Source: an uncultured Gemmatimonadales bacterium (GTDB taxonomy: Bacteria; Gemmatimonadota; Gemmatimonadetes; Gemmatimonadales; Gemmatimonadaceae). Taken from it: a DNA stretch of 64,000 nucleotides. Below, piece by piece: positions 1 to 64,000 of this stretch; positions within the stretch are counted from its first letter, which is position 1, and the number at the start of each line of letters is the position of its first letter. The position numbers were made by a program, and so were the translations under genes. Under the pieces are notes generated by a model. It searched no databases. It was not told where the DNA came from and saw only the letters and a program-made list of their open reading frames with translations. The DNA lies in the NCBI GenBank assembly GCA_963701965.1, contig OY969695.1:2496001-2560000 (forward strand), read 5' to 3'.

Positions 1-2923
1 GCCCGCGGCCTCGGTCGTCATTGTCGGCACGACGCGCGGCACGACGACGGGCGCCGATGGCCACTACCGCATCATCAATCTGCCGCGCGGCGCTGCACAG
101 ATCCGTGTCCTCCGCTTGGGCTTCGAGCCGCAGACATCGAACGTCCAGATCCCGGATACCGGCACGGTCACCGTCGATTTCACGCTCGTCCCATCGGCGG
201 TCAAGCTCGATCAGGTCGTCGTGAGCGCGGCGGGCGAGCAGCAGCGCCAGCGGGAAACGGGCAACGCCGTGTCCTCAATCAGTCCGGATTCTATTGCCCA
301 ACCGGCCGTCGCCAGCTTCTCGGATCTCCTGAACTCCCGCGCCACCGGGGTGTCCGTCGTCCAACAGTCCGGCACGACGGGAGGCGCATCCAAGATCCGC
401 ATCCGCGGCGCCAACAGCGTCTCGCTCAGCAACGACCCGCTGCTCGTCATCGACGGCAATCGCGTCGACAACAACTCGAACTCGGCGTCCAGCAATCTCT
501 TCACGGGCGGCCAGACCCCGTCGCGTTTCGACGACCTCAACCCGGATGAGATCGAAGACGTCCAGATCCTGAAGGGTCCGGCGGCTTCGGCGCTCTACGG
601 CACCGCCGGCGCCAACGGCGTCATCCTCGTCACGACCAAGCACGGCGTCCCGGGCCGCACCAAATGGTCGGCGCACGCCGAGTACGGCTCCGTCCGCGAC
701 TACACCGATTACCCGCCCAACTTCACGATCAACGGCCTCGCCCTCGACGGCAACGGCCAGCCGATCGCCGGCGACACGGTGGTTGGCTGCTTGGTGGCCA
801 CCAAAGGACAGCCGGACGGCTGCAACCCGATCGCGAGCTCGCTCCTCGCCTTCAATCCCATGAGCGCGATCTCGCCGTTCGTGGCCGGCTATCGCGAGAG
901 CTATGGCATCACGGCATCCGGCGGCACCGAAAACCTGACGTACTTCCTGAGCGCCGAGGACTACAACGAACAAGGCGTCTATATCAACAACCGGAGCCGG
1001 CGCACGAACCTCCGCGCCAATTTCGGCGCTCAACTCTCGTCGGTGCTCAACGCGCACGTGAACGTCGGCTACCTGCAGAGCCGCCTCGATCTGCCGCAGA
1101 ACGACAACTCCCTCTTCGGCGTCATCGGACTCTCGCTCACCGGGACCGCCATCAACGATCCGGTGTGCCACGGCTTCTTCGCCTGCATCACGCCGGACCA
1201 GGCGGCGCTCTTACTCACCGAGCAGGATATCGATCGGTTCACGACCAGCGCCGATCTGAACTACCACCCGACGAGCTGGTTCTCGGGTGTCGCCACTGGC
1301 GGGTTGGACCTGGGCGACCGGTTCGACAATGCCTTCACGCCACCGAACGTGCTGCCCGGATCCCAGGGAGCCGGACTCGGTGCCGCGGCGCCCGCGCCGT
1401 ATACGCTCTGGACGTACACGGCGAACCTGAGCGGCACGTTCAAGTTCGACATCAATCCGTCGATCCGGTCCACGACGACGATCGGCACGCAGTTCGTCGA
1501 CCAAACGAGCCGGGGCATCGTCTCGTCCGGCGCCGGCATTGTGCCCGGACTGGGGAACCTGGCCGGCGCGACGTCGCAGTTCACGACCACGCAGCCGGAT
1601 TCCACCATCGTCACGTTCGGTGGGCTGGGGTCGCAGCAGTTCTCCTGGCGCGACAAGGTCTTCTTGACCGCCGCCGTTCGCGCCGACGAGAGCAGCGCGT
1701 TCGGGACGCAGAACGACCTGGTGTGGTATCCCAACTTCAGCGCGTCCTGGGTGCTCGGCGAGGAGCCGTTCTTTCCCAAGTCGGCGATCGTGAGCTCGCT
1801 GCGCGTGCGCGGCGCCTACGGCGAGTCGGGCCAGCGTCCGGCGTTTCGCCAGGCCGAGACGTTCTTTCAAGCCATCGGATCCACTCGCGAGGGCGTGGAT
1901 GTCGGCGGCCTGACGTTGGGCGGCATCGGTACACCGACGCTCAAGCCGGAGGTCTCGCGCGAGATCGAGGGAGGACTGGACGTCGGATTCTGGCGCGACC
2001 GCATCAACGTCGAATTCACGGTCTACAACAAGACCACGAGCGACGCGCTGATCCAACTGACGTACCCACCGTCGGCGTGCGGGCTCAATCTGGGCTCGAA
2101 TGCCACGAACCTGAGCACGTGCGTGGCGTTCCACAATCTGGGCGAAGTCAACAACAACGGCTTCGAGCTCGGGATCAACGGCACCGTCGTGGACACCCGC
2201 CGGTTCCGGTTCGATATGACCATCAATGGCGCCGAGAACAACAACAAGCTGATCACGCTGGGGTTGCCGGCGCCGATCGTGTTCAACACGGCCGCCGTCA
2301 ACCCGACGCAGGAGTTCATCGCCGGCAAACCCCTCGGCGTCTATACGGCGATCCCGTACACGTTCAAGGATCTGAATCACGACGGGATCATCGAACCCAA
2401 CGAGGTCACGCTGGGAAAGAATCCGGTCTTCCTCGGTGGACCAAACCCCAAGGGCGAATGGACGCTGGTGCCGGAGTTCACGTTCTTCGGCCTGGTGAAA
2501 GTCAGTTCCACGTTCGACCGCCGCTACGGCTCCCGCACGCTCAACTTCAGCGAGGAGTTCCGGTGCATCGACGCGGTGAACTGCCAGGGAATGTTCGATC
2601 CGCACGCGCCGCTGGCCCGGCAGGCGGCGTTCGTGGGCGCCGAGTTCCTCGGCACCGACTACGGGTACATCGAGAACAACGCGTTCTGGAAGTGGCGCGA
2701 GTTGGCGGTCACGCTGATCGCGCCGCGCGCCTGGACGCGCAAGCTGCATGTGTCCGACCTCAGCCTGCAGCTCGCCGAACGCAACGTCGCCACGTGGACG
2801 CATTACACTGGCTACGATCCGGAAATCAATTTCATCAGTACCGGCTCGAACTTCACGACGGCGGATTTCCTCACCCAACCGCCCGTGCGCTACTACACGA
2901 TGCGCATCAACCTTGGCCTCTGA
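1..2923 (+). CDS. SusC/RagA-family TonB-linked outer membrane protein (5' end outside window)
   Basis: Frame is open from the window start. Carboxypeptidase-regulatory-like N-domain, plug motifs IRIRGANS, PLLVIDG and DLNPDEIEDVQILKGPAASALYG..GANGVILVTTK, then a beta-barrel C-terminus. Confidence 0.92.
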   Translation, partial: PAASVVIVGTTRGTTTGADGHYRIINLPRGAAQIRVLRLGFEPQTSNVQIPDTGTVTVDFTLVPSAVKLDQVVVSAAGEQQRQRETGNAVSSISPDSIAQPAVASFSDLLNSRATGVSVVQQSGTTGGASKIRIRGANSVSLSNDPLLVIDGNRVDNNSNSASSNLFTGGQTPSRFDDLNPDEIEDVQILKGPAASALYGTAGANGVILVTTKHGVPGRTKWSAHAEYGSVRDYTDYPPNFTINGLALDGNGQPIAGDTVVGCLVATKGQPDGCNPIASSLLAFNPMSAISPFVAGYRESYGITASGGTENLTYFLSAEDYNEQGVYINNRSRRTNLRANFGAQLSSVLNAHVNVGYLQSRLDLPQNDNSLFGVIGLSLTGTAINDPVCHGFFACITPDQAALLLTEQDIDRFTTSADLNYHPTSWFSGVATGGLDLGDRFDNAFTPPNVLPGSQGAGLGAAAPAPYTLWTYTANLSGTFKFDINPSIRSTTTIGTQFVDQTSRGIVSSGAGIVPGLGNLAGATSQFTTTQPDSTIVTFGGLGSQQFSWRDKVFLTAAVRADESSAFGTQNDLVWYPNFSASWVLGEEPFFPKSAIVSSLRVRGAYGESGQRPAFRQAETFFQAIGSTREGVDVGGLTLGGIGTPTLKPEVSREIEGGLDVGFWRDRINVEFTVYNKTTSDALIQLTYPPSACGLNLGSNATNLSTCVAFHNLGEVNNNGFELGINGTVVDTRRFRFDMTINGAENNNKLITLGLPAPIVFNTAAVNPTQEFIAGKPLGVYTAIPYTFKDLNHDGIIEPNEVTLGKNPVFLGGPNPKGEWTLVPEFTFFGLVKVSSTFDRRYGSRTLNFSEEFRCIDAVNCQGMFDPHAPLARQAAFVGAEFLGTDYGYIENNAFWKWRELAVTLIAPRAWTRKLHVSDLSLQLAERNVATWTHYTGYDPEINFISTGSNFTTADFLTQPPVRYYTMRINLGL

Positions 2924-2937
2924 CGGTGACCCTTCCC

Positions 2938-4254
2938 ATGACGAAAACGATCATGCTCGGCCTCGTCGTGCTGGCGGCCGCCGCTTGCAATCCGAACGCG
3001 GCGCTCAAACCCAAGGACCCGTCGGTGGTCTCCACCATCACCGAGGCTTCCCTCCCCGGTATCTACGCCGGCTCGATCAGCGATTTTCAGGTGGCGTGGT
3101 CCGGCGCGGGCGATCAAACCAACGGCGCGCACGAAGGCAACGTCGGGATGTCCGCGATCTTCACCGATGAATTGACGGCGGACGGTCTCGACGAGTTCAT
3201 CTTCCGGCAGAACATCAGTGACCGGGTCGCGACGCCGGCCAACACGCAACTGTACGGCATCTTCAGCGACCTGTCGGCGGCGCGACACTCCACGGAGACG
3301 GCCGCCGCGAACTTCGCCAAGTTGGCACCCAAAGATCTGGGGCGGGCCGAGGTGATGAGCCTCGAGGCATACACGTACGTCCTCTTCGCGGAGATCTGGT
3401 GCGCGGGCGTGCCGTTCAGCGAGCTCAATACCGACGGCTCGGTGGCATTTGGCGATCCCCTGACCACGCCCCAGATGCTGGGCATCGCCATTCAGAAGTT
3501 CGACTCGGCCACGGCGCTGGCGGCGGGCGACACGTCGAACGCCGACATCCTGGCCCTGTCGCGGCTGGGGAAGGCGCGCGCCCTGCTCGACTCCGGCGCG
3601 TTCGACGCCGCGGGCGCGACGGCGGATTCCGTGCTGGCCGCCGACCCGACGCTCAACTACCAGATCGACAACTCGCTCAACTCGCCCCGGCAGTTCAACG
3701 GCGTGTGGCAGTATGTACAAGCCAACAATGCCTGGGGCGTCGTGAACCGGAAGGGGGGGAACGGGCTGGACTTCATGTCGGCGAACGACCCCCGCGTGCT
3801 CTGGATCGACAGCCACACGCTGGGTTCGCTCAGTGTCGACACGGTGATCTTCCAGTTGAAGTATCCGCAAAAGCAAGCGAGCGCGACGCTGGGCAGCGCC
3901 ACCGAAGCCGCCTTGATCAGCGCCGAGCGGGATCTGCACGACGGCAACATCGCCTCGTGGGCCACGAAGCTGAACACGCTGCGGACGACATCCGGCTTGG
4001 GGTTGGCGCCGCTGCCGGCCGATTCCACAACGGGGGCGTCCTCAGCGATGCAGCGGGAGGTGCACTTCCGCGAGCGGGCGTTCTGGCTCTGGCTGACGGG
4101 ATCGCGGCTCGGCGATCTCCGCCGCCTCCTCTCGCAGTACCACGTCAACGATTTTCCGGACGCCACGGGGAGCGACATTCGATTCCCCGTGCCGCTCCAG
4201 GAAGACAACAACCCGAAGTTCCACGGCTGCCTGGATAGCGGCCACGAGACCTAG
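2938..4254 (+). CDS. SusD/RagB-family lipoprotein
   Basis: Lipobox (LAAAAC). EAALISAE and FRERAFWLWLTGSRLGDLRR motifs, C-terminal FPVP..E..NNP. Directly follows susC. Confidence 0.88.
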   Translation: MTKTIMLGLVVLAAAACNPNAALKPKDPSVVSTITEASLPGIYAGSISDFQVAWSGAGDQTNGAHEGNVGMSAIFTDELTADGLDEFIFRQNISDRVATPANTQLYGIFSDLSAARHSTETAAANFAKLAPKDLGRAEVMSLEAYTYVLFAEIWCAGVPFSELNTDGSVAFGDPLTTPQMLGIAIQKFDSATALAAGDTSNADILALSRLGKARALLDSGAFDAAGATADSVLAADPTLNYQIDNSLNSPRQFNGVWQYVQANNAWGVVNRKGGNGLDFMSANDPRVLWIDSHTLGSLSVDTVIFQLKYPQKQASATLGSATEAALISAERDLHDGNIASWATKLNTLRTTSGLGLAPLPADSTTGASSAMQREVHFRERAFWLWLTGSRLGDLRRLLSQYHVNDFPDATGSDIRFPVPLQEDNNPKFHGCLDSGHET

Positions 4255-4261
4255 CGAATGC

Positions 4262-5071
4262 CTACCGCGATCGGCGCCCGTGCAACGGGAGCCGGTCGCG
4301 GTACGTGCGACTCAGCTTGAGCCGCGTCCCGTCCCGGAGAATCACGACGTAGTTCCCGGCAAACCAGGGCTGGAGCTCCTGGATGCGATCGACGTTGACG
4401 ATGATCGTGCGGTGAATGCGCACGAAGATCGCCGGATCGAGCGTCGCCTCCAGGCCCTGCATCGTCTCCCGCAGGAGCGATGCCCCTTTGCCCACGTGCA
4501 GCCGCACGTAGTTGCCAGCGGCCTCGAACCAATCGACCTCGGACACCCGCACGAACACGACGCGACCATCGCGCTTGACCGTGAGCCGCGAGGCGTACCG
4601 GAGATTGCGCCCGGCATCAGTCGCCACAACCGCGCGCTCGGGCGTCATCCCGAACTCGCTCTCCACCAGGGCGCGGAGTCGCCGCCCCAGCTCGGCCAAT
4701 GTCAGCTGATCGAGCTGCGCGCGGGCGCGGCGGAACGCCGTCTGGAACCGCTCGGTGTCGAACGGCTTGAGCAGATAATCCGTGGCGTGCACCTCGAACG
4801 CGCGCAGGGCGTGGGCATCGTGCGCCGTCACGAAGATCACCGGCGGCATGGCCTCGGCGCCGATCTCGGCGACGACGCCAAACCCGTCGATGTCCGGGAG
4901 CTGCACGTCGAGCAGGACCAGGTCCGGCAGCGCGGTGCGAATGGCGTCGATCGCGGCGCGCCCCGTGGGGCACTCGGCGACAATCTCGACGTCGGGCTCG
5001 GCGTTGAGCAAACGCTGCAGCCGCCGCCGGGCAATCGGCTCGTCGTCGACTATGGCAACGCGTATCGTCAT
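4262..5071 (-). CDS. LytTR-family response regulator
   Basis: REC domain (VDDE, LLDVQLP, FVTAH, LKP) plus LytTR domain (FVRIHRTIIVN). Confidence 0.95.
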   Translation of the reverse strand: MTIRVAIVDDEPIARRRLQRLLNAEPDVEIVAECPTGRAAIDAIRTALPDLVLLDVQLPDIDGFGVVAEIGAEAMPPVIFVTAHDAHALRAFEVHATDYLLKPFDTERFQTAFRRARAQLDQLTLAELGRRLRALVESEFGMTPERAVVATDAGRNLRYASRLTVKRDGRVVFVRVSEVDWFEAAGNYVRLHVGKGASLLRETMQGLEATLDPAIFVRIHRTIIVNVDRIQELQPWFAGNYVVILRDGTRLKLSRTYRDRLPLHGRRSR

Positions 5072-5083
5072 ACGGCACTCTCG

Positions 5084-7369
5084 CTAAGCAATGAGCTCTC
5101 TCCGCCGGGCGTCGTCCACGACAAAGACGACCTCGTGCGAATCGACCACGCGCACCGTGAGCCGTTCGATCGCCAGCGCCTGACGCGCGACCTCGGCGGC
5201 GTCATCGATCGGACGATCGGACACCACAGCAATGCGGGTCCCTCGGGACACTTCGCTGATTTCAATACGCACGGATGCCGGCCCGGCGTCCTCCAGCAAG
5301 GCGCGCAGCAGCCGGTTGGGAACAGGCCGGTCGCCATGCGTCCGGCCGCCGACGATCTGCACCCGAAGGCACGCGCGCCCGGCCTCGATGGTGCGCCGGA
5401 GATCCGTGTAGGCGGTGAGCAGCCCCAGTTCCCGCGTGAGCGCGATCCAGGGCTCGGCGGCGCTGTCCAGTGTCAGCCGGAGCAGATCGGCCAGGCGCGC
5501 CGTCATGCGCTCGGCCTGACTGGCATCGTCATCGATGAGCGCCGCGATGATGTCCAGGGTCTCACACACGAAATCGGGCCGGAGGCTGACGCACAGCGAC
5601 CGCCAACGGGCGCGGGCAATGGCGCTCTCCAGCTTGAGACTCTCCAGCTCCCGCTCGCGGCGCCACGCAAAGTAGTCGCGGCCGTGTGACCAGGCGACGA
5701 GGGCGGCGTACACGAAAAGATTCCACACCACGGACTGCGGCTGCTCGGCGAACCGGAACGATCGCGGCTCGACGTCGAGCGCGACGATCATGCTGACCTG
5801 CAGCAGCGAAAACACGATCGCGCCCGCGATGTGAATGAGCAGCGGACGGCCCACGCGCCCGACACCCACGCGCACGCGCCGCGCCACGAAGAGCACGGCC
5901 GGGGTCAGCGCCGCCCAGACCAGCACCAGCGAGATGTTGAGCGGCGCGTACAGGAGCATCTCGCGCACGGCGCGCTGGGGGTGGAACGGGAACCGGCCGA
6001 GATACGGCTGGAGGTACCAGAACGTGCCGAAGAGGGCCCAGCCCGTGGCCAGGAAGACCCAGTCGCGCGCCGTCAGCGGCGGCGACGGATGCGCATCGTG
6101 CGCGAAGGGCACGGTCTCCGCTGGGGCCACCGGCGTTGTGGCCAGCGGGAGACCGGCGGCCCCATCCCCGACGGCCACCGCATCAGCGGCCGCGGCGCGC
6201 GGCGCCGGCGACGGGCTCACGCGCTGATAGGGGATCCGGATGTCGACGCAGGTGCCGCCATCGGGGTTGTCACTCAACGCGAACCAATGGTCGGGGCCAT
6301 AGAGATGCCGCAGCCGCTCGCGCACGTTGCGCAATCCGATGCCGTAGCCCGAGGCCGATGGCATCGTCCCGTGGGGCAGACCCTGCCCGTCGTCCCGCAC
6401 CTGCACCGAGAGCCACCGCCCGTCGACGCGCGCCGTGATCTCCACCCGCCCGGGACCACCGCGCGGGATGAGTCCATGGCGAATGGCGTTCTCGACCAAG
6501 GGCTGCAGCACGAAGGGCGGCATGAGCGCGTGTCGGGCGTCGGCGTCGACGTTGGTCGTCACCGTGAGCCAGTCGCTGAACCGTGCGCGTTGGATGTCGA
6601 CGTACGGCTGCAGGGTGTCCAGCTCCTCGGCGAGCGCGACTTCGTCCCGTCCCGCTTTGGACACCGCCGATCGCAGCAAGGATTGGAGATCGCTGATGAT
6701 GTGGCGGGCGGCGGCTGGCGCCTCGTAGGCGAGCTCGGTGATGGCGTGCAAGCAGTTGAACAGAAAATGCGGCTGGAGCTGCCGCTCCAGGAACCGCAGC
6801 TGCGCGCCCGAGAGCTCGGATTCCAACGCCGCGGCCCGCAGCGCGCGGTCGCGGTACTCGCGCAGCTGATCCGCCGCGTGGGTCACGCCGATGATCACGA
6901 AATAGAGAACCACATCGAGATCGGCGTTGAGGAGCAGATAGCCCAGCACCATCGGGTACATCTGCTGCGACCACATGCGGAGGATCATGGTGTCGAGCAC
7001 GGTACGCAGCGCAGCGAACGCGACGGCGATGGTCATCGCCAGGATGAGATGCATGGCGACCGTGCGCGCACCCGCCCACCGCCCGGTGATCCGCTGCCGC
7101 GCCAGGTGGACGACGAGCGGGGTCAGCGCGGCCCAAGTCCAGGCCAGCGCCAGATCGAGCAGGAGCTCCCGCTCCCAGGCCGGCTTCGGCGTGAGCGTGG
7201 AGACCTGGTGTCCGAGAAATGCCAACACGGCGAACGCGGTCCACGCGCCGAGCAGCCAGCCAGACCGACGCAGCACCGCACGGTCCAGCGCCGGCAGGCG
7301 CAACCGTGCGGGTGCGGTCGTCGTCCGGCCCAGCGTCGCGGCCATCGGTGGCGGTCCCGCCGTTTCCAT
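5084..7369 (-). CDS. LytS-type membrane sensor histidine kinase with a second, degenerate sensor/kinase module
   Basis: TM segments, QLQPHFLFNCL H-box, LQPLVENAIRHG / DDGQG / GIGLRNVRERL boxes, then a second TM block and degenerate kinase. Start uncertain (7369 ATG or 7393 TTG). Confidence 0.88.
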   Translation of the reverse strand: METAGPPPMAATLGRTTTAPARLRLPALDRAVLRRSGWLLGAWTAFAVLAFLGHQVSTLTPKPAWERELLLDLALAWTWAALTPLVVHLARQRITGRWAGARTVAMHLILAMTIAVAFAALRTVLDTMILRMWSQQMYPMVLGYLLLNADLDVVLYFVIIGVTHAADQLREYRDRALRAAALESELSGAQLRFLERQLQPHFLFNCLHAITELAYEAPAAARHIISDLQSLLRSAVSKAGRDEVALAEELDTLQPYVDIQRARFSDWLTVTTNVDADARHALMPPFVLQPLVENAIRHGLIPRGGPGRVEITARVDGRWLSVQVRDDGQGLPHGTMPSASGYGIGLRNVRERLRHLYGPDHWFALSDNPDGGTCVDIRIPYQRVSPSPAPRAAAADAVAVGDGAAGLPLATTPVAPAETVPFAHDAHPSPPLTARDWVFLATGWALFGTFWYLQPYLGRFPFHPQRAVREMLLYAPLNISLVLVWAALTPAVLFVARRVRVGVGRVGRPLLIHIAGAIVFSLLQVSMIVALDVEPRSFRFAEQPQSVVWNLFVYAALVAWSHGRDYFAWRRERELESLKLESAIARARWRSLCVSLRPDFVCETLDIIAALIDDDASQAERMTARLADLLRLTLDSAAEPWIALTRELGLLTAYTDLRRTIEAGRACLRVQIVGGRTHGDRPVPNRLLRALLEDAGPASVRIEISEVSRGTRIAVVSDRPIDDAAEVARQALAIERLTVRVVDSHEVVFVVDDARRRELIA

Positions 7370-7510
7370 CGGCCCACGATAGTGCGCATTCAAACGACGC
7401 GCTACGCCGGGCGTGCACCCGATCTCGCGGGACGAACTATCCCCATCCCCCGCGTTTGGCCCTCATCACCAGCATCCGCGCGTTCGACATCACGCCGCGC
7501 CGGCTCGTCC

Positions 7511-8323
7511 CTATTTGATCTTCGGCGCTCCGACGATCACCACCGGGCCCGTGGCGCGCGCGACGCCGCCCGCCGGCTCGAGGGTCACCGCGACGGCGCG
7601 CAGAGAGTCCGCGGGCAGTGCGTAGGTGGCGTGGACTTCCGCGCTGCCATCGGGCCCCGGGGTGAACGTGCCCGCGCTGATTTGCGCCGACGGCGTCACC
7701 AGCCAGAGCTGATACGTGCGGCCCGACGGGGGCGACGCCAGGCGATGCGCGAAGAACGACCAGGTATTGTCGCCGCGGTTCCAGAACATGAGCGCCGTCG
7801 CCGCCGGGGCGGCGTTGGTGCTGAGCGCGACCACCAATGTGTTGGCCCCCGTCAGCGCCTGGATCTCGCGGTCGCGCGACGCCAGCAGGTGGCGGGCCGA
7901 GTCGAGCGCCGCCGAGTCTCCCGCGGCGGCGCGCTCCGCGGCGGCCAGGGCCGATGTCAGCCGATCTCTCCCTCGCACCACGACCCACGCGACGATCAGC
8001 GCCGCTGCGGCCAGGAGCGCCACATCGCGCCAGCGCCGACGCCGTGGTGCTCCTTCGCCGAGCGGGGCCCGATCCGCGCGGGCACGAGCCAGGACCCGAA
8101 CGCGCACGCCGGCGATGCGCCGCTCGACGTCGGCCCCGCCGCGGAGCGGCACTCCAGCGCCCAGCGCGCCCAGCGCGGCCTGGAGCTCGGCGAACGCCGG
8201 CCCGCACTCCGGGCAGGTGGCGGCATGCGCGAGCACTGCCGCCTGCTCCCCGGCGGTGAGCGCGTCGAACGCCGCCCCCGCCAGGAGCTCACTCGCCGCG
8301 TCGTGCCCCATGTCGCGCGTCAC
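7511..8323 (-). CDS. Anti-sigma factor (RskA/zf-HC2 type)
   Basis: HxxxCxxC (HAATCPEC), TM helix, C-terminal YQLW...AVTLEPAGG RskA motif. GTG start overlaps the sigma factor stop. Confidence 0.88.
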   Translation of the reverse strand: MTRDMGHDAASELLAGAAFDALTAGEQAAVLAHAATCPECGPAFAELQAALGALGAGVPLRGGADVERRIAGVRVRVLARARADRAPLGEGAPRRRRWRDVALLAAAALIVAWVVVRGRDRLTSALAAAERAAAGDSAALDSARHLLASRDREIQALTGANTLVVALSTNAAPAATALMFWNRGDNTWSFFAHRLASPPSGRTYQLWLVTPSAQISAGTFTPGPDGSAEVHATYALPADSLRAVAVTLEPAGGVARATGPVVIVGAPKIK

Positions 8324-8919
8324 GCCCGCTCCCCTCCTCGCAGGACCGCGAGCCATTCGCGGAGTTTCTGGCCGGCCAGCCGCGTCCGCGTCTTGACCGT
8401 CCCCAGCGGCTGACCAGTCCGTTCGGCGATCTCCGTTTGACTCAACCCTCCGAAATACGCCAGCTCCACGACCTCCCGTTGTTCGGTGGGCAGGGCCTTC
8501 AACGCGGCGACCAACCGGTCCCGCCGCTCGGCCTCCTCGGCCCCGACCGCGGGATCGCCGTCGGCGACGATCTTGTCACCCGTCACCGGTGTCAACGGTT
8601 CCTCGCGCAGCCGCTTCCGCGCCCGCAGTCGATCCAAGGCCCGGCTGCGCGCGATCGTGATGATCCACGTGGACACGGCGCCGCGACCGGGCTCATAGCG
8701 CGAGGCCTGCCGCCACGCTTGATAAAAGACGTCCTCGACCACGTCATCCGCGTCGTCGGCATCGCGCACCATCTGCGACACCAACGCGTACACCGGGCGC
8801 GCCCACCGATCATAGAACCGCGCCAGCGCACGATCGTCCCCCGCGCTCATACGCGACACGAGCACCCGGTCTTCGTCGTTGTCGACGAGATACGCGAACT
8901 CAGGTGACCGCGGATTCAT
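8320..8919 (-). CDS. ECF sigma-70 factor (SigK-like)
   Basis: Region 2 (DADDVVEDVFYQAW, WIITIARSRALD) and region 4 (LPTEQREVVELAYFGGLSQTEIA...LGTVKTR). Confidence 0.93.
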   Translation of the reverse strand: MNPRSPEFAYLVDNDEDRVLVSRMSAGDDRALARFYDRWARPVYALVSQMVRDADDADDVVEDVFYQAWRQASRYEPGRGAVSTWIITIARSRALDRLRARKRLREEPLTPVTGDKIVADGDPAVGAEEAERRDRLVAALKALPTEQREVVELAYFGGLSQTEIAERTGQPLGTVKTRTRLAGQKLREWLAVLRGGERA

Positions 8920-8991
8920 GATCGGCCAAAATGAACCCTGGTGCCTCCAAGGGCCAGTAAAAGAGCGCCCCAGGGATGTACTTTTCGCCGC

Positions 8992-9774
8992 ATGACGCCC
9001 CCTGCAACCTGTCCGGTCTGCGCCAGTCCGTCGACCGGCGGCCGGTTTTGTTCCTCGTGCGGCGCGCCGTTCGAGGGCGCCCTCTGCGCCGCGTGCCGCT
9101 CTACGCTCACGACCGGCGCAAAATTCTGCCACCGTTGTGGCACGGCAGTGGGCTCCGGCGCGGTCTCTGACCCCCGGATGGCGACGACCCTCCCGTGGGC
9201 CGTGGCCTCGATCGCGCTGTTGGCGCTCGTCGCCCTGATCGCGGGCCGCACCATCGGCGCGCGCCGCGTAGCGGCCGCGCCACCGGAACAGGCCGCACCA
9301 GCGGACAGCGACGCGCAGAGCCCCGGGGTGCGAGCGCCCGATATTTCGGCGATGTCGCCGGCCGAGCGCGCCGACCGCTTGTTCGATCGTGTCATGCGGC
9401 TGCACACGGAAGGCAAGGACGACAGCGTGCGATTCTTTTCGCCCATGGTGCTGAACGCGTACCAGATGCTCGGTCCTCTGGACGCGGATCATCACTACGA
9501 CCTCGGCCGCATCGGTGAAGTCCTCGGGCAGCCCGATCTCGCGCGGGCGGAAGCCGACACCATTCTTCGCGAGCAACCCACTCATCTGCTCGGCCTCGCC
9601 CTGGCGGCGCGCGCCGCGACCCTGGCGAAACAGGACGCCACCGCGCGGGCATTCTACCAGCGCCTGCTGGCCGCTGAGCCCACGGAACGCAAACGCAACG
9701 TGCCCGAATACGACCGCCACCGCGATGATATCGACGCCGCTCTCGCGACCGCCCGCGGGGCGCTCCGCTCATGA
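8992..9774 (+). CDS. Double zinc-ribbon, TM and TPR-like membrane protein
   Basis: Four CxxC motifs (CPVC, CSSC, CAAC, CHRC), a TM helix and a helical TPR-like C-terminus. Confidence 0.75.
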   Translation: MTPPATCPVCASPSTGGRFCSSCGAPFEGALCAACRSTLTTGAKFCHRCGTAVGSGAVSDPRMATTLPWAVASIALLALVALIAGRTIGARRVAAAPPEQAAPADSDAQSPGVRAPDISAMSPAERADRLFDRVMRLHTEGKDDSVRFFSPMVLNAYQMLGPLDADHHYDLGRIGEVLGQPDLARAEADTILREQPTHLLGLALAARAATLAKQDATARAFYQRLLAAEPTERKRNVPEYDRHRDDIDAALATARGALRS

Positions 9775-10619
9775 CCACGATTCACGTCAGCCATAGCCCG
9801 GACTCGGACGACGCGTTCATGTTCTACGCGCTCGCCGAAGGGAAAATCGATACCGGGGGTCTCGTGTACGTCCACGAGCTCGCGGACATCGAGACGCTCA
9901 ACCAGCGCGCGCGCCGCGGCGAGTTGGAGGTGACCGCCGTCTCGATACACGCCTACGCGTACATCGCGGACCGCTATGCCTTGCTCCCGCACGGCGCGTC
10001 CATGGGCGACCGCTATGGCCCGCGACTCGTGAGCGCGACGCCGATGGGCCGTGCGGATGTCAAAGGCCGCCGCATCGCCGTCCCCGGTCCCCTCACGACC
10101 GCCTACCTGACACTCAAACTCTACGAGCCGGATTTCGTCGCCATTCAGACCCCGTTCGACGAGATCGAGGACGCCGTTCTGAATGGCGACGCCGACATGG
10201 GTCTCTTGATTCACGAGGGGCAGTTGACCTTCGGCGACCGCGGCCTCCATCTCGTCGAAGACATGGGCGAATGGTGGTATCAAGAGACCGGTCTCCCGCT
10301 TCCCCTCGGCGGGAACGTGATCCGAAAGGACCTTGGCCCGGATCTGATTGGCAAGATTTCGCGACATTTATACGACAGTATCGCGTATGGATTGCGCCAT
10401 AGACACAAGGCGCTGGATCACGCAATGCAGTATGCCCGCGGCCTGGAGCGGTCTCGCGCCGACACGTTCGTCGGCATGTACGTCAACGACTACACGCTGG
10501 ATTATGGCGACCGTGGTCGTGAGGCCATCCGGCGTTTGCTGACGCGCGGCGTCGAGTCGGGCGTCATTCCTCACAACGTGACGGTCGAGTTCGCCGGAGA
10601 CACTGGAGGGGACTCGTAG
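9771..10619 (+). CDS. mqnD: 1,4-dihydroxy-6-naphthoate synthase (futalosine menaquinone pathway)
   Basis: HSPDSDDAFMFYAL, DIETLN, LLIHEGQLT, LPLPLG and MYVNDYT motifs. Confidence 0.88.
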   Translation: MTTIHVSHSPDSDDAFMFYALAEGKIDTGGLVYVHELADIETLNQRARRGELEVTAVSIHAYAYIADRYALLPHGASMGDRYGPRLVSATPMGRADVKGRRIAVPGPLTTAYLTLKLYEPDFVAIQTPFDEIEDAVLNGDADMGLLIHEGQLTFGDRGLHLVEDMGEWWYQETGLPLPLGGNVIRKDLGPDLIGKISRHLYDSIAYGLRHRHKALDHAMQYARGLERSRADTFVGMYVNDYTLDYGDRGREAIRRLLTRGVESGVIPHNVTVEFAGDTGGDS

Positions 10620-10685
10620 TCCCCGCGCACTACCGTTACACGCCCGCCGCTTGATGCGTCTTCGGGCGGGAGTTCCCCTTTATTC

Positions 10686-13349
10686 GTGGACGGTCGCGAC
10701 GTGACATCTTCCGCACCGCACCCTTACCTCGCGACACGGTCGACACCAGCCGAGGGTGAGGTGCAGCAGGTGACGGGGCGATTTGCCGCTTTGGCGGATC
10801 AAGTCGCCGAAAGCGAGACGCTCGCCCAGATCGCCCGGCAGATCGCGGGCGTCGTGAGCGATCGCGGCGCGACGTTCGATCTGCTGGCGAACGGTGCGGT
10901 CTCGCTCTTGGGTGCCGATGGCGCGATCGTCGCCGTGCGGGGCGACGATGCGCGCCATGTGCGCGTGGAGGCCGCGGCCGGCTCGCTCATCCCGATGCTC
11001 GGGTTCTCCGCGCTGCTCGCGGGTACGTTGGCCGAGGAATCCCTGGGCTGCTTCCACCCGCTCGTGCTGAACGACACGACGGGCGATCCGCGCGTCGAGG
11101 CGCATTTCCTGTCGGCGTTTCATCCGCGGCAGGTCGTGGTCGCGCCCATGGTGGTCGCCGAGGCGCCGCGTGGATTCCTGCTCGCCCTCAACAGCGCGAA
11201 AGGCTATTTCGCGCCGCCGGACGGCGCGCTGCTGCAGCGGCTCGCCGATCACGGCGCCATCGCGATCCGACACGCCGAGCTTCTGGCTCGCACCGAAGCC
11301 GCCGTCGAGGAAGCGCGCCGGCTCGCGGACATCGTGCAGGAGATCAACCAGTCGCTCGAGCTGGAGCGCGTCGTCAAGCTCCTGGCCCGGCATGCGACCG
11401 GGCTGTTCGCGGCGCGCGGCGCCCGCGTGTCGGTGCTCGATGGCGAGCAGTTGATCACTACCGCCACGTTCGGCGATGCCGTGGACCGCATCGGCGCGGT
11501 GTTCGACCTGTCCACCGTGTTCGCCGGGGAGGCCATTCGCCAGCGCCGCGGGGTGGCGACCAGCGATCTCCGTCCCTACGCCGATCAGTGGGCGCGGACC
11601 GGGCGCGGGGCCTCGGTCGAGGAAGGACGGGCCAACGGCATGGCGGCGCCCTTGCTCGTCGGCGGGCGCGTCATCGGGGCCGTCACCGTGTTCGGGCGCG
11701 AGCAGGGGGATTTCAGCGACCATGACGCCGCGACCTTGCATGCGTTGGCCAATCACGCCGCGGTGGCGATCGAAAACTCGCGCCTCTACCGGGCCGCGGC
11801 CTATACGGCCCGGCACGCCAGTATTCTCGCCGCCACGGGGCGGGCGCTGGCCAACAGCGTGACGTCCGAGGCGGTCTACGCCGGTATCGCCGAAGTCGTC
11901 TACGACTCGCTGGGCGCCAACGGCTACACGGTCATCCTCGCCGATAACGAGACCGGACACGTCGAGCTCTCCCACGCGGAAGGGCCCGGATCCGAGCAAG
12001 TGACGATGCCCGTCGAGCACTTCTGGGCGAGCCCGGCCGGGACGGTCCTCAGGACCGGCGCTCCCGTGTATTTCCCGGACTTTGGGGACATGGACACCGC
12101 ATGGGCGCCCAGCGGATTTTCCGTCGCCAAGTACCGGGCGCGGTCGCTGGCGATCCTGCCGCTGATCAGCGAGGGACGCCCCCGCGGGACCCTCTCGATT
12201 CGCTTCGCCGCCGCCAAGAAGTTCGAAGAGCATGAGCGGCGCTTGCTGGAGGATTTCGGGACGCAGTTCGCCACGGCCGTCCGCAACGCGCAACTCGCCG
12301 CCGCCGAGCAGCGGCATCGCGAGCGCGAACGGATGTTGGCGACCGCGCTGGCGACCATGGAGCACCCGGTGTTCGTGCTCAACCCCAATGCCAAGATCCG
12401 GTACGCGAACCCCGCCGCGGCCCGCGAGTACGGGTACACGGTGGAGGAGCTGACCGCTTTGCCGCTCGACCGGCTCCTGGCCGTGCACTCCGATGGCATC
12501 GAAGGACCCGATCAGGTCCATCGCCGGCGCGATGGCACCGAGTTCCCGGCCACGGCGACCCTGAGCCAGATTCGCGATGACGCGGGCGCCGTGGTGGGGC
12601 AGGTGGTGTCCGTGCGCAATACGACGGAGGAGCGGAAGCTCGCCGAAGCAATGCACCAGACCGAAAAACTGGCGGCGCTGGGCGAGCTGGTGGCTGGTGT
12701 CGCCCACGAGCTGAACAATCCGCTGACGGGCATTTCGACATTCGCGCAGCTGTTGCTCGAAGAGGAGCTCACCGAGGACCAGCTGGAGTCCGTCCGGACG
12801 ATCAAGCGCGAGTCCGACCGCGCCGTTGCCGTGATCCGCGACCTGCTGGTCTTCTCGCGCAAGACCGGGCCCCGGCACGGGCCGGTGGATCTCCGGGCCT
12901 TGATCCAACAGACCGTCCGCCTTCGGAGTTATGCCTTACAGTCGGCCGGCGTCACACTGCAGACGGAGCTCGACGCCGATCTGCCGACGGTCCCAGGCGA
13001 CGACCGCAAGCTGCAACAGGTGCTGATGAACATGATGGTGAATGCCGAGTACGCCATGTCCAAGACCGAAGTCCGGACGCTGACCGTCCGGGCGTTGACC
13101 GGCACGGAGCACGTCACGCTCGAGATCGCCGATACGGGCATCGGGATGAGTCCGGATGTCGTCAAGCACGTCTTCGAGCCGTTCTACACCACGAAACCGG
13201 TCGGTGTGGGGACGGGACTCGGCCTTTCTGTCAGCTATGGAATCATCCAGGCGCACGGCGGCACGATCGACGTCAAGAGCGCCCCGGGCGCTGGCACGAC
13301 GTTTCGGATCGCGCTGCCGCTCGCCGCTACCGCGGCATCGTTCGAATGA
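10686..13349 (+). CDS. Cytoplasmic GAF-GAF-GAF-PAS histidine kinase
   Basis: Three GAF-like repeats, a short PAS domain, H-box AGVAHELNNPL and HATPase boxes (QVLMN, DTGIG, FYTTK, GTGLGL). Confidence 0.92.
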   Translation: MDGRDVTSSAPHPYLATRSTPAEGEVQQVTGRFAALADQVAESETLAQIARQIAGVVSDRGATFDLLANGAVSLLGADGAIVAVRGDDARHVRVEAAAGSLIPMLGFSALLAGTLAEESLGCFHPLVLNDTTGDPRVEAHFLSAFHPRQVVVAPMVVAEAPRGFLLALNSAKGYFAPPDGALLQRLADHGAIAIRHAELLARTEAAVEEARRLADIVQEINQSLELERVVKLLARHATGLFAARGARVSVLDGEQLITTATFGDAVDRIGAVFDLSTVFAGEAIRQRRGVATSDLRPYADQWARTGRGASVEEGRANGMAAPLLVGGRVIGAVTVFGREQGDFSDHDAATLHALANHAAVAIENSRLYRAAAYTARHASILAATGRALANSVTSEAVYAGIAEVVYDSLGANGYTVILADNETGHVELSHAEGPGSEQVTMPVEHFWASPAGTVLRTGAPVYFPDFGDMDTAWAPSGFSVAKYRARSLAILPLISEGRPRGTLSIRFAAAKKFEEHERRLLEDFGTQFATAVRNAQLAAAEQRHRERERMLATALATMEHPVFVLNPNAKIRYANPAAAREYGYTVEELTALPLDRLLAVHSDGIEGPDQVHRRRDGTEFPATATLSQIRDDAGAVVGQVVSVRNTTEERKLAEAMHQTEKLAALGELVAGVAHELNNPLTGISTFAQLLLEEELTEDQLESVRTIKRESDRAVAVIRDLLVFSRKTGPRHGPVDLRALIQQTVRLRSYALQSAGVTLQTELDADLPTVPGDDRKLQQVLMNMMVNAEYAMSKTEVRTLTVRALTGTEHVTLEIADTGIGMSPDVVKHVFEPFYTTKPVGVGTGLGLSVSYGIIQAHGGTIDVKSAPGAGTTFRIALPLAATAASFE

Positions 13350-14395
13350 CCGATTCGACGCACGTTATCCCGCGCTTGTTGGTCGTCGACGATGAGCCGA
13401 CGATCCTCGGAGCGCTGTCCAAGTTTCTCCGATCGCGCGGGTACGACGTCCAAACGGCGTCGTCGGGCGCGGAAGCGCTCGAAAAGCTCGGGCAGGGCAA
13501 GTTCAAGCTGATCCTCTGCGACGTCCGGATGCCGGGGATGACGGGCGTGGAGGTCGTGACCCAGGCGCTGGCCCTGGACGGCGATCTGGCGATCGTGATG
13601 CTGACCGGCGTCAACGACGCGCCGACGGCCACGGACGCGTTGTCGCGCGGCGCCATGGACTACCTGCTCAAGCCGGTCGAGTTGGCCGATCTGCACCAGG
13701 CGATCGAGCGCGCGCTGCACCGGCGGGAGCTTTTGATCGACCGGCGCAACGTCGACCGGATCATTCGCGAGGAGGTCGACGCCCGCACCAAGGAGCTGGA
13801 GGCGATGAGCCTCGGCACCGTCCATGCGTTGATCAACGCCATGGAGGCGAAGGACATCTATTTGCGCGGGCACTCCGAGCGCATCGCCGAGCTCGCCGCG
13901 TCGATCGCCGATGCGCTGGGATTGGACGAGGACACGGTCGAAAACGTGCGGGTCGCGGGGCGGCTCCACGATATCGGCAAGATCGGGACCCGGGAGTCCG
14001 TGCTCAATAAGCCGGGCAAGCTGACGTCCGAGGAGTACGAGCACGTCAAGGACCACGTGCGTCTGTCGATGGAGATTCTCAAGCCCCTGAGCATCGTGCG
14101 GGACGCGATGGAGTACGTGCAGGACCACCACGAACGGTGGGACGGGAAGGGGTATCCGAGTGGGAAGGCGGGGGACGACATCTCGATCGGCGGGCGGATC
14201 CTCGCCGCGGCCGACGCCTTCGATGCGCTGACATCGCAGCGTCCGTACCGCGAGCCGAAATCGCCCAAGGACACGTTGACGTATCTCGAATCGTTGGTCG
14301 GCACGATGCTCGATCCACGGGTGTACGAGGCGCTCACGAATGTCGTGCGGGGGAGAAAGACGCTCGCGTTCTCCTTCATCGACGACCCCCATTGA
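13346..14395 (+). CDS. Response regulator with HD-GYP phosphodiesterase domain
   Basis: REC domain plus RGHSERI, LHDIGKIG, HHERWDGKGYP. ATGA overlap with the kinase. Confidence 0.93.
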   Translation: MTDSTHVIPRLLVVDDEPTILGALSKFLRSRGYDVQTASSGAEALEKLGQGKFKLILCDVRMPGMTGVEVVTQALALDGDLAIVMLTGVNDAPTATDALSRGAMDYLLKPVELADLHQAIERALHRRELLIDRRNVDRIIREEVDARTKELEAMSLGTVHALINAMEAKDIYLRGHSERIAELAASIADALGLDEDTVENVRVAGRLHDIGKIGTRESVLNKPGKLTSEEYEHVKDHVRLSMEILKPLSIVRDAMEYVQDHHERWDGKGYPSGKAGDDISIGGRILAAADAFDALTSQRPYREPKSPKDTLTYLESLVGTMLDPRVYEALTNVVRGRKTLAFSFIDDPH

Positions 14396-14478
14396 CGCCA
14401 CGCTCGCGCCGTAGTATTCGGTGTGCTTCGTGATTAAGATTCCGGGCGATTGAAACACATACTATTGAGGAGGCGGTA

Positions 14479-15054
14479 ATGCCGCGCGGCGACGAGTGGG
14501 AAGACGAGCTCCGGTTCTCCGACCGGGATGATGAGGGGGACGACGCCGGCTACGGCGGCGGCGCCGGTGGCGGCGGAGCCGCCTATGACGACGACGATGA
14601 CGAAGAGGATGGCGGCTGGGCGATCACCAAAGACGCCAGCGAAGAGCTGTGGGATAGTGCCGAGGATGGGGAGGACGACGACGAGGAGGCGGAGGTCGTC
14701 GTCGCCGAGGTAGAGGGCGACGAGGACGAAGGCGACCTGTTCGGCGCCGCGCGTGTGCCCGCTAAAGCGCCCGCGAAGACCCCGGCCAAGGCGCCGGCGA
14801 AAGCCGCGGCCAAACAGCCGGTGAAGAAAGCGGCCCCCGCGAAGGCGGCGGCCAAGGCCCCGGCCAAGAAAGTCGCGAAGAAAGCGGCGAAGGCGGCGAA
14901 AAAAGCCCCCGCCAAGAAGGCGAAGAAGGCGGCGCCGCGTGCTGCCGCGAAAAAGAGCGGCAAGAAAGTCGCGAAGGCCGCGTCCAAGCCTTCGAAGGGT
15001 GCGAAGAAAGGCGGTGGGAACAAGGGAAAGAAAGGCAAGAAGGGGAAGCGCTAG
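14479..15054 (+). CDS. Low-complexity protein: acidic N-half and histone H1-like Lys/Ala/Pro-rich C-half
   Basis: Strong RBS (GAGGAGG) before the ATG. D/E-rich half followed by PAKK/AAKK repeats. Confidence 0.75.
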   Translation: MPRGDEWEDELRFSDRDDEGDDAGYGGGAGGGGAAYDDDDDEEDGGWAITKDASEELWDSAEDGEDDDEEAEVVVAEVEGDEDEGDLFGAARVPAKAPAKTPAKAPAKAAAKQPVKKAAPAKAAAKAPAKKVAKKAAKAAKKAPAKKAKKAAPRAAAKKSGKKVAKAASKPSKGAKKGGGNKGKKGKKGKR

Positions 15055-15125
15055 CCCGGCGCCCTTCGGGCGCACCGTCCAAAAGCGCCTCCACAGCGCC
15101 CCCCTCGGGAGCGCTCACCGCGCTG

Positions 15126-15176
15126 GAAGCCTGGCACGCCGCACAAACACACGCGGCCCGCCAGGCTTCTTTGCTT
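15126..15176 (+). terminator. Possible terminator or structured 3' region
   Basis: GAAGCCTGGC/GCCAGGCTTC stem with inner GCCGC/GCGGC, followed by TTTGCTT. Confidence 0.4.
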
Positions 15177-15361
15177 GCCTGAGCGTGCGGCACCGTTCCG
15201 ATAGCCGCCGCCTGCTGCGAGCCGTGGCTTTCGCAGGAGTGCCGCCGGACTCGGCGCGGACCGCGACGCGCCAAGCGCCGAGCCCACAACGCTGGCCGCG
15301 GGGCGCGCGTATCCCGGCAAGTACGCCTTTTTCCCAGCGGGGCGCTGTTATTGTATCCAAT

Positions 15362-15910
15362 ATGATGAACGAATCACCCGTCAACCTCCTGCGCACCCAC
15401 GCGAACCACGCGCCGTGGAACGCCCGCGGCCTCGCGTCACACGCGACGGCCTTGGTCGACGCCGCGGGGGTTCGCCCGACCAACGCCTCGGCCCGCGCGG
15501 CGCCGAGTGCCCGCGCGATCCGTTTCTACGTCGCCAGCGGCCTGCTGGACCGCCCGGAGGGCACGGGCACGGCGGCGACGTACCACTATCGCCACCTCCT
15601 CCAACTCCTCTCGATCAAGATCCGGCAGCGCGAGGGCCAGACCCTCGACCACATCAAGCGCGAGATGACCGGCGTCACCGGCGACGCCTTGGAGCGCCGG
15701 GTCGCCCAGTCGCTGGCCCCCGCGCTCAATGCCGGCAGCATGGCCACCCCTGGCGCTGAGCCCTCGGCGCTGCTCTCGTGGCGCCGGCTGCCGGTCGCTG
15801 ACGGGATCGAGCTGCACGTCCGCGAGGACTCCCCGGCGGCGCGCGACGACGCACTCGTCGCGATCCGCGAGGCCGTCCGCACGGCCCTCGGACGCCCGGA
15901 CATTCGGTAG
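15362..15910 (+). CDS. MerR-like HTH transcriptional regulator
   Basis: SARAIRFYVASGLLDRPEG...ATYHYRHLLQLLSIK...GQTLDHIK MerR-type HTH. Confidence 0.8.
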   Translation: MMNESPVNLLRTHANHAPWNARGLASHATALVDAAGVRPTNASARAAPSARAIRFYVASGLLDRPEGTGTAATYHYRHLLQLLSIKIRQREGQTLDHIKREMTGVTGDALERRVAQSLAPALNAGSMATPGAEPSALLSWRRLPVADGIELHVREDSPAARDDALVAIREAVRTALGRPDIR

Positions 15911-15914
15911 TCCC

Positions 15915-16622
15915 GTGCCCGCCGACGGGCTCGTCGTCATCACGGGCGTCGGCCACGAAGGCCAGGTGGGCGAAGCGATCGCCCGCGCGTTCGCGGCGAC
16001 CGGCGCCCCGCTGGCGATCATCGACCGCACACCCGACAACGTCCAGGCCCGCGCCGCCGCCCTGCGCGCCGCCGCCCCGACACCGGCGACCGTGACCGGC
16101 TACGCCTGCGATCTCACCGACGCGGCGGCGACCGCCGCTGTCGCCGCCGCGATCGGCGGCGCCATCGCCACCCTGGTCCACGTCGCCGGCGGTTTCGCCG
16201 CCAACGGTCCGATCGGCGACAGCGACCCGGCGGTATTCGCTCAACAGGTCGCGATCAACCTCACGACCGCCTACGTCGTGACCCGCGCGTTCTTTCCCCG
16301 CATCCGCGACGGCGGCAGCATCGTGTATTTCGCTTCGGCGTCGGCGCTGCCCGACGCCCCGGTGTCCGGACTGTCCGGGTACGTCGCCGCCAAGTCCGCG
16401 GTTATCGGCCTCATGCGGTCGGTGGCCGCCGAGGGGCACGCGCGCGGCATCCGCGCCAATGCCGTGGCGCCGACCACCATCCGAACGACCGTCAACCTTC
16501 GCGCGATGGGCGCCGATGCCCCGTACGTCGAACGCGAAGCCGTGGCCGACGCCGTGCTCTTTCTCTCGTCGCCGGCCGCCCGCGCGGTGACGGGGCAGGT
16601 GGTCGCGCTCCGACGGCCGTGA
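15915..16622 (+). CDS. Short-chain dehydrogenase/reductase
   Basis: VITGVG..GQVG Rossmann motif, catalytic YVAAK, ANAVAP, VTGQ. Confidence 0.85.
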   Translation: MPADGLVVITGVGHEGQVGEAIARAFAATGAPLAIIDRTPDNVQARAAALRAAAPTPATVTGYACDLTDAAATAAVAAAIGGAIATLVHVAGGFAANGPIGDSDPAVFAQQVAINLTTAYVVTRAFFPRIRDGGSIVYFASASALPDAPVSGLSGYVAAKSAVIGLMRSVAAEGHARGIRANAVAPTTIRTTVNLRAMGADAPYVEREAVADAVLFLSSPAARAVTGQVVALRRP

Positions 16623-16623
16623 C

Positions 16624-17485
16624 ATGATCGCCAGCGCCACCCGACGGCGCGGCGCTTCCAACACGGTATTTCTCGACCGGTCGCTCGAGGCGCTGCCGCT
16701 GTTTCGACTGAGCGATGCCTCCGACGAGGGCGCGCTGTCATACGCGCCGGAAACCGGCGGGCGGTGGCGCGTGCTGCCCGCGCCCGGCGATCGCCTGCCC
16801 GGCACGTTCGACCAGGATGTCTACGTCGAGGTGCTGCACCGCTACAGCGACGCCGGCGCCCCGCCGGACGGCGTCGTGCGCTTCACCCTGCACGCGTTTC
16901 TCCGGTCGATGGGTCGCCGCGTCGACGGGCGGACCTATGAGCAGTTGCGGGCCTCGCTCGGACGCCTGGAGCGGACCGTCCTCGAATCGGCCCAGGCCTA
17001 TTTCGTGGCGTCGGACGGTGCCACCGGGGCCTACGCCGACGCCCGTTTCACGATCCTGGCCTCGGTCGTGATCGACCGCCGGCGGGCCTCCGACCGGGAC
17101 CAGCTCCCCTTGTTCGAGACCCTCACCGCGGCTGAGCCTGGAGATGCCCGGGTCACCATCTCCCCGCTGGTGCGGGCCAACCTCAAGGTCGGCCACACGA
17201 TCGCCCTCTCGTCGGCGACCTACGCCGGTCTCCCATCACCCACGGCCCGCCGGTTGTATCGCCTACTCGAGGTGGCGCGCGCCGAGGGGCGGGTGGCGTG
17301 GCGAGTTGCGCTCGACGCCTTGGCCGAGCAGCTTCCGCTCAACCAGCGGTATCCCTCGCACCTGCACCGAGTCCTACAGCCGGCGCACGACTTGCTTGTT
17401 GAGGCGGGAATCGTTCGTGATGCCGTGATTCGGCAACATTCAGCGGGCTTGGTTCGTCGATTACGTGCTGGCGTCACGCGCCTGA
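16624..17485 (+). CDS. Plasmid-type replication initiator (RepA-like winged helix); probable 1-nt indel near 17440
   Basis: LPGTFDQDVYV, FTLHAFLRSMG..GRTYEQLRASLGRL, Y..LPSPTARRLYRLL. Removing one T near 17440 gives ...QRAWFVDYVLASRA* and avoids overlap with the next gene. Confidence 0.62.
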
Positions 17486-17548
17486 CTCTAGGCCAAGGGC
17501 TTGGGTGCACGCCGGACGAACAGACTACCCGAGACGGAGCAACCCAAA

Positions 17549-17767
17549 ATGGCCACGAAACTCGACAAGACGATCAAGCGCGAGCTCGACATGGATGGGA
17601 GCGCGTTCACGGTGGCCATCTCCCCGGAAGGCGTGAAACTGACCCAAAAGGGCTTCCGCAAAGGCCGCGTGATGTCGTGGAAGTACTTCTGGGAGCACGG
17701 GAACGACGAATCCGCGGCCGGAGCCCAGCCGGAAGCCGGAACTCCCCCGTCGCCCACGAGTAAGTAA
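17549..17767 (+). CDS. Small hypothetical protein (MATKLDKTIKRE...)
   Basis: GGAG RBS, typical codon usage, 72 aa. Confidence 0.7.
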   Translation: MATKLDKTIKRELDMDGSAFTVAISPEGVKLTQKGFRKGRVMSWKYFWEHGNDESAAGAQPEAGTPPSPTSK

Positions 17768-17805
17768 GAAGGTAACGATTTTGTAGGCCCCCTCTTCCCT
17801 CGCGT

Positions 17806-19389
17806 ATGTCCCGTATCCGTCCCGCGGCCTTGGTCGCCCTCGTTTCCGTCCCGCTGGTCGCTGGCGGCTTCATTTGGCAGAGCCGGGCCACGCATGACGG
17901 GGCACGTCTGTTCGATCAGGTGCTGACGCTGGTCTCGGATCGGTTCGTCGATACCGTCGACCAGGGTGCGCTCTATGAGAAGGCGGCCGAGGGGTTGGTG
18001 CACGAGCTGAACGACCCGTACACGGAGTTGTTGCAGCCCAAGAAGCTGACCGAGTTCTCGCGCCGGACCGGCGGACGCTACGGTGGCGTCGGTATGGAGA
18101 TCGGACAGACTCCGCAGGGGCAAATCATCGTGGATCGCGTGTTCCCGCACACGCCCGCCGAAGAGGCGGGCGTGCTCGAGGGCGACCACATTATCGGCGT
18201 CGACACGGCGACCACGTCGGGCTGGAAGATCACCCAGGTGTCCGACTATCTCGTCGGCACGCCGGGCACCAAGGTCTCGGTCAAGTTCATGCGCCCCGGC
18301 GTCACCGAGCCGCTGGTCGATCATTTCACGCGCGCGATCATCCACATCCCGGCGGTGCCGTACGCGATCATGCTCGAGGGCAACATCGCCTACATCCCGC
18401 TGCAGCAGTTTAATGAGGATGCAACGGACGATCTCGAGGCGGCCCTCAAGAATCTCGTCTCCAAGCAGAACGCCAAAGGCGTCGTGCTGGATCTGCGCGA
18501 GGATCCGGGCGGGATCCTGGATCAGGCGCTCTCAGTGAGCAATGTGTTCCTCAAGGAAGGCCAAGAGATTCTGAGCGTACGCGGCCGCAACACGGAGCCG
18601 CAGGTGTACGTGGCGCGCGCCAAGCCGCTCGCACCCAGCGTCCCGCTCGTGGTCCTGGTCAACGGCAACAGCGCGTCCGCATCGGAGATCGTGGCCGGCG
18701 CGTTGCAGGATCACGACCGCGCGCTGGTCGTTGGGCAGACGTCGTTCGGCAAGGGCCTCGTGCAGACGCTCTTCCCGCTGGACGGCGGGTACGCGCTCAA
18801 GATGACGACCGCGAAATGGTATACGCCGAGCGGCCGTTCGATTCAGAAGGAGCGGAAACTGCTCGCCGACGGCGAGTTCATTGAAGTGCATCCGGACTCG
18901 CTGGAGACCGACTCGTCCCGCAAGGCCCGGCCGGCGTTCAAGTCGGACGCGGGGCGCACCGTGTACGGCGGCGGGGCGATCACGCCGGACGTGATCGTGA
19001 AGCCCGACACGCTGACCACTGTCGAGCAGTCGTTCCTCAAGACGCTGGCGCCCAAGGGTCAGGTGGTGTACCAGACGCTGACGAACTTCGCGCTCGATCT
19101 CAAGCCGAAGGTCGCACGCAACTACCCGTTCCAGCCGGCGTGGCACGATTCGCTGTACACGCGCCTCACGGCGGCCGGCGTGTCGATCCCGCGCGCCCAG
19201 TACGACTCGGCGGGCCGTTACATGGATCGGCTGCTGGATCTCCGGATCGCGCGGGTCGCCTTCGGGGACTCAACGGCCAAGCGCCGGGATCTGGACGAGG
19301 ACCCGCAGCTCAAGAAGGCGCTCGACCTCTTGCAGAAGGGGCAGACACAAAAAGAACTGTTCGCGGTAGCTCAGCAGCGGCTGCCGTGA
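17806..19389 (+). CDS. S41 carboxy-terminal processing protease (CtpA/Prc family)
   Basis: PDZ domain (GGVG), LDLREDPGG, NGNSASASEIVAGALQDH, GKGLVQ, YTPSGRSIQK. Confidence 0.95.
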   Translation: MSRIRPAALVALVSVPLVAGGFIWQSRATHDGARLFDQVLTLVSDRFVDTVDQGALYEKAAEGLVHELNDPYTELLQPKKLTEFSRRTGGRYGGVGMEIGQTPQGQIIVDRVFPHTPAEEAGVLEGDHIIGVDTATTSGWKITQVSDYLVGTPGTKVSVKFMRPGVTEPLVDHFTRAIIHIPAVPYAIMLEGNIAYIPLQQFNEDATDDLEAALKNLVSKQNAKGVVLDLREDPGGILDQALSVSNVFLKEGQEILSVRGRNTEPQVYVARAKPLAPSVPLVVLVNGNSASASEIVAGALQDHDRALVVGQTSFGKGLVQTLFPLDGGYALKMTTAKWYTPSGRSIQKERKLLADGEFIEVHPDSLETDSSRKARPAFKSDAGRTVYGGGAITPDVIVKPDTLTTVEQSFLKTLAPKGQVVYQTLTNFALDLKPKVARNYPFQPAWHDSLYTRLTAAGVSIPRAQYDSAGRYMDRLLDLRIARVAFGDSTAKRRDLDEDPQLKKALDLLQKGQTQKELFAVAQQRLP

Positions 19390-19408
19390 CATTGGGGGTC
19401 AAAACGAG

Positions 19409-19442
19409 CGGCGGCCGTCGTCATGGCGGCCGCCGTTTTTTT
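19409..19442 (+). terminator. Intrinsic terminator
   Basis: CGGCGGCCGTCG-tca-TGGCGGCCGCCG hairpin plus T7. Confidence 0.85.
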
Positions 19443-19476
19443 GTGCATCTATATTGCTGATTGACAGGAGGCCCTC

Positions 19477-20478
19477 ATGTTCGCCGGCGTACTCGCGGTC
19501 GCTTTCATCGCAGTGGTCGCGATGTTCATCATCTCCAGCTCGATCAAGATCATCGGGCAGGCCGAGGTGATGGTCATCGAGCGACTTGGCCGATTCAACC
19601 GGGTCGGGCGATCCGGCTTCAACGTGTTGATTCCCTTCATCGACCGGCCGCGCACGATCGACGTCCGGGTGTTCGACACCGATGTCAACGGCGTCAAGCG
19701 CATCTCCGCGGGGTCGACGGCGCGCATCGATCTCCGCGAGCAGGTGCTGAATTTCCCCAGTCAGCCGGTGATCACGAAGGACAACGTCACGATCAACATC
19801 GACGCGGTCATCTACTACCGCGTGGCCGATCCGCAAAAGGCGACGTACGCCATCCAGAATCTCCCGTTCGCCTTGGAGACGCTGACCCGTACCACGCTGC
19901 GCAACATCGTCGGCGAGATGGAGTTGGATCAGACACTGGGCTCCCGCGACACGATCAACCAGCGCATGCGCGACGTCATCGAAGAGGCGTCGATCGGTTG
20001 GGGCGTCGACGTCACGCGCGTCGAGCTGCAGGCGATCGAGCCGCCCCGGGACATTCAGCAGTCCATGGAGCTGCAGATGCGGGCCGAGCGGGAGCGGCGC
20101 GCGGCCGTCACGCAGGCCGAGGCGGGCAAGCGCGCCGCCATCCTGGAGGCCGAGGGCGTGCGCGAGTCGGCGGTGCTCCGCGCCCAGGGCGCGGCGGAGG
20201 CGCGGCTGGCGATGGCCAACGCCGAGGCCGAAGCGATCGGGCGCATCCGGAGCGCGCTGCCCGAGGGCGAGGCCGGGCTGTATCTCCTCGGACTCCGCTA
20301 CTTCGAGGCGCTGCCGCTGCTCTCGCAGGGGAAAGGCTCGACGGTCTTTTTGCCGGCGGACGCGGCCGGACTCATGGGTTCGATCGGGGCGCTGCGGGAG
20401 CTGATGCGGAGCGGGGTCAACTCCACCGCGGACGCCGCGTCCACGCGCTCACTGCCGGGGCCGGCTCCTAAGACGTGA
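19477..20478 (+). CDS. SPFH/band 7 stomatin-like membrane protein (QmcA-like)
   Basis: N-terminal TM, ERLGRF, QPVITKDNV, TTLRNIVGEMELDQTL, QMRAERERRA. Confidence 0.93.
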   Translation: MFAGVLAVAFIAVVAMFIISSSIKIIGQAEVMVIERLGRFNRVGRSGFNVLIPFIDRPRTIDVRVFDTDVNGVKRISAGSTARIDLREQVLNFPSQPVITKDNVTINIDAVIYYRVADPQKATYAIQNLPFALETLTRTTLRNIVGEMELDQTLGSRDTINQRMRDVIEEASIGWGVDVTRVELQAIEPPRDIQQSMELQMRAERERRAAVTQAEAGKRAAILEAEGVRESAVLRAQGAAEARLAMANAEAEAIGRIRSALPEGEAGLYLLGLRYFEALPLLSQGKGSTVFLPADAAGLMGSIGALRELMRSGVNSTADAASTRSLPGPAPKT

Positions 20479-20690
20479 TCACCGAGGAGCGCGCCGTGCG
20501 CATTGCGCGGGCGCATGCGTGCGAGAACTGCGGCGAGTACACGTTCAAGCGACTCGTCGTGAAGGCGGCGACCGACGCCAATCGCACCGACCTCGGCGAG
20601 GCCTGGCACGCATTCAAGGTGTGCGGCGTCTGCGGCATGGAACATGAGCTTGGCATCGACGCCGAGGGCGACATCGTCTATGTGAGCTAG
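20475..20690 (+). CDS. Small zinc-ribbon protein
   Basis: CENC...CGVC. GTGA overlap with the SPFH gene. Confidence 0.75.
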   Translation: MITEERAVRIARAHACENCGEYTFKRLVVKAATDANRTDLGEAWHAFKVCGVCGMEHELGIDAEGDIVYVS

Positions 20691-20772
20691 CGGAACGATC
20701 ACCACGGCATCGCGGTATAAGCGCGAGGGGCGTGGGCCCGGTGAGGCGGTCACCCTCGTCTGAAGCACCTAT

Positions 20773-20818
20773 ATCACTGTGATGCACACGCTTAGGCGGT
20801 TACTTTTCATCACAGTGA
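20773..20818. promoter_or_regulatory. Paired palindromic sites ATCAC(T/A)GTGA, putative operator
   Basis: TCACTGTGATG (20774-84) and CATCACAGTGA (20808-18) form a perfect 11-bp inverted repeat in an AT-richer intergenic region. Confidence 0.5.
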
Positions 20819-20841
20819 CGAGCACTCCCTGAGGAGGCACG

Positions 20842-21051
20842 ATGCGGAAGCCACGCCCGAATACATACAATCCAGCCCAGGCGCTGCACCTTATTGCCAG
20901 CGACCGGAACGGTTCCCCCCTGTCCTGTCCTTCTTGCTCCGGGCCGATCGAACGCGATCCGATGCGGGTGCCGCCTCCTCCCAAATCTCACGTGACGTTG
21001 AAGTGCACCCGGTGCGGGCGCTTCGCCCGCTACATCGCCGGAGCTGCCTAG
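20842..21051 (+). CDS. Small zinc-ribbon protein
   Basis: GAGGAGG RBS. CPSC...CTRC. Confidence 0.7.
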   Translation: MRKPRPNTYNPAQALHLIASDRNGSPLSCPSCSGPIERDPMRVPPPPKSHVTLKCTRCGRFARYIAGAA

Positions 21052-21180
21052 CGCCCAGCGCGCTCGACAATTCCCTGCCTTGTCGGCAGGCAAGCTTCTT
21101 GCCCTACTAAAACGTCTCGGTCACGAGACAAACGTACGTGTAACAGTCAGCCCCGGTAGGGGAAGAAGAGGAAGCGTTTC

Positions 21181-21387
21181 ATGGCACGTCTCAACGGCAC
21201 AGTGAAGTGGTTCAACGATGCGAAAGGGTTCGGGTTCATCTCCCGCGAAGGAGGCCCGGATGTTTTCGTCCACTTCAGCGCGATCCAAGGCAACGGCTTC
21301 AAGTCCTTGTCCGAAGGCGACCGCGTGGAGTTCGAGATCGTACAAGGACAAAAGGGTCCGCAGGCCGCAGACGTCAACAAAGTCTGA
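21181..21387 (+). CDS. Cold-shock protein (CspA family)
   Basis: [30 protein letters not shown]. Confidence 0.97.
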
Positions 21388-21412
21388 CTAGACGCGCTCG
21401 CGCACTCCCCTG

Positions 21413-21448
21413 ACCGCGCCCCGGCCGCCGGCCGGGGCGTGGTTGTTT
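21413..21448 (+). terminator. Intrinsic terminator
   Basis: ACCGCGCCCCGGCC/GGCCGGGGCGTGGT hairpin plus TGTTT. Confidence 0.7.
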
Positions 21449-21512
21449 GGGAGCCGGGCGGTTGGGCTGGAGCCAATGTGACGCCCCGCTTGGGGTGGTC
21501 GTCAACTTCCAG

Positions 21513-22082
21513 ATGCAGTCTATCTGTGCGGCTCTTCTGGCCTGTTCGATGGCGCTCGCTCTCCCCGCGAGCGCGCAGACACCCCGCACGCCGGCGAGGC
21601 TGATCGCCGTGCGCGGTCCGATCGACGGCCGTGTGTTGGTCACCACCGCCAAGCACTATATCGGCGTGCCCTACGTCCTCGGTGGGACGACGCCGCGCGC
21701 CTTCGACTGCTCCGGGTTCGTGCGCTATGTCTTCGCCCAGCACGGGATCGCGCTGCCGCGCACGGCACACGAGCAGGCCGCGCTCGGCGAAGCGCCAGCT
21801 CCGGGCGACACCCTGGAAGCCGGCGACTTGCTGTTTTTCTACGGTGGCCACGGCGCCCAGCACATCGCGATGTACGTGGGAGCCGATACGATCATCCATG
21901 CCTCGAGCACCGGACACCACGTGCGCCTGGACATGCTGACCCGTTCTGGCCACCGCCGCACGTGGTTCAACCAACGCTTGATCGCCGTCCGCCGTCTCCT
22001 TCCCATGGAGGGACTGACCTGGGTCCCGACGTCGGCGCCGCCATCGTATTCTTTCACCCCGGCCGCAAACCCCGAATGGTGA
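21513..22082 (+). CDS. NlpC/P60 (C40) secreted cell-wall peptidase
   Basis: Signal peptide, GVPYVLGG, FDCSGFV, GDLLFF, HIAMYVG, IIHAS. Confidence 0.93.
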   Translation: MQSICAALLACSMALALPASAQTPRTPARLIAVRGPIDGRVLVTTAKHYIGVPYVLGGTTPRAFDCSGFVRYVFAQHGIALPRTAHEQAALGEAPAPGDTLEAGDLLFFYGGHGAQHIAMYVGADTIIHASSTGHHVRLDMLTRSGHRRTWFNQRLIAVRRLLPMEGLTWVPTSAPPSYSFTPAANPEW

Positions 22083-22372
22083 TCTTCACGCCGAACGGCA
22101 CTCCCGACGCCGAGCCCCTCTACACCCGCACCCTCCCGGGCGGCGGTTACGTAGTCATTGAGGCCAGCCGGCATGACTCGGAATACCGCCTGAGTCTCTT
22201 CGTCGAACGCCGCGTCGACCCGCAACGCCGCGTCGGCCACAGCGCCCCGGTCGTCGCCGAGATCGCGGGCGCCGATCCGGCCGCCGCGGCCGAAGAGCTG
22301 ATGCGCATCGCCGCCGACAACGTCGAGGTGGCCCAGGCCCTCCGCCGCTGGCAGGCCTCCCGGGCCGACTGA
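22076..22372 (+). CDS. Hypothetical protein
   Basis: Overlaps the NlpC/P60 stop. Good GC3 bias. Confidence 0.65.
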   Translation: MVIFTPNGTPDAEPLYTRTLPGGGYVVIEASRHDSEYRLSLFVERRVDPQRRVGHSAPVVAEIAGADPAAAAEELMRIAADNVEVAQALRRWQASRAD

Positions 22373-22418
22373 TGGCGCGGATGATAGATTAGGGCGTCTA
22401 TCATCCCGCGGGGGACGT

Positions 22419-22640
22419 GTGGCGGACGAGCAACCGGTGCGCTTGGTGTTGACGGCGGAACAGCGCGAGCTCCTTCAACGGCTGTCGGGCCAGAACATCG
22501 ACGCCATTGAGCTCACGCCCGACGACGGGACAAAGGAGTCGGGCCACCTGAAGCTGTTGTGGCGCCTCTCCGAGTCCAGCGGCATCCCGCGCCAGGGGTG
22601 GCACCTGGGCGACGCGGCTCCCCCGACGAAGGGGACCTAG
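22419..22640 (+). CDS. Small hypothetical protein upstream of the Ser/Thr kinase
   Basis: GGGGGA RBS, GTG start, 73 aa. Confidence 0.6.
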   Translation: MADEQPVRLVLTAEQRELLQRLSGQNIDAIELTPDDGTKESGHLKLLWRLSESSGIPRQGWHLGDAAPPTKGT

Positions 22641-22648
22641 CACTCGCC

Positions 22649-23527
22649 GTGACGTTGGACGCGACGCCGGCCGACGCGACGCCGGCGGATCTCAGCGGTC
22701 AGCTGCTCGACGACCGCTACCAGATGCTGAAGCGGATCGGCCAGGGCGGGATGTGCGTCGTCTATCTGGCCCACGACACGCGGTTGGGCGACCTGGTAGC
22801 GGTCAAGATCCTCTTGCCCGCGCTGATCAACGACCCGATCTCAATGGCGCGGTTGCGCCGCGAAGCCGCGCTCGGCGCCCAGCTCGCGCATCCGAACGTC
22901 TGCCACATCATCCGCCTGGGCGAGACGACGGCCGGCTTTGACTACATCGTCATGCCCTTCGTCGAGGGCGAGCTGCTGTGCGTGCGCATCGCCCGGCAGG
23001 GGCAACTCTCCTTGCCAGTGACCGCTGGCTTCGTGCGCGATGCCAGCGCCGGACTCAACGTGGCGCATGAGCTCGGCATCCTCCACCGGGACCTCAAGCC
23101 CGAGAACATCATGATCGTTACGCGCCCCGATGGGTCGGAGCACGCGGTGGTCATCGATTTCAGCCTGGCCAACGGCCCCCAGGTGCCAGCGCTCACCATG
23201 CCGGGCAAGGTCGTGGGCACGCCGGAGTTCATGAGCCCTGAGCAGCTACGGGGGGCGCCCCTCGACGCCCGCTCGGACATCTATTCGCTGGCGTGCACGA
23301 CGTACGAGATGCTCACCGGCCAGCTGCCGTTTGAGGGGCAGAACCAGCACGCGGTCATGGTCGCTCGCCTCAAGGGCCTGACGACCCCGCTCCGCGTGAA
23401 GCGCCCGGATCTCGACCTTCCCAAAAAGGTGGACAAGGTGCTGCAGCAGGCGCTGTCTCTCGACCCCGACGCTCGCTACCCGACCACTCTCGCTTTCAGC
23501 GAGGCGTTCTCACGGGCGGCTCGATAG
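22649..23527 (+). CDS. Hanks-type Ser/Thr protein kinase, catalytic domain only
   Basis: GQGGM, AVKIL, HRDLKPEN, DFS (in place of DFG), GTPEFMSPE, SDIYSL. Confidence 0.9.
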   Translation: MTLDATPADATPADLSGQLLDDRYQMLKRIGQGGMCVVYLAHDTRLGDLVAVKILLPALINDPISMARLRREAALGAQLAHPNVCHIIRLGETTAGFDYIVMPFVEGELLCVRIARQGQLSLPVTAGFVRDASAGLNVAHELGILHRDLKPENIMIVTRPDGSEHAVVIDFSLANGPQVPALTMPGKVVGTPEFMSPEQLRGAPLDARSDIYSLACTTYEMLTGQLPFEGQNQHAVMVARLKGLTTPLRVKRPDLDLPKKVDKVLQQALSLDPDARYPTTLAFSEAFSRAAR

Positions 23528-25286
23528 CCCCGCGCCAAACGGGGCGACGGGCGGAATCGAGATGGGCAGCCGCCCCGTGACCGGGGCCAGCCCGAGGATG
23601 CCGCGGGCGGCGGCCTCCTGCGAGACCGGAAACCCGCCCCAGGCGACTACGTAGGTCGGCACCCCCGGCACCTGCTGCAGGAAGTACGGATTCCCCAGCG
23701 CCACCACGACCGGCCGGCGGCCGCGCGCCACGAGCTGATCGATGAACCCCACGACCGAGCCCGGCGCCTCGATGGTCGTCACGTCCCAACTCTGCGCGAC
23801 GTAGGAGCCGACGATCGTCACGTCGGCCGAGTCGGCTGACCTGAGCAAGTCGGCGAAGAGATCGCCTGGCTGGTCGGAATCGACGTAGGCCGTGTGCAGC
23901 GCCGGGAACGCCTGCCGCAGGATCGCGTTGAACGCCGTCCCGGCGCCGAGATCGGCGCGGTGGGCGATCGTGATCGACAGCACGCGCGCGCCGCGGTTCA
24001 AGCGGCCGAGAGGAAGCTCGTGCAGCGAATCCTTCACGGTGGTGATCGACCGCTCCGCCACGGTGCGGGCCAGCGCCTGACCGGCGGAGTCGCCGACGAT
24101 CAGGGAGACGCTGTCCAGCGAAACGGTCCGAGTCCGGACCAGTCCAAGCTGGTGCTTCATAGCCAGGAGCTTCCGCACCGCGTCGTCGAGCCGCGACGCC
24201 GGGTAACGGCCTTCCTGCACACCGGCCACGATGGCATCGATCGCCTGGGCGACGTCGACGGGCTGGATCAGCACATCCGCGCCTGCCGCGACGGCGCGTT
24301 TGACCGACTCCACCGCGCCGTACTGCACAAGGACACCCTGCATGTCCATGGCGTCGGAGAACACGACGCCGTTGAACCCCAGCTTCTCGCGCAGCAGTCC
24401 GGTGAGCACGGGCCGCGACAGCGTCCCTGGCGCGCCGCTCGAATCGAGGGCCGGCATCGACCCGTGAAAGGACATGATGGCGCCCACGCCGGCGGCGATC
24501 GCGGCCCGGAAGGGCACCAACTCCACCGTGTCGAGCCGCGCCCGGCTCACGGACACCACCGGGAGTCCGAGGTGGGAGTTCGTCTCCGTGTCCCCGTGCC
24601 CTGGGAAATGCTTGCCCGTCGCGATCATCCCGTGGTCCTGCAGCCCGCGGATGAAGGCGCGCCCGAACGCGGCGTCGAGCGCCGGCGACTCCCCGTAGGA
24701 CCGGGTGTTGATGACCGGATTCGCGGCGTTGTTGTTGACGTCGAGCACCGGGGCGTAGTCGATCTGGATGCCGAGGGCGCGGCCTTCCAGGGCCGTTACC
24801 CGGGCCTCCTCGTACGCCAGCATCGTGTCCCGCGTCGCGCCGAACGCCATCTCCCGGCGGAAAAGTCACGGCGCCGCCCAGGTCGATGGCGTTGGGCAGG
24901 AAGTACCCGCCCCGCGCCCGCTGGCCCGCGCCGAACTCGAGGTCGGCGCCCACCAGGAGCGGCAATGCCGCGGCGCGTTGCAAGGCATTGAGCTTGGCGG
25001 CGATCTCGATCGGCGATCCCACCGACACCGTCACGCCGCCGACGCCCTCGTCGGTCACGTAGTGGGTCAACGCCCGCCACTGGGGCGAGTCGCGACTCAC
25101 GAAGTCGCCCTTGAGCGACGGCCAGATCATCTGCGCGGCCTTTTGCCGCACGCTCATAGTGCGCAGGACCGAATCGGCCCAGACGTGGGCCGCGTCCCGC
25201 GAGGGCGCTGTCATTTTTGGCGCCGCCGGCTGCGCCGTCGCGCAACCAGCCGCCAGAATTCCGGCCAGCGCGACCCGCGCTACCAG
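23510..25286 (-). CDS. GH3 beta-N-acetylhexosaminidase lipoprotein (NagZ-like); probable 1-nt indel near 24853
   Basis: Lipobox LAAGC and ADLEFG in one frame. APVLDV, KHFPGHGDT..NSH and SDAMDM in the next frame. Start approximate. Confidence 0.85.
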
Positions 25287-25558
25287 TTGATAGTCCCTTG
25301 CTTGGTCGTGTCGACGTCTTCCTGATGGCCGCTCTTGAACAGGAACGCGTCGAGATTGCGGGTCAAAAACGCCCGCGCCTGGGGGTCCATCACGTTCAAC
25401 CCGTAGTGGTTGATCAGCATGGTCTGTTGCTTGAGCCATAGCCCCCAGCACTCGCGGCAGATCTCGGCCACGATCCGTTGTCCCATGGCGCCAGGAAACG
25501 GCGCGCGCTCGAATCCGTCGCGAGTCTGCCCGCAACGGCTGCACTTCACATCAGCCAT
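25280..25558 (-). CDS. Fe(II)-trafficking / oxidative-damage protection protein (YggX family)
   Basis: PFPGAMGQRI...CW..WL..QTMLINHYGLN. Confidence 0.85.
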   Translation of the reverse strand: MADVKCSRCGQTRDGFERAPFPGAMGQRIVAEICRECWGLWLKQQTMLINHYGLNVMDPQARAFLTRNLDAFLFKSGHQEDVDTTKQGTINW

Positions 25559-25569
25559 GGGACCACCCG

Positions 25570-26325
25570 TCAGGACGTCGCGCGCGCGTACTGGACTTTG
25601 GCCAATCGCACGAGCTCCAGGGTCCGGATATACATCCACCCGATGTCGAACTCGTACCACTTGGCTTTGAACTTGGCGGAGTGGGGATCGGAGTGGTGGT
25701 TGTTGTGCAGCTCTTCGCCGCCCAGCCAGATCGCGACCGGGAGGATGTTCCGGCTCTCATCCTTGACGTTGAAGTTCCGGTAGCCGATCGCGTGGCCGAC
25801 GCCGTTGATGACGCCCGCGGCCCAGAACGGAATCCAGATCATTTGGACGCCCCAGACGATGGCGCCCACCATGAGGCCGAACAGATAGAGGTCGATCCCC
25901 AGCAGGAGGATGATGCCGAGGGTGTTGCGGCGGGTCAGGAGATGCCGCTCCAGCCAGTCGTTCGGGGTCCCTTTGCCGTACTTCTCGAGCACGCCCGGCA
26001 TGGTCACCGTCTGCCGGTAGTAGAAGGCGCCCTTGATCATGATGTTCCGCAGCCCCTCCAGCAACGGGCTGTGCGGATCACCCTCGCGGTCGGCGAACGC
26101 GTGGTGCTTCCGGTGGACCGCCACCCACTCTTTGGTGACGATCGACGTCGTCAACCAGAGCCACATCCGCATTGGGACCGAAGCGATGGCGTGAAAGCTC
26201 ACACTGCGGTGGGTCTGTGACCGATGTAGAAACAGCGTCACGCACACGTTGGTGATGTGGCCGGCGACCACCACGAAGACGATCGGGATCCACCAGTGCG
26301 ATGACAGGATGGCGTAGAACGGCAT
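25570..26325 (-). CDS. Membrane fatty-acid (acyl-CoA delta-9-type) desaturase
   Basis: His boxes HRSQTH, HRKHH and GEELHNNHH. Confidence 0.93.
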   Translation of the reverse strand: MPFYAILSSHWWIPIVFVVVAGHITNVCVTLFLHRSQTHRSVSFHAIASVPMRMWLWLTTSIVTKEWVAVHRKHHAFADREGDPHSPLLEGLRNIMIKGAFYYRQTVTMPGVLEKYGKGTPNDWLERHLLTRRNTLGIILLLGIDLYLFGLMVGAIVWGVQMIWIPFWAAGVINGVGHAIGYRNFNVKDESRNILPVAIWLGGEELHNNHHSDPHSAKFKAKWYEFDIGWMYIRTLELVRLAKVQYARATS

Positions 26326-26470
26326 GACTCTCCTAGGCAAGTATCAACTGATCCAATGTACCGTTCTCCCCGGCGCGTGGGTAGTTATTGTCCCACAGGG
26401 GCTTAACCAGGGACGCTCGGCTCGCTTCGAGCGCCACGCCCGCGCAAGCGCCGCGATTAAACTTGGGTCC

Positions 26471-27487
26471 GTGACCGACGCGCTCCCGCCCCACCACCGC
26501 CCCGGCGGCGGCTTCCAGAACCCGTGGGGACCCGGCAGCCAGCAGGGACGCATCGGCGCGTTTCTCAAATGGGTCCTGCTCGACCGTCCGCGCGACCAGA
26601 CCCGGGGCACCGATCGGCGCGCGGCGTTCGCGGCCACCCACCCGCCGACAACGCCCGCCATCGCGCATCCGCGCGCCGACGCGGGCGCGCTGACGCTCAC
26701 GTGGATCGGACACTCGAGCTTTCTCGTCCAAATCGGCGCCCAGAACATCCTGCTGGACCCGATGTGGAGCGACCGGGCATCGCCCGTCGGATGGGCCGGA
26801 CCGCGCCGCTGGCGGCCACCCGGCCTGCGTTTGGATGCGCTGCCGCCGGTCGATGCGATCGTGCAGTCGCACGACCACTACGACCACTTGGACGCGCCGA
26901 CGGTCCGCCAACTCGTGCGCCGCCACCCGGCAGCCGTCTGGGTCGCACCGCTCGGCGTCGCGTCATGGCTGCGCCGCCGCGGCGCCGCCGACGTGCGCGA
27001 GCTGGACTGGTGGGCAAAAACGACCGTCGGGCCACTGACCATTAACGCGACGCCGGCCCAGCACTTCTCGGGACGGCGTCCCGACAACCGGAACAGCACC
27101 CTGTGGTCCGGGTGGTCGATCCGCGGCGGCGGCCGATCCGTGTTCTTCGTTGGCGACACAGGGTTCCACCCGGTGTTTCCCGAGATCGGACAGCGCCTTG
27201 GTCCCTTCGACGCCGTGCTCATGCCGATCGGTGCCTACGACCCGGCGTGGTTCATGGGTCCGGTGCACATCAACCCGGAGCACGCGGTCCAGGCTTTTGT
27301 CTCCCTGGCCAGTGGTGGCGCGGTCATGGGAGCGATGCACTGGGGGACGTTCAAGCTCACCGACGAGCCAATGGACGAACCCCCGGTCCGCGCGCGCGCG
27401 GCCTGGCAACGCGCGGGACTCGACCCGGGAAAGCTCTGGATCCCATCGCCCGGCGAGACGAAACGCTGGCCGTTATCCACGCACTGA
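26471..27487 (+). CDS. MBL-fold hydrolase (NAPE-PLD/RomA-like)
   Basis: FQNPW, WIGHSS, SHDHYDHLD, PAQHFSGR, GDTG, PIGAY, MHWGTF. Confidence 0.9.
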   Translation: MTDALPPHHRPGGGFQNPWGPGSQQGRIGAFLKWVLLDRPRDQTRGTDRRAAFAATHPPTTPAIAHPRADAGALTLTWIGHSSFLVQIGAQNILLDPMWSDRASPVGWAGPRRWRPPGLRLDALPPVDAIVQSHDHYDHLDAPTVRQLVRRHPAAVWVAPLGVASWLRRRGAADVRELDWWAKTTVGPLTINATPAQHFSGRRPDNRNSTLWSGWSIRGGGRSVFFVGDTGFHPVFPEIGQRLGPFDAVLMPIGAYDPAWFMGPVHINPEHAVQAFVSLASGGAVMGAMHWGTFKLTDEPMDEPPVRARAAWQRAGLDPGKLWIPSPGETKRWPLSTH

Positions 27488-27548
27488 GCTACCGTAGAGG
27501 GAGATCAGCAGGCGCACTCACCCTCACTGTCTTATCGGAGTCAGCGCC

Positions 27549-28085
27549 ATGGCCAGTTCGAAACGCACCCGTCGCACCAGCAAGTCGCACCGCAAGCCAT
27601 CGCGCGCCAAGGCGGCCAAGCGCACGGTGACGCGCGCGTCGTCCGCGCGCAAATCGACACGCAGCGCATCGAAGCGCAGCGCGCCGAAGCGCAAGAAGGC
27701 CGCCGTCCGGAGAGCCGCCGCCAAGACCGCTCCCAAAGCCGCCGTGAAGGCGAAGACGGCGAAAGCGGCGAAGCCAGTCGCTGTCGCGAAGCCCATGCTC
27801 GCGAAGCCCGCGGTCGCGAAGTCTGCGGTCGCGAAGCCTGTGGTCGCGAAGCCCGCAGCGGCGAAGCCGATGATGGCCAAGCCCGCCGAAACGGCCAGCA
27901 CGCCGGGCGGTGGCAAGGTGCCGAACATTGCGGCGAAGCCCGTGCCGCCCGCACCAGCCCCAGTGGAAGCCGCCGCACCGCGCCGGGTGAGTCGCGCCGA
28001 CCGGACCGCGGCACCGGCCGCCACGCCGGTACCAGCCGCGCCAGCGGCCGCGCCCACGACACCGCCCAATACGACCCGGGCGTAG
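27549..28085 (+). CDS. Histone H1-like basic Lys/Arg/Ala/Pro-rich protein
   Basis: GGAG RBS. Very basic N-terminus and 15-bp AKPxx repeats. Confidence 0.7.
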   Translation: MASSKRTRRTSKSHRKPSRAKAAKRTVTRASSARKSTRSASKRSAPKRKKAAVRRAAAKTAPKAAVKAKTAKAAKPVAVAKPMLAKPAVAKSAVAKPVVAKPAAAKPMMAKPAETASTPGGGKVPNIAAKPVPPAPAPVEAAAPRRVSRADRTAAPAATPVPAAPAAAPTTPPNTTRA

Positions 28086-28097
28086 TCGGGGACAGCG

Positions 28098-29477
28098 CTA
28101 GACGTTCTTGACCTCGCTCACGAGCTTCGTGAGCGAGGCCTTGGCGTCCCCAAAGAGCATGCTCGTCTTGGCATTGTAGAACAATTCGTTCTCGATACCG
28201 GCGAATCCGGGACTCATCCCGCGCTTCATGACGATCACGCTCCGCGCGCGATCCACGTTCAGGATCGGCATACCGTAGATCGGGCTCGCCGGATCGTTCC
28301 GCGCGGCGGGATTGACGACATCGTTGGCCCCGATCACCAGCGCGATGTCCGCCAACTCGAACTCGCCATTGATGTCTTCCATGTCGTACAGCCGGTCGTA
28401 CGGCACGTTGGCCTCGGCCAACAACACGTTCATGTGCCCGGGCATGCGGCCGGCCACAGGGTGAATGGCGTACTTGACGTCGCCGCCCCGCTTCTCGATG
28501 AGATCCGCCAACTCGCGCACGATGTGCTGGGACTGGGCCACGGCCATGCCGTAGCCCGGCACGATGATCACGCGCGACGCATACGCCAGCCGCAACGCCG
28601 CATCCTCGGCTGTCACGGGGCGCACCACCAACCCGACCGCGCTCTTGGTCGCGCTGGCCGCCACGGGACTCCCGAACGCCCCGAAGAGCACGTTGGCGAA
28701 CGACCGGTTCATCGCCTTGCTCATGAGGATCGAGAGCAGGAACCCGGACGCGCCGTCCAACGCGCCGGCGATGATGAGCACGTTGTTGCCGATCGCGAAC
28801 CCGGTGGCCGCGGACGCGAGGCCGGCGTACGAGTTGAGCAGCGACACGACCACGGGCATGTCGGCGCCGCCAATCGGCAGCACCATCGACACGCCGATCA
28901 CCAAGCCCAGTGCGATCATGCCGTAGAAAAACATCGTTTGATCGGGCCGGGCGATCAGATACAGGAAGATCAGGAACGTGGCCGCGAACAACGAAAGGTT
29001 GACCGCGTTCTGGCCTTTGAACGTGATCGGCCGTCCCGGCACCAGCTCCTGCAGCTTGGCGAACGCCATGAAGCTGCCGGTGATCGTGAGGGACCCGAAC
29101 ATCACCTCGAAGCCGAGCGCGGTCATCCGCGCGTGCTCCAACACGCCGCCGGTGTTGTAGTACTCGGCCACCCCGACGAGCGTCGCCGCGATGGCGCCGA
29201 ACATGTGCGAGATCGCGATCCGCTGGGGCATCGCGGTCATCGGGACGAACATGCCCAGGGGATAGCCGACCACGGTCCCCACCGCGAGACCGGCCACGAT
29301 CCACTGGTACTCGACGATCTCGTGCTTGACGAGGGTCCCCGCGATCGCCAACACCATCCCGATGGCGGCCTGCTGCATCCCGCGCCGCGCGAACTCGGGC
29401 CGCGTGAGACTGCGCAGCCCGAGGATGAACATCACCGAAGCGGCGAGATACGAGCCTTCTGTGAAGAGGTCGCGCAT
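28098..29477 (-). CDS. pntB: NAD(P) transhydrogenase beta subunit
   Basis: MTAMPQ, IGGADMPVVVSLLNSY, VPGYGMAVAQ, HPVAGRMPGHMNVLLAEA. Confidence 0.97.
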   Translation of the reverse strand: MRDLFTEGSYLAASVMFILGLRSLTRPEFARRGMQQAAIGMVLAIAGTLVKHEIVEYQWIVAGLAVGTVVGYPLGMFVPMTAMPQRIAISHMFGAIAATLVGVAEYYNTGGVLEHARMTALGFEVMFGSLTITGSFMAFAKLQELVPGRPITFKGQNAVNLSLFAATFLIFLYLIARPDQTMFFYGMIALGLVIGVSMVLPIGGADMPVVVSLLNSYAGLASAATGFAIGNNVLIIAGALDGASGFLLSILMSKAMNRSFANVLFGAFGSPVAASATKSAVGLVVRPVTAEDAALRLAYASRVIIVPGYGMAVAQSQHIVRELADLIEKRGGDVKYAIHPVAGRMPGHMNVLLAEANVPYDRLYDMEDINGEFELADIALVIGANDVVNPAARNDPASPIYGMPILNVDRARSVIVMKRGMSPGFAGIENELFYNAKTSMLFGDAKASLTKLVSEVKNV

Positions 29478-29481
29478 CAGG

Positions 29482-29799
29482 CTAGGACTGCTTCCCGTCG
29501 CCTTTCGGCGACCCGCCCGGCTGGCGCTTGAACATCTTGAGCATCCGATCGGTGATCAAGAAGCCGCCGACGACGTTGGTCATGGCGCTGGCGACGGCAA
29601 TGAAACCAAGGATCGTGCTGACGCGGGTCTCGTGTGAGCCGGCGGCGACCAGCGAGCCGACCAGCGAAATGCCGGAGATCGCGTTCGTCGCCGACATGAG
29701 CGGCGTGTGCAGCAGCGGAGGCACGCGCGTGATGACCTGGTACCCGACAAAGGCGGCGAGCACGAAAACGTACAGCTCGGTGGCCGACGTGACCGTCAT
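29482..29799 (-). CDS. pntA: NAD(P) transhydrogenase alpha subunit part 2
   Basis: VPPLLHTPLMSATNAISG, NVVGGFLITDRMLKMF. Confidence 0.95.
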   Translation of the reverse strand: MTVTSATELYVFVLAAFVGYQVITRVPPLLHTPLMSATNAISGISLVGSLVAAGSHETRVSTILGFIAVASAMTNVVGGFLITDRMLKMFKRQPGGSPKGDGKQS

Positions 29800-30907
29800 G
29801 GCTTCCCTCCGTTGTGCACGATCACCATGGCCCGCGTGATCTCGTCCTCGAGTTGCACCGGCAGCGCGCCGTCGGTCCCCAACTGCATCAATGCTCGATC
29901 AAGGCGACGACGTTCCGGCTGAACATCTGGCTGGCGTGGAGCGGCACGGTGGCCGCGATGTTCACGGGCCCTACGACGCGGACGCCATTGACGTCAATGG
30001 TCTCGCCGGCCCGCGTCACTTCGCAGTTGCCGCCGCTCTCGGCGGCCAGATCGACCACGACGGAGCCGGGGCGCATGCTCTCCACCATGCTCCGGGTGAT
30101 GAGCCGGGGCGCGGCCCGCCCCGGGACTTGCGCGGTCGTGATCACGACGTCGACCGTCGGCACGTGCGCGGCGAGCGCGGCGAGCGTGCGCTGTTGCTCG
30201 TCGTCGGTCTGGGCCCGGGCGTATCCGCCGGCCGCTTCCGCGGACTGGGTCACGGTTTCGGCGGCGATGAAGGTCGCGCCGAGACTCAGCACCTGCTCTC
30301 GCGCGGCAGGGCGGACGTCGAACGCGCTGACCACGGCGCCGAGGCGCCGCGCGGTGGCGATCGCCTGCAAGCCGGCGACGCCGGCGCCGATGACGAACAC
30401 GCGCGAGGGCACGAGGGTGCCGGCGGCGGTCGTCAGCATGGGGAAGAGCTTCCCCAGCTCGCCGGCGGCGAGCAACACGGCTTTGTAGCCGGCCACGGTC
30501 GCCTGCGACGAGAGCACGTCCATGGACTGGGCGCGCGTGATACGCGGCACCCGCTCCAGCGCGAGGGCCGTCACGCCGCGGCCGGCGAGGCGCGTCGGCA
30601 ATGCCTCGGCGTCGGGGCCGGTGCCCTGGAGACTGATCAACACCGCGCCGGCCGGCATCGCGTCGATCTCGGCCACGCTCGGCCGCTGGATCTTGACCAA
30701 AACCTGGGCGTCCCGAAACCCGTCGGCGATGAGCGCCGCGCCCGCGGCCGCATACGCGTCATCGGCGAACGACGCGGGCAGACCGGCGCCGCGCTCGACG
30801 CGGACGTGGGCCCCGGCTTTCACCAACATCCGCACGCCGTCGGGCACCACCGCGACCCGACGCTCGCCCGGCGCCGTCTCCCGCGGGATGGTCACGTCGA
30901 TCGGCAT
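29796..30907 (-). CDS. pntA: NAD(P) transhydrogenase alpha subunit part 1; probable 1-nt deletion near 29890
   Basis: GERRVA, PRITRAQSMDVLSSQ, GAGVAGL, DLAAESGGNC. The C-terminal ..LEDEITRAMVIVHNG lies in the adjacent frame and ends with an ATGA overlap. Confidence 0.92.
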
Positions 30908-30917
30908 GGTTCTGATG

Positions 30918-31793
30918 TTACCGCGTGGCGAGCCAGTCGGCGACCTTTTCGATGACGAGGTCCCGACCCGTGTCGACCGTGATGATATGGGCACCGTCGT
31001 CGACCCACACGATTTGCTTGTCCGCCGCGCCGAGGGTCGCGAACGCGGCGGTCGCGGCGGCCGACGCGATACGGTTGTCGTGATGGGACTGCACGACGAG
31101 GGTGGGCGCGCGAACGGCGGGCGCCGCCAGGGTGGCGGCGTCAACGACGGCGCGCAGCTCGCGCAGTAGCCGGGGGGTCGTGACGCCATAAGCGAGATTG
31201 CGGGCGGCCTCGGCGGGATCGCGGATCGAGCGTCCGCCACGGCCGCGCATATAACGCGTGAACACCGTGAGGAGCGGGGCTATCCGGCCGGCGAGTCGAA
31301 TGGTGCCGGGCATCGCGAGGTACGGGGCGATCAGCACGAGCGCCGGGAGATCCGGGGTTTCCGCCGCAAGGATCGTCGCCAGAGCTCCACCCATCGATAG
31401 GCCAAGGACCACGACGTGGTGGTGCTGGGCCCGAAGGCTGGCGTACTCGTGACGCACCGCGCCGATCCAGTCGGTGGCGCTCGAGCGGGCAAATGCGCTC
31501 AAGCTGCGGCCGTGGCCGGGCAGGAGCGGGGCGCGCACCGCCCACCCGGCCCGGGCGAGGGCCTGCGCTACGTACGCCAAGGTCTGCGGCGTATCCCCGA
31601 ACCCGTGGATCGCCAACACGGCCCCGCGTGGCGCGCCGGGAAGGGCGGGCAGATCAATGGTCCCGGCTCCCACGATGACGCCATCAGGACCGACGGGATG
31701 CCGGGCCCCAACCCACCGTTCAACCCGCCAGCCGATGATGGAGCGCCCGACGACCACCGCGGCGACGATGGCCGTGGCAATTGCCACGTACAT
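30918..31793 (-). CDS. Alpha/beta hydrolase (carboxylesterase / monoacylglycerol lipase-like)
   Basis: HGFG, LPGHG, GLSMGG nucleophile elbow, C-terminal Asp/His. Confidence 0.88.
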   Translation of the reverse strand: MYVAIATAIVAAVVVGRSIIGWRVERWVGARHPVGPDGVIVGAGTIDLPALPGAPRGAVLAIHGFGDTPQTLAYVAQALARAGWAVRAPLLPGHGRSLSAFARSSATDWIGAVRHEYASLRAQHHHVVVLGLSMGGALATILAAETPDLPALVLIAPYLAMPGTIRLAGRIAPLLTVFTRYMRGRGGRSIRDPAEAARNLAYGVTTPRLLRELRAVVDAATLAAPAVRAPTLVVQSHHDNRIASAAATAAFATLGAADKQIVWVDDGAHIITVDTGRDLVIEKVADWLATR

Positions 31794-31847
31794 ATCGCCG
31801 CCAAGTTATACGCCGCTGGTGCTACGCCGCAGGCTTACGCCGCGGGC

Positions 31848-32576
31848 TTACGCCGCGGGCATCCGGTCTTGCGGTCCACCGATATTGGCGGCGACGAGCG
31901 CGGGGGCCTCGCGGGTGCGCGCCAAGAGCTCGGACACCGAGGCGATGATGATCGCACCGGCCGAGCGCTCGGCGAGTCCGTCGGCTACGAGCTTGTTCAC
32001 GACGAGTGACACGGACTCGCGGGTGGCGCCGACCAACTCGCACAACACGCGGTGCTGCGCGGGGTCGAGGACCATGCTGCCGTCCGGAGCCATGAACATG
32101 CGCTGGCGCGCCATGCGCAGCAGCACGGACACGAGGCGCTGCTCGACGCTCAACGTGGCGAGCTCGCGCAGTTTGTCGAGCAGGCAAGCGTGCTCAGCCA
32201 TTATTTGCCCGAGCAACGCGAATGCTTGGGGAGGACGTTCGCGGACAAAGGCCCGGAATCGAGAGCCGCTCAGGTGCAGTGTCTCGCTCTCGTCGTCGGC
32301 GCGGGCGTCGGTGACGTATACAGCGCCGGGTCGGGCGCTGGCCGCGAGCCCCTCGGCGCCAAATGTTCCCCCGGCCGTGGCGACAGCCGGGATGAACCCT
32401 CGACCGGCCTTCACGCGGGTGCGAAGTACGACGCGGCCCCGGACCACGACGAAGAGGCCATCTGCTGCTGCACCACGCTGATAGATATCGAAACCCGCGG
32501 GCCACATCGCCCTGGCCCCATATCCGGCGACGGCGGCTAGCTCTTCGGCCGTCAGCCGAGCAGTCTCGTAGAGCAT
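31848..32576 (-). CDS. Crp/Fnr-family transcriptional regulator
   Basis: cNMP-binding-like domain, SVEQRL, HTH LCELVGATRESVS. Confidence 0.85.
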   Translation of the reverse strand: MLYETARLTAEELAAVAGYGARAMWPAGFDIYQRGAAADGLFVVVRGRVVLRTRVKAGRGFIPAVATAGGTFGAEGLAASARPGAVYVTDARADDESETLHLSGSRFRAFVRERPPQAFALLGQIMAEHACLLDKLRELATLSVEQRLVSVLLRMARQRMFMAPDGSMVLDPAQHRVLCELVGATRESVSLVVNKLVADGLAERSAGAIIIASVSELLARTREAPALVAANIGGPQDRMPAA

Positions 32577-32662
32577 AGGTAATCACCGGTGTAGCAATGT
32601 CTGGGCCGTCTGGACTTTACTGGACTTTAGCTGTCGAGCCAGCTTCCTTTCTTAGACAGGTT

Positions 32663-35325
32663 ATGGAGTCCACGCCCACGCAGCTCCGGCCTTCGTTTGC
32701 CTTGTTGGGCGCCGACGCCTTTCTCGCTGGGCGGCCGGCGACACCAGTGCAGTTGGCCCATGCTTGCCTGAAAGCCGGTTACAATGCGGCGGTGCCGGCG
32801 AGTTGGGGCGATGAGTTGATCGCCGAGCGGTGCATCGAGCGGTTGGCTTCGCGGACGCTCGGACCGGCGGTATTCTGTGCATGTTCTTATGTGCGCGACC
32901 GACTGCTGGCGCCGGGTCCGGACCTCGCGCCGTTCATGCTGTCGTTCGTGGCGCCACCCGTGGCCGCGGCGCGGTATCTGCGCCAGATCTACGCGGGACG
33001 GCCGATCGACATCACGTACGTCGGGGTGTGTCCGTCCGCCGACGACGAGTCGATCGATCGGCAGGTGGCGCCCAAGGCGTTTTTCGCCGAGCTGCGCGCG
33101 AAGGGGATCGTCCTCGCGCAGCAACCCACGGTGTTCAACTCGACGTTTGCGCCGGATCGGCGGCGGTGTCTGTCGCAGCCCGGTGGGCTCCCGACGCCTT
33201 CGCTGCTCGAGCGGCAGACGATCCCGCGCGATCTCGTGGAGATCGAGGGGTTCGAGTATGCGGCGGACTTGGCGCAGCATCTCATCCTGAATGAGCCGGT
33301 TCTCATAGATCTGGCTACGCGGTCGGGATGCGCGTGCAGCGGCGCGGCGATCGGCGTCACGCCGGCCGAGGCGCGGAACGGCGTGGTCGCCTTTGAGCCG
33401 CCCCGTTCGGCGCAGCCGATCGTGGAGCCCGACGTGCTCGTCGCCGTCGATCTGCCGATCACAGTTCCGGTGACGGACGACCGCGCGCCGATCGGCGACC
33501 GGCCCAAGAACGAGCGCGTGCCAATGGCGGATCGCGCGCCGGCCGAGCGGCTGGTGGCGGACCGCGCGCCGGAGCGCGCGTATCCCGCGGATCTGCCGGC
33601 GCCCCAGGATGACGCGCCCGGCGGGCGCGCGGCGCCGCGACCCGAGCCCGCCGTGCCGGCCGAGCGGGTGGTCGACGAGAACCCCGTGTTCGAGCGGCGC
33701 GGTGCCGAGCGCCGCACCGGTGACCGCCGGACGGCGGCGCAGCCGGCCGAGGACACTCAGGACTGGCCGGCGGATTGGTTGGCGACGGACGAGCTGGTGG
33801 CCCTTCCCGACCACCATGAGCCCTCACGGCCGCCGGCGCCCCGCGCGCCGTACGCCGAGACCCGACGCGAGGAGCGCCTCGACGCCCAGAGCGAAGAGCG
33901 CCTCCCGGTTTGGACCGAAGAGCACGTCGACGTCAGGAGCGGGCGCCGGCGCGAAGAGCGTCTCGAGGCCGAGACCGAAGAGCGCCTTCCCGTTTGGACC
34001 GAAGAGCACGTCGACGTCAGGAGCGAGCGCCGGCGCGAAGAGCGTCTCGAGGCCGAGACCGAAGAGCGCCTTCCCGTTTGGACCGAAGAGCACGTCGACG
34101 TCAGAAGCGAGCGCCGGCGCGAGCAGCGCCTCGAGGCCCACGCCGAAGAGCACATCGAAGTCAGGCGCGAAGATCGCCGCGAAGTCAGGCGCGAGCATCG
34201 CCGCGAAGTCGGACTCGAGGATCGCCGCGAAGTCGGGCGCGAAGACCGCGATGTCGGGCGCGAAGATCGCCGCGATGTCGGGCGCGAAGATCGCCGCATC
34301 AGGCGCAAGACCGCGGCGATGTCGGGCGCGAAGATCGCCGCAATGTCGGGCGCGAGGAGCGCCTCGAGGTTCGGTTCGATGAGCCGCGGGAGGCGCGGCC
34401 GTTCGACGCGACCTTCGACGTGCAGTTCGACAGTGCGTTCCGCTCGGCGTTCACCAGCGTGCCCGCACTTCCGATCGAACGCCAGGCGCCGACGTACGAG
34501 CTTCCCCCGGGAGTGGCCGACCGCGAAGTGGCGCTCGAAGTCTCGCGCCGCCGCCTGGCGGTGCCACGGGCCCGGAGCGCCGAAGGCCGGACATTGCCGC
34601 GCGCCTACGCGGTGCGCCGCGCGTTGACGCCGCCGACGGGCACGCCGATGATGCGCATCTCGCGCCGCAACTCCGCCGAGATCTCGCGTCCGGCGCCGGC
34701 GGCGCCAGTCGTCCCGGCCGACCTGCCGGCGCCCGCTCCGGCGCCGCGGCCGGCGCATCCGCCGGAGCCGTCGTACTACGCCACGATCCCCCTGACCGCG
34801 TTCGCCGCGAGCGGGGTGCTCTCAGCGGCGAGCCAGGGCGACACGGCTGTCACGCGCAAACGGTGGCAGCCCGACGCGATGCCATTGGCCACACTGCCGA
34901 TCGTGCCGAGCGACCGCGTGCCGAGCACGCCGGTCGCCCCGGGGACACCGGTCGCACCCGGCATGCGCGCGCCGAGCACGGAGCGCGTGGTGCCCGTCGC
35001 CACTTCGGTGGAGGCTCCGGTCCGTCGCCGCGCCCCGGCCACCAAACGGCGCGCCGCCGTCACGCCGCGCGGACTGGCCCGCCTCGGCTCGTGGCTCCGC
35101 CAGGTACGCCGCGCCTACATCATTGTCCTGATCGCGCTCGCGGCGTTGGCCACGATCGCGTCAGCCGCGATGCGCTACCTCGTCGGCGCCCCCGCGGTCG
35201 CCGCCGCCCAGCGCGCGCCGGCGCCCGCACCTCCGGACGCGGCGCCCACACCCGCTCCGACACCGAGCGCTGGGGTACCGGCGGATACCGTCACGGCCGC
35301 CGAGTACCCCCTCACCCAGTCGTAA
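32663..35325 (+). CDS. Large protein: Cys-containing N-domain resembling the [FeFe]-hydrogenase large-subunit C-terminal domain, repetitive charged linker, C-terminal TM; probable indel near 34306
   Basis: FCACSYVR, PPVAAARYLR, ITYVGVCP, GCAC. The two ORFs (32597-34627 and 33910-35325) join if one G is restored in a CGC-GAA-GAC repeat. Confidence 0.55.
33866..34350 (+). repeat. Intragenic tandem repeats: three 84-bp units (plus partial), then 21-24-bp REDRR units
   Basis: REERLEAETEERLPVWTEEHVDVRSERR recurs with an 84-nt period (for example 33902, 33986, 34070). Confidence 0.9.
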
Positions 35326-35326
35326 C

Positions 35327-37475
35327 TCAGCGCAACGCCACCGTCGCGTCGCCGAGCGCGTGCGCGGCGGCAATGAAATGCGAAGCGAGATCGGCGATCT
35401 CGGCGTCCGTGAGCGACCGATCCCCTGTCCGAATCGCCTCGACGATGGACGGGAACGTGACGTTCGCGTACCCGTTATCCTCGTCCGCCGCGTAGATGAG
35501 ATTCCGCATCCACGGCCGCGTCCGCAGTCCGTTCGGCCGCGTCAACGCCCGCTCGACGCGGAGCAACGCGGCATTCGCCTTCCCGAACGCCGCCTCCGGC
35601 TCCCCGCTCTTCGTCAACGCCGCATCCCGCGCGGCGTTGAACGCGTGCGCGGCGCGGTCGAGCGTGTCGATGGCGGCGTTGAGCGGATCCAGTGAGACGG
35701 TGATGCCCTTGACCGTGCCAGTCTTGGCCAGCGCCGGCATCAACGCCCGCATGCTCCGCGCATATTCCACGTAGTCGTACGGCAGGATGTCCGCGTTCGC
35801 CAGCCGCAAGATCAGCGCGGCACCGACGCGCGCCGAGGCCGCGTGGTGCACATAGCCCGGATCCCCGAAGCGCGTCATCCAGTTGTAGTCGTCGTACGCC
35901 GAGTGGTAGACACCGGTGGGACCACCGAAGCCCCATTCGAGGATGGGGATGCCGAGGTGGTTGTAGAACCCGGCGAAATCGGAGCCGCCGCCGGGATCAC
36001 CGAACGTGGGCCCCTGGCTGTCGCTCGCGGCCGCCCGGCGCCCGTTGTGGACCCACGAATCGTAGACGGAACCCGAGTCGGGCGCGGGCACCGGCACTTC
36101 CTTGGCGATTTCGCGCAGCGTCTCGCGGAGTGACGGCGAGCCGGCAGCGCCAAACTGCGAGCCGCCCGCGGCGACGTCCTGATTGAAGTAGGCGACCGCG
36201 CCGTGCAACAGGCGCAACGAATCGTCCTCGACGTATTCGGTGGAGCCGATCACCCCCCATTCCTCGGCGTCCCAGGTCGCGAACACGATGGTGCGCTTGG
36301 GCTTTTGCCCGGCGCGCACCTGCGCCGCGATCGTCCGCGCGACTTCAAGCACCGACGTGGTGCCGCTGATGTTGTCCGAGGTGCCGGGGCCCCACGCGTC
36401 GCGATGGCCGCCAATCAAGATCATTTCATCCGGATACGTCGTCCCGCGAATCACGCCGAACGTGTCCCAGATGGTCTTGTATGCCGCCGCACCCGTATCC
36501 ACGGTGGCGGCGACACGGGCCCGCACCGGGCCCGGGCCCACGTGATAGCGGAATCCGAGCCCACCCTGCCAGGCGGCGGGCATGGCCACGTCGCGCGCCA
36601 CGCACGAGCTGCCCGGCGCGGCCTCACACGGCGCGCCGCGATCCCGCAAGCCGCGCAGCAGTTGCTCGGCGTTGCCGTAGGAGAGCGGCACGACGGGGAT
36701 GCGGGGAATCGCCATTCTGGTCGACCGGAACGCGCTTCGCGCCACGGACGCTCGGGTATCCGGGCGTGCTCGGGTCGCCGTCCTCGTTCATGACACTACC
36801 GCGTTGCACGCCCTGCGGCGGGCGCATCGGACCGCCCGGGTACACATCGCCGCGCGTGAATCCGTCGTCGGCGGGATCACTGTAGATGAGGAGCGCGACC
36901 GCGCCGTGCTTTTCGGCTTCGCGGGCTTTGATGCCCCGATACGACCGGCCATAGCGGGCGACGACGACCTTGCCCGCCACGGAGATCCCGATGGAGTCGA
37001 GATGCGCGTAGTCCTCGATCAAGCCGTAGTTCACGTAGATGACGTCGCCGCTGGCGTTGCCGCCGGCGCCGTAGCCGTTGAATACGGGGATCTGTGGATA
37101 CGCGCTCGACGTCGAGTCGCCCGGCACCGGTCCTTCGACGAGCGGGAGCTCCATCGAGTCCGGCGACGTGCGCCAGACGTGCACGGACTTGGGGTATGGC
37201 ATGTAGACGTCGTAGGCGCGGACGGACGCCTCGATGCCGTACTGCTTGAGGCGCTCGATCACGTAGTCGCGCGTCTTCGCTTGCTCGGGCGAGCCGGCCA
37301 TGTGCGGCACGCGGGACAGCGTACGGGAGATCGTGTCGGCGATGGCGGGATTCGGTTCCGCGATGGCGCGGGTCTCCAGGCGCTGTTCCGCGGCGGCATC
37401 GGACGGCGTGTAGCCGGGCATCTGCGCCCGCGCCACTGACGCCGCCAGCATCAATACACTAAGCGCCCATCGCAT
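35327..37475 (-). CDS. M28 glutamate carboxypeptidase II-like peptidase (PA and TFR-dimer domains); probable 1-nt insertion near 36715
   Basis: Signal peptide, YVNYG..EDY, VQRGS, GDPSTPG in one frame. GGHRDAW, DNISG, WDAEEWG, GSDF and YHSAYD in the next. Confidence 0.9.
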
Positions 37476-38085
37476 CGCGCACCCCCGTGATCACGAATTG
37501 CACGGCGACTGCCGCGAGGAGCAACCCCATGAGCCGGGTCACGATGCGAATGCCGGTGCGGCCGAGCCTTGCCATCAGGCGATCTCCAAGTCGAAGTGAA
37601 AGCCAGCACGCGAACGCGGTGAGCGCGATCGAGGCGTAGAGCACGGCCGATTGCGCGACTCCGCGCGCCTGGCCGGCGAGCACCATCACGGTCGAGATGG
37701 CGCCCGGGCCGGCCAGCATCGGCACGGCCAGCGGCGTCAGCGCGACGTCTTCCTTCTCCTGCCCCTCGACGATCTCGGCCGGGGTTTCCTGCGTCGTGCG
37801 CTGGCCGCGCAGCATGTCCATCGCCACCAGCCACAGAATGAAACCGCCGGCGATCCGGAACGCGGGCAGCGTGATACCGAACAAGTCGAAGATGTAGCGG
37901 CCCGCGGCGGCGAACACCGCCAGCAGGATGGCGGCGGCCACGCACGCCCGCGCCGCCGTCCGCGCGCGCCGGTCCGGCGCCTGTTCGCTCGTGATCACGA
38001 GATACGCCGGAATCGCCGCGATGGGATCGACGATGAACAGGACCGACGTGAATGTGATGAGAGCGAACTGGAAATACGCGCGCAC
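37459..38085 (-). CDS. MarC-family membrane protein
   Basis: IVDP, FGITLPAFRIAGG, PLAVPMLAGPGAI, TRLMGLLL. Confidence 0.93.
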   Translation of the reverse strand: MRAYFQFALITFTSVLFIVDPIAAIPAYLVITSEQAPDRRARTAARACVAAAILLAVFAAAGRYIFDLFGITLPAFRIAGGFILWLVAMDMLRGQRTTQETPAEIVEGQEKEDVALTPLAVPMLAGPGAISTVMVLAGQARGVAQSAVLYASIALTAFACWLSLRLGDRLMARLGRTGIRIVTRLMGLLLAAVAVQFVITGVRDAMGA

Positions 38086-38235
38086 GCGGCAGGATAACCG
38101 ACCTGGGCGCCAGTCGGTAGCTCCGCGTCACACGGACACAGCCTGATCGTGTTATACCCGTGCCCCTGGGCAAATTGGACGACCCGGCGGTGGCATGCGA
38201 TCGATGCGGACGACGCGCAACATGCTGCCGATCCG

Positions 38236-39429
38236 CTACGCGTCGAGCTGACCGGCTTCGAGTCTGGCGAGCAGATCGAGCAGTCCGACGGCCTCCCACG
38301 ATTGATTGCGTTGCGAAGTCCCGAGGGGGGCGAGCACGCCGGCGTCTTGCAGCTGCCGCAACGCCTCGTAGATGGATGGCTTTGACCGGCTCGTTGCCGC
38401 GATGGCCACGGGCGCGGTGATCATGGGATGCGACGGGAGCACGTCAATGACCGCCCAAGCCGCCGCATCGGATCGCGGTGCCGACGGCGCATCCGCGAGT
38501 CGAGCGCGCCACCGGGCGCCGAGATCCTGTACGGCATTGAGGTAACTCAACGCCAGCCGCGACGCGCCGGTTGTCGCCGCGGCGAACTGCTCGATCCATT
38601 CGTTCGTCCCGTGCCCTCGGAATGCGGTAAGACCAGCGATATACCGGTCCCGCGCCGATGCCAAAAGCACGCTGATCGGTGGCACGTACGCGGGCGCCAC
38701 GCCGCGCCGGCGCAGGATCGCATGGATGAGGGCGCGGCCCGCGCGGCCATTGCCGTCGTGGAATGGGTGGATCGTCTCGAACTGCGCGTGGACCAAGGCT
38801 GCTTGGACGAGTGGTGGCAGCCGATCGTCGTTGATCGCGTCGCAGAGATCAGCCAGCAGCCTCGCGACGTGTTCGGGAGGCGGAGGGACGAAATCGGCCC
38901 CGCACGGGTTGTAGTCGTTGCCGCCGATCCAATTCTGCTCGGTCCGGATTTGCCCGGCAACGCGGGGCGATGCCTTGGCCATCAGCCGCTGATGGATCGC
39001 GATGATTTTGGTCACCGTGAAGGGCTCGGCAAGAGCCGCTTCATGAACTGCCAACTCCATGGCATCGATGTTCGCGAGGACTTCCTGCGCGGTGGGCCCG
39101 GCTTTCCTTCCCGCTTCCAGCCGGGCCTCCGCGCGCGCCAACTCGCGCACGCCGATTTGCATCCCCTCGATCTTCGAGGACGCGATGGACTCCGTACGGA
39201 GAAGCAACCGGGCGAGAGGGGTCAATGCCGGCCGCGCCTGATCGTTCAGGGTGCGAATGGCGGATTCAGCCTCGGATACCGCTCCGGCGACGTGAACGGG
39301 TATGTTCAGCGCCAAGTTCGAGAGCGGATCCGGGATAAAGGCCTCATAAGTACAAGCCTTCTTGTACTTTGCCGGCGCGTCGATCGCTGAGTCGTGTGGC
39401 CAGACCAACTTGACCTTGTGCCCCGCCAT
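38236..39429 (-). CDS. Fic-domain protein (class II, N-terminal inhibitory helix) with C-terminal HTH
   Basis: HPFHDGNGRAGR Fic motif, SSKIEG inhibitory motif, RTEQNWIG. Confidence 0.92.
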   Translation of the reverse strand: MAGHKVKLVWPHDSAIDAPAKYKKACTYEAFIPDPLSNLALNIPVHVAGAVSEAESAIRTLNDQARPALTPLARLLLRTESIASSKIEGMQIGVRELARAEARLEAGRKAGPTAQEVLANIDAMELAVHEAALAEPFTVTKIIAIHQRLMAKASPRVAGQIRTEQNWIGGNDYNPCGADFVPPPPEHVARLLADLCDAINDDRLPPLVQAALVHAQFETIHPFHDGNGRAGRALIHAILRRRGVAPAYVPPISVLLASARDRYIAGLTAFRGHGTNEWIEQFAAATTGASRLALSYLNAVQDLGARWRARLADAPSAPRSDAAAWAVIDVLPSHPMITAPVAIAATSRSKPSIYEALRQLQDAGVLAPLGTSQRNQSWEAVGLLDLLARLEAGQLDA

Positions 39430-39446
39430 CGGCCTCCCGTTGGGCT

Positions 39447-39517
39447 ATCCCTAACTAACCCGGCCTTCTTAGTTAGACTTACGACCCATCCCTAACTAAG
39501 CTACCGCCGCGAGTTAG
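39447..39517. promoter_or_regulatory. Two tandem palindromic sites CTAACTAA-N10-TTAGTTAG upstream of fic
   Basis: ATCCCTAACTAA at 39447 and 39488. Inverted halves TTAGTTAG (39469-76) and CGAGTTAG (39510-17). Confidence 0.6.
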
Positions 39518-39532
39518 CCCTACGAAAGGCCC

Positions 39533-40138
39533 CTACTCGTACTCCTCGAGCGCCGTGGCGATGGCCGAGCGGAGGCGCGCCTCGCGCGCGGGGCCCTCGG
39601 GGAGGTTGCCGGCGAGGCGCATCCATTGACGGACCATCTCGTCGGCCACGAACGCCGGCGATCGCCGCTGGAGGCCGAGGGCGGCGAGGGCCGTCTCGGC
39701 GAGGCGGCGGAGTGCGACCCGCGTCTCCGGATCCAGCGCCTCGAGCGTCGCCGGATCGCGCGGCACCGGCGGCGGCGTGCGGCGGCGGTTGCGGCGCGGG
39801 GCTTCGACGAGGGCGCGCAACGTCGCGAGGCGCACAATGAAGGCACCCGCGGTGTGCGCGTGCGCTTCGGCGATCACGCCCTGGCGGCGCAGCGCAGGCA
39901 AGAGGCGGGCGACCGCCTCGCGGACCACCGGGACGCCGCCAGGACTCCCCCGGCCGCGCCCGGTGATCACCAACACCTCCTCGCCCGGAAACGTGACCTG
40001 CCGCTCGCGCAGCCACGCCTCCGCCCGCCGGGCGGCGTCGTCGCCGCTCGGCAAGGCCAGCCGCAGGTTCAACGTCCGCGCCGGCCCGAACCGGGCCTCA
40101 TCGAACGCGCCTTGAACGCTACCGGGCGTCGGCGACAT
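39533..40138 (-). CDS. Smr-domain protein
   Basis: TLNLR...VLVITGRGRGSPGG...GAFIVRL Smr signature. Confidence 0.75.
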   Translation of the reverse strand: MSPTPGSVQGAFDEARFGPARTLNLRLALPSGDDAARRAEAWLRERQVTFPGEEVLVITGRGRGSPGGVPVVREAVARLLPALRRQGVIAEAHAHTAGAFIVRLATLRALVEAPRRNRRRTPPPVPRDPATLEALDPETRVALRRLAETALAALGLQRRSPAFVADEMVRQWMRLAGNLPEGPAREARLRSAIATALEEYE

Positions 40139-41735
40139 GCGTGGAACCCGCGCTCTCCGCGCGTAGCGCCTGGCGGAGCACATGCCCATCGAGCCGTTCC
40201 GACGGCGTCACGCCGAGCACGGACGCCAGCGTCGGCGCCATGTCGACCACGCGCGCGATCGTCGGGTACTGCCCCGGCTTGAACGGCGGCCCATAAAAGA
40301 GGATAGGCACGTGCGCATCGTAATCGTAGACCGACCCGTGCGACGCCGATCCCCCCGGCTCACCCCAATACCAGTACGGCTTGAGCGTGATGACCATCGC
40401 CGCCGGACTATCGTCGGGGAACATGTGGAACCACCGCCGCGCGACGAAGTCGCGCACCGTATCGCCCTGCGCGAGCGTCCGCACGAAATCCGCGCGCGCT
40501 ACGCCCGGCACCTTCTTCGCATTCGCCGCGAACGCCCGCATGAGCGAATCCGGATCCAGCCCGCCCGACTTGATCGCCCCCCGATCGAGATACAACACAC
40601 CCTCGGCGAATCGCCACGCCGTCGTGTCGACCCCGTGCCGCGGCAGCGCCTGCCGGATGTACTCGTTGAACCCCGCGAGATTCACATAGCCCGCGCCCGC
40701 GTTCGGGTATCGCCCCGAATGCACTTCGGGGAACGGCGCCACACCGTGGTCCGCCGTCAACGCGATCACCACCCGCGTCGAGTCCCGCAGCGTGAACAAC
40801 GTGTCGAGGAACGCGCCCAGATATTGATCCAGCCGCACGATCTGATCGTGCAGCTCCTTCGAGTCCGGGCCGTACCAATGCCCGATCGCGTCCGTCGTCG
40901 ACAAGGACACCGCCAACAAGTCCGGCTGCGGCCCCGTGCCCAACCGCATCGCGCGGAGCCCGCTCAACGCCACCTCGAGCGTGATCTGGTCCATCCACGG
41001 CGTCGTCGCCAACACCCGCGTCACCGTCGAGTCCTTCGGCATGCGATGCGGGAAGAGATAGTCCCGCCCGCCGCCCTCCACGATGTTGCTGTCCGGCTCC
41101 GGATACGCGCTGTCCGGTAACAACGGCTCCCACGACTTGCCAATGAACGACAGCGGAATGCGCTTGGCGTTGAACTCGCTGAGCCACGCCGGCAGCGTAT
41201 CCGCGTAATACGTGCTCGTCAGGAAGTTGCCGTTGGACGCGAACCACACGGCCATCTGATGCGCGCGCCCGAGCGGCAGGATCGCCGCGCGGTCCTTGCG
41301 CGAGACCGAAAGCGCGCGCGAGCGCCAGTCCTTGATGCGCATCCAATCGATCAGCGTGGACCCCCGAAAGCGGAACGGCGACGCGCCAGTGTCCGCCGCC
41401 CCCACGAGCGCCGCTTGATAGTCGAGCACGCCGGCCGCGTTCGCCACGATCCCGGTGTGCCGCGGAAAGCGGCCGGACAGGGTCGACGCATGACCCGGCG
41501 CCGTCTCCGTGATGGCGTGATCTTGAAACCCCTGCGTGAACACGGCGCCTCGGCGATATAACCGGCCGAGGCCGCCCGTGAGCTGCGGGAGAAAGCGCGT
41601 GAAGTAGTCGGCGCGCATCTGGTCGACCGTCAGAAACACGACCAGCGTGGGCGTGGGACCAGTCTGTGCCCCAGCCAACGTCGGGACCGCGAGCGCGGCA
41701 ACCGCCAACCAAAGCCTTCTCGACATGAGCGACAT
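40119..41735 (-). CDS. Alkaline phosphatase superfamily protein (PafA/NPP-like)
   Basis: Signal peptide, VDQMRADY, TETAPGHAS, TDAIGH, TADHG, SHGS. Confidence 0.92.
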   Translation of the reverse strand: MSLMSRRLWLAVAALAVPTLAGAQTGPTPTLVVFLTVDQMRADYFTRFLPQLTGGLGRLYRRGAVFTQGFQDHAITETAPGHASTLSGRFPRHTGIVANAAGVLDYQAALVGAADTGASPFRFRGSTLIDWMRIKDWRSRALSVSRKDRAAILPLGRAHQMAVWFASNGNFLTSTYYADTLPAWLSEFNAKRIPLSFIGKSWEPLLPDSAYPEPDSNIVEGGGRDYLFPHRMPKDSTVTRVLATTPWMDQITLEVALSGLRAMRLGTGPQPDLLAVSLSTTDAIGHWYGPDSKELHDQIVRLDQYLGAFLDTLFTLRDSTRVVIALTADHGVAPFPEVHSGRYPNAGAGYVNLAGFNEYIRQALPRHGVDTTAWRFAEGVLYLDRGAIKSGGLDPDSLMRAFAANAKKVPGVARADFVRTLAQGDTVRDFVARRWFHMFPDDSPAAMVITLKPYWYWGEPGGSASHGSVYDYDAHVPILFYGPPFKPGQYPTIARVVDMAPTLASVLGVTPSERLDGHVLRQALRAESAGSTHVADAR

Positions 41736-42092
41736 GCAGCGAGATCGAAAGGAGTGAGCGTAAACGGCGGCGGGCAATGGCGACCACCCAATGCCCATGA
41801 CCGCAGGGAAGGTACCCGCTCCGGATGCCTACACGGATGCCCCCCGCGCGTGGGTATCCAGTGTGCAACGATGAACGGAGGACGGGAGCGCCCGACCAAC
41901 GCGACCATTGTCCCCGACTTGGGACAACACGCGTGTTCTGCCGGGCACATCGCACCCGGCCACCAGATGAGCGCATCACGCTAACGCATGTGTTATCAAC
42001 GACTTAGTCGACCGACGCCAGCCCGGTGCCCACGGTACCGGCTGTGCGTATGATGGGCCTGCAGCTTGGCACAACGACCCCGCGGAGGACTG

Positions 42093-42779
42093 ATGTCACG
42101 CCCGACCTTTGTGTTCGCGCTCCTGTTGCCGTTGGCGACCGCGTCGCTTGGCGCCCAGTACGTGGAGCGTCCCTACTATCGCATCCCTGGAGCGACGCTC
42201 CCGGCATTTCAGATCACGCCCTACGCCGGCTACATGGATTGGGGACGCTACGTCAACGGTCCGCTCGGATCGCACGTACCATTTGCCAACGGTCCCGTGC
42301 TCGGGGCACAGGCATCGCTGTCGCTGACCAGGTACTTCGCGTTCTACGGCGAGCTGGCCTACGCATACTCCAACATGGGGGGGTATGGGAACATCAACAA
42401 CCAGGGCTTTCTGAACAGCGCGAATTCCGGAGCGTGGATCTACGACGGCGGCATTCAACTGATGGCGCCGTTTCGCAGCGAAGATCGCCACTGGATCGTG
42501 CCCTTCGTCCAATTCGGCGCTGGCGGCATCAACTACCGGCTGAATGACGGGTTCAATCCCGAGAAATCCGACACGCGCTTTGCCTGGAACGGCGGCGTGG
42601 GACTCGACTACCATTTCACGCGGCAGGTCGGCGTGCGTCTCATGGCCAAGGACTACATCGCAATGTTCAATGTCCCCGGCGAGGTGTTCGTGACTCCGGG
42701 CGGGACATCGGTCCAAAGCACGAAGCAGACGAACAACAACAACTTCACCTTCAGCGCCGGTCTCAACATTGGCTTCTGA
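42093..42779 (+). CDS. Outer-membrane beta-barrel protein
   Basis: GGAGG RBS, signal peptide, amphipathic strands, terminal GLNIGF. Confidence 0.85.
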   Translation: MSRPTFVFALLLPLATASLGAQYVERPYYRIPGATLPAFQITPYAGYMDWGRYVNGPLGSHVPFANGPVLGAQASLSLTRYFAFYGELAYAYSNMGGYGNINNQGFLNSANSGAWIYDGGIQLMAPFRSEDRHWIVPFVQFGAGGINYRLNDGFNPEKSDTRFAWNGGVGLDYHFTRQVGVRLMAKDYIAMFNVPGEVFVTPGGTSVQSTKQTNNNNFTFSAGLNIGF

Positions 42780-43083
42780 GACGCAACGGCCCGCGCTCGA
42801 GCGCTGGCTGGCGCTCATGAGCGAGCAGGAAGCGCGGAGCCTGTTGCGCGAGTGCGTCGATCGCTATCGGCGTCGACCGCGCGGCGAGCTGTTGCAGGCG
42901 TGCGAAGAGGGGCCGACCACGGTGGATGTCGCGGGGCGCTCGGGGGCGCACTACGCCATCGTGGTCCGCGTCATCTGCGATGACCCGATCGGCCGCGACG
43001 GGCCGATCCGCGTGATCGCGACAATCGGCGACGACCACCGGGCCCTCTCGGCGCTACGCGACGAGTTTACGCTCGCGCCGTAG
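42769..43083 (+). CDS. Hypothetical protein
   Basis: Fills the gap between genes with plausible codon usage. Start may be 42817. Confidence 0.5.
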   Translation: MASETQRPALERWLALMSEQEARSLLRECVDRYRRRPRGELLQACEEGPTTVDVAGRSGAHYAIVVRVICDDPIGRDGPIRVIATIGDDHRALSALRDEFTLAP

Positions 43084-43551
43084 CGCCTCGTCGTCCAGCG
43101 CTTTCGAGACACAGATCTCGTCGCACGCCATCCGGCGCGGACACACGACGCAGTCCCGGCAGATCTTCTCCGGGTACCGGGCGCGATCGACGATCTCATA
43201 GCCCATGCCCTCGAAAAATCCGGGCTTGAGCGTCAACGCGAACACTTCCGTGATCCCGCGCGCGGACGCCAGCGCCTCCACACGGGCCACGAGCGCCCGC
43301 CCCACGCCCGTACCCTGGACGGTCCGGGCCACGGCCACCGAGCCGACCTCGGCGAGGGACGGCGCGTACTCCCGCAACGCGGCGCAACCGACGATCCGGC
43401 CGTGCCGGTCGGTCGCCACAATGAAATCGTCGAGCGCCATCGCGATGGCGTCGGGCGTCTTGGGCAACATCACGCGCTCGTCGGCATAGCCGTTGATGAG
43501 CGCCGAGACGCTGAGCACGTCGGCGGCGCGGGCGCGCCGGTACATGGTCAT
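43054..43551 (-). CDS. argA: GNAT acetyltransferase, probable short N-acetylglutamate synthase
   Basis: LAEVGSVAV...QGTGVG, FALT..PGFF, PEKIxxDCxxC. Last gene of argCBD with ATGA overlap. Confidence 0.75.
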   Translation of the reverse strand: MTMYRRARAADVLSVSALINGYADERVMLPKTPDAIAMALDDFIVATDRHGRIVGCAALREYAPSLAEVGSVAVARTVQGTGVGRALVARVEALASARGITEVFALTLKPGFFEGMGYEIVDRARYPEKICRDCVVCPRRMACDEICVSKALDDEALRRERKLVA

Positions 43552-44765
43552 GAGAGCGAAGCCTCCAAGCGCGACAGCCCTTCGGCCAGCTCGTCGCGAC
43601 TGATGATGAGCGGGGGCAGCAGCCGGACCGTATGGTCCCCGGCCGAACACACGAGCAGACCGAGCGCGCGGGCCCGGGCCACGACCTCGGCGGCGGGACG
43701 CACGACGTCGATGCCCCACATGAGACCCACCCCGCGGACCGCGCGCACATCGTCCCGGCGCGCCGCGAGATCGCGCAGCGCGCGGCCGAGCCACTCGCCG
43801 TGGGCACGGACGTTCGCGAGGAGCTCGGGATCGGCGAGCCGCTCGACGACGTAGCGGGCGACGGTCGCCACGAACGGCCCGCCGCCGAACGTCGTCCCGT
43901 GGTCGCCGGCTTGCACCGCACACGCGATCTCGGCCGACAAGAGCACCGCGCCCGCGGGCAGTCCGCCGGCGAGCGGCTTGGCGAGCGTCACGAGATCGGG
44001 CTCGATGCCCAGCGGCTCGTGCGCGAAGAGCCAGCCGGTGCGGCCCAGACCGCATTGGATCTCATCGAGAATGAGCGCCACGCGGCGTTCCCGGGTCAGA
44101 GCCCGCAGCTCCCGCAGAAAACCGGGATCGAGCACGCGGACGCCGCCCTCACCCTGCACGGGCTCCACGATCACCGCCGCGACCGTCTCGGCCTCGAGCA
44201 TCGTCTCCAGCTCGGCAATGTCCCGCTCGGCGACCGTGACGCCGCCCGCGAGCGGCCGGAAGGGCGCCCGATAGGATGGCCGGTCGGTGGCGGCCAGCGA
44301 CGCGAACAGACGCCCGTGGAACGCGCCGCGGAGGCCGATGATCTCGTGCTTCTGCGCCCCGCCTACCGTCCGCGCCCACCGGCGGGCGAACTTGAACGCG
44401 CCTTCGTTGGCCTCGGCGCCCGAGTTGCAAAAAAACACGCGGGCGGCGAACGAGTGCTCCACGAACCACTGGGCCAGGGACTCGCCGGGGTCGGACCGAT
44501 AGAGATTCGACACGTGCACCAGGCCTTCGGCGGCCGCGTGCATCACCTCGCGGAACCCCTCGTCCCCGTAGCCGAGGGCGTTCACGGCGATGCCGCTCGT
44601 GAAGTCGAGGTAGGCGTTGCCCTCGTCGTCGAACAACTCGACGCCGCTGCCGCGCACGATCCGCATCGGCGCGCGCTTGTACGTGCCGAGCAACGCCGCA
44701 TCGTCGGAGTGCAGGGCACCCGGACCCGTCAGGGGCAGCGAGAGAGGTAGCGAAATGGTCGTCAT
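43548..44765 (-). CDS. argD: Acetylornithine aminotransferase
   Basis: GIAVNALG, NSGAEANE, FHGR, EPVQGEGG, DEIQCGLGRTG, LAKPL, HGTTFGG. Confidence 0.95.
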   Translation of the reverse strand: MTTISLPLSLPLTGPGALHSDDAALLGTYKRAPMRIVRGSGVELFDDEGNAYLDFTSGIAVNALGYGDEGFREVMHAAAEGLVHVSNLYRSDPGESLAQWFVEHSFAARVFFCNSGAEANEGAFKFARRWARTVGGAQKHEIIGLRGAFHGRLFASLAATDRPSYRAPFRPLAGGVTVAERDIAELETMLEAETVAAVIVEPVQGEGGVRVLDPGFLRELRALTRERRVALILDEIQCGLGRTGWLFAHEPLGIEPDLVTLAKPLAGGLPAGAVLLSAEIACAVQAGDHGTTFGGGPFVATVARYVVERLADPELLANVRAHGEWLGRALRDLAARRDDVRAVRGVGLMWGIDVVRPAAEVVARARALGLLVCSAGDHTVRLLPPLIISRDELAEGLSRLEASLS

Positions 44766-45496
44766 GAAAACGCTCCCGCGACGACGCGCGTGCCAGCGTG
44801 GGATTCGGTGAGCAGCGTGAGATCGCCGATGCGAACCGACGCGACGCCACCGTCCGCGGCCCGCGCCGCGGCGTCGACCTTGGCCCGCATCCCATCGGTG
44901 ATGTCCGGATCGTCCAGCGCGTCGGCGCCGATGACCGGCACCGGCGCCCCGTGGAGTCGCACGGCCGGCACGTCGGAGATGAGCAGAAGGGAGTCAGCGC
45001 CCAGCGCGATGGCGATCGCCGCCGCGGCATCGTCGCCGTTCACATTGAGTCCCGGGTGGGCCAATGGAGAGACGACAGGCAGGAGGCCGGACTCGAGGAG
45101 GAGCCGCAACACGGGCACGCGCACGGCGCGAATGGCGCCGACGGCGCCGAGCGCCCCGTCTTCGGCGACATCGGCGCTGAGCACGGCGGCATCTTCGCCG
45201 GAGAGGCCGAACGCGTCGACGCCGGCGGCCACCAGCGCCGCGACGAGACGCTTGTTGGCGAGCCCCGACAGCGCCATGCGCAGCCGATCGATGTCATTGG
45301 CCGCCGTGACCCGCCGCCCGCCGACGAATCGCGGCTCGACGCCCGCGGCCCGTTGCAGCGCCGAGACCTCGTCGCCGCCCCCGTGCACGACGACGAGCGC
45401 GCCCGCGCGCGCGCGGGCGGCGAGCGCGGACGCCAGTCGGGCGTCGGCCTGGGCGCGCCCGCCGACTTTGACGACGCACAGCGTGGCGATCGTCAT
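44762..45496 (-). CDS. argB: Acetylglutamate kinase
   Basis: VKVGG, VHGGG, GRRVT, NVNGD, GMRAK. Confidence 0.93.
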   Translation of the reverse strand: MTIATLCVVKVGGRAQADARLASALAARARAGALVVVHGGGDEVSALQRAAGVEPRFVGGRRVTAANDIDRLRMALSGLANKRLVAALVAAGVDAFGLSGEDAAVLSADVAEDGALGAVGAIRAVRVPVLRLLLESGLLPVVSPLAHPGLNVNGDDAAAAIAIALGADSLLLISDVPAVRLHGAPVPVIGADALDDPDITDGMRAKVDAAARAADGGVASVRIGDLTLLTESHAGTRVVAGAFS

Positions 45497-46482
45497 CGGG
45501 GCAACCCCGCGGCTTCGTCGAGGCCGAGCAGCAGGTTCGCGTTCTGCAGGGCCTGTCCCGCCGCGCCTTTGAGGAGATTGTCGATGGCCGCGATGACGAC
45601 CACCGCGGGACGGCGCAGCCCCTCGGCCGGCGTCACGGCGATGGCCGCGACGTTCCGGTGGACCACGTCACGCAACGTCGGCGGCTGGTCGACGATCTCG
45701 ACGAAGGGTTCGCCCGCGTAGTACGCCGCGTACATGGCCGCGGCATCGGGCAACGCGTCCACCACGGGCACGGTAAGCGTGACGAGGATCCCGCGGGCGA
45801 CGGGCAGGAGATGCGGGGTGAAGACCAGATCGCAGTCGGCGCCGAGCCAGGCCAGGGCCGCGCGCATCTCGGCCAGATGCCGGTGCGTGTTGCCGACCGC
45901 ATACGCGCGGTAGTCCTCGGCCACTTCGCCGAACAGCAAATCGCGCCGCGGCGCGTTGCCCGCCCCGGTGACCCCGCTGGCCGCATCGACCGCCACCGTG
46001 GCTCCGGGCGCGATGACGCCGTTCGCCGCCAGCGGGGCCAGCGCCAGCAGCGTGGCCGTCGCATAGCAGCCCGGATTCGCGACCGTGCGGGCGCCGCGAA
46101 CCGCGGAGCGGATGGCCGGGCCCAACTCGGGCAGACCATAGGGGGCCGCCGCGTCGACCACCGCCCCGACCGCGGCCGACGGGCCCGGGCGGAGATCGGA
46201 TGACAAGTCGACGACCTTGGCCCCGGCCGCGCGGGCGCGGGCGACCGCGCCGCCCGACGCCCCGTGGGGCAGCGCGCTGAACACGAGCGCCACATTGCCC
46301 AACGGCGCGTCGGCGGCGCCGATGTACGTGAGCGCGCGGCCGGCGATGCGGACGCACTCGCCCTGGCGCTCGTGCGCCGCGGCGAACGCCAGCGTGAGCG
46401 CCGGATGGCGCGCCACCAGCGCGCACAACTCCCGCCCGGCATATCCACTGGCGCCGAGCACGCCCACAGGGTACTTATGCAC
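45493..46482 (-). CDS. argC: N-acetyl-gamma-glutamyl-phosphate reductase
   Basis: GASGYAG, ALPHG, DLSSDLR, ANPGCY, SGVTGAG, HRHLAE, DNLLKGAAGQA. GTG start. Confidence 0.95.
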   Translation of the reverse strand: MHKYPVGVLGASGYAGRELCALVARHPALTLAFAAAHERQGECVRIAGRALTYIGAADAPLGNVALVFSALPHGASGGAVARARAAGAKVVDLSSDLRPGPSAAVGAVVDAAAPYGLPELGPAIRSAVRGARTVANPGCYATATLLALAPLAANGVIAPGATVAVDAASGVTGAGNAPRRDLLFGEVAEDYRAYAVGNTHRHLAEMRAALAWLGADCDLVFTPHLLPVARGILVTLTVPVVDALPDAAAMYAAYYAGEPFVEIVDQPPTLRDVVHRNVAAIAVTPAEGLRRPAVVVIAAIDNLLKGAAGQALQNANLLLGLDEAAGLPR

Positions 46483-46517
46483 CTCTAATGCATAGTCTTG
46501 CACGACCCCTCCGTCAA
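46468..46517 (-). promoter_or_regulatory. argC promoter with tandem ARG boxes
   Basis: TTGACG (-35) then TGCAAGACTATGCA-N7-TGCATAAGTACCCT, matching a TGCATAATTATGCA-type core at canonical spacing. Confidence 0.65.
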
Positions 46518-46527
46518 TACACACGAC

Positions 46528-46557
46528 AAAAAAGCCGCCCCCGATACGGGAGCGGCT
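46528..46557 (-). terminator. Intrinsic terminator upstream of argC (attenuator 3:4 hairpin)
   Basis: AGCCGCTCCC-gtatc-GGGGGCGGCT followed by a U-tract. Confidence 0.85.
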
Positions 46558-46582
46558 GTTGGGACTACGCGGTCGTCGACGT

Positions 46583-46684
46583 CTAGTGCACGACCCCCCA
46601 ATCAGCGCGCGCCCGCTCCGCGGAACGCGGGGCGAACGGTCGCGGCGAGGTCGGGCGCGGGCTAATAACTTGGACGTCGGCCAT
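46583..46684 (-). CDS. Putative leader peptide MADVQVISPRPTSPRPFAPRSAERARADWGVVH
   Basis: ATG lies 7 nt after TTGACA-N17-TACCTA. Five Arg codons. Overlaps mutually exclusive hairpins. Confidence 0.5.
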   Translation of the reverse strand: MADVQVISPRPTSPRPFAPRSAERARADWGVVH

Positions 46685-46730
46685 GCCCGATAGGTACCGT
46701 CCGCCGGCCGATCTGTCAACGGAGGTCAAA

Positions 46731-47198
46731 GTGGCTCACAAACAGGAGCGCCTGGCGACGATCCTGGAGTTGATCGCCGAGCAGCCCGTCGCCAGCCAGG
46801 AAGAATTGCGCGCGCTTTTGCGGCAGCGCGGGTGGTCGGTCACCCAATCGACACTGTCCCGTGACATGCAGGAGCTGCGGTTGGCCCGCGTATCGACCGA
46901 CGAAGGCGCGCGCTACCAGCGCGGCGATGTGTCGGCGCCCGACATTGGCGGCCGTCCAGCGCTGGCGGGTCTTTTGCCCCAACTGCTCACCCGACTCGAT
47001 GGCGTCCGCGAGCTGCTCGTGATCCACACGCCGCCGGGCGGAGCCCAGCCGGTGGCCCTGGCGATCGATCGCGAGGGGCACGCCGGCATTCTGGGGACCA
47101 TTGCGGGCGACGATACCATTCTCATCATTTGCCGCTCCAGCGAGGCGCGCGAGCGGCTGGCGCGGCGGTTGCGCACCCTGGCCGGGAAAGCGGGTTGA
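46731..47198 (+). CDS. argR: Arginine repressor
   Basis: GGAGG RBS. SQEEL, VTQSTLSRD, GTIAGDDTI. Confidence 0.96.
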   Translation: MAHKQERLATILELIAEQPVASQEELRALLRQRGWSVTQSTLSRDMQELRLARVSTDEGARYQRGDVSAPDIGGRPALAGLLPQLLTRLDGVRELLVIHTPPGGAQPVALAIDREGHAGILGTIAGDDTILIICRSSEARERLARRLRTLAGKAG

Positions 47199-47249
47199 CG
47201 CGGGAACTGCTTGCTGCTTAATTATGCGCTGCTTACGCATTTATTCCCA
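47195..47249 (+). promoter_or_regulatory. argG promoter with tandem ARG boxes
   Basis: TTGACG-N17-TTAATT overlapping TGCTTAATTATGCG-N7-CGCATTTATTCCCA. Confidence 0.65.
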
Positions 47250-47278
47250 TTGGCCCGTTCCCATCGCCCACGCCGATC

Positions 47279-48517
47279 ATGACTGCATCGCCCCTCTCGC
47301 CGACGTCCATCGTCCTCGCCTATTCCGGCGGGCTCGACACCTCGGTCATCGTGCCGTGGCTCAAGGAGCACTATCCGAACGCCCGCGTCACCTGCGTGGC
47401 CGCCGATATCGGCCAGGGTGACGAGCTGTCGGGCGTCCACGCCAAGGCGATGGCCTCCGGCGCCGACGCGTGCTACGTCGAGGACCTCCGCCGGGAGTTC
47501 GTCGAGGACTTCGTGTGGCCGACGTTGCGCGCCGGCGCCGTGTACGGCCGGAAGTATCTGCTGGGCACGTCCATGGCCCGGCCCCTCATCGCGCGGCGCC
47601 AGGTCGAGGTGGCGCGCCAGATCGGCGCCGATGCGCTGGCCCACGGGTGCACGGGCAAGGGCAACGATCAGGTCCGGTTCGAGCTGACCTACGCCGCCTT
47701 CGCGCCCGACCTGCCGGTGATCGCGCCGTGGCGGGAGTGGGACATCCGGAGTCGGGAGGACGCCATCGCCTACGCCAAGCGGCACGGCGTGCCGGTCACG
47801 GCCACGGTGGAGAAGATCTACTCCCGCGACCGGAACCTCTGGCACGTCTCCCACGAAGGTGGCGCGCTCGAGGATCCGAACACGGTGCCGGGCGCCGATG
47901 TGTTCCAGCTCACGGCCGACCCCGCCGCCGCTCCCGATGAGGCCGAGGATGTCACGATCGAATTCGAGGCGGGGACGCCGGTCGCGGTCGACGGGCGCGC
48001 GCTCGACCCCGTCGCGCTGGTAGCCGCGCTCAACGCCATCGGCGCGCGCCACGGCATCGGCCGCATCGACTTGGTCGAAGACCGCCTGGTCGGCATGAAG
48101 TCGCGCGGCGTGTACGAGACGCCGGGCGGGACGCTGCTCTACGCCGCGCATAGCGAACTGGAGCAGCTCACGCTCGACCGGCGCACGCTGGCCGCCAAAG
48201 ACCTCATCGCGCCGCGCTATGCCGACCTCGTATATGAAGGCCGCTGGTGGACCACGGAACGAGAGGCGTATGATGCATTCGTGGCCGTGACGCAGGCGCG
48301 GGTCTCCGGGACGATCACCTTGCGGCTGTTCAAGGGATCACTCGCCGTGGCCGGCCGGTCGAGCGACCAGGCGCTCTACGATGAACGGTTCGTCACGTTC
48401 GGGGAGGACGATGTGTACGAGCAGAGCGATGCGGCCGGGTTCATTCGGTTGTATGGCCTCTCGGCGCGCGTCCAAGCGCTCAAGGATCAGGAACGCACCG
48501 TGTTGGCCGGCGTCTAA
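47279..48517 (+). CDS. argG: Argininosuccinate synthase
   Basis: LAYSGGLDTS, HGCTGKGNDQVRFE, GMKSRGVYETPG. Confidence 0.98.
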   Translation: MTASPLSPTSIVLAYSGGLDTSVIVPWLKEHYPNARVTCVAADIGQGDELSGVHAKAMASGADACYVEDLRREFVEDFVWPTLRAGAVYGRKYLLGTSMARPLIARRQVEVARQIGADALAHGCTGKGNDQVRFELTYAAFAPDLPVIAPWREWDIRSREDAIAYAKRHGVPVTATVEKIYSRDRNLWHVSHEGGALEDPNTVPGADVFQLTADPAAAPDEAEDVTIEFEAGTPVAVDGRALDPVALVAALNAIGARHGIGRIDLVEDRLVGMKSRGVYETPGGTLLYAAHSELEQLTLDRRTLAAKDLIAPRYADLVYEGRWWTTEREAYDAFVAVTQARVSGTITLRLFKGSLAVAGRSSDQALYDERFVTFGEDDVYEQSDAAGFIRLYGLSARVQALKDQERTVLAGV

Positions 48518-48529
48518 GGAGAAACCACC

Positions 48530-49990
48530 ATGTCCGACGAAACAGACACCGCCCGCGATCGCGCCCACCGCCTCTGGGGTGGACGGTTCGCCGGCGCCAG
48601 CGCCGCGGCGCTGGAGGCGCTCAACCGGTCCATCGACATCGATTTCCGTCTGTGGCCGTTCGACATCCAACTGTCGAAGGCGTGGGCGGTCGCGCTGTGG
48701 CAGGCGGGCGTCCTGACGCTCGACGAGAGCCGCCGCATGGAGTGGGGTCTGGACATCGTCGCCCAGCGCCTGGCCGCCGGCGCGCTGCCGGTGACGTCGG
48801 ACGAAGACGTGCACACGATGATCGACCGGATGTTGCAGAACGAGATCGGGGACTTGTCGGCCAAGCTGCACACGGGCCGGAGCCGGAACGATCAGGTCGC
48901 GACCGCGACGCGTCTCTGGTGTGCCGACGCGGCCGTCGGCCTCGGCGCGACGATTCGCACGTTGCAGGAGACGCTTCTCCGGCACGCCGAGGAGTTGGAC
49001 GAAACCTTGATGCCGGCCTACACGCATTTGCAGCGCGCCCAGCCGGTCGCCGCGGCCCATTGGTTGTTGGGCCACTTTTGGCCGCTCGATCGCGACCAGG
49101 CCCGCATCACGCAGGCGGGCCGTTCCGCGGTCGCCGCGCTGCCGTTGGGCTCCGGCGCGATCGCGGGCTGCGCCTATCCGGTGTCCCGCGTGCTGCTCAA
49201 AGAGAGCCTGGGGTTCACGGGGCTCACGGCCAACAGCATCGACGCCGTCGGCGACCGCGACTTCGTCGCCGAGTTGTTGTTCGCCCTCACGATGCTCGGA
49301 CTCCACCTGTCGCGGCTGGCTGAGGACTTCATTTTGTTCGGATCCAGCGAGTTCGGCTTCGTGCAGTTCGGCGACGCCTTCACGACCGGGTCCAGCATGA
49401 TGCCGCAGAAGCGGAACCCCGACGCGCTCGAGCTGTCCCGGGCGTCGAGCGCGCGCGTGCTCGGCGACCTCACGGCGCTCCTCACCACGCTCAAGGGACT
49501 CCCCAGCGGGTACAACAAGGACATGCAGGAGGACAAGCGCGCGTTGTTCGACGCGGTCGACACGATGCGCCTGGTCTTGCCGGCGGCGACCGGCGCCATT
49601 GGCGAGCTCACGTTTCGTCCGGACCGGATGCAGGCCGCGCTCTCCAGCACGATGATGGCGACCGACCTGGCCGACTATCTCGTCGGCAAGGGCGCGACAT
49701 TCCGGGACGCGCACCGGGCGGTCGGCGAGATCGTCCGCACGGCCGAAGTGCAGTGCGTCGGGTTGGATGATTTGCCACTGGAGACGTTCACCGCGGCCCA
49801 TCCGCTGTTCGGCGCCGACGTCGCCGCGGCGCTGTCGCCCCGCGCATCGGCCGCCCGCCGCGAGGTGCCGGGCGGGACGGGGCCGAACGCGCTTCGCGCC
49901 CAGCTGGACGCCGCCCGCCTCGCATTGCACCCGCCCTACGAGTCCGGCCGCGGTAACGACATCACGTCCCGATTGCAGGCGGTCGTGTAG
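48530..49990 (+). CDS. argH: Argininosuccinate lyase
   Basis: LWGGRF, HTGRSRNDQ, YTHLQRAQP, GSSMMPQKRNPD, YNKDMQEDK. Confidence 0.98.
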   Translation: MSDETDTARDRAHRLWGGRFAGASAAALEALNRSIDIDFRLWPFDIQLSKAWAVALWQAGVLTLDESRRMEWGLDIVAQRLAAGALPVTSDEDVHTMIDRMLQNEIGDLSAKLHTGRSRNDQVATATRLWCADAAVGLGATIRTLQETLLRHAEELDETLMPAYTHLQRAQPVAAAHWLLGHFWPLDRDQARITQAGRSAVAALPLGSGAIAGCAYPVSRVLLKESLGFTGLTANSIDAVGDRDFVAELLFALTMLGLHLSRLAEDFILFGSSEFGFVQFGDAFTTGSSMMPQKRNPDALELSRASSARVLGDLTALLTTLKGLPSGYNKDMQEDKRALFDAVDTMRLVLPAATGAIGELTFRPDRMQAALSSTMMATDLADYLVGKGATFRDAHRAVGEIVRTAEVQCVGLDDLPLETFTAAHPLFGADVAAALSPRASAARREVPGGTGPNALRAQLDAARLALHPPYESGRGNDITSRLQAVV

Positions 49991-51054
49991 CGGGCCTATT
50001 CCACCGCTGGGTGGCGCAAGATATTCGGTACGTGTCGATCGCCCTGGGGATAGGCGGATTTCAACCGCGCGCGCCGGACTCGGTGATCCACTCCGGATTT
50101 GGCGACTGCAAGGACAAGGCGACGCTCTTCGTGGCGGCGCTCCGTCTGCTGGGCATCGAGGCCTATCCGGTGCTGCTCAATGCCGGCGGCTGCGTGGACC
50201 GCGCGCTGCCCACCATTGGACAGTTCGACCACGCGATCGCCGCGATCAAGCAGGGGAGCTCCTACGAGTACACGGACCTGACGTCGAGCGTGACACCGCT
50301 CGGCGAGCTCCCTCTGCCCGATGAGGCGGAGTTCGGTCTCATCGTGCACACGGACGGACGGACGGAGCAGGTCACGCTTCCCTCCGCGGGACCGACCCCG
50401 TCGCTCGCCGAGACGTCCATCGTGGGGACGCTCGCGCCTGACGGGACGTTCGACGGGCACGTTGCCTTGCGGACTACCGGCACGGCGGCCGAGGCCATGC
50501 GCGGGCTCATGTCCCGCCCGCTCGATTCGACCCAGCGCGCGGCATTGGCGCGGGGGATGGCGCAAGCGATCTTCCCGGGCGCCGAGGCCGACAGTCTCGT
50601 CACATTCGATGGAAAGGACCTGTCGGCCGACGCCCGGATATCGCTACACGTCAAGAACGGCCGCGCGTCCACGTCGTCCGGCACGACCGACCTTCTGACG
50701 GTGCCGCTGTCGAACACGGGCGCGGCCAAGATCGCGACGCAACTCGAGGCGGCGACCGGCCCCCGCCGATACCCCATCAATGGCAACGGCGTGTTGGGAC
50801 GCGGCTCGTCTGTCGACGAGGTCCGCATCACGCTGCCGAGCGGTTGGCATGCCCGCCTGCCGGAGAGCATCACGGCGACGAGCCGGTTTGGTACCTACGA
50901 ATCCACGTATTCCCAGGACGGCAATGTGTTGACCCTCCACCGTCACTACGCATCAGGCAGCGGCGTGTCGCCAGCCTGGCGCCATGGTGAGCTGGAGGTG
51001 TGGCTTTCCCGCGTGGCAAAGGATCACCCAGCGGTCATCCTACTCGACCACTGA
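49991..51054 (+). pseudogene. 5'-truncated paralog of the adjacent DUF3857/transglutaminase gene
   Basis: Similarity (HRWVAQDIRYVS, GDCKDKA, FDHAIA) starts right after the argH stop. Signal peptide and N-domain are missing. An in-frame GTG at 50011 could give a 347-aa product. Confidence 0.65.
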
Positions 51055-51076
51055 GTTTTTTCGTATAGTAGGGCCC

Positions 51077-52993
51077 ATGCGATTTCTTTGGCTGGTGGCC
51101 GGCGCGCTCTGCTGCGCCGGCACGCTGGGCGCGCAGGACTCGATCTACAAGCTGGCCGTCGACAGCGCAAAGTTCCCCGAGCAGGGCACCGTCCTGCTGC
51201 TCGACGAGGGCGCGGTCACGGTCGAAGCCGACGGCCGACACACCGTGACGTATCACCAAGTCACGCAAATCCTGCGCGACCGCGCGGTCGCATCGCGGCG
51301 CGAGCAACGCCTCGTGTACGACCCGACGCACGAGAAGCTGACGATCAACTGGATCAAGGTCCTCAAGCCGACGGGCGAGGTCCTGAGCGACAAGCCGTCG
51401 CAGACCCAGGAATCCGACGTGCCCGCGGGTATGGTCGATCCGGTCTACCTGAACCGCAAAGTCCTGCGCGCGTCGCTGAGCGGCGTCGCGGTCGGTACGC
51501 TCATCGACTACTCCTATACGAGAGAGGAGCTGAAGCCATTCCGCACGGGCGATTTCTTCGACGTCTGGCGGGTCACGGCCGGCACCACCGTGCGCCGCTC
51601 CCGCTTCGTCGTCAATGCGCCGAAGGACATGAAGCTCATCATCGAGGAGCACAACCTTCCATTCACCCGGACCGAAACCACGGCCCACGGGCGCACGACG
51701 TACACGTGGGCCACATCCGAAGTCCCGTGGACCAAGGGCGAGATGTTCGCCGCGGACTCGAACACGGTCGCCGAGCTCGTCCGCATCGCGGCGCCGGGCG
51801 CGTGGTCCGACATCGGCCACTGGTACGCCGGGCTGGCGCGCGACCGGTATGCGCCAAGCGCGGCGCTGCGCGATACGGTGCGCGCGCTCGTGGCCCACGC
51901 CACGACGCTCAATGATTCGCTGCGCGCCATCCACCGGTGGGTGGCGCAGGACATTCGCTACGTGTCGCTCTCGCTGGGCATCGGGGGCTTTCAGCCGCGC
52001 TTCCCGGACACGGTGATGCGTACCGGCTTCGGGGATTGCAAGGACAAGGCGACGCTCTTCGTGGCCGCCCTCGGTGTGCTGGGCGTCGAGGCGTACCCGG
52101 TCCTGCTCAATGCCGGCGGCCGCGTGGATCGCTCCCTGCCGACCATCGGGCAATTCGATCACGCCATCGCCGCTATTCGGCGGAAAGGCGCGTACCAGTA
52201 TACGGACCTGACGTCGGGCGTGACGCCGTTCGGCGAGCTGCCGCTGGGGGACGAGTCGGAGTTTGGACTCGTCGTGCATGCCGATGGCCGCACGGAGGAG
52301 GTCACGCTTCCCTCAGACCCGCCCGGCGCGAATCGGCTGGAGAATCACCTGACGGGCACGCTCTCGCCGGATGGGATGTTCAACGGACGATTCGAGGAGC
52401 GGACGAGCGGCGCCGCGGCCGACGGCCTGCGCGGGGCCATGCGCCAGCGGCTCGATTCGACGCAGCGCGCCAACGGCATGCGGTCCCTGGCGCAAAGCAT
52501 CTTTCCCAATGCGCAGGGCGACAGTCTGGTCACGTTCGACGGCAAGGATCTTCAGGCCGCGCCGACGATCACCATGCGCATTCGCCACGGGCAAGCGTCG
52601 GTCTCCTCGGGCACCACCGACGTGCTCACCGTTCCGTTCCTGCATCAAATGGGAGCGGTGGGATCGACCGCCGACCAGCTGGCGACCGCGGGACCGCGGC
52701 ACTATCCGATCAATGCGGCCAAAATTTTGAGCACGCTCGATATGGTGTACAATGTGCGCATCACGCTGCCGCCCGGATGGCACGCGCGCCTGCCGAAAAG
52801 TGTCTCGGCGCCAAGCCCGTTCGGCTCCTACGAGTCGGCGTACAGCCAGGAGGGCGCCGATCTCGTGATCCACCATCGGCTGCACGGAGCCCAGGGCATC
52901 TTCGCTCCGGAACGGATCGATGACCTGATCGCATGGTTCCGCCTCATCGGCACGGATCGCGTGCAGGTCGTTTTGATTGACCACGGAGGGTAA
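51077..52993 (+). CDS. Secreted DUF3857 and transglutaminase-like domain protein
   Basis: Signal peptide, VGTLIDYSY, GDCKDKA (Cys), FDHAIA (His), YTDLT (Asp). Confidence 0.88.
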   Translation: MRFLWLVAGALCCAGTLGAQDSIYKLAVDSAKFPEQGTVLLLDEGAVTVEADGRHTVTYHQVTQILRDRAVASRREQRLVYDPTHEKLTINWIKVLKPTGEVLSDKPSQTQESDVPAGMVDPVYLNRKVLRASLSGVAVGTLIDYSYTREELKPFRTGDFFDVWRVTAGTTVRRSRFVVNAPKDMKLIIEEHNLPFTRTETTAHGRTTYTWATSEVPWTKGEMFAADSNTVAELVRIAAPGAWSDIGHWYAGLARDRYAPSAALRDTVRALVAHATTLNDSLRAIHRWVAQDIRYVSLSLGIGGFQPRFPDTVMRTGFGDCKDKATLFVAALGVLGVEAYPVLLNAGGRVDRSLPTIGQFDHAIAAIRRKGAYQYTDLTSGVTPFGELPLGDESEFGLVVHADGRTEEVTLPSDPPGANRLENHLTGTLSPDGMFNGRFEERTSGAAADGLRGAMRQRLDSTQRANGMRSLAQSIFPNAQGDSLVTFDGKDLQAAPTITMRIRHGQASVSSGTTDVLTVPFLHQMGAVGSTADQLATAGPRHYPINAAKILSTLDMVYNVRITLPPGWHARLPKSVSAPSPFGSYESAYSQEGADLVIHHRLHGAQGIFAPERIDDLIAWFRLIGTDRVQVVLIDHGG

Positions 52994-53032
52994 GCCAACA
53001 TTCCGACGTAATTCGGCGTATCACATTCGATA

Positions 53033-56000
53033 ATGTTGCGCGCCCTCGCCGTCGCCCTCGCCCTCCTACCGGCGACGCTCTTCGCACAAGTGGGCGTCAC
53101 GACGGACATCATCACGGGCCGCGTCACGTCACCCGACGGCCAGCCCATGCCGGGCGTCAGCGTGCGGGTCGTCTCGGCGGAGACCCAGATCGGACGCAAC
53201 GCGGTCACCAATAGCGACGGCCGCTACACGATCGTGTTCCCGGATGGCGGCGGCCAATACCGGGTCGAGGCCCGCTTCGTCGGATACCAACCGACGCGAC
53301 TCGTCATCGGCCGACAAGCCGACGAAGACCGGCTGGTCGCCGACATCAAGATGGGCACGGCGATCCCGGTCCTCTCCACCGTCACGACCACCGCGCGCCG
53401 AAACCAACCCCGCGGAGACGCCGGCGGCACGGGCCGGTTTCTCTCACCGCAGCAGATCGAAAAGCTGCCGATCGACGGCACGGACCCCAACGCGCTGGCC
53501 GCGCTCGCGCCCGGCGTCGTCGCACTCTCGGCGAGCGACACGACATCGTCCTCGTTCTCCGTCGCGGGCCAGCGGCCGACGTTGAACAGCGTCACGTTGG
53601 ATGGAACGACGTTCGCCGGATCGTCGATCCCGCAGGAAGCCGTGCGGAACACCCGGGTCATCACCAACACGTACGACGTCTCCCGCGGCCAATTCACCGG
53701 CGGCCAGGTGGCGTCGACCACCCGCGGCGGGACCAATGTCCCCGCCGGCTCGTTCAGCTACTACTTCCGCAATCCGGCGCTGGCCTACGGCGAACAGGGG
53801 CCCAGTGGGTTCAGCCAGATGCGCAACCAGAACCAACTGTCGGGCGGCATCGGCGGACCCATCATCCCCGACCATGTCTTCACGTTCAGCGCCGTCAACC
53901 TGAGCCGCCGCTCCAATGACCTGATCGACCTGGCAAACGAAGATCCGGCGCAGCTGGCCCAGATCGGCGTGCCCGCCGCCGCCGTCCGCAGCGCGCTGCT
54001 CCAACAAGGCGTCCCGTTTACATCGCCGCTCGTGCCCGACGACCGCGACGCCGACAATCTCACGGCCTTCGAGCGACTCGACTTCCTGATCGGCGACGAC
54101 AACTCGATCGTCTTGCGCGGCGATTTCCGGGGACGCTTGCAGGACGGCACGCGGGTGAGCCCCTATTCGCTGCCGACCGCGGGCGGGCACGTCGGCGGCG
54201 CCGGCGGCGGTGTGTTCCTGTCGTGGACGACGCATCTGCCCGGCAACTTCATCAATGAGCTGCGCACGTATGGCCAGCGGGACTACCAGTCCGCCGATCC
54301 CTATCTGAGCGGCGTCGCCGGTCGCATCAGCCTGGAGCCGGCCGCGGCGTCGGCCACGACGGGCATCACCACGGTGGGCTTCGGCGGCAACCCGGGTCTT
54401 CCGCAGAGCGGGTACAACGACCTCTGGGAATCCACCGACGAAGTCTCGTGGCTGTCGCCGCGCGGCGGCCATCGCGTGCGCCTCGGCCTCCTGGTCGATC
54501 TGGGCCGTTCGTCGCAGTTGTTCAATCAGGGCGTCAACGGCATCTACACGTACAACTCGCTGACAGCGTTCGCGCAGGACTCGGCGTCGACGTTCACGCG
54601 CACGTTCAACGCCAACGCCTATCACGCGAGCTCGGTCAGCGGAGCGGCATACCTGGGCGATACCTGGGTCCCCTGGTCACCGCTGCAACTCACGTACGGC
54701 GTGCGGGTCGAAGGCACGGACTATAGCGGCGCGCCCGCGGACAACGTCGAGGTCGCGAATCTGTTTGGACAGCGGACCGATATCTGGCCCACCGAGATCC
54801 ACGTCAGTCCGCGCGTCGGATTCACGTATCAGATCCGATCGGGCGCCGGCGGCCCACCGTCGGCGGTCATTCGCGGCGGGTACGGCGAGTTCCGCGCCAA
54901 CGCGCCCCTCTCGCTCTTCTCGTCCGCGCAGTCGGAGAATGGCGCGGCCAACGGCGAGACGCAGCTCATTTGCATCGGCCCGGACGTGCCGTTCAACCGC
55001 ACGACCGGCTGGGCGGGCTATCTCGACGGCACGACGCCGATCCCGACGACCTGCGCCAGCGGCGCGGGCAGCACGCCGGGCAGCGTTCCCTTGCGACAGG
55101 TCGCCGTGTTCGATCGCGACTTCGAGTCGCCGCGCGCTTGGCGGGGATCGCTCGGCATCCAGAAGCGGCTGCTCGACCGCTTGAATGGCTCCCTCGATCT
55201 CAGCTACGCGCGCGGCGTCGACTTGTTCGGCGTCACCGACGCCAACTTGAACACGTCGAATCCCGCCTTCGCGCTCCCCTACGAAGGCGGTCGCCCGGTC
55301 TACAGCAATTTGATCGACCCGACCACGGGCGCCGTCAGCTTCGCCGGGTCGCGGCGGTTCGGCCAGTACGGCCAGGTGTACGACATCAACTCGCGTCTGC
55401 AGTCGGACACGCGGCAGATGACGGTGTCGATCAACGGCTTCACGCTGCGGGGCATCGCCTATCAGTTCGCGTACACGTATCAGCAGGTCCGCGACCAGTC
55501 GTCATTCTCGGGTGGGTCGGCGCTGGTGGGGTTCGGCAATCCGACGACGGCGGGCAATCCCAACGCCGTCGGCTGGGGCCCGAGCGACCTGGGTCGCACG
55601 CACCAGTTCCTGACAACGGTCACCTGGCCGATCGTGCCGGCCCTCGAGCTCACGACCATCGCGCGCCTCACGTCCGGCACGCCGTTCACGCCGGCCGTGA
55701 GCCAGGATATCAACGGCAATGGCGCGCGCAACGACCGGGCGTTCGTCTTCAATCCGGCCGCCGTCGCGGGCACGCCGGACAGCGCGTTGGCAGGCCCAAT
55801 GCGGCAGTTGCTGGCGACGACATCGGGGCGCGTGCGCGACTGTCTGGAGAGCCAGATCGGGCAGGTGGCCGGCCGCAACAGCTGCCTCGGGCCGTGGACG
55901 CCGTCGTTCGACGTGCAACTCAACTATCGTCCGGCCTCTTTCGGCCTGCAACGGCGTCTCACGCTCTCCCTGCTCGCCGTCAATACGCTGACCGGGGTCG

Positions 56001-56671
56001 ACGAGTTGGTGCACGGGCCGAACCATCTCGCCGGATGGGGGCAGCCGTTCCCCCCGGATAACATCTTGCTCTACGTGCGGGGATTTTCCACGACGCCCCA
56101 GCCGCACTTCATCTACACGGTCAACCAGCATTTCGGGCAACCGTACAGCGCGTTCGGCGCCTACAGCGCGCCGTTCCAGCTGGTGTTCGAGGCGCGGTAC
56201 AGCTTCGGCGATGTGAGTCCGGACCAGTTGCGCGGGTTGCTGGGCGGCGGTGGCGGCAATCGCCGCGATCCCGGCGCGGGCGGGGCCGGCGCGGGCGGCG
56301 CGAATGGCGGCGCGATGTCGCTCGCCGATCAGGTCGCGGGGCGGTTTGCCGAGCGGTTTCCCAACACGTTCGATCAGATCCTGGCGCTCAAGGACACGCT
56401 GGCGCTCACGCCGGACCAGGTCGGGAAGCTCACGACCGCGTCCGACTCACTGAAGGAAGCGATCGGCGCGATGCGGGGGAAGGTGTCGACCGCGCTGGCC
56501 AAGCTCGGAAACAACCCGGACCCCGGCACGCTCATGTCGCTCATGCGACCGGAGTTGCTCGAGGCCCGCACCATGCGCCGCGCGGCGGTGGCCGCGGCGC
56601 AGGCGATCCTGACGCCCGATCAGTGGAAGAAAGTACCGGACGCGATTCGCACGACTACGGCTCGGCAGTGA
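53033..56671 (+). CDS. TonB-dependent receptor-like (Oar-type) protein with helical C-terminal extension
   Basis: Signal peptide, carboxypeptidase-regulatory domain, plug (NTYDVSRGQFTGG...TRGGTN), barrel (SPRVGF, DINGNG..ND). Confidence 0.85.
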   Translation: MLRALAVALALLPATLFAQVGVTTDIITGRVTSPDGQPMPGVSVRVVSAETQIGRNAVTNSDGRYTIVFPDGGGQYRVEARFVGYQPTRLVIGRQADEDRLVADIKMGTAIPVLSTVTTTARRNQPRGDAGGTGRFLSPQQIEKLPIDGTDPNALAALAPGVVALSASDTTSSSFSVAGQRPTLNSVTLDGTTFAGSSIPQEAVRNTRVITNTYDVSRGQFTGGQVASTTRGGTNVPAGSFSYYFRNPALAYGEQGPSGFSQMRNQNQLSGGIGGPIIPDHVFTFSAVNLSRRSNDLIDLANEDPAQLAQIGVPAAAVRSALLQQGVPFTSPLVPDDRDADNLTAFERLDFLIGDDNSIVLRGDFRGRLQDGTRVSPYSLPTAGGHVGGAGGGVFLSWTTHLPGNFINELRTYGQRDYQSADPYLSGVAGRISLEPAAASATTGITTVGFGGNPGLPQSGYNDLWESTDEVSWLSPRGGHRVRLGLLVDLGRSSQLFNQGVNGIYTYNSLTAFAQDSASTFTRTFNANAYHASSVSGAAYLGDTWVPWSPLQLTYGVRVEGTDYSGAPADNVEVANLFGQRTDIWPTEIHVSPRVGFTYQIRSGAGGPPSAVIRGGYGEFRANAPLSLFSSAQSENGAANGETQLICIGPDVPFNRTTGWAGYLDGTTPIPTTCASGAGSTPGSVPLRQVAVFDRDFESPRAWRGSLGIQKRLLDRLNGSLDLSYARGVDLFGVTDANLNTSNPAFALPYEGGRPVYSNLIDPTTGAVSFAGSRRFGQYGQVYDINSRLQSDTRQMTVSINGFTLRGIAYQFAYTYQQVRDQSSFSGGSALVGFGNPTTAGNPNAVGWGPSDLGRTHQFLTTVTWPIVPALELTTIARLTSGTPFTPAVSQDINGNGARNDRAFVFNPAAVAGTPDSALAGPMRQLLATTSGRVRDCLESQIGQVAGRNSCLGPWTPSFDVQLNYRPASFGLQRRLTLSLLAVNTLTGVDELVHGPNHLAGWGQPFPPDNILLYVRGFSTTPQPHFIYTVNQHFGQPYSAFGAYSAPFQLVFEARYSFGDVSPDQLRGLLGGGGGNRRDPGAGGAGAGGANGGAMSLADQVAGRFAERFPNTFDQILALKDTLALTPDQVGKLTTASDSLKEAIGAMRGKVSTALAKLGNNPDPGTLMSLMRPELLEARTMRRAAVAAAQAILTPDQWKKVPDAIRTTTARQ

Positions 56672-57269
56672 CCGACGGGAATGTCACCCCGAAGATGATG
56701 GGCAGCATCGACGCGCCCGTGTGCGGCCCGAAGTAGTACTGATACCGCACTTCGGCGAAGAGGCCGATCCCAATGCCGGGCCCGACGCCGAAGAGCCGCC
56801 CGCGCAGGCCGGCGCCCCCGTCGATCCCGAAGTGGCTCCCGCTGACCGTCGGCGTGTTGGGCGTCGTGCAGTTGACGTTCGGGGGACAGGGCGGCGGAGT
56901 CGGGCGGATGTTGTCGTACGTGTGGTAGTACCCGGCGCCGGCCATGACGTACGGGGTGACGAGATACACGGGAAATGAGTAGATCGCGTTCGCCGAGATC
57001 GCCCAGATCTGGCGGGCTCCCAGCTCGCTGCTCGTATGATCGTACTCGTTATACAACCCGTCGACCCGGAGGCTCACCGGTGTGAACGGCGCGCGGACGT
57101 CGATCCCGATCAACCCGTTGAAGCCGACGGAGCCGGCGTTGGTGGCGAGGCGGCCAAAGGGAAAGGACGGGCCAATGCCTGCGTCGAGGGAAACCGGCCA
57201 TTGGGCCGCCGCGGGCCGCGCGAGCGCGGCGGCGGCGGCCAAGACGAACAGTGGACGTGCGTGCAGCAA
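56655..57269 (-). CDS. Outer-membrane beta-barrel protein
   Basis: Signal peptide (PAAAQ), PYVMAGAGYY, FAEVRY. Paralog of the upstream gene. Start approximate. Confidence 0.78.
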   Translation of the reverse strand: MLHARPLFVLAAAAALARPAAAQWPVSLDAGIGPSFPFGRLATNAGSVGFNGLIGIDVRAPFTPVSLRVDGLYNEYDHTSSELGARQIWAISANAIYSFPVYLVTPYVMAGAGYYHTYDNIRPTPPPCPPNVNCTTPNTPTVSGSHFGIDGGAGLRGRLFGVGPGIGIGLFAEVRYQYYFGPHTGASMLPIIFGVTFPSVTAEP

Positions 57270-57297
57270 AAGGACTCCGGGCCGTGAACTACCTTCA

Positions 57298-57846
57298 CTA
57301 CAACTGCACGCCAAAAGTCAGCGGGAAGAACTGGGTCGCCGTGTTTGGCGTGAAGACGTAGTGGTAGCGGATCTCGCCAAAGATCGAGAACAACTCTGGG
57401 ATCTTGACGCGCGCCCCGACACCGCCGTTGAGACCGAAGTGGCTGCCGCTCGCCCCAAGGGAGAAATTGCCGCCGCCGGACGCGAAGCTGACGTCGTTGT
57501 AGTAGTAGCCGAGTCCCAGAATAGCGTACGGCGTGACAACCGGTTCCGGGATCTGGAAAACGGCGTTCGCCGTCAGGCTCCATAGCTCGCTGTGTCCCTG
57601 GGCCGGATCCTTCACGCCAAAGTGGTTGAACATGCCGTCGAGACGGGCGCCGAAGGGGAGCAGGCCCGGATCGACGCCGACGAAGGCAAGGATGTTATAG
57701 CCGGTGTTGACGGCGTTGCCGAAATTCCCGGTAGCGAACGAGGGACCGCCGCCCGCGCCGATGGTCGGATTGAGCAACTGGGCGTGGGCCGTGGATGCGG
57801 CAAAGGCGAGGCCGCAGACGGCCAGACATAGACGGGCAATGCGCAT
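57298..57846 (-). CDS. Outer-membrane beta-barrel protein
   Basis: Signal peptide (AHAQ), PYAILGLGYY, FGEIRYH, terminal FGVQL. Confidence 0.85.
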   Translation of the reverse strand: MRIARLCLAVCGLAFAASTAHAQLLNPTIGAGGGPSFATGNFGNAVNTGYNILAFVGVDPGLLPFGARLDGMFNHFGVKDPAQGHSELWSLTANAVFQIPEPVVTPYAILGLGYYYNDVSFASGGGNFSLGASGSHFGLNGGVGARVKIPELFSIFGEIRYHYVFTPNTATQFFPLTFGVQL

Positions 57847-57927
57847 GGTGACGTGTCCTGCCGAAGAAGTGGTTACGGCTCAATTGAGCCACGCAACCGC
57901 CTCGAGGCGAGACCCGTGCCGGAACAT

Positions 57928-57958
57928 GAACGGGGCGCCCGTTCCCAGGCGCCCCGTC
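57928..57958 (-). terminator. Hairpin terminator after the cold-shock gene
   Basis: ACGGGGCGCC/GGCGCCCCGT stem with a weak U-tract. Confidence 0.55.
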
Positions 57959-57984
57959 CCCACTCGTGTGGTTGCCGGTGGTGC

Positions 57985-58200
57985 TTACCGGCCGCCAGCC
58001 TTCACGACGTTCTCAGCCGCGGGGCCTTTCTGGCCCTGCACGATGTCAAACTCCACCACATCACCCTCGGCCAACGACTTGAAGCCGTTGCCCTGAATGG
58101 CGCTGTAGTGAACGAAGCAGTCCTTCTGACCATTGTCCGGCGTGATGAAACCGAAACCCTTTGCGTCGTTGAACCACTTCACTTTCCCGGTGGTACGCAT
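57985..58200 (-). CDS. Cold-shock protein (CspA family)
   Basis: [30 protein letters not shown]. Confidence 0.97.
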
Positions 58201-58387
58201 TCCTACTCCTGAAAGAAAATTTGTCTAGGGAGCGGAACGTGCCGTACCCCGACAAAGCATTATGACGCGGGACCTAAGCCCCCCGCGACTGGACCGGCCG
58301 CATCCCCGTCGAATTCTGGACGGATTCTTGGCTTATAGCGCGCTAATATAGCGGAGCCAAGTGGTTCGGGCAAGAGTCAATGATTAA

Positions 58388-58783
58388 TTAATACGGCGCC
58401 GTGGTCACCCCGTCGACGAAATATTCGGTCTCGCCGAAACAGGACGTCGGGATGCCCTTGTGCTGGCTATAGTGCAGGCCCACCCGCTTCCCGACCATCG
58501 CGTTGATGGCGCCCGCGATCGAGTCGTTGCGGACCGTGAACGCCCAGAGCTGCGGCGGCACCCCCGGTTGCGTCGTCATCGCCAGCTCGCCCTCCCAGGT
58601 CTTACATACCCAGCCCTTTTTCGAGAGCTTCTGGACGAAGCCCGCCCGCTCGCCCGCAGCATACGAAAACCCGAGCGCGGACAGTGTATAGAGTGTGAAA
58701 CCAACAATCGGCAGGACGACGATCACCAAAATGGCGATCAACTTCCAGTTGGTTTTCTTCTTGACCGGCACCGCCGTCGCCAT
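58388..58783 (-). CDS. Conserved hypothetical membrane-anchored protein
   Basis: TM helix then GERAGFVQKLSKKGWVCKTWEGEL...CFGETEYF. Confidence 0.75.
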   Translation of the reverse strand: MATAVPVKKKTNWKLIAILVIVVLPIVGFTLYTLSALGFSYAAGERAGFVQKLSKKGWVCKTWEGELAMTTQPGVPPQLWAFTVRNDSIAGAINAMVGKRVGLHYSQHKGIPTSCFGETEYFVDGVTTAPY

Positions 58784-58903
58784 GATCGCCTCGCGTTGGA
58801 TCCCGGCCCGACCGGGATCAGTTCAACCGACCTCGGATCGCGCGACGCGAAGCGGCGCCCGCGTCCCGAGTCTGAAAAGTCAGCCCCACGTTAACTTTCC
58901 CGC

Positions 58904-60134
58904 ATGCCTCTCGCCAGCCGCCGTCAGACGGTAACCGCCTCCGTGGGCGGTGTCGCGATCGGATCCGCGCACCCGATCGTCGTGCAATCCATGACCAACA
59001 CCGATACTGCCAATGCCGCCGCCACCGCGGAACAGGTGGTCGCGCTCGCCCGGGCGGGCTCGCAGCTGGTGCGGATTACGGTCAACAACGAGGAGGCCGC
59101 GGCAGCGGTTTCCGGGATCGCCGAACGGGTCGCCGACCTCGGGGTCACCGTCCCGCTCGTCGGCGACTTCCACTACAACGGCCACCTGCTGCTCGCCAAA
59201 TACCCGGCCTGCGCCCGCGCGCTGGCCAAGTACCGCATCAACCCGGGCAACGTCGGCGGCAAACGCCGCGACGAGCACTTCCGGCAAATCGTCGAGATCG
59301 CGCTCGACAACGACAAACCGGTCCGGATCGGCGTGAACTGGGGATCCCTCGACCAGGATCTCCTCACCACCATGATGGATGAGAACGCCGGGCGCAGCGA
59401 GCCGCTCGAATGCGCGCGACGTCATGATCGAGGCCATGATCGAAAGCGGCCTCCGCTCGGCCACCCTCGCCGAATCCGTGGGCCTTGGCCACGACCGCAT
59501 CCTCATCTCGGCCAAGGTGAGCCTGGTGCCGGACCTGGTCGACGTCTACCGCCGTCTGGCGCCCCGCTGCGACTATCCGCTCCACTTGGGACTCACCGAG
59601 GCGGGACTGGGCACCAAAGGGGTGGTCGGATCCAGCGCGGCGCTCGCGATCCTGCTCGGCGAAGGCATCGGCGACACGATCCGGGTCTCCCTCACCCCGC
59701 GCCCGAACGGGGATCGCACCGAAGAGGTCATTGTCGCCCAACAGATCCTGCAGTCGCTCGGTCTCCGCAACTTCACGCCGCAAGTCACGGCGTGTCCGGG
59801 CTGCGGGCGCACGACATCGACCTTCTTTCAGCACATGGCCGAGGACATCCAAACCTATCTGCGCGAGCAAATGCCGGTGTGGCGGGAACAACATCCCGGG
59901 GTCGAGACCATGCGGGTCGCGGTCATGGGATGCGTGGTCAATGGCCCGGGCGAATCCAAGCATGCCAACATCGGCATCTCGCTCCCCGGCACGTTCGAGG
60001 AGCCGAAAGCCCCGGTCTACGTCGACGGCAAACTGGTCGTGACGCTGCGCGGCGAAGGCATCGTGCCGGAGTTTCTGGCCATTCTCGAGGACTACGTCGC
60101 CCGGACGTACCCTGCCGCGATGCCGGTCGCGTGA
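58904..60134 (+). CDS. ispG: HMBPP synthase (MEP pathway); probable 1-nt insertion near 59409
   Basis: [27 protein letters not shown] in one frame. [27 protein letters not shown] and [10 protein letters not shown] in the next. Confidence 0.95.
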
Positions 60135-60856
60135 TCGTCGCGCTCGCTCTTGTCTTCCAAGGACACGTAGGCGCCATCAGCGGGAGCGTGCAGGACACGA
60201 CGGGCGCGCCGCAGCGCGACGCCGCCGTCGAAGTCGTCGGGCTCACGATCTCGGCGCGCACCGACTCCGCTGGCCGATATCGTTTGAACGGCGTGCCCAC
60301 GGGCGCGCAGATCGTGCACGTAGGCCACATCGCGCAACGGGTCACCGTGGTGGCGGACACGGTGGTCGGCGCGTTCTTTTTGGTCCACGAGGTCACCGCC
60401 CCGCACGCGATCTGGAACGGCTGCCAACCGTACCGGACGTGCGCGCTGTTGCGCTACGTGGCGACGTTCAAACAGCACACGATCCCCGCGGGCATCGGGG
60501 TCATCCGCGACGCGGCGACCTGGAACGGATTCCTGGCGCGCTACGCGACAGGGCCGAACGAGAGCATCCGACGCAATGTGATCGACTGGTCGAAGGAGAT
60601 GCTGGTCGTCGTGAGCTACGGCGCCGACACGCAAATGCTGGACCAAGGGGACGGCATCAACCGCGTCGAACGGCATCCCGACCGGCTGACCGTCCTCCTC
60701 GGACCGGACTCGCTCAATGGCCCGAGTCCACTCGGCGCTAATGGTTGGGTGCCCGCCACCGCTATCGCGGTCCCGCGCACGACGCTCCCCATCGAATACC
60801 GCGCCGTGCTGGCCTCGACGCACATCCCGCCGACAGTCGACTGGTCACGGCAGTGA
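60131..60856 (+). CDS. Exported protein with carboxypeptidase-regulatory-like domain
   Basis: [12 protein letters not shown]...[19 protein letters not shown] overlap with ispG. Confidence 0.7.
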
Positions 60857-61933
60857 TGCCGGCGGTGATGCCGGCGGTGATGCCGGCAGTGATGCCGGCA
60901 GTGATGCGATGAAGTCGACGAGATAATTCTTCCACACCGCGGCCAGGGTATGCGTCCCGTGCCCGCGGGTCTGGTCGCTCAACGGCAACAGCACGTATTT
61001 CGCGTGGGGCACGCGGGCGATCAGGGGCTCGATGGCTCCAAGCTCGGGGGGATTGACGGCGTCGTCGGCCGAGTTGATGGCCAGCACTGGCGCGGTGATC
61101 CGCTCCAGATCGGCGGAAGGATCGTAGTCGCGCGAGGCGTCGAGCTGATAGATCAAATCGTTGGCGTCGTCGGCCGCCATACGCGTCTTGACGATCGCGT
61201 TGATCGCGCTGTCGGCGGCGTCGCGCGTCGGTCCGGCCTTCTGTAGCACCAGCGGACTGGATGCCATGATGGACAGGATCCCCATCGCGGCGGTGTAGCC
61301 GGGGGGCTGGCTCCGATACTCGCCGCCCTGGTAAGCGGGGTCGTTCCGGATGGCGTCTATCGCCATCCGCCGCCACATGCGATTGCGCCCCGCGATCTGG
61401 ATAGGCTGACAAGCGAGGGGCACGAGCCCGTCGGCGAACGTGGGATACCGCTCGGCCCACATCCAGCTGTGCATGCAACCCATCGACGTACCCATGATGA
61501 GGTACAGGTGGCGCACGTGCAGGCCGTCGGTCACCAGCCGGTACTCGGCGTCCACCATGTCGGCGTAACCGTAGTGCGGAAACTTGGCGTGCCACCCGTC
61601 GCTGGGTTTGCTCGAGGCGCCGTGGCCGATATCGTCGGGCAGGATCACGAAGAAGCGCGTCGTGTCCAATGGCTGGCCGGCGCCAAACAGCTGCCCGGCG
61701 AAAACGGGACTCATGAACTGGGCGCCCGAGCCGGATGTCCCGTGCATGATCAACACGGCCTTTCCGGTGGACGGGCCGAGGGTGCGATAGTGGATCCGCA
61801 AGGCGGGGAGGCGCTCGCCGTCGGCGAATCGGAAATCGTGGATCGTATAGTCGGCGCCCTGGGCGCTCTGGGCGCTGAGCCGCGACGCGGCCAAGGCGAA
61901 ACCCCACACGGCGACGGCGCGCCAAGCGAGCAT
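60845..61933 (-). CDS. Secreted alpha/beta hydrolase (homoserine O-acetyltransferase-like fold)
   Basis: Signal peptide, [30 protein letters not shown]. Confidence 0.88.
60848..60907. repeat. Five copies of a 12-bp tandem repeat CGGC(A/G)GTGATGC
   Basis: Directly visible at the convergent gene junction. Encodes ASLP/ASPP. Confidence 0.9.
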
Positions 61934-61974
61934 GTGATCTCCCGGGTAGAGGAACGGATATAAGTTGCAGCATC

Positions 61975-62997
61975 ATGCGCGACCGCGTAATGCGCGCGAT
62001 GCTGCTGGAGGCGCCGCGCCAGCCGCTCCACATGGTCGAGTGGGCGGAGCCGACGCCCCTCGATGGGCAGATCCTGATCCACGTGCGGGCGTGCGGCGTC
62101 TGCCGGACGGATGTGCACATCGTCGACGGCGAGCTGCCGAACCCGGCGGTGCCTTTGATCATCGGCCACCAGATCGTAGGAACAGTCGCGGCCCGTGGCC
62201 CGGGCGCCGAGCGGTTCGAGATCGGGGCGCGGGTGGGCGTGCCGTGGCTGGGGTGGACGGACGAGACGTGCCGCTACTGCCGGAGCGGCCGCGAGAACCT
62301 GTGCCCGAATGCCCGCTTCACGGGCTACACGATCAATGGGGGCTACGCGGACGCGGTCACCGCCGATGAGCGCTATGCGGTCGCGATTCCCGACGACTTC
62401 ACGGACACGCAGGCGGCGCCGTTGCTGTGCGCGGGACTGATCGGATACCGCGCCTTGATGGCGGCGGGCGACGCGCGGCGGGTGGGCTTCTACGGGTTCG
62501 GGGCCTCGGCGCACCTCATCGCCCAGGTGGCGCGCTACCAGGGCCGCGAGGTGTACGCATTCACGCGCCCGGGCGATACGACGACGCAAGCGTTCGCCAA
62601 GAGTCTGGGCGCCGCGTGGGCGGGGGACTCGGACACGATGCCGCCTGAGCGGCTGGATGCGGCGATTCTGTTCGCGCCCGTGGGCGCGCTGGTGCCGACG
62701 GCGCTGCGCGCCGTGGACCGGGGCGGGGTGGTGGTGAGCGCGGGCATCCACATGTCGGCCATCCCGTCGTTTCCGTACGCGTTGCTGTGGGAGGAACGGT
62801 CGATCCGGTCGATCGCGAATCTCACGCGACGGGACGCCGAGGAATTCATGGCGCTGGCGCCGCGCGTGCCGGTGCGGCCAACGGTGACGTCGTACCCGCT
62901 GGCCCACGCCAACCGCGCGCTCGCCGATCTGCGCGCGGGCCGCGTGCGTGGTGCCGCGGTGCTCGTCATGTCCGGCACGCCGCGCTTGACACGGTGA
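61975..62997 (+). CDS. Zinc-dependent alcohol dehydrogenase
   Basis: CGVCRTD, GHQIVG, C..C...ENLC, APLLCAGLIGY, GFGAS. Confidence 0.93.
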   Translation: MRDRVMRAMLLEAPRQPLHMVEWAEPTPLDGQILIHVRACGVCRTDVHIVDGELPNPAVPLIIGHQIVGTVAARGPGAERFEIGARVGVPWLGWTDETCRYCRSGRENLCPNARFTGYTINGGYADAVTADERYAVAIPDDFTDTQAAPLLCAGLIGYRALMAAGDARRVGFYGFGASAHLIAQVARYQGREVYAFTRPGDTTTQAFAKSLGAAWAGDSDTMPPERLDAAILFAPVGALVPTALRAVDRGGVVVSAGIHMSAIPSFPYALLWEERSIRSIANLTRRDAEEFMALAPRVPVRPTVTSYPLAHANRALADLRAGRVRGAAVLVMSGTPRLTR

Positions 62998-63002
62998 GCG
63001 AC

Positions 63003-63167
63003 CGTACCTACCGGCAGCGCACCGGCATCCCCGCGTCCCTCGTGGTGGTGGGCTTGGCCGCGAACGATTTCACGATCGCGGATGCGGACGATCCCGCGAT
63101 GCTCGACGTCGTGGGTCTCGATACCACCACGCCGCAGATGATCGCGTCGTTCATGACCGACGGCTGA
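63003..63167 (+). pseudogene. C-terminal remnant of a Ro60/TROVE (Rsr-like) protein
   Basis: RTYRQRTGIPASLVVVGLAANDFTIADADDPAMLDVVGLDTTTPQMIASF resembles the Ro60 vWA C-terminus. No start codon or N-terminal part. Confidence 0.75.
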
Positions 63168-63250
63168 CAACGAAAGAGCCCCGGGAGAAATTCCCCGGGG
63201 CTCTTGTCGTTCGTATGGCGGTGGAACCGCCACGGCCGTCTCGCAAGCAC
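63168..63250 (-). ncRNA. Putative sRNA B, antisense to the neighbouring tRNA
   Basis: TTGACG-N16-TAAAAT promoter (63283-63256). 5' end is 17/18 complementary to the tRNA anticodon arm. Terminator at 63174-63205. Confidence 0.6.
63174..63205. terminator. Bidirectional terminator hairpin
   Basis: AAGAGCCCCGGG/CCCGGGGCTCTT stem. Confidence 0.8.
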
Positions 63251-63321
63251 TTTCAATTTTATATGATTCCACGCCAGCGTCAACGCTGCGGATTACCGAA
63301 TTCTACGATTGCCAACTAGCG

Positions 63322-63405
63322 TACCCGGGACGGGATTCGAACCCGCACGCCCTTGCGGGCAGCCGCTTGCGAGACGGCTGTGTCTACCAGTTCCACCACC
63401 CGGGC
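63322..63405 (-). tRNA. tRNA with tRNA-Leu body and CGC (Ala) anticodon; CCA not encoded
   Basis: Full cloverleaf: GCCCGGG/CCCGGGT+A73, D arm GTGGAACTGGTAGACAC, GCCGT-CTCGCAA-GCGGC, variable arm GCCC-GCAA-GGGC, GCGGG-TTCGAAT-CCCGT. Confidence 0.9.
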
Positions 63406-63481
63406 ACCGTTCACGCTCGGCGAAAACTGGATGGTGCGACACAGATTCATCGCAAGTGCTGCGCGACTAGCTGGCGGCGAA

Positions 63482-63631
63482 CAATGTATCGACCCGATGC
63501 GATTCGCGCATCGTTGTATTTCGCACATCATCATGACCAACAACGAAAGAGCCCCGAGGGACATCCCCCGGGGCTCCACAGCAGTCTCGCACGCACCCGC
63601 AATGTATCGGCACGATGCGATTCGCGCATCG
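63482..63631 (-). promoter_or_regulatory. Duplicated 32-bp promoter/operator (63482-63513 and 63600-63631)
   Basis: 30/32 identical. Each contains the palindrome CGATGCG-N5-CGCATCG and a TACATT -10-like box on the minus strand. Confidence 0.7.
63541..63596 (-). ncRNA. Putative sRNA A, antisense to the tRNA anticodon arm
   Basis: Begins just after TACATT. GCGTGCGAGACTGCTGTG is 16/18 complementary to the tRNA. Terminator GAGCCCCG..CGGGGCTC-TTTCGTTG is homologous to that of sRNA B. Confidence 0.55.
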
Positions 63632-63645
63632 GTGAATGTCACACG

Positions 63646-64000
63646 TCAGCGCGCGGCGACCTCGGCCCCGCGGCGTTCGACATCGTCCGTGGCGAGGCGC
63701 AGCTCGGCGAGGATCGGTGCGGTGAATCCGACCTCGGCGAGGCGATCGCTGAGCTCCCGGTAGTAGCGAATCGTGCCTTCGCGCCCGCGCAACGTCCGCG
63801 TCCAGATGGTCTCGGGATAGTCGGTGCGCCGGAGATCGGCGAGGATGGTGCCGATGCTGTGCAGCGCGTCGGCCGCGCCGACCCAGCGCGAGGCGTCAGT
63901 CGCGATGGCCAGTCGCGTGACGACATCGCGCTTGCGCTCATCGGGCGAGAGCTCGACACCGTTGTCATCCGTCCGCCGCTCCGTCACGGCCAGCGCGATC
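63646..64000 (-). CDS. HD-domain protein, small alarmone hydrolase/Mesh1-like (5' end outside window)
   Basis: VTE...ERK...AADALHS..IL.D....W.R...GREGTIRYY pattern. Confidence 0.65.
   Translation of the reverse strand, partial: IALAVTERRTDDNGVELSPDERKRDVVTRLAIATDASRWVGAADALHSIGTILADLRRTDYPETIWTRTLRGREGTIRYYRELSDRLAEVGFTAPILAELRLATDDVERRGAEVAAR

Follow-up and report, generated by a model that had tools for sequence, protein, structure and literature searches.

We interpret the locus at 63168-63631 of the window, which is the whole 64,000-nt stretch of DNA that was analysed, as an RNA-only toxin-antitoxin module, in which the toxin would be a leucine-charged miscoding tRNA and a predicted antisense RNA, RNA B, would block it; judging from sequence comparison, we put the probability of this reading at about 0.6. 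The co-variation between the anticodon of the tRNA and the antisense segment that accompanies it stands even if toxicity fails and, because a dedicated silencer follows every anticodon change, decoding by the tRNA must be held down.

Architecture of the locus

The first-pass annotation had proposed three minus-strand units within the locus, and all three were located there. The features, including the neighbouring gene remnant, are as follows.

63003..63167, plus strand: ro60 remnant, last ~50 codons, a neighbour outside the module (Pfam vWA_Ro60, E 1.9e-16)
63168..63249, minus strand: RNA B, predicted ~82-nt antisense RNA (complementarity, folding, family co-variation)
63256..63283, minus strand: RNA B promoter, near-consensus sigma70-type, TTGACG-16-TAAAAT (consensus scan)
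63311..63321, minus strand: 3' trailer, from position 74 (complementary to the leader 5' end, 63466-63475)
63322..63405, minus strand: tRNA with leucine body and CGC anticodon (ARAGORN, Rfam, isotype comparison)
63406..63476, minus strand: leader, ~70 nt (folding, conserved blocks in the family alignment)
63482..63530, minus strand: tRNA-precursor promoter, predicted and weak (repeat, reading of the sequence and alignment)
63541..63594, minus strand: RNA A, predicted ~54-nt second antisense RNA (complementarity, terminator scan)
63600..63648, minus strand: predicted RNA A promoter region, a copy of the tRNA-precursor promoter region (49-nt repeat)

The RNA B promoter matches the consensus at 10 of 12 positions, and the scan found one such site where 0.2 were expected. 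The 5'-terminal segment of the predicted RNA B (63248-63231) is complementary to the anticodon arm of the tRNA at 17 of 18 nt, and it is followed by a small hairpin (63233-63215) and a terminator (63205-63171) that has a weak U tract and was missed by the consensus scan; compared with shuffled sequences, RNA B has a folding z-score of −4.86. RNA A carries a similar segment (63594-63577), complementary to the anticodon arm at 16 of 18 nt, and the complementarity that had been claimed for both RNAs was thereby borne out. RNA A ends in an intrinsic terminator (stem 63577-63548), which the consensus scan detected. Its -10 box and its codon are 10 nt apart, the usual spacing of the family, and its best duplex among the 62 ARAGORN calls of the genome is with the locus tRNA (−40.6 kcal/mol). 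A search of the locus against Rfam returned only the tRNA and a weak terminator-like match.

The regions upstream of the tRNA precursor and of RNA A form a 49-nt repeat (63482-63530 and 63600-63648, 86% identity). The precursor copy holds a -35-like element at 63511-63506 and a -10 box, TACATT, at 63488-63483, and the RNA A copy holds a weak -35 at 63629-63624 and the same -10 box at 63606-63601; both promoters went undetected by the consensus scan. The terminators are also repeated, over 37 nt (63167-63203 and 63540-63576, 89% identity). We infer that RNA A originated by local duplication and deletion, and it is likely to be an extra or orphan antitoxin left by that duplication. As a unit of this locus, with its 16/18 match and its own terminator, RNA A held up, but not as a feature of the family, in which a same-strand upstream match scoring at least 12 is present in only 5 of 59 members, leader matches included.

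A 19-nt palindrome at 63613-63631, inside the RNA A promoter region, had been taken for an operator. This claim is unsupported, as perfect copies of the palindrome occur only twice in the 5.1-Mb genome, both at the locus. SOS/operator control was rejected on inspection by eye of the regions upstream of recA and of two lexA-like genes, which contain no motif like the palindrome, and k-mer enrichment gave no motif common to the family.

Leucine identity of the tRNA

ARAGORN calls the locus tRNA at 63321-63405 with the anticodon CGC (63371-63369, minus strand), labelled Ala, and the Rfam tRNA model matches it with 50.7 bits. In the Rfam alignment it folds with a 7-bp acceptor stem, a 5-bp T stem and a long variable arm. 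It carries A73, A15:U48 and A20a, and G3:U70 is absent. CCA is not encoded in the gene; many ordinary tRNAs of the host genome likewise lack an encoded CCA. According to PMC9976931, E. coli LeuRS requires A73, A15-U48, G18G19 and A20a, and does not require the anticodon. With the anticodon arm removed from the query, we compared the tRNA with the genome's own Leu, Ser, Tyr, Sec, Ala and Val tRNAs, and the top six matches were the six tRNA-Leu genes. By these comparisons the locus tRNA has leucine identity elements, and its charging with leucine is predicted.

The intact members of the family found in other genomes and described below have the same character. In the same comparison the closest isotype is Leu in all 61, and all 61 carry the discriminator A73, which was absent from the search pattern; U48 is present in 58 of 61, and the variable arm is 13-17 nt long. 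G3:U70, a tRNA-Ala feature in the main text of PMC7609411, is found in 0 of 61, on which ground tRNA-Ala identity was rejected, and CCA is encoded in a single member (L230). Since A14, A15, G18G19 and A20a were fixed by the search pattern, the independent evidence for leucine identity is confined to A73, U48, the length of the arm and the absence of G3:U70. For members with a valine anticodon, ValRS might compete.

A family of putative miscoding tRNAs in Gemmatimonadota

The genome encodes two further tRNAs of this kind, with the anticodons GAC (C1:2795461) and CGC (C1:2804589). Downstream of either one lies a segment complementary to the arm of that tRNA, and the genome thus has three such tRNAs besides the normal tRNA set. 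Tested against the 62 ARAGORN calls, all four antisense segments of the genome have their own tRNA as best partner, although one of the four duplexes leads a dubious call by only 0.1 kcal/mol; with the host tRNA-Ala(CGC) all four pair poorly. A search of 401 genomes of the phylum with a strict pattern gave 28 places, spread over 20 genomes with the source genome among them, and four of five genomes of the same genus carry two or three such tRNAs. The assignment of the genome to Gemmatimonadota follows from named records that carry this module. The distribution is patchy, with up to three copies per genome and variable neighbours, and insertions or deletions have disrupted several copies, whereas some sites have been passed on within a genus. 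The tRNA-body tree (67 columns) had too little resolution for origins to be counted.

In total, 67 distinct Gemmatimonadota members were pooled, of which 61 were scored intact; for this fuller set, 18 named loci, chiefly copies that are broken, duplicated or variant in the T loop, were inspected and re-scored. The 67 members have 14 anticodons, CGC in 27, CAC in 11, GAC in 8, GGC in 7, AGC in 3, CTC and TGG in 2 each, and TTC, GGT, ACC, TGC, AGG, GGA and GTC in one each. The substitution initially proposed was of Ala by Leu, and Ala anticodons are indeed the commonest (38 of 67), but Val anticodons account for a further 19, and Glu, Asp, Gly, Thr, Ser and Pro anticodons are also represented, so the scope of the claim had to be widened. 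The bias of the anticodons towards C36 is partly imposed by the search patterns; with the anticodon left free, C36 was present in 36 of 41 listed non-Leu matches, in a test for which 20 of the 37 genomes had been picked through the earlier pattern.

Downstream of the tRNA, a promoter-like site (shuffle p<=0.1) is found in 51 of 59 members, and among true tRNA-Leu genes in 2 of 29. In 41 of 56 members the distance from the -10 box to the codon is 10-11 nt and, with this spacing, the predicted RNA would start opposite the anticodon loop. A terminator past the segment is present in 40 of 56.

Co-variation of the anticodon and the antisense segment

The expectation that homologous loci would carry the antisense segment, and that it would co-vary with the anticodon, was confirmed on both counts. 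A matching segment with the exact codon opposite the anticodon is present in 60 of the 65 members with enough flank (67 minus two with less than 110 nt downstream). The five exceptions are two broken tRNAs (L235, L253), two intact TGG tRNAs of another layout that have no matching segment (L376, L380) and L373, in which the segment corresponds to the variable arm and not to the anticodon arm.

Ungapped pairing was scored in a 40 x 40 matrix, from which loci with less than 120 nt downstream were omitted. Cognate pairs (n=40) had a mean score of 16.7 and non-cognate ones a mean of 8.2 (sd 1.9). The cognate pair ranked top in 37 of 40 rows, and the exact codon stood opposite the anticodon in all 40 members, among which there are 39 distinct anticodon arms. 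For 43 true tRNA-Leu controls the mean score was 7.4 and the maximum 12.5; L026, which is among the control loci, belongs to a genome that is unpublished (G012), and no claim depends on it alone.

In order to limit relatedness, 14 disjoint close pairs were chosen, and of the 59 arm differences between their members 46 were compensated in the segment, 8 were kept by wobble pairing and 5 were broken, with all 12 anticodon changes compensated. Pairing is 100% at six anticodon-loop positions and drops off two bases into the 3' stem. At one orthologous site, recognised by a shared TonB-domain neighbour that is 85-96% identical, the anticodon differs between species, being CAC, CTC, CGC and CGC at the four loci; three of these loci have a matching arm segment and the fourth is L373. 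The compensatory changes exclude the notion that the segments are a neutral duplication artefact.

Leader masking and read-through

The leader had been described as masking the tRNA to which it belongs. It is complementary to the anticodon arm over 19 nt (63438-63456, 74%), and folding indicates that its 5' end can pair with the trailer and its middle with the anticodon loop and D arm, so that the predicted precursor can adopt a rod that conceals the cloverleaf. Averaged over 59 members, the probability of pairing between an anticodon and the leader that belongs to it is 0.41, against 0.15 for swapped leaders, 0.09 for shuffled leaders and 0.16 for 35 true tRNA-Leu, in favour of the claim. On the other side, the masked rod is just 3 kcal/mol ahead of the cloverleaf-constrained fold of the locus precursor. 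A match to the loop at 6 of 7 positions occurs in the own leader of 33 of 59 members, in 42% of leaders from members with other anticodons and in 12 of 35 controls, so that the complementarity of the leader to the loop hardly follows the anticodon. The leader alone folds no better than shuffled sequences (z +1.23), and the leader-trailer pairing occurs in the masked and cloverleaf-constrained folds alike. Going by these models, the case for masking of the anticodon by the leader is modest.

There is no terminator between the tRNA and the antisense segment in any of 56 members, and the segment can therefore also act in cis on a read-through transcript; when such transcripts are folded computationally, cis pairing between anticodon and segment has a probability >0.5 in 49 of 56. 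Both observations would also suit control exclusively in cis, with the segment being the 3' end of the precursor that folds back and no separate antisense RNA being made. We consider this very unlikely, given the promoter-like site that stands just ahead of the segment far more often than in the controls, its fixed spacing of 10-11 nt, and RNA A, which ends at a separate terminator ahead of the tRNA and is unable to act in cis. In addition, the convergent layouts found in Patescibacteria (L180, L256, L272) can act solely in trans. The segment may act both in cis and in trans.

Codon reading and neighbouring genes

GCG is the commonest of 11 codons scored in the genome (66 per 1000). In a comparison with four genomes of other families, the 11 GCG codons of RecA align to Ala at 30 and to Leu at 0 of 44 positions, and a normal tRNA-Ala(CGC) is present in the genome. 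It follows that the locus tRNA is an extra tRNA and that there is no change of the code; codon reassignment was ruled out on this evidence. We also rejected the host tRNA-Ala(CGC) as a target of RNA B, since the predicted duplex scores −19.1 compared with −36.0 for the locus tRNA.

Of the 137 neighbouring ORFs within 900 nt of the Gemmatimonadota loci, 97 were scanned, and among these there was no conserved partner protein, no integrase and no transposase, nor any toxin ORF or other neighbour protein conserved across the family. Protein toxin-antitoxin-type genes adjoin about ten loci and DNA-repair genes several, both being raw counts with no background rate. Outside the phylum, where 63 of 111 neighbouring ORFs were scanned, DDE transposases adjoin four loci, and an IS110 transposase, an integrase and a SLATT gene one locus each.

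The ends of a Y RNA pair with each other, and bacterial Y RNA is encoded with ro60 on the same strand. A Y-RNA-like partner of Ro60 is thus brought to mind by the ro60 remnant that abuts the module, by a second locus (L379) that is located between ro60 and rtcB pieces, and by the pairing of the leader 5' end with the trailer. However, no TROVE domain is present in the genome, a full Ro60 adjoins only L379 among the 97 neighbours scanned and is on the opposite strand, and no Rfam Y RNA match was obtained at the locus. The remnant shares 66% identity with the terminal part of the complete Ro60 at L379, and the two seem to mark a common insertion site. On such comparisons the Y-RNA-like reading, together with codon reassignment and neutral duplication, appears largely refuted, and we regard this group of explanations as very improbable.

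Occurrence in other phyla, viruses and plasmids

A GTDB-wide scan returned at least 120 stretches, 80 of them named, although some of the matches are due to chance or contain introns. The 80 include Actinomycetota, Alpha- and Gammaproteobacteria, Planctomycetota, Chloroflexota, Bacteroidota, Bacillota, Cyanobacteria, Acidobacteria and Patescibacteria. Outside the Gemmatimonadota list there are 64 intact members with A73, among which are unlabelled and viral loci that in part resemble Gemmatimonadota. Among these 64, a tandem antisense match is found in 15, a reverse-strand promoter-like site pointing into the tRNA in 18 (about 6 expected at p<=0.1; controls 1/29), and a reverse-strand terminator just beyond the tRNA in 14 (controls 1/29); about half of the 64 show no antisense signature by the tests applied. 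The tandem layout is seen in Planctomycetota (L220, L223), a convergent copy of the arm in the three Patescibacteria loci, and a reverse promoter together with a reverse terminator in several Proteobacteria (L187, L202, L234, L246), of which L234, from the cultured Noviluteimonas lactosilytica, represents the overlapping layout. Relatives with broken acceptor stems also exist in other phyla.

A scan of metagenomes gave 28 stretches, which add six tandem cases (L516, L519, L528, L532, L534, L536) and, with L539, a convergent one. Asn and Ser phage tRNAs dominated an initial viral scan. In a viral scan with G36, the matches listed were mostly His and Gln tRNAs and included 12 long-arm TGG tRNAs and one GCG tRNA with A73, none of them with a tandem antisense segment. 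The module had no match among 72,556 plasmids; nine records matched the tRNA body only, and the three of these that were opened were all ordinary tRNA-Leu.

Proposed mechanism

Transcription, masking, processing, leucylation, miscoding, harm and antisense neutralisation are steps that we infer for the module as follows. A weak upstream promoter would give an RNA of leader, tRNA and trailer that runs on through RNA B, and this precursor would be kept inactive by the leader-trailer pairing and by the RNA B segment folding back on the anticodon arm, until slow processing and CCA addition release a free cloverleaf. The strong promoter would produce RNA B, the 5' end of which would start opposite the anticodon loop; RNA B would pair with the loop and invade the 5' stem and the D arm, and the tRNA would be blocked or destroyed. 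Should RNA B run short, because the locus is lost, transcription stops, or stress or phage intervenes, the stable Leu-tRNA(CGC) would insert leucine at GCG codons and the cell would be slowed or killed. Fast divergence of the arm would stop sister modules from neutralising one another. The lack of integrases and transposases among the 97 Gemmatimonadota neighbours scanned, the inheritance of some sites, the absence of plasmid matches, the two TGG members with no matching segment and the relatives in other phyla that show no antisense signature weigh against the toxin-antitoxin reading.

PMC10404621 describes toxicity of the natural, miscoding tRNA-ProX genes towards E. coli, mild in the case of the Ala-to-Pro tRNA-ProA, and reports that E. 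coli tolerated more carbenicillin with tRNA-ProA and ProN. Replacement of Val by Leu is conservative, and the Ala/Val bias fits a tolerated, regulated effector as well as it fits a toxin. The mistranslation could thus be useful and regulated, with a tRNA that is released under stress and inserts leucine at Ala or Val codons to a tolerated level, the antisense RNA serving as a rheostat. The prevalence of mild substitutions (57 of 67 members are Ala or Val), the sites inherited within a genus and the DNA-repair genes in the raw neighbour counts are in keeping with such a role; the Ala, Val and Glu anticodon switches at a single site, together with the hypervariable arms, are better explained by turnover of specificity, and the absence from 381 of 401 genomes by the strict pattern and the lack of a shared operator in our searches also speak against it. 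We consider this explanation unlikely.

It is also conceivable that the tRNA does not decode at all and serves as a decoy or sponge for an anticodon nuclease, for a synthetase or for a toxic RNA B, in which last case the tRNA would neutralise the small RNA. Some allo-tRNAs near toxin-antitoxin genes are untranslating in E. coli, as stated in the main text of PMC5389517, and the broken acceptor stems of relatives in other phyla and the protein toxin-antitoxin genes that adjoin about ten loci could be read in the same sense. Against this, all stems and leucine determinants are retained in 61 of 67 members, and RNA B forms a poor predicted duplex with the host tRNA-Ala(CGC). Furthermore, the antisense segment varies freely with the tRNA arm, which leaves little fixed sequence for another target, and a CreT-like mini-mRNA was rejected because RNA B has neither a conserved start codon, one being present in 18 of 56 members, nor a conserved Shine-Dalgarno sequence, present in 12 of 56. 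Overall, a role as a decoy appears distinctly unlikely, and we favour the toxin-antitoxin reading.

Comparison with known systems

The tRNA-ProX genes of Streptomyces and Kitasatospora (tRNA-ProA/N/T; PMC10404621, PMC11415595), as far as the main texts describe them, likewise combine a body with a mismatched anticodon, including the Ala anticodon AGC, but they have a proline body and lie in a conserved operon with a full or truncated ProRSx, whereas the family described here has a leucine body and extends over many phyla. None of the proSx/murG operon neighbours were found among the 97 ORFs scanned. Unlike tRNA-ProX, the family has a dedicated co-varying antisense segment and no conserved protein partner, and the word "antisense" occurs 0 times in either main text. 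The allo-tRNAs of Mukai et al. (PMC5389517, PMC7609411) are, in the main texts, also tRNAs with a long arm and a range of non-cognate anticodons; they work as missense suppressors and lie near toxin-antitoxin genes and transposon ORFs. They have an 8/4 or 9/3 acceptor branch and Ser or Ala identity, in contrast to the 7/5 cloverleaf and leucine identity seen here, and membership of the allo-tRNA class was rejected on these features, on A73 and the absent G3:U70, and on the isotype comparison. Neither main text contains the word "antisense", although the supplements of PMC5389517, which lie beyond this main-text coverage, could list Leu-type cases.

Type I systems such as hok/Sok and tisB/IstR-1 (PMC4147584) have a short antisense RNA with its own promoter, a toxin transcript that is inactive until processed, and several layouts; convergent or overlapping antisense layouts are common to type I loci and to some members in other phyla. 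At the level of sequence, the locus has a short cognate antisense RNA of the same kind, with its own promoter and terminator. The type I toxin is a small protein and the antisense target an mRNA, whereas the target here would be the anticodon arm of a tRNA. SdsR is a base-pairing sRNA. In the type VIII systems CreTA and SdsR-RyeA (PMC10767807, PMC8501985), toxin and antitoxin are adjacent RNAs with no protein component, and the same arrangement of an adjacent RNA pair without a protein, by the definition in PMC10767807, is found at the locus. CreT, a mini-mRNA with rare codons, sequesters a tRNA and CreA, which derives from a CRISPR repeat, represses it via CRISPR-Cas, whereas the putative toxin here is itself a tRNA that would corrupt decoding; CreTA was rejected because there was no CRISPR match in Rfam and no cas gene among the scanned neighbours, and because the target codon is common. 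The module is unrelated to CreTA or SdsR-RyeA. By analogy, it would work like a type I system without a protein toxin, and the type VIII definition fits if toxicity is shown.

No description of such a module was found in the literature covered, a coverage outside which subscription journals and supplements fall, and the part of PMC13092985 available to us held nothing relevant. We are slightly inclined to think that the module represents a widespread, undescribed class, in which a code-corrupting tRNA-Leu derivative is coupled to an anticodon-complementary sRNA as a selfish or defensive element. This class would be present in many phyla and on viral contigs in three layouts (tandem, convergent and overlapping), be carried on insertion sequences in some Actinomycetota, and be mis-annotated as ordinary Ala, Val, Asp, Glu or Gly tRNAs.

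If this is true, bacteria have protein-free poison-antidote modules that strike the genetic code itself, and tRNAs would join mRNAs as dedicated targets of antisense RNAs. Encoded mistranslation would then be much commoner than the Streptomyces tRNA-ProX and allo-tRNA cases suggest, and it would be switchable, with annotation based on the anticodon concealing such genes. The cognate tRNA/antisense pairs, with their many natural specificities, are potential orthogonal codon-specific mistranslation switches, and the module makes it testable whether mistranslation is encoded as a benefit or as a weapon.

Surroundings of the module and other features of the window

In a same-genus genome (locus L379), a module with a GGA anticodon is flanked by a full ro60 and a short piece of rtcB on the opposite strand, and a remnant of ro60 is found in the window.

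63003-63167, plus strand, window: ro60 remnant, immediately following the alcohol dehydrogenase gene
2995-5343, L379: module with ro60/rtcB surroundings

Elsewhere in the window, a cspA thermoregulator match is partial and scores under the Rfam gathering score, and a probably false ARAGORN call of tRNA-His is without the D-loop and T-loop sequences that are usual in tRNAs.

57985-58314, minus strand, window: cold-shock protein gene with the cspA thermoregulator match
10819-10894, plus strand, window: tRNA-His call

Altered tRNAs and segments

Some tRNAs of the Gemmatimonadota family are disrupted, by a T-arm insertion or by loss of the 3' half (L201, L210, L222, L235 and L253), and the antisense segment is retained at L201, L210 and L222. 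At L373, the downstream segment matches the variable arm of the tRNA over 14 nt, not its anticodon arm; in orthologues at this site the segment targets the anticodon.

5774-5859, L373 (genome G003): locus with the variable-arm match

The acceptor stem is broken (5/7 pairs) at L198, L200, L206, L215, L251, L254, L255 and L262, where the D arm is Leu-type and the anticodon Gly or Ala; the hosts are Bacillota, Bacteroidota and others. No antisense signature, that is, a complementary segment or a reverse-strand promoter-like or terminator site near the tRNA, was found at these loci. The broken stem is probably not the result of simple decay, since it recurs across genomes.

Anticodons starting with A34 are rare in bacteria except in tRNA-Arg. 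They recur among the putatively miscoding Leu-body tRNAs, as they do among the proline-body miscoding tRNAs of the tRNA-ProX family.

AGC: L041, L053, L057, L191
ACC: L180, L222, L256, L272
ATC: L181, L261, L332

Mobile elements and the small-ORF layout

Viral contigs (e.g. L059-L061, L398, L432, L445, L460) carry phage tRNAs whose D arm is Leu-type and whose variable arm is long, one group combining a GTT (Asn) anticodon with G73 and the other, with at least 12 distinct members, TGG (Pro) with A73. On a Variovorax megaplasmid (L548, NZ_LR594690.1), 15 tRNA genes are arrayed within 3 kb.

Among the matches listed, DDE transposase genes adjoin tRNAs that combine a Leu body with an anticodon for Asp (ATC) or Glu (TTC) at L181, L190, L211 and L322, from Actinomycetota records and one viral contig. 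The antisense signature is absent from the first three, and L322 shows a reverse terminator only. These are possibly insertion sequences with a miscoding tRNA as cargo.

In an alternative layout, a small ORF lies no more than about 40 nt downstream of a Leu-body tRNA with a TGC, TGG or TCC anticodon (L527, L533, L537, L538, L540, L541 and L376; also L193 and L339). Tandem antisense was not found at these loci, and none of five small ORFs scanned gave a Pfam match. The ORF often encodes a Lys/Arg-rich peptide of 38-50 aa, and its product could be a protein partner.

Follow-up and report, generated by a model that had tools for sequence, protein, structure and literature searches.

A leucine-type tRNA with an alanine anticodon and a downstream sRNA complementary to its anticodon arm: a putative all-RNA toxin-antitoxin module in Gemmatimonadota

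Introduction

Why should a bacterial chromosome carry a tRNA with the body of a leucine tRNA and the anticodon of an alanine tRNA, and downstream of it a predicted small RNA complementary to that same anticodon arm? The question is raised by the last kilobase of the window analysed here, a whole stretch of 64,000 nt from an uncultured member of the Gemmatimonadaceae (contig OY969695.1, positions 2,496,001-2,560,000; host genome G000, 5.1 Mb, 67% GC). An initial annotation, made from the letters of the window, had proposed a near-consensus promoter driving an RNA antisense to both the anticodon and D arms of the tRNA, and had read this RNA as a constitutive antitoxin. In the reading that we favour, and hold to be fairly probable from comparison of related sequences, the two RNAs would form a hok/Sok-like toxin-antitoxin module made of RNA throughout, the toxin being a Leu-inserting missense tRNA and the antitoxin being the small RNA, called sRNA B. 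The features of the locus are collected in Table 1.

Elsewhere in the window, the gene at 58904-60134 (+), which from its translation we take to be ispG-like, seems to be split over two frames near 59380 by a frameshift or sequencing error, and a short tandem repeat with a 12-nt unit occupies 60856-60908 in the 3' end of an alpha/beta hydrolase gene.

Table 1. Features of the swapped-tRNA locus (positions in the window)
Feature	Position	Strand	Remarks
C-terminal Ro60 (rsr) remnant	63000..63167	+	PF25045, E 2.7e-17; 66% against residues 498-547 in relative G405, which has the full gene
sRNA B, predicted antisense RNA of ~83 nt (putative antitoxin)	63168..63250	-	Ends predicted
sRNA B terminator-like hairpin and U run	63168..63211	-	Adjoins stop codon of the convergent Ro60 fragment
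sRNA B second block, complement of tRNA nt 6-16	63217..63227	-	
sRNA B 5' seed, complement of tRNA nt 24-41 including the entire anticodon loop	63231..63248	-	17/18
Sigma-70-like promoter of sRNA B	63256..63283	-	Conserved in 70/73 modules
tRNA 3' trailer	63311..63321	-	Predicted to pair with 5' end of leader
Class II tRNA of Leu type, anticodon CGC (Ala) at 63369-63371; putative missense tRNA placing Leu for Ala	63322..63405	-	CCA not encoded
tRNA 5' leader	63406..63477	-	Predicted to hide the cloverleaf by pairing with the trailer over 11 bp and with the D and anticodon arms over 35 bp; less well supported
Probable weak promoter region of tRNA precursor	63482..63530	-	-10-like hexamer 63483-63488; one of two 49-nt copies; function inferred
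sRNA A, second, shorter antisense unit	63538..63595	-	63577-63594 complements the anticodon arm at 16/18; terminator at 63548-63577
Second copy of the 49-nt promoter region, ahead of sRNA A	63600..63648	-	86% identical

Results and Discussion

A tRNA whose body and anticodon disagree

ARAGORN labels the tRNA as Ala(CGC). Its body has a long variable arm, A73 and A15-U48, lacks G3:U70, and folds with a 7-bp acceptor stem and a 5-bp T stem. In bacteria, tRNA-Leu identity is set by A73, the long variable arm, A15-U48 and the absence of G3:U70. In the available passages of PMC11028032, A73 and the long arm are given as Leu identity elements for human LeuRS, and the anticodon is described as not read by the enzyme. 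If charged, the tRNA would be a putative missense tRNA inserting Leu at GCG. The genome also has six ordinary Leu tRNAs, an ordinary tRNA-Ala(CGC) and a gene of the PolyA_pol/CCA family.

The disagreement between anticodon and body could be taken to mean that GCG is recoded to Leu, and the adjoining Ro60 remnant could be taken to mean that the tRNA-like element is a Y RNA of the neighbouring Ro60 gene; we find this pair of readings scarcely credible. In 29 alignments to relatives in which no swapped tRNA was found, 291 of 470 GCG sites are opposite Ala and 1.7% opposite Leu, similar to GCC. GTC is opposite Val at 177 of 280 sites and opposite Leu at 7%. Recoding was rejected on the GCG column and the presence of the normal tRNA-Ala(CGC).

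The Y RNA reading has to be weighed against the history of the site. What is left of Ro60 follows an alcohol dehydrogenase gene, to which it is fused, and is the trace of an rsr-rtcB operon that has decayed. G000 lacks the remainder of rsr, the tRNA-like RNAs upstream of it and rtcB, all of which are present in G401, G403, G404 and G405 (with rtcB broken), and neither a TROVE domain nor an rtcB homologue is left in G000. Arrays of two to four tRNA-like RNAs lie upstream of rsr and on its strand in relatives (L249:1461-1950, L250:2580-2860, L253:2650-2990), some of them scored by Rfam as tRNA only, and these are probably YrlA-type Y RNAs. Since such Y-RNA-like elements stand apart upstream of rsr on the rsr strand, the module is separate from them. 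It lies on the strand opposite to Ro60, whereas YrlA RNAs lie on the same strand in the portion of PMC4201824 that describes them, and in G403 rsr is present while leader, tRNA and antisense are all absent together. Orthologues at the rsr-rtcB site carry the anticodons CGC, GGA, GGC and GGC, each with matched antisense.

sRNA B is complementary to the anticodon arm

The promoter-like site was found as first described, with TTGACG (63283-63278) and TAAAAT (63261-63256) separated by a 16-nt spacer on the minus strand. It is the sole site of its kind found in 61000-64000 and agrees with the consensus at 10 of 12 positions, a match that is weak taken alone since shuffled sequences yield 0.5 +/- 0.6 sites. 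The +1 near 63250 is a prediction from promoter spacing. The proposed terminator corresponds to a hairpin at 63174-63205 of -25.9 kcal/mol in the looser fold test, followed by a short U run; a strict terminator scanner made no call at this hairpin. The fold of sRNA B has a z score of -5.7 and its first 11 nt are predicted to be unpaired, in agreement with the exposed 5' seed of the initial annotation.

The complementarity to the anticodon arm, an inverted repeat between 63231-63248 and tRNA positions 63365-63382, is confirmed at 17 of 18 positions, the lone mismatch being A26 opposite C. The claim of complementarity to the D arm stands in part. At this locus the second block pairs with 63390-63400 through 10 Watson-Crick pairs and one G-U, spanning the acceptor end, the D stem and the start of the D loop, and in the free sRNA it is predicted to lie inside a hairpin; across the family, however, a D-side block occurs in only 22 of 73 modules (matching its own tRNA type in 21) and is accessory, the conserved target being the anticodon arm.

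That sRNA B is complementary to the tRNA beyond chance is clear from several comparisons. Its antisense score is 15, a value to be set against 3000 random 130-nt windows of the genome, none of which reaches 13 and two of which reach 12. At up to one mismatch, the 18-mer occurs in the 5.1 Mb only at the tRNA and at sRNA B. Among the 62 ARAGORN calls, some of them spurious, this tRNA is the best predicted duplex partner of sRNA B (-58.0; next -46.6), and co-folding of the two gives a predicted gain of 18.4 kcal/mol.

Furthermore, the genome contains two other modules, at C1:2795461-2795545 (-) (L002, GAC = Val) and 2804589-2804673 (+) (L003, CGC = Ala). Both have a Leu body, with differing anticodon stems, and both are followed at 54-90 nt, on their own strand, by a sequence complementary to the respective arm and then by a hairpin. 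The three paralogues match their own arms at 17/18, 17/18 and 16/16 positions. Among the 62 calls, an antisense score of at least 12 is confined to these three swapped tRNAs (0/59 of the others), and the six ordinary Leu tRNAs score 5-8. Just past the terminator of L003, and also in L234, L236 and L211, a radical SAM gene is preceded by a conserved promoter-like site whose spacer is near-palindromic, a possible repressor box.

Leader, trailer and the duplicated unit

Upstream of the tRNA, sRNA A is probably the leftover of a tandem duplication. The two 49-nt promoter copies (63482-63530 and 63600-63648) contain a near-palindrome, and several modules have an RTGAYG-like hexamer some 20 nt ahead of a -10-like site; together these features suggest that the tRNA promoter may be regulated. 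By inspection, a shared operator was not established in the upstream regions of the modules.

The leader is predicted to fold back on the tRNA, and the evidence for its two kinds of pairing differs. Leader-trailer helices of at least 8 bp occur in 23 of 71 modules, compared with 1 of 25 controls and 20 of 142 swapped combinations. Pairing between leader and arm is not partner-specific (7.14 vs 6.91, with the cognate ranked first in 0/71), and disruption of the acceptor stem in precursor folds fails to separate modules from controls (0.40 vs 0.44). A role of the leader as a partner-specific antisense is unsupported family-wide and was dropped; it stays as a prediction for this locus, together with leader-trailer pairing.

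The suggestion that the antisense could also act in cis, as a 3' trailer of the tRNA transcript, is supported by comparison: 61 of 73 modules lack a terminator between the tRNA and the sRNA, and in 64 of 67 predicted folds of the read-through transcript the anticodon is paired in cis.

The antisense follows the anticodon through the family

The 88 loci collected were reduced to 73 non-redundant modules, 38 of them from genomes (L100 and 37 that were included whatever their score, L221 being left out) and 35 metagenome positives; the modules are related, so that counts over them are not independent. Their 15 anticodons stand for 10 amino acids, and the 5' strand of the anticodon stem has 56 different sequences. 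With 15 anticodons, any tree needs at least 14 anticodon changes. The antisense has followed these changes. In the 72 modules whose best segment covers the anticodon, the three anticodon positions are in Watson-Crick register in 100, 100 and 99% (43, 40 and 58% when shuffled) and the 5' anticodon stem in 83-93%. The predicted duplex energy is -52.7 for cognate and -37.1 for non-cognate pairs, and 50 sRNAs have their cognate tRNA as the best among 73 partners. At the mutS-tonB site the anticodon is CGC, CTC or CAC with the antisense matched, one CGC copy having its antisense shifted to the variable arm. We regard the observed pairing as real and conserved, and at the level of sequence as near certain.

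The antisense also has the parts of a dedicated unit. It starts 39-71 nt downstream of the tRNA in the same orientation. In 70 of 73 modules, in 37 of the 38 of the unselected subset and in 2 of 26 controls, a promoter-like site lies ahead of it (TTG-type -35; A2 and T6 in the -10), the spacer being 17 nt in 62 of 73. A terminator-like hairpin follows in 67 of 73 (6/25 controls), giving a predicted sRNA of median length ~73 nt. The loop complement begins at nt 4-5 of the sRNA in 48 of 64, and the seed is more open than the remainder of the sRNA (0.62 vs 0.28; above 0.7 in only 17). Of the initial reading of sRNA B as a constitutive antitoxin, the comparison thus upholds a dedicated antisense unit with its own promoter-like site and hairpin, while the role as antitoxin stays putative.

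Whole antisense units have been duplicated, as in sRNA A, in the D-arm-only unit of L232 and in the units of other specificity upstream in L070 and L151. Those units, and the one in L040, persist without an intact tRNA of their own, and decay of the module looks toxin-first in these sequences.

Joint change of both parts could also be explained at the level of DNA, if a piece of the tRNA had been copied in reverse and the inverted repeat homogenised by template switching, with no function as RNA. G-U and A-C mismatches, which are about equal, would fit such a repeat: 41 and 35 overall and 23 and 18 when isolated, so that G-U is not enriched, an excess (20 vs 4) appearing in a core window alone that was chosen post hoc. 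We nevertheless hold a mere repeat to be very improbable, since the copy always starts a few nucleotides behind a conserved promoter-like site with its preferred 17-nt spacer, has the anticodon at its centre and runs into a terminator-like hairpin at its end, and since units of promoter, antisense and terminator have duplicated as wholes by themselves.

The tRNA body is as constant as the anticodon is variable. A73 is found in 73/73 modules, A15-U48 in 71/73 and G3:U70 in 0/73, with lengths of 82-86, counts that are to be read with the fact that the search patterns preselected a Leu-type D arm and that most also required U33. In 50 of 73 modules the anticodon reads one of the four commonest codons of G000. 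Four modules have C33 in place of U33 and still carry matched antisense; either they are decaying or decoding is not the point. Such variants would be accommodated if the tRNA-like RNA acted outside decoding, as a decoy for an anticodon nuclease, as a sink for LeuRS or EF-Tu or as an RNA-repair signal, with the sRNA controlling its availability, and so would the one site that lies between rsr and rtcB. A role of this kind seems to us decidedly improbable, as only that one of many sites is beside rsr-rtcB, and as Leu features kept in 71-73 of 73 modules alongside anticodons for the commonest codons are expected if decoding matters, with the above preselection in mind.

A patchy, multi-copy module of chromosomes

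A scan of GTDB species genomes gave at least 120 loci, to which L005 and the three G000 copies were added. By record title or kinship, 31 matches were assigned to the Gemmatimonadota; with a duplicate (L006) and a locus that was not intact (L040) taken out, 30 were left. Among the matches listed, the cognate antisense scores at least 12 in 27 of these 30 swapped tRNAs, and in the other three it scores 9-11 with the anticodon still covered, compared with 0/30 for upstream and 1/30 for sense controls. An intact swapped tRNA without antisense was found once in the phylum (L221), again among the matches listed. Antisense accompanied 0 of 26 normal Leu tRNAs of relatives (one row from the unpublished genome G157 and one from G000) and 9 of 12 non-Leu-anticodon tRNAs in the same relatives, four of which repeat tRNAs already scored in the scan. 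Nine further loci gave eight positives. In metagenomes 46 of 51 intact matches were positive (two dropped), a set that is enriched for positives because the scan demanded a downstream TTGAC.

In other phyla, 92 matches were reduced to 48 by removal of 42 that were not intact and two with short flanks; antisense was found in 1 of these 48 and was absent from 47, among the matches listed, and many of these matches may be register artefacts. One Planctomycetales-labelled genome has two modules, CGC and GAC, both matched, but of 101 Planctomycetota genomes only 1 gave a match. Within the family the module was found in 13 of 121 genomes including G000 (anticodons without a middle A), and a stricter pattern matched 3 of 401 genomes in the phylum. 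The distribution is patchy and multi-copy. L177, L193 and L197 are tandem modules in which different anticodons or stems are adjacent.

No sign of an origin from phage or plasmid was found: viral contigs gave no match to the module pattern, viral tRNAs had antisense in 0 of 12 intact cases (of 24) and in 1 doubtful case of 9, and plasmids gave only tRNA-length matches. Of 74 ORFs extracted from the neighbourhoods 58 were scanned, and these were ordinary mixed genes with one integrase, no synthetase and no shared protein partner. An association with DNA repair or the SOS response, at which the first neighbours hinted, failed in these 58 further ORFs.

The same scans returned Leu-like tRNAs without an antisense unit. 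L155 and L174 have a Leu body with a TTA anticodon and are possible ochre suppressors. Others, in Lachnospiraceae, Bacteroidota and viral contigs, have GCC, GCA or ACC anticodons and imperfect acceptor stems (L036, L056, L267, L272 and L275, also L038, L041, L062 and L113). A third, mostly proteobacterial family has an anticodon loop readable as TTA or AGA in ambiguous register (L019, L063, L095, L096, L101, L111, L126, L129 and L132; L067, L087 and L091).

This distribution bears on whether the module serves its host. A regulated mistranslation switch, in which small amounts of the tRNA would be set free under stress and make the proteome more diverse, the sRNA providing a threshold and not a guard against death, would fit the pairing evidence equally well. 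The loci are chromosomal and lie among ordinary genes, some beside repair genes (mutS, an 899-aa ABC ATPase like uvrA, ruvB and rsr-rtcB), and mistranslation by tRNA-ProX is tied to antibiotic tolerance in the part of PMC10404621 concerned. Since anticodons turn over freely among 10 amino acids, including changes such as Gly, Asp, Glu and Arg to Leu, and since about nine in ten genomes of the family showed no module, selfish specificity fits better than a tuned benefit to the host, and we consider such a switch unlikely.

A model of the module

In the toxin-antitoxin reading, the weak upstream promoter would give a leader-tRNA-spacer-antisense precursor, kept inert by leader-trailer pairing and by the antisense acting in cis. 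This inert-precursor step is the weakest of the model because the pairing of leader and arm shows no specificity for the partner. A stable tRNA would then be freed by slow processing of both ends and addition of CCA, and LeuRS, blind to the anticodon, would charge it with Leu. From the strong internal promoter a short sRNA would be made, whose free 5' seed would invade the anticodon loop, unzip the arm and keep the tRNA off the ribosome. The block would probably be by sequestration rather than by cleavage of the duplex, since RNase III (PF00636) gave no match in 6/6 genomes (G000, G401, G403, G405, G016 and G001, of 92-99% completeness); by this genome search the lineage may be without RNase III. 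If the supply of sRNA stopped, through loss of the locus or shut-off of transcription by phage or stress, the tRNA would outlast the sRNA and proteome-wide Ala-to-Leu errors would arrest growth. Through re-dialling of its anticodon arm, each module would become insulated from antitoxins already resident.

For the model speak the three paralogues with matched antisense, the anticodons that favour the commonest codons, the patchy, multi-copy distribution and the apparent toxin-first decay. Toxicity of natural missense tRNAs in E. coli is described in parts of PMC5389517 and PMC10404621. In yeast, GC-rich anticodons on tRNA-Leu tend to be more harmful, with growth of the CGC variant at 54%, in passages of PMC11028032 that also report no overall link between codon usage and harm, which counts against the model. 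So do the lack of G-U enrichment over A-C, the four C33 variants, the missing link to mobile DNA, the leader-arm and acceptor-stem results and the 47 of 48 pattern-matched tRNAs of other phyla without antisense.

On a broader view, and here we see the chances as even, the family could be a widespread, protein-free and re-programmable weapon directed at the genetic code, a module of ~300 bp in which a tRNA rewrites one of the commonest codons as Leu and an anti-anticodon sRNA is the antitoxin. In such a weapon, on which we are evenly divided, the anticodon arm would be payload and address at once, having been re-dialled for 10 amino acids with 15 anticodons or more. If true, shut-off of transcription as the trigger would lead to addiction or to abortive infection via proteome-wide mistranslation. 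The module would explain how undamaged cells come to have tRNAs with mismatched body and anticodon, annotated as ordinary tRNA-Ala or tRNA-Arg. Furthermore, the question of why bacteria keep mistranslating tRNAs becomes testable, as both parts are below 100 nt and there are many natural cognate and non-cognate pairs, and the module suggests a natural means by which suppressor tRNAs could be switched on and off in engineering of the genetic code. Antisense control of a miscoding tRNA would be new even if the two are not a toxin-antitoxin pair.

Comparison with known systems

The module is apparently undescribed so far. A literature that took in few subscription papers describes neither a dedicated antisense gene against a tRNA anticodon, nor such an sRNA coupled to a tRNA whose body and anticodon disagree, nor a tRNA as the toxin of a toxin-antitoxin pair; the tRNA lists in the supplements of PMC5389517 and PMC10404621 could contain such tRNAs. 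The word antisense is absent from the main text of PMC5389517 and from the text of PMC10404621 as available.

At this one locus, the module resembles the YrlA Y RNA (PMC4201824, in part) in being a tRNA-like RNA beside a Ro60 gene. YrlA is found within 4 kb of Ro60 on the same strand, whereas the tRNA here is on the opposite strand and has a full cloverleaf with an anticodon arm, and most modules are not near Ro60. The allo-tRNAs of Mukai et al. (main text of PMC5389517) are likewise natural missense tRNAs with disagreement between body and anticodon, are toxic in E. coli and occur near toxin-antitoxin systems. Their acceptor branches are 8/4 or 9/3 and their identity is that of Ser or Ala tRNAs, in contrast to the 7/5 fold and Leu features here. 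The tRNA-ProX family (PMC10404621, as excerpted) is also natural and bacterial, with one body and several anticodons, mistranslating and growth-slowing; it has Pro identity and a dedicated ProRSx gene, whereas the present family has a Leu-type body, 15 anticodons, a cognate antisense and no shared protein partner.

Type VIII toxin-antitoxin systems are defined, in the relevant passage of PMC10767807, by partners that are both RNAs and encoded within 200 bp of each other, and at the level of sequence the two parts of the module are adjacent in this way. No homology to creTA or SdsR-RyeA was seen, the Rfam matches in the window being tRNA only. In creTA, which was set apart by its description in the sources seen in part, CreA acts through CRISPR Cascade and CreT sequesters tRNAs, while here the putative toxin is the tRNA itself; in SdsR-RyeA, as partially described, the partners lie on opposite strands, and here on the same strand.

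The nearest model is hok/Sok, in so far as the portion of PMC1635323 concerned describes it. The module differs in that its target is a tRNA and not an mRNA, with no protein toxin and no shared ORF partner, and in that the strand of the tRNA also carries the antisense, as a copy farther downstream and not as an overlapping gene on the opposite strand, in a lineage in which no RNase III was found in 6/6 genomes. What the two have in common is a short antisense RNA with a strong promoter, a free 5' tail, a terminator hairpin and a loop as its target, and, as predicted here, an inert precursor with paired 5' and 3' ends that needs processing.

Follow-up and report, generated by a model that had tools for sequence, protein, structure and literature searches.

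A leucine-body tRNA with an alanine anticodon and its matched antisense RNA gene: a candidate all-RNA toxin–antitoxin module in Gemmatimonadota

Introduction

The genome of an uncultured Gemmatimonadales bacterium (G000; a single contig of 5.1 Mb, 95% complete) carries a tRNA gene that has the body of a tRNA-Leu and the anticodon of a tRNA-Ala. Why should a gene that seems harmful be retained? The gene lies in a stretch of 64,000 nucleotides (the window, by which we mean the whole stretch that was analysed), and its retention would be explained if the tRNA is silenced by a dedicated RNA encoded beside it. That the tRNA gene and an antisense gene form a real unit is, in our view, nearly certain. 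The best reading of this unit is that of an all-RNA toxin–antitoxin module, composed of a mistranslating tRNA as toxin and an anti-tRNA antisense RNA as antitoxin; judged from sequence features, we favour this reading with some reserve and rank it ahead of regulated mistranslation, followed by a non-translational RNA pair.

A leucine tRNA body with an alanine anticodon

The predicted toxin gene occupies positions 63322–63405 on the minus strand (tRNA nucleotides 1–73), with the anticodon CGC at 63369–63371, and is called by ARAGORN (tRNA-Ala(cgc), 63321–63405, minus) as well as by Rfam (RF00005, 50.7 bits, E 6e-8 over 63322–63405). The first-pass annotation had described a leucine body with intact stems and an alanine anticodon, and this description holds: the anticodon loop reads CU-CGC-AA, and the acceptor stem (GCCCGGG/CCCGGGU, 7/5 branch) is paired at 7/7 positions and has, as had been stated, C3:G70 in place of G3:U70. 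A73, A15:U48, a Leu-type D-loop (AACUGGUAGA, which 12 of the 23 true tRNA-Leu controls share) and a long variable arm, all of which had been listed as leucine features, are each present, together with the T-loop UUCGAAU, G18G19, A20a, G18:U55, G19-C56 and U54:A58. CCA is absent from the gene, as it is from the 23 controls, and position 35 is G35, not the A35 of leucine anticodons. Among the 64 antisense-positive family members described below, A73 is found in all 64 and A15:U48 in 63, and the alanine determinant G3:U70 occurs, among the matches listed, in 0 of the 149 tRNAs of the first set and 0 of the 86 of the held-out set. According to the part of PMC9976931 drawn on here, the E. coli leucine identity set consists of A73, A15-U48, G18G19 and A20a, and the anticodon is not read; a leucine body with intact stems and an alanine anticodon appears to fit this set. 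Charging with leucine, along with misreading of GCG, is predicted and fairly likely.

The CGC Leu-body tRNA is an extra gene beside a full set of leucine and alanine tRNAs. The normal tRNA-Leu genes of G000 have the anticodons CAA (two), GAG, TAG, CAG and TAA, and the genome encodes a normal tRNA-Ala(CGC) and one LeuRS. It also has two further Leu-body genes (anticodons GAC and CGC), and a search with a profile made from 53 relatives recovers three full units plus one extra antisense copy, the latter in the window. A genetic code change, in which GCG would have been reassigned to leucine in the source organism, is hardly conceivable. What speaks for it is the tRNA at 63322–63405 itself; against it stand the normal tRNA-Ala(CGC), the presence of all five leucine anticodons, and 226 aligned GCG positions (19 HSPs, 87 queries), at which Ala was found 93 times and Leu four times, with CTG as a control giving Leu at 100 of 145 aligned positions. 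Recoding of GCG to leucine was rejected on the tRNA set and the GCG alignments. Other tRNA genes seen in G000 include an extra tRNA-Ser(TGA), duplicates of the genes for Lys, Thr and Leu(CAA), tRNA-Sec and tRNA clusters (C1:851105-851192, 346014-346345 and 1215473-1216165).

The antisense RNA gene and surrounding parts

Three stretches flanking the tRNA match its anticodon region (63231–63248, 17/18; 63577–63594, 16/18; 63438–63456, 14/19). The first-pass annotation had taken them for copies that argue against a miscalled anticodon; the matches exist, but all three are inverted relative to the tRNA and are therefore antisense to it rather than copies of it. A miscall is still very unlikely, because the antisense holds the exact complement of the anticodon, a second CGC Leu-body gene is present in G000 and CGC members are found elsewhere in the genus.

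The first of these matches belongs to a predicted antisense small RNA (the putative antitoxin; 63166–63249, minus strand), with inferred ends. Compared with the sigma-70 consensus, its promoter is of the sigma-70 type (63256–63283, minus; −35 TTGACG at 63278–63283, a 16-nt spacer, −10 TAAAAT at 63256–63261), and the promoter scan found one promoter at this gene versus a mean of 0.2 in shuffled sequences; the place of this promoter is conserved in 64 of 64 antisense-positive loci. The 5′ segment of the RNA (63231–63248) is predicted to be single-stranded, is complementary to tRNA nucleotides ~23–40, and is followed by a hairpin (63217–63231) and an intrinsic terminator-like hairpin (63169–63205, minus). 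The latter is apparently bidirectional, as it also lies 3′ of a Ro60 remnant on the plus strand, and is not among the calls of a strict scan. Folded alone, the 84-nt RNA leaves its anti-anticodon end largely unpaired (centroid; z −5.3); co-folded with the tRNA, it opens the anticodon arm in the computed structure.

The tRNA precursor is predicted to start from a weaker promoter, read from sequence (63483–63511, minus; −35 ATGCGC at 63506–63511, 17 nt, −10 TACATT at 63483–63488), which is overlapped by a palindrome and lies under the scan threshold. The precursor has a 5′ leader (63406–63476, minus), in which 63438–63456 and 63425–63430 are pairable with the anticodon and D arms, and a 3′ trailer (63311–63321, minus), which by folding can lengthen the acceptor stem; leader positions 63466–63475 can pair with trailer positions 63311–63320. 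The leader-paired fold lies only 3.0 kcal/mol below the cloverleaf at the window tRNA, and 10.7 and 11.4 kcal/mol below it in the paralogues. Tests of leader sequestration across the family gave p 0.001 for nucleotides 14–38, 0.09 for the anticodon-specific nucleotides 27–38 and 0.087 for the cloverleaf cost, and general leader sequestration, weak across the family on the latter two tests, was rejected.

Upstream of the tRNA lies a second antisense-RNA-like gene (63540–63629, minus), identified by profile search (nhmmer E 0.0036; G000 was left out of the profile) and by duplex energy (−29.6 kcal/mol with the tRNA at 63322–63405). It comprises a leader promoter copy (−35 at 63624–63629, −10 at 63601–63606), the core 63577–63594 and a terminator (63542–63577). 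On either side of these parts lie a C-terminal remnant of Ro60/Rsr (62994–63167, plus) and the 3′ part of an HD-domain gene (63646–64000, minus); neither a TROVE domain nor RtcB was found in the 95%-complete genome. Elsewhere in the window, a gene at 58904–60134, which we take to be ispG-like, is split over two frames, likely by an assembly indel.

A family of tRNA–antisense pairs

Pattern and similarity searches yielded at least 153 distinct Leu-body tRNAs; four were dropped, and the 149 with a downstream flank of 100 nt were kept. For each of these, tRNA nucleotides 22–38 were tested for duplex formation with the tRNA's own downstream flank, ranked against the other 148 flanks, and a rank in the top three was counted as positive. 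Among the matches listed, a cognate antisense lies downstream of 56 of 71 Gemmatimonadota non-Leu elements, compared with 0 of 23 true tRNA-Leu, and of 6 of 15 elements from Planctomycetota and 2 of 40 from other taxa; the search patterns behind these counts imposed U33, D- and T-loop letters and most anticodon classes and missed two C33 members, related genomes are not independent, and an unpublished control genome (G012) contributes one of the 23 control tRNAs as well as rows in the genome and pattern tallies. The family is larger than the matches listed. A held-out set of at least 120 metagenome loci was chosen on the tRNA and TTGAC only, with the antisense disregarded; 120 loci gave 86 that were distinct and new (21 were duplicates, 7 already seen, 3 short and the rest not parsed), and a cognate antisense was found in 71 of the 86, with five of the remaining 15 rescued when the whole tRNA was used as target.

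At nucleotides 26–38 of the 64 positives, the 832 oppositions comprise 776 Watson–Crick (WC), 32 GU, 13 AC and 11 other; the anticodon is fully WC-paired with the antisense in 63 of 64, and all four pair types are seen at stem positions. GU oppositions outnumber AC (p 0.007), which indicates RNA pairing on the strand of the antisense gene. The antisense is preceded by a promoter scoring at least 11.5 in 64/64 positives versus 3/23 controls and 22% of shuffles, the −10 box ending 5–10 nt ahead of it in 63/64, and is followed by a terminator in 60/64 versus 1/23 controls; the upstream (tRNA) promoter scores 10.5 versus 14.0 for that of the antisense. On the tRNA side, the 7-bp acceptor stem and the leucine identity elements are kept in 69/71 Gemmatimonadota elements and 81/86 held-out loci. 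In 42/64 positives versus 1/23 controls, pairs can form at −1:73 as well as at −2:74, a feature that may slow tRNA processing. Both the tRNA and the antisense RNA are non-coding by sequence; an ORF of 15–60 amino acids led by a Shine–Dalgarno (SD) sequence is present in 17/64 units and a membrane-like stretch in 0/64, and a hidden peptide toxin was rejected on the latter count.

With the whole tRNA as target, seven Gemmatimonadota and six Planctomycetota elements are added (control 1/23), several of them through the variable-arm loop, and in some members (L048, L051, Planctomycetota) this loop is paired instead. In a subgroup with GTG or GCG anticodons (L234, L248, L268, L296, L324, L064 and L287), the loop of the variable arm is the first to be paired by the small RNA and the anticodon loop the second. 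After the whole-tRNA and gene-order additions, 65 of the 71 Gemmatimonadota elements have a partner. Among the other six, four have weaker pairing, L057 has none detectable, and L162, an intact GCC tRNA, has a non-cognate antisense that fits another anticodon.

Gene orders, specificity and evolution

At least three arrangements of the unit are found across Gemmatimonadota, Planctomycetota and Saccharibacteria. In addition to the downstream order, L107 holds two units in which the antisense gene lies upstream and has a promoter and a terminator of its own, and in the Saccharibacteria loci L095 and L098 the antisense gene is convergent on the opposite strand, with a terminator common to both genes; by eye, L072 also has the convergent order, with the variable arm as target. 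The upstream and convergent orders exclude fold-back within one transcript as the explanation and call for a trans-acting RNA. Since the antisense changes with the anticodon and occurs in three gene orders, it likely acts in trans, as far as sequence can tell.

The pairs are also specific. The three pairs of G000 discriminate mutually (cognate duplexes −35.3, −30.8 and −31.7 kcal/mol; crossed −9.1 to −23.5 kcal/mol), and the mean duplex energy in 20 CGC units is −37.0 kcal/mol for cognate versus −21.6 kcal/mol for crossed combinations. The leading anticodons, CGC, GTC, GCC, GGC and GCG, read the codons ranked 1, 7, 3, 2 and 4 in G000, GCG being the commonest, and anticodon counts correlate with G000 codon use (rho 0.53, p 0.0008, 36 pattern-allowed anticodons), where the ranks are those of G000, may differ from those of the contigs' own hosts, and come with kin that are not independent. 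Ile/Met-type (NAT) anticodons are absent from 151 family genomes, the only two hits both being Val.

The window site corresponds to the rsr–rtcB gap of the genus, at which orthologous units carry the anticodons CGC (G000), GGC (G004 and G001, with C33 beside it) and GGA (G005). In G003, tRNA and antisense are absent from this gap together, and in G000 the unit was kept while rtcB and most of rsr were lost. Units occur in five of six genomes of the genus and, with one strict pattern, in 11 of 401 of the phylum, and their neighbours are mixed housekeeping genes. DNA-repair genes (MutS, UvrA, RuvB, SSB, TopIB, WYL and a repair radical SAM) were noted in the flanks of L012, L014, L137, L151, L061, L071 and L002. 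L141 (a Gemmatimonadales bin) and L144 (a Propionibacteriaceae bin) hold near-identical units beside the same VanZ neighbour, a sign of misbinning or transfer.

No integrase or transposase was found among 91 flanking ORFs (26 without a Pfam hit), and plasmid and phage collections gave matches to the tRNA part only, none spanning the unit. A downstream antisense is present at 0 of 25 viral loci with mismatched or other long-arm tRNAs, and NAY anticodons gave no viral match; phage or plasmid carriage was rejected on these grounds. A candidate SOS box (TTCG-N7-TTCG) is found in 0/56 leaders and is not enriched genome-wide in G000, and SOS control was rejected; by eye, this direct repeat is seen upstream of lexA (C1:4877022), recA (C1:4599000) and a radical-SAM gene (C1:2804790).

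Mismatched Leu-body tRNAs of other taxa have a nearby antisense in 2/40 cases by the downstream test, to which the gene-order test adds the two from Saccharibacteria, so that such tRNAs can exist without an antidote. Intact or near-intact Leu-body tRNAs with a non-Leu anticodon and no antisense found near by (L073, L118, L165, L092, L130, L150, L089, L126, L173, L182, L190, L203, L208 and L209) come from Solirubrobacterales, Acidobacteriota and others, and from viral contigs. A separate group of Leu-like tRNAs has broken acceptor stems and no antisense; it consists of L079, L081, L083, L094, L096, L123, L139, L193, L198, L207 and L210, which have GCC, ACC, TGC or GTC loops and come from Bacteroidota, Bacillota and viral contigs.

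Proposed mechanism and alternative explanations

The matched tRNA–antisense pair recurs in more than 100 bacterial sequences, which makes it likely that the tRNA is a toxin checked by an RNA antidote. In the proposed model, a weak promoter would yield a tRNA precursor, the maturation of which would be slowed by leader and trailer. Once mature, the tRNA would receive leucine from the ordinary LeuRS, an enzyme that ignores the anticodon, and would insert it at GCG codons. The small RNA, made from a strong promoter, has a free 5′ end with which it would grip the anticodon loop; it would open up the stem of the anticodon arm and block decoding, and the resulting duplex would probably be targeted for decay. 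If the locus were lost or its transcription stopped, the short-lived antisense would be gone first, leaving the stable tRNA behind, and the cell would be arrested by Ala-to-Leu errors throughout its proteome, with addiction, dormancy or abortive infection as possible outcomes. In the parts of the papers drawn on here, missense allo-tRNAs (PMC5389517) and tRNA-ProX (PMC10404621) arrest the growth of E. coli, and Ala-to-Pro mistranslation is mild in that host (PMC10404621); by the latter, Ala-to-Leu errors may be tolerated, which counts against a toxin. It also counts against a toxin that neither mobility genes nor a plasmid- or phage-borne unit were found among the flanking ORFs and in the collections searched, which leaves the module without a mobile element to stabilise and without a known route of spread. 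On balance, we lean slightly towards the wider view that such units are widespread selfish addiction modules, made of RNA throughout, that direct a missense tRNA at the commonest codons of their hosts and hold it with an anti-tRNA small RNA, and that would otherwise work as described; new specificities would arise by coupled change of the anticodon arm and the antisense.

Regulated, useful mistranslation would predict an identical anatomy. Here, the tRNA would put leucine at codons for Ala, Val, Asp or Gly, and the antisense would be an off-switch rather than an antitoxin, lifted under stress so that the proteome becomes more diverse or stress responses are primed. The chromosomal sites, which lie amid housekeeping genes and stay in place from species to species within the genus, suit this explanation, as does the finding that E. 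coli can become more tolerant of antibiotics with tRNA-ProX (PMC10404621, in the part drawn on). We nonetheless consider it unlikely: the anticodon varies freely at one orthologous site, which would not be permitted under a tuned recoding, the distribution is patchy (the 11/401 genomes above, for one pattern), and no regulator site is shared, the candidate SOS box being absent from all leaders.

Less likely again is a non-translational RNA pair, in which the tRNA would be a scaffold, sponge or decoy, its counterpart being the antisense small RNA, an anticodon nuclease or a synthetase, and in which the 'anticodon' would be a pairing loop only. Pairing through the variable-arm loop in some members (L048 and L051, Planctomycetota), C33 in two members of the genus and the report that several irregular tRNAs are charged yet unused in translation (PMC5389517, in part) would fit such a pair, but the retained leucine identity and 7-bp acceptor, the loop triplets that follow codon frequency and a small RNA with little besides antisense and terminator speak for a tRNA that acts in translation. 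The locus could in principle also be a relic at the DNA level, that is, inverted partial duplications of a decaying tRNA-Leu, as an integration scar, an inversion switch or an assembly artefact, with no RNA function. The region is repeat-rich and the assembly has frameshifts (the split ispG-like gene), but fixed promoter spacing, terminators, the excess of GU over AC, the three gene orders and the fact that many independent assemblies have such units make this very improbable; an inversion switch was rejected, since the antisense holds the same anticodon and inversion would leave it unchanged.

If the addiction-module reading is true, the unit would, within the literature searched, be the first case of a tRNA under natural antisense control, and would make codon ambiguity switchable, from which a change of the genetic code could start; if the tRNA is a toxin, it would represent a new toxin class (a tRNA) along with a new regulator class (an anti-anticodon small RNA). 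The cassette, at ~350 bases, makes the purpose of natural mistranslating tRNAs testable and would provide a compact means of turning sense-codon recoding on and off. For annotation, a warning follows: tools assign such genes to the normal tRNAs for Ala, Val, Asp or Gly.

Comparison with known systems

No description of a tRNA with a matched antisense gene was found in the full-text literature searched, which covers few subscription journals and excludes supplements; such a pair of genes is without earlier description there even if the tRNA is non-toxic. The comparisons below follow the parts of the cited papers drawn on here. The first-pass annotation had named allo-tRNAs and a tRNA-Pro-type miscoding tRNA as precedents, and neither fits. 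Allo-tRNAs are likewise mismatched, with diverse anticodons, their missense forms are lethal in E. coli, and they often lie near protein toxin–antitoxin genes (PMC5389517); however, they have an 8/4 or 9/3 branch and Ser or Ala identity (PMC5389517; review PMC7609411), whereas the tRNAs described here have a 7/5 branch, Leu identity and a leucine D arm in place of the tRNA-Sec-like D arm. The word 'antisense' has 0 occurrences in the main text of PMC5389517, the supplementary irregular-tRNA lists of which could include members of the tRNA–antisense family. tRNA-ProX with ProRSx is a natural bacterial tRNA of dual identity that mistranslates and is toxic in E. coli, but has a Pro body, A34 and an adjoining dedicated synthetase (PMC10404621, PMC11415595); here, the body is that of Leu, the partner is an antisense RNA, no dedicated synthetase was found and the genome has one LeuRS.

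Bacterial Y RNAs (Rfam YrlA) are tRNA-like RNAs encoded beside Ro60/Rsr, and the window unit likewise is a tRNA-like RNA adjoining rsr. Nevertheless, the window has no Rfam match to YrlA (RF02553), just one of many unit sites adjoins rsr, and relatives with an intact rsr have a separate tRNA-like RNA upstream of it; Y RNA identity was rejected on the lack of an Rfam match, and Ro60/RtcB as functional partner because this site is one among many. The separate RNA (L217:108-232, L216:3344-3467 and L218:104-229), which has a 60-nt insert replacing the anticodon loop and in L218 gives a weak YrlA match (26.6 bits), is probably a Y RNA variant of the genus.

Among toxin–antitoxin systems, the type VIII module CreTA has two RNA parts and a toxin that acts on translation, features that the present unit would share if its tRNA is toxic, but its CreT mini-ORF sequesters a rare tRNA and CreA represses transcription via CRISPR-Cas (PMC8501985); no cas families were found among the 91 nearest ORFs flanking units, and in our proposal the toxin is the tRNA itself and is neutralised by direct pairing. 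Type I loci such as hok/Sok and tisB/IstR-1 have an antisense small RNA with its own promoter and ~17–21 nt of complementarity, a toxin transcript that is long, structured and dependent on processing, several paralogues in a genome, each specific, and tandem or convergent gene orders (PMC4147584), all of which have counterparts in the unit as predicted here. They differ in that their target is an mRNA and not a tRNA anticodon arm, and in the small hydrophobic protein, which is encoded in 0/64 of the present units. At the sequence level, the unit nevertheless has what characterises type I, a separately promoted small RNA that is antisense to the putative toxin RNA.

Follow-up and report, generated by a model that had tools for sequence, protein, structure and literature searches.

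Why would a bacterial chromosome keep a tRNA gene with a leucine body and an alanine anticodon, behind a leader that can fold back onto it? The locus that raises this question belongs to an uncultured Gemmatimonadales bacterium (Gemmatimonadaceae; GCA_963701965.1, contig OY969695.1, positions 2,496,001-2,560,000) and lies in the whole stretch of 64,000 nt that was analysed, here called the window. A preliminary description had read the leader as a cis safety catch, in which the precursor folds into a long hairpin that blocks the cloverleaf and its processing by RNase P until a trigger releases it. Why a lock is needed at all was overlooked in that description: a leucine body is joined to an alanine anticodon. 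Also overlooked was a signal stronger than that of the leader, a small RNA that is likely transcribed separately and is antisense to the anticodon arm.

Comparison of the locus with its relatives reveals a chimeric tRNA with a conserved cloverleaf, complementarity between leader and tRNA, and a cognate antisense segment accompanied by promoter-like and terminator-like motifs (Table 1). The locus is probably a toxin-antitoxin system made of RNA alone, in which a mistranslating tRNA would be the toxin and control would take two steps, like that of AapA1 or Hok; expression, charging and toxicity are predicted properties.

Table 1. Features of the cassette and its flank, numbered from the first nucleotide of the window
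Feature	Position	Strand	Details
Ro60/Rsr gene 3' remnant, about 50 codons, flank outside the cassette	63003..63167	+	PF25045 positions 115-165
Predicted antitoxin small RNA, about 84 nt	63167..63250	-	Antisense segment, small hairpin, then terminator-like hairpin 63205-63174
Sigma70-like promoter of the predicted antitoxin RNA, TTGACG-16-TAAAAT	63256..63283	-	Promoter scan
3' trailer, closing helix with the leader 5' end	63311..63319	-	9/9 pairs; two-sided changes at 8/9 in alignment A1
Predicted toxin: chimeric tRNA with a type II leucine body and the Ala anticodon CGC	63322..63405	-	ARAGORN tRNA-Ala(cgc); Rfam RF00005, 50.7 bits
5' leader, predicted latch	63406..63476	-	Five blocks against the tRNA 5' half and anticodon arm, a sixth against the 3' trailer
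Predicted weak precursor promoter, ATGCGC-17-TACATT	63483..63511	-	Read from the sequence; start near 63476-63478
Second, upstream antisense unit	63542..63648	-	Segment 63594-63577, terminator-like hairpin 63577-63548; repeats D2, D4, D5, I5

Identity of the chimeric tRNA

In Escherichia coli, leucine identity is reported to require A73 and D/T-loop contacts, but not the anticodon (PMC9976931). By sequence, the window tRNA and its family carry these elements of bacterial tRNA-Leu identity (A73, A15:U48, G18G19, A20a and the D/T-loop contacts); the window tRNA also has A14/A15, a long variable arm, a 7-bp acceptor stem and a 5-bp T stem, and lacks G3:U70. It would be charged with leucine and would misread GCG, the commonest codon of the genome (6.8%, from a crude call of 2036 long ORFs). 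The same genome encodes a normal tRNA-Ala(CGC) and tRNAs for all five leucine anticodons, together with two further leucine bodies with the anticodons CGC and GAC. The candidate of a dedicated synthetase was rejected, as a single LeuRS exceeded the cut-off in the genome and lies far from the cassettes; neither a dedicated enzyme nor an alanine identity pair that would give correct charging was found. Separately, tRNA genes called by ARAGORN (His, Trp, Glu, Glu, Asp, Leu, Thr) are tightly clustered at G000:C1:1215473-1216165 (-).

Relatives were collected by a DNA search of 61 genomes and 20 further stretches, which yielded 53 leucine bodies, 20 with non-leucine anticodons and 33 with leucine anticodons that served as controls. 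L011, L015, L043 and L048, which did not match the pattern, and L029 were left out of this first set, and L122 was left out for not matching the pattern of another search; the unpublished genome of L029 (G012) enters only the denominators of the 61-genome and 401-genome searches. Among 50 family tRNAs, A73 is present in 50, U48 in 49, full acceptor pairing in 48 and U33 in 48, and G3:U70 in none, while the D-loop letters, being fixed by the search pattern, carry no weight as conservation. Purine 37 and all stems are kept. The cloverleaf is paired in 98.3% of cells, and 17 of its 24 pairs show two-sided changes; on this comparative evidence, the family cloverleaf is under selection. A tree of the 50 cassette bodies and 33 leucine-anticodon bodies (anticodons masked, 81 columns) contains four label changes and does not settle whether the cassettes have a single origin.

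The 50 loci carry 13 anticodons, including those for the eight commonest non-leucine codons of the genome (GC-matched p 0.002), in a count for which later searches left out A35 anticodons and 30 of the 50 loci were chosen by their antisense. Leucine-like bodies with the ochre-reading anticodon UUA also occur (L132, L138, L143, L145, L148 and others), several of them in Alphaproteobacteria and without a downstream antisense segment.

A leucine body with a CGC anticodon could also serve a reassignment of the sense codon GCG to leucine. This reading is left with virtually no credence by the normal tRNA-Ala(CGC), by the variety of anticodons in the family, and by the antisense RNA, which a code change does not need. 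Alternatively, the tRNA-like RNA might remain uncharged or act outside translation, as a decoy, a sponge or an uncharged ribosome binder, with the small RNA as its regulator or target; some allo-tRNAs are indeed reported to be inactive in translation (PMC5389517). Such a role is decidedly unlikely here, given that the tRNAs retain the leucine determinants, U33, purine 37 and every stem, that the anticodons favour the commonest codons, and that correct charging has neither a dedicated synthetase nor an alanine pair to rely on. The toxin-antitoxin reading takes the tRNA as one that would enter translation.

The leader and the strength of the predicted cis lock

The five leader blocks named in the preliminary description are collinear and form an imperfect inverted repeat of the tRNA, in which 30 of 31 positions pair. 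The blocks at 63425-30, 63438-44, 63450-56 and 63458-62 pair completely with tRNA positions 63387-92 (6/6), 63378-84 (7/7), 63366-72 (7/7) and 63359-63 (5/5), and the block at 63415-20 pairs with 63400-05 at 5/6 positions, the remaining one being A-C. A sixth block, absent from that description, lies at 63467-75 and pairs with the 3' trailer at 63311-19.

A transcription start downstream of the blocks would leave them out of the precursor. In the family, the start of a -10-like hexamer lies 71-90 nt ahead of the tRNA in 56 hits among 97 members, against 1 hit at this distance in the controls (n=33), which have 19 hits at 11-20 nt upstream; the leader blocks are thus predicted to be transcribed. 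The predicted precursor promoter of the window agrees in position with the family peak and is overlapped by an inverted repeat (63495-63513), although the promoter scan gave no call at this site.

Folding of the minus strand from 63480 to 63322 gives the rod as the minimum-energy structure, as the earlier account had anticipated. Against shuffles of the whole sequence, the energy of the rod is ordinary (z -0.57, 50/200 as good) and uninformative; when only the leader is dinucleotide-shuffled, its duplex with tRNA positions 1-55 stands out (z -3.77, 1/200 as good). The forced cloverleaf lies 7.7 kcal/mol above the rod (-67.7 vs -75.4 kcal/mol), and the acceptor stem has a probability of 0.16 in the predicted precursor, both values being predictions without tertiary contacts. 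Stepwise folding of the window sequence predicts that the rod is in place while the 3' half of the tRNA is still to be transcribed, and that it yields once the 5' end reaches 63457.

The leader signal extends to the family in part. Leader-duplex z-scores below -2 occur in 17/20 tRNAs with non-leucine anticodons vs 2/33 with leucine anticodons, and in 12/30 antisense-positive vs 9/103 negative loci of the collection scans (among the matches listed); in the metagenome set described below they occur in 27/60 loci, so the signal is weaker beyond the close kin of the window. In alignment A1, which has 20 rows, the leader helix is 89% paired on tRNA positions 22-28 and 85% on positions 14-19, and the closing helix with the trailer is 74% paired. 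In fixed register, just 45-46% of the acceptor and anticodon leader blocks are paired, and RNAalifold on the same alignment returns the cloverleaf alone as the consensus. Leader and spacer lengths vary with indels across the family. With free offsets, a leader block complements the anticodon loop and 3' stem in 68/98 loci (controls 6/33), the trailer in 57/98 (7/33), positions 22-28 in 81/98 (19/33) and the D loop in 74/98 (17/33). The median helix length is 8 bp for the leader vs 18 for the antisense. An acceptor-stem probability below 0.2 does not separate the family (61/97) from controls with their 82-nt upstream stretch (18/33), the leader is the best partner of its own tRNA in just 2/20 rows, and the D-loop block has no excess of G-U over A-C (17 vs 19).

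The proposed safety catch is therefore borne out insofar as the leader is kept as a complement of the tRNA and is more than plain flank, but the predicted energy difference would make the lock a modest one. It is best read from these models as modest and kinetic.

A predicted small RNA against the anticodon arm

Downstream of the tRNA and on the same strand, the sigma70-like promoter of Table 1 is the sole promoter-like site in 62900-64000 (shuffles mean 0.1). Five to six bases past it begins a segment (63248-63231) that pairs with the anticodon arm (63382-63365) at 17/18 positions. For the small RNA predicted from this promoter, the predicted binding energy is -21.8 kcal/mol with the mature tRNA, -12.2 kcal/mol with the leader-locked precursor and -5.0 kcal/mol with the normal tRNA-Ala(CGC). 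The second unit, upstream of the tRNA, has at 63600-63648 a second copy of the precursor promoter region (86% identity with 63482-63530), and its segment forms 16/18 pairs with weaker predicted binding (-8.0 kcal/mol). The genome holds three cassettes in all. The two paralogous copies lie 9 kb apart (G000:C1:2795462-2795545 (-) and 2804589-2804672 (+)) with the anticodons GAC (Val) and CGC (Ala); each has its own leader and antisense unit and, with up to three mismatches allowed, the sole match of each antisense segment in the genome is the arm of its own tRNA.

In 17/20 loci of the first set, the downstream segment has its best match in the arm of its own tRNA (mean 15.5 vs 10.9 of 18), and all 33 leucine-anticodon controls score 8-11. 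The three exceptions are L010, with a bulged match, and L038 and L035, which target the 3' anticodon strand or the variable arm; in free register, 20/20 score 13-16 of 16, and 32/33 controls score at most 12. A sigma70-like promoter motif accompanies 39/50 family loci vs 0/33 controls, and the complement starts about 5 nt past the -10 motif and ends ahead of the terminator. A further set was picked from metagenomes by the pattern of a leucine body with a CGC anticodon alone, which gave 88 loci with 61 distinct tRNAs, 56 of them with enough flank; 28 duplicate tRNAs and five loci with short flanks were left out. At least 14/18 antisense positions lie downstream in 51 of these 56 loci. In four of the remaining five, the unit lies about 200 nt upstream and follows a TTGAC motif of its own, and the fifth (L255) reaches 13/18, so that a cognate antisense unit is present in 55/56 loci. 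The occasional upstream position with a promoter-like motif of its own argues for action in trans. L109 and L287 consist of tandem cassettes in which each tRNA has an antisense unit about 200 nt upstream.

The antisense segment also changes with each arm. In 36 non-overlapping close pairs of loci, 114 of 158 arm differences are compensated in the antisense segment, 20 are kept by G-U and 24 break the pair, in registers that were chosen by pairing; at positions where the arm is unchanged, the antisense changed at 33/490. With registers chosen on Watson-Crick pairs only, the duplex contains 63 G-U vs 20 A-C combinations, which is the expected pattern if this strand pairs as RNA; the excess shrinks to 17 vs 12 when distinct position types are counted, kin not being independent. 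Comparison across loci thus shows that the antisense segment covaries with the anticodon arm.

Nearby inverted repeats can be homogenised without selection. The complements might accordingly be DNA relics, that is, inverted partial duplications of tRNA genes or integration scars kept alike by template switching and without a function as RNA, and the window does contain a recent local duplication. This account is very improbable in view of the placement of the complement between the -10 motif and the terminator, its occurrence up- or downstream and against different parts of the tRNA, the excess of G-U over A-C, and its absence from leucine-anticodon tRNAs and from 99/141 other leucine-like bodies (among the matches listed). 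The toxin-antitoxin reading, with a cognate RNA acting on the arm, is preferred here.

Distribution of the cassette

By a strict pattern, 11/401 genomes of the phylum carry the cassette, all of them in the order of the window, and two to three copies occur in 4/5 genomes of the same genus. Scans of larger collections gave a bimodal distribution among the matches listed. Within these matches, 18/21 named Gemmatimonadota loci are positive in fixed register and L109 is positive upstream, 4/58 other named loci are positive (one Zixiibacteriota and three Planctomycetota), and four more Planctomycetota loci are positive in a variable-arm register. A promoter motif follows 29/42 antisense-positive vs 10/99 negative tRNAs, again among the matches listed. 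In the Planctomycetota and viral contigs L085, L098, L110, L134, L141, L056 and L069, the antisense lies against the 3' anticodon strand and the variable arm, most of these loci being without a leader signal.

Collections of plasmids and phages gave matches to the tRNA body alone (10 and 7 records) and no cassette. Among viral contigs, 22 leucine-like bodies were found, none with antisense to the anticodon arm; two contigs (L056 and L069) carry a related tRNA with variable-arm antisense. The neighbours of the cassettes, as seen in 71 ORFs from part of the loci, are varied housekeeping genes that are orthologous within the genus (MutS/TonB, radical SAM, Ro60). These orthologous neighbours, together with the lack of plasmid or phage matches beyond the tRNA body, give no sign of a mobile element that the cassette would stabilise.

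Genomic context

In the window, the cassette terminator coincides with the end of the Ro60/Rsr remnant, which directly follows an alcohol dehydrogenase gene and is the only Ro60 match of the genome; no intact Ro60 vWA domain was found in the genome. L038 and L040 have an intact rsr, with the cassette, bearing other anticodons, between rsr and rtcB. At the three rsr sites the anticodons differ (CGC, GGC and GGA), as does the targeted part of the tRNA. A deletion of rsr that stopped short of the small-RNA unit fits with addiction, as a single case. On the other side, the cassette is closely preceded by a gene for an HD-domain protein (PF13328) in the same orientation (63646-64000 (-), extending to 4368 in L001). 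Further away, what is presumably an ispG-like gene at 58904-60134 (+) is read in two overlapping frames near 59379, with a possible frameshift or sequencing error.

The adjoining remnant here, the intact rsr in L038 and L040, and the pairing of 5' and 3' ends would be compatible with a Y RNA, a YrlA-like tRNA mimic serving the neighbouring Ro60 protein. This candidate was rejected, as the cassette has neither a YrlA (RF02553) match nor a co-oriented intact rsr; with the vWA domain missing from the genome and no Ro60 among the scanned neighbours of other loci, it is barely credible. In L038 (1-159) and L040 (171-334 (+)), the strand opposite the cassette carries tRNA-like matches and weak YrlA-like matches immediately ahead of rsr; these are probably the true Y RNAs of the genus.

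A different use of the same parts would be regulated mistranslation that benefits the host. Under stress the host would lift the small RNA, and its proteome would be diversified or slowed, with neither addiction nor killing; such a benefit has been proposed for other tRNAs of dual identity. The cassette is chromosomal and inherited in place within the genus, the inverted repeat that overlaps the precursor promoter may serve as an operator, and three loci lie at the end of rsr, two of these beside rtcB. However, orthologous sites differ in anticodon, in arm sequence and in which part of the tRNA is targeted, so that no particular substitution is conserved, and few genomes carry the cassette. 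Allele-specific pairing is, moreover, typical of addiction modules. A beneficial role of this kind is, on these grounds, rather unlikely.

We lean instead towards selfish, protein-free cassettes of about 300 bp that would reside in Gemmatimonadota, Planctomycetota and a few other lineages. Each would direct a self-locked, leucine-charged tRNA against the commonest codons of its host, the small RNA would be the allele-specific key to the anticodon arm, and new specificities would arise by changes in the anticodon stem.

Proposed mechanism

From a weak promoter, the precursor would fold during transcription into an imperfect rod, with the leader on the D arm and anticodon arm and the 5' end on the 3' trailer. 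The rod would hide the processing sites and partly shield the precursor from the antitoxin. Slow refolding, or trimming of about 20 nt from the 5' end, would free the cloverleaf, which could then be processed, receive its CCA and be charged by the ordinary LeuRS of the host. The small RNA, made from the stronger promoter, would enter at the open anticodon loop and zip up about 18 bp; the duplex would block decoding and probably lead to decay of the tRNA. If the cassette were lost or transcription stopped, for example during phage infection, the small RNA would decay first and the latent pool of precursor would release its tRNA, with Ala-to-Leu errors across the proteome and growth arrest as the predicted outcome. 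A peptide toxin was rejected as a candidate, because six-frame translation of 63161-63650 contains no frame for a short hydrophobic peptide and the RNA is a covarying cloverleaf.

Natural chimeric tRNAs are reported to mistranslate (PMC5389517, PMC11415595, PMC7609411) and to be lethal to E. coli on induction (PMC5389517); the accessible parts of these accounts mention no cognate antisense RNA. If the mechanism holds, a functional tRNA would here play the part of the toxin in a toxin-antitoxin system, and a bacterial small RNA would be devoted to silencing a single tRNA by way of the anticodon arm. The mechanism would further account for a class of entries to which annotation tools give a wrong label, going by the anticodon, and studies of translation error and genetic-code engineering would gain a natural switch by which mistranslation can be titrated. 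The cassette would also offer a testable answer to why bacteria keep dual-identity tRNAs, whose host function is described as an open question (PMC11415595).

Comparison with known systems

No description of such a system was found in the literature, in which a prior report is possible among subscription papers and bioRxiv supplements beyond reach. Among chimeric tRNAs, the allo-tRNAs of Acidobacteria (8/4 and 9/3) are reported to have a long variable arm and diverse non-cognate anticodons, including GCG and GUC (PMC5389517). Their missense suppression is lethal to E. coli, and they occur near protein toxin-antitoxin genes (PMC5389517). Unlike these, the window tRNA has a canonical 7/5 acceptor branch and leucine determinants (A73), and the words antisense, complementary and leader are absent from the main text and supplement of the allo-tRNA paper, as far as these are accessible (PMC5389517). 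The dual-identity tRNA-ProX of Streptomyces and Kitasatospora, with its synthetase ProRSx, likewise combines the identity of one amino acid with the anticodon of another and is reported to cause mistranslation and a growth cost in E. coli (PMC11415595). Compared with tRNA-ProX as described there, the present tRNA differs in its leucine body, in the lack of a dedicated synthetase and in keeping U33; proline identity elements and a co-encoded synthetase isoform are both absent. The available part of the tRNA-ProX account makes no mention of a cognate antisense RNA or a locking leader (PMC11415595).

Among type I toxin-antitoxin systems, aapA1/IsoA1 and hok/Sok are reported to combine an inert transcript with long-range 5'-3' pairing, processing and refolding, and an excess of a small, cognate-specific antisense RNA (PMC5416894). 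The cassette resembles them in its antisense RNA, which by sequence is cognate-specific and has a promoter of its own. An inert precursor held by long-range pairing, followed by refolding and capture, would be a further parallel; the pairing is predicted and partly covarying, and folding does not separate the family from controls. It differs in having no toxin peptide: the toxin is not a small protein of the regulated mRNA, and the effector would be a tRNA. Furthermore, the antitoxin is no fully overlapping RNA from the opposite strand; it shares the strand of the tRNA, up- or downstream of it, and is complementary over about 18 nt.

In type VIII, SdsR of SdsR/RyeA is reported to be masked by antisense binding (PMC8610362), and CreT of CreT/CreA to act on translation through tRNA (PMC8501985). 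SdsR is an mRNA-targeting sRNA with an overlapping partner on the opposite strand, unlike the same-strand antisense found here 45-110 nt downstream or about 200 nt upstream. CreT is described as sequestering tRNAs and CreA as a CRISPR guide that represses transcription, whereas here the predicted toxin is itself a chargeable tRNA that misreads the code. No Cas family was found among the 71 neighbouring ORFs (the nearest ORFs of part of the loci, at E 1e-5), nor a CRISPR family on five loci. The cassette therefore lacks defining features of every described family tested. Type VIII could take it in under the broad definition of an RNA toxin with an RNA antitoxin, in that both partners appear, from their sequences, to be base-pairing non-coding RNAs.
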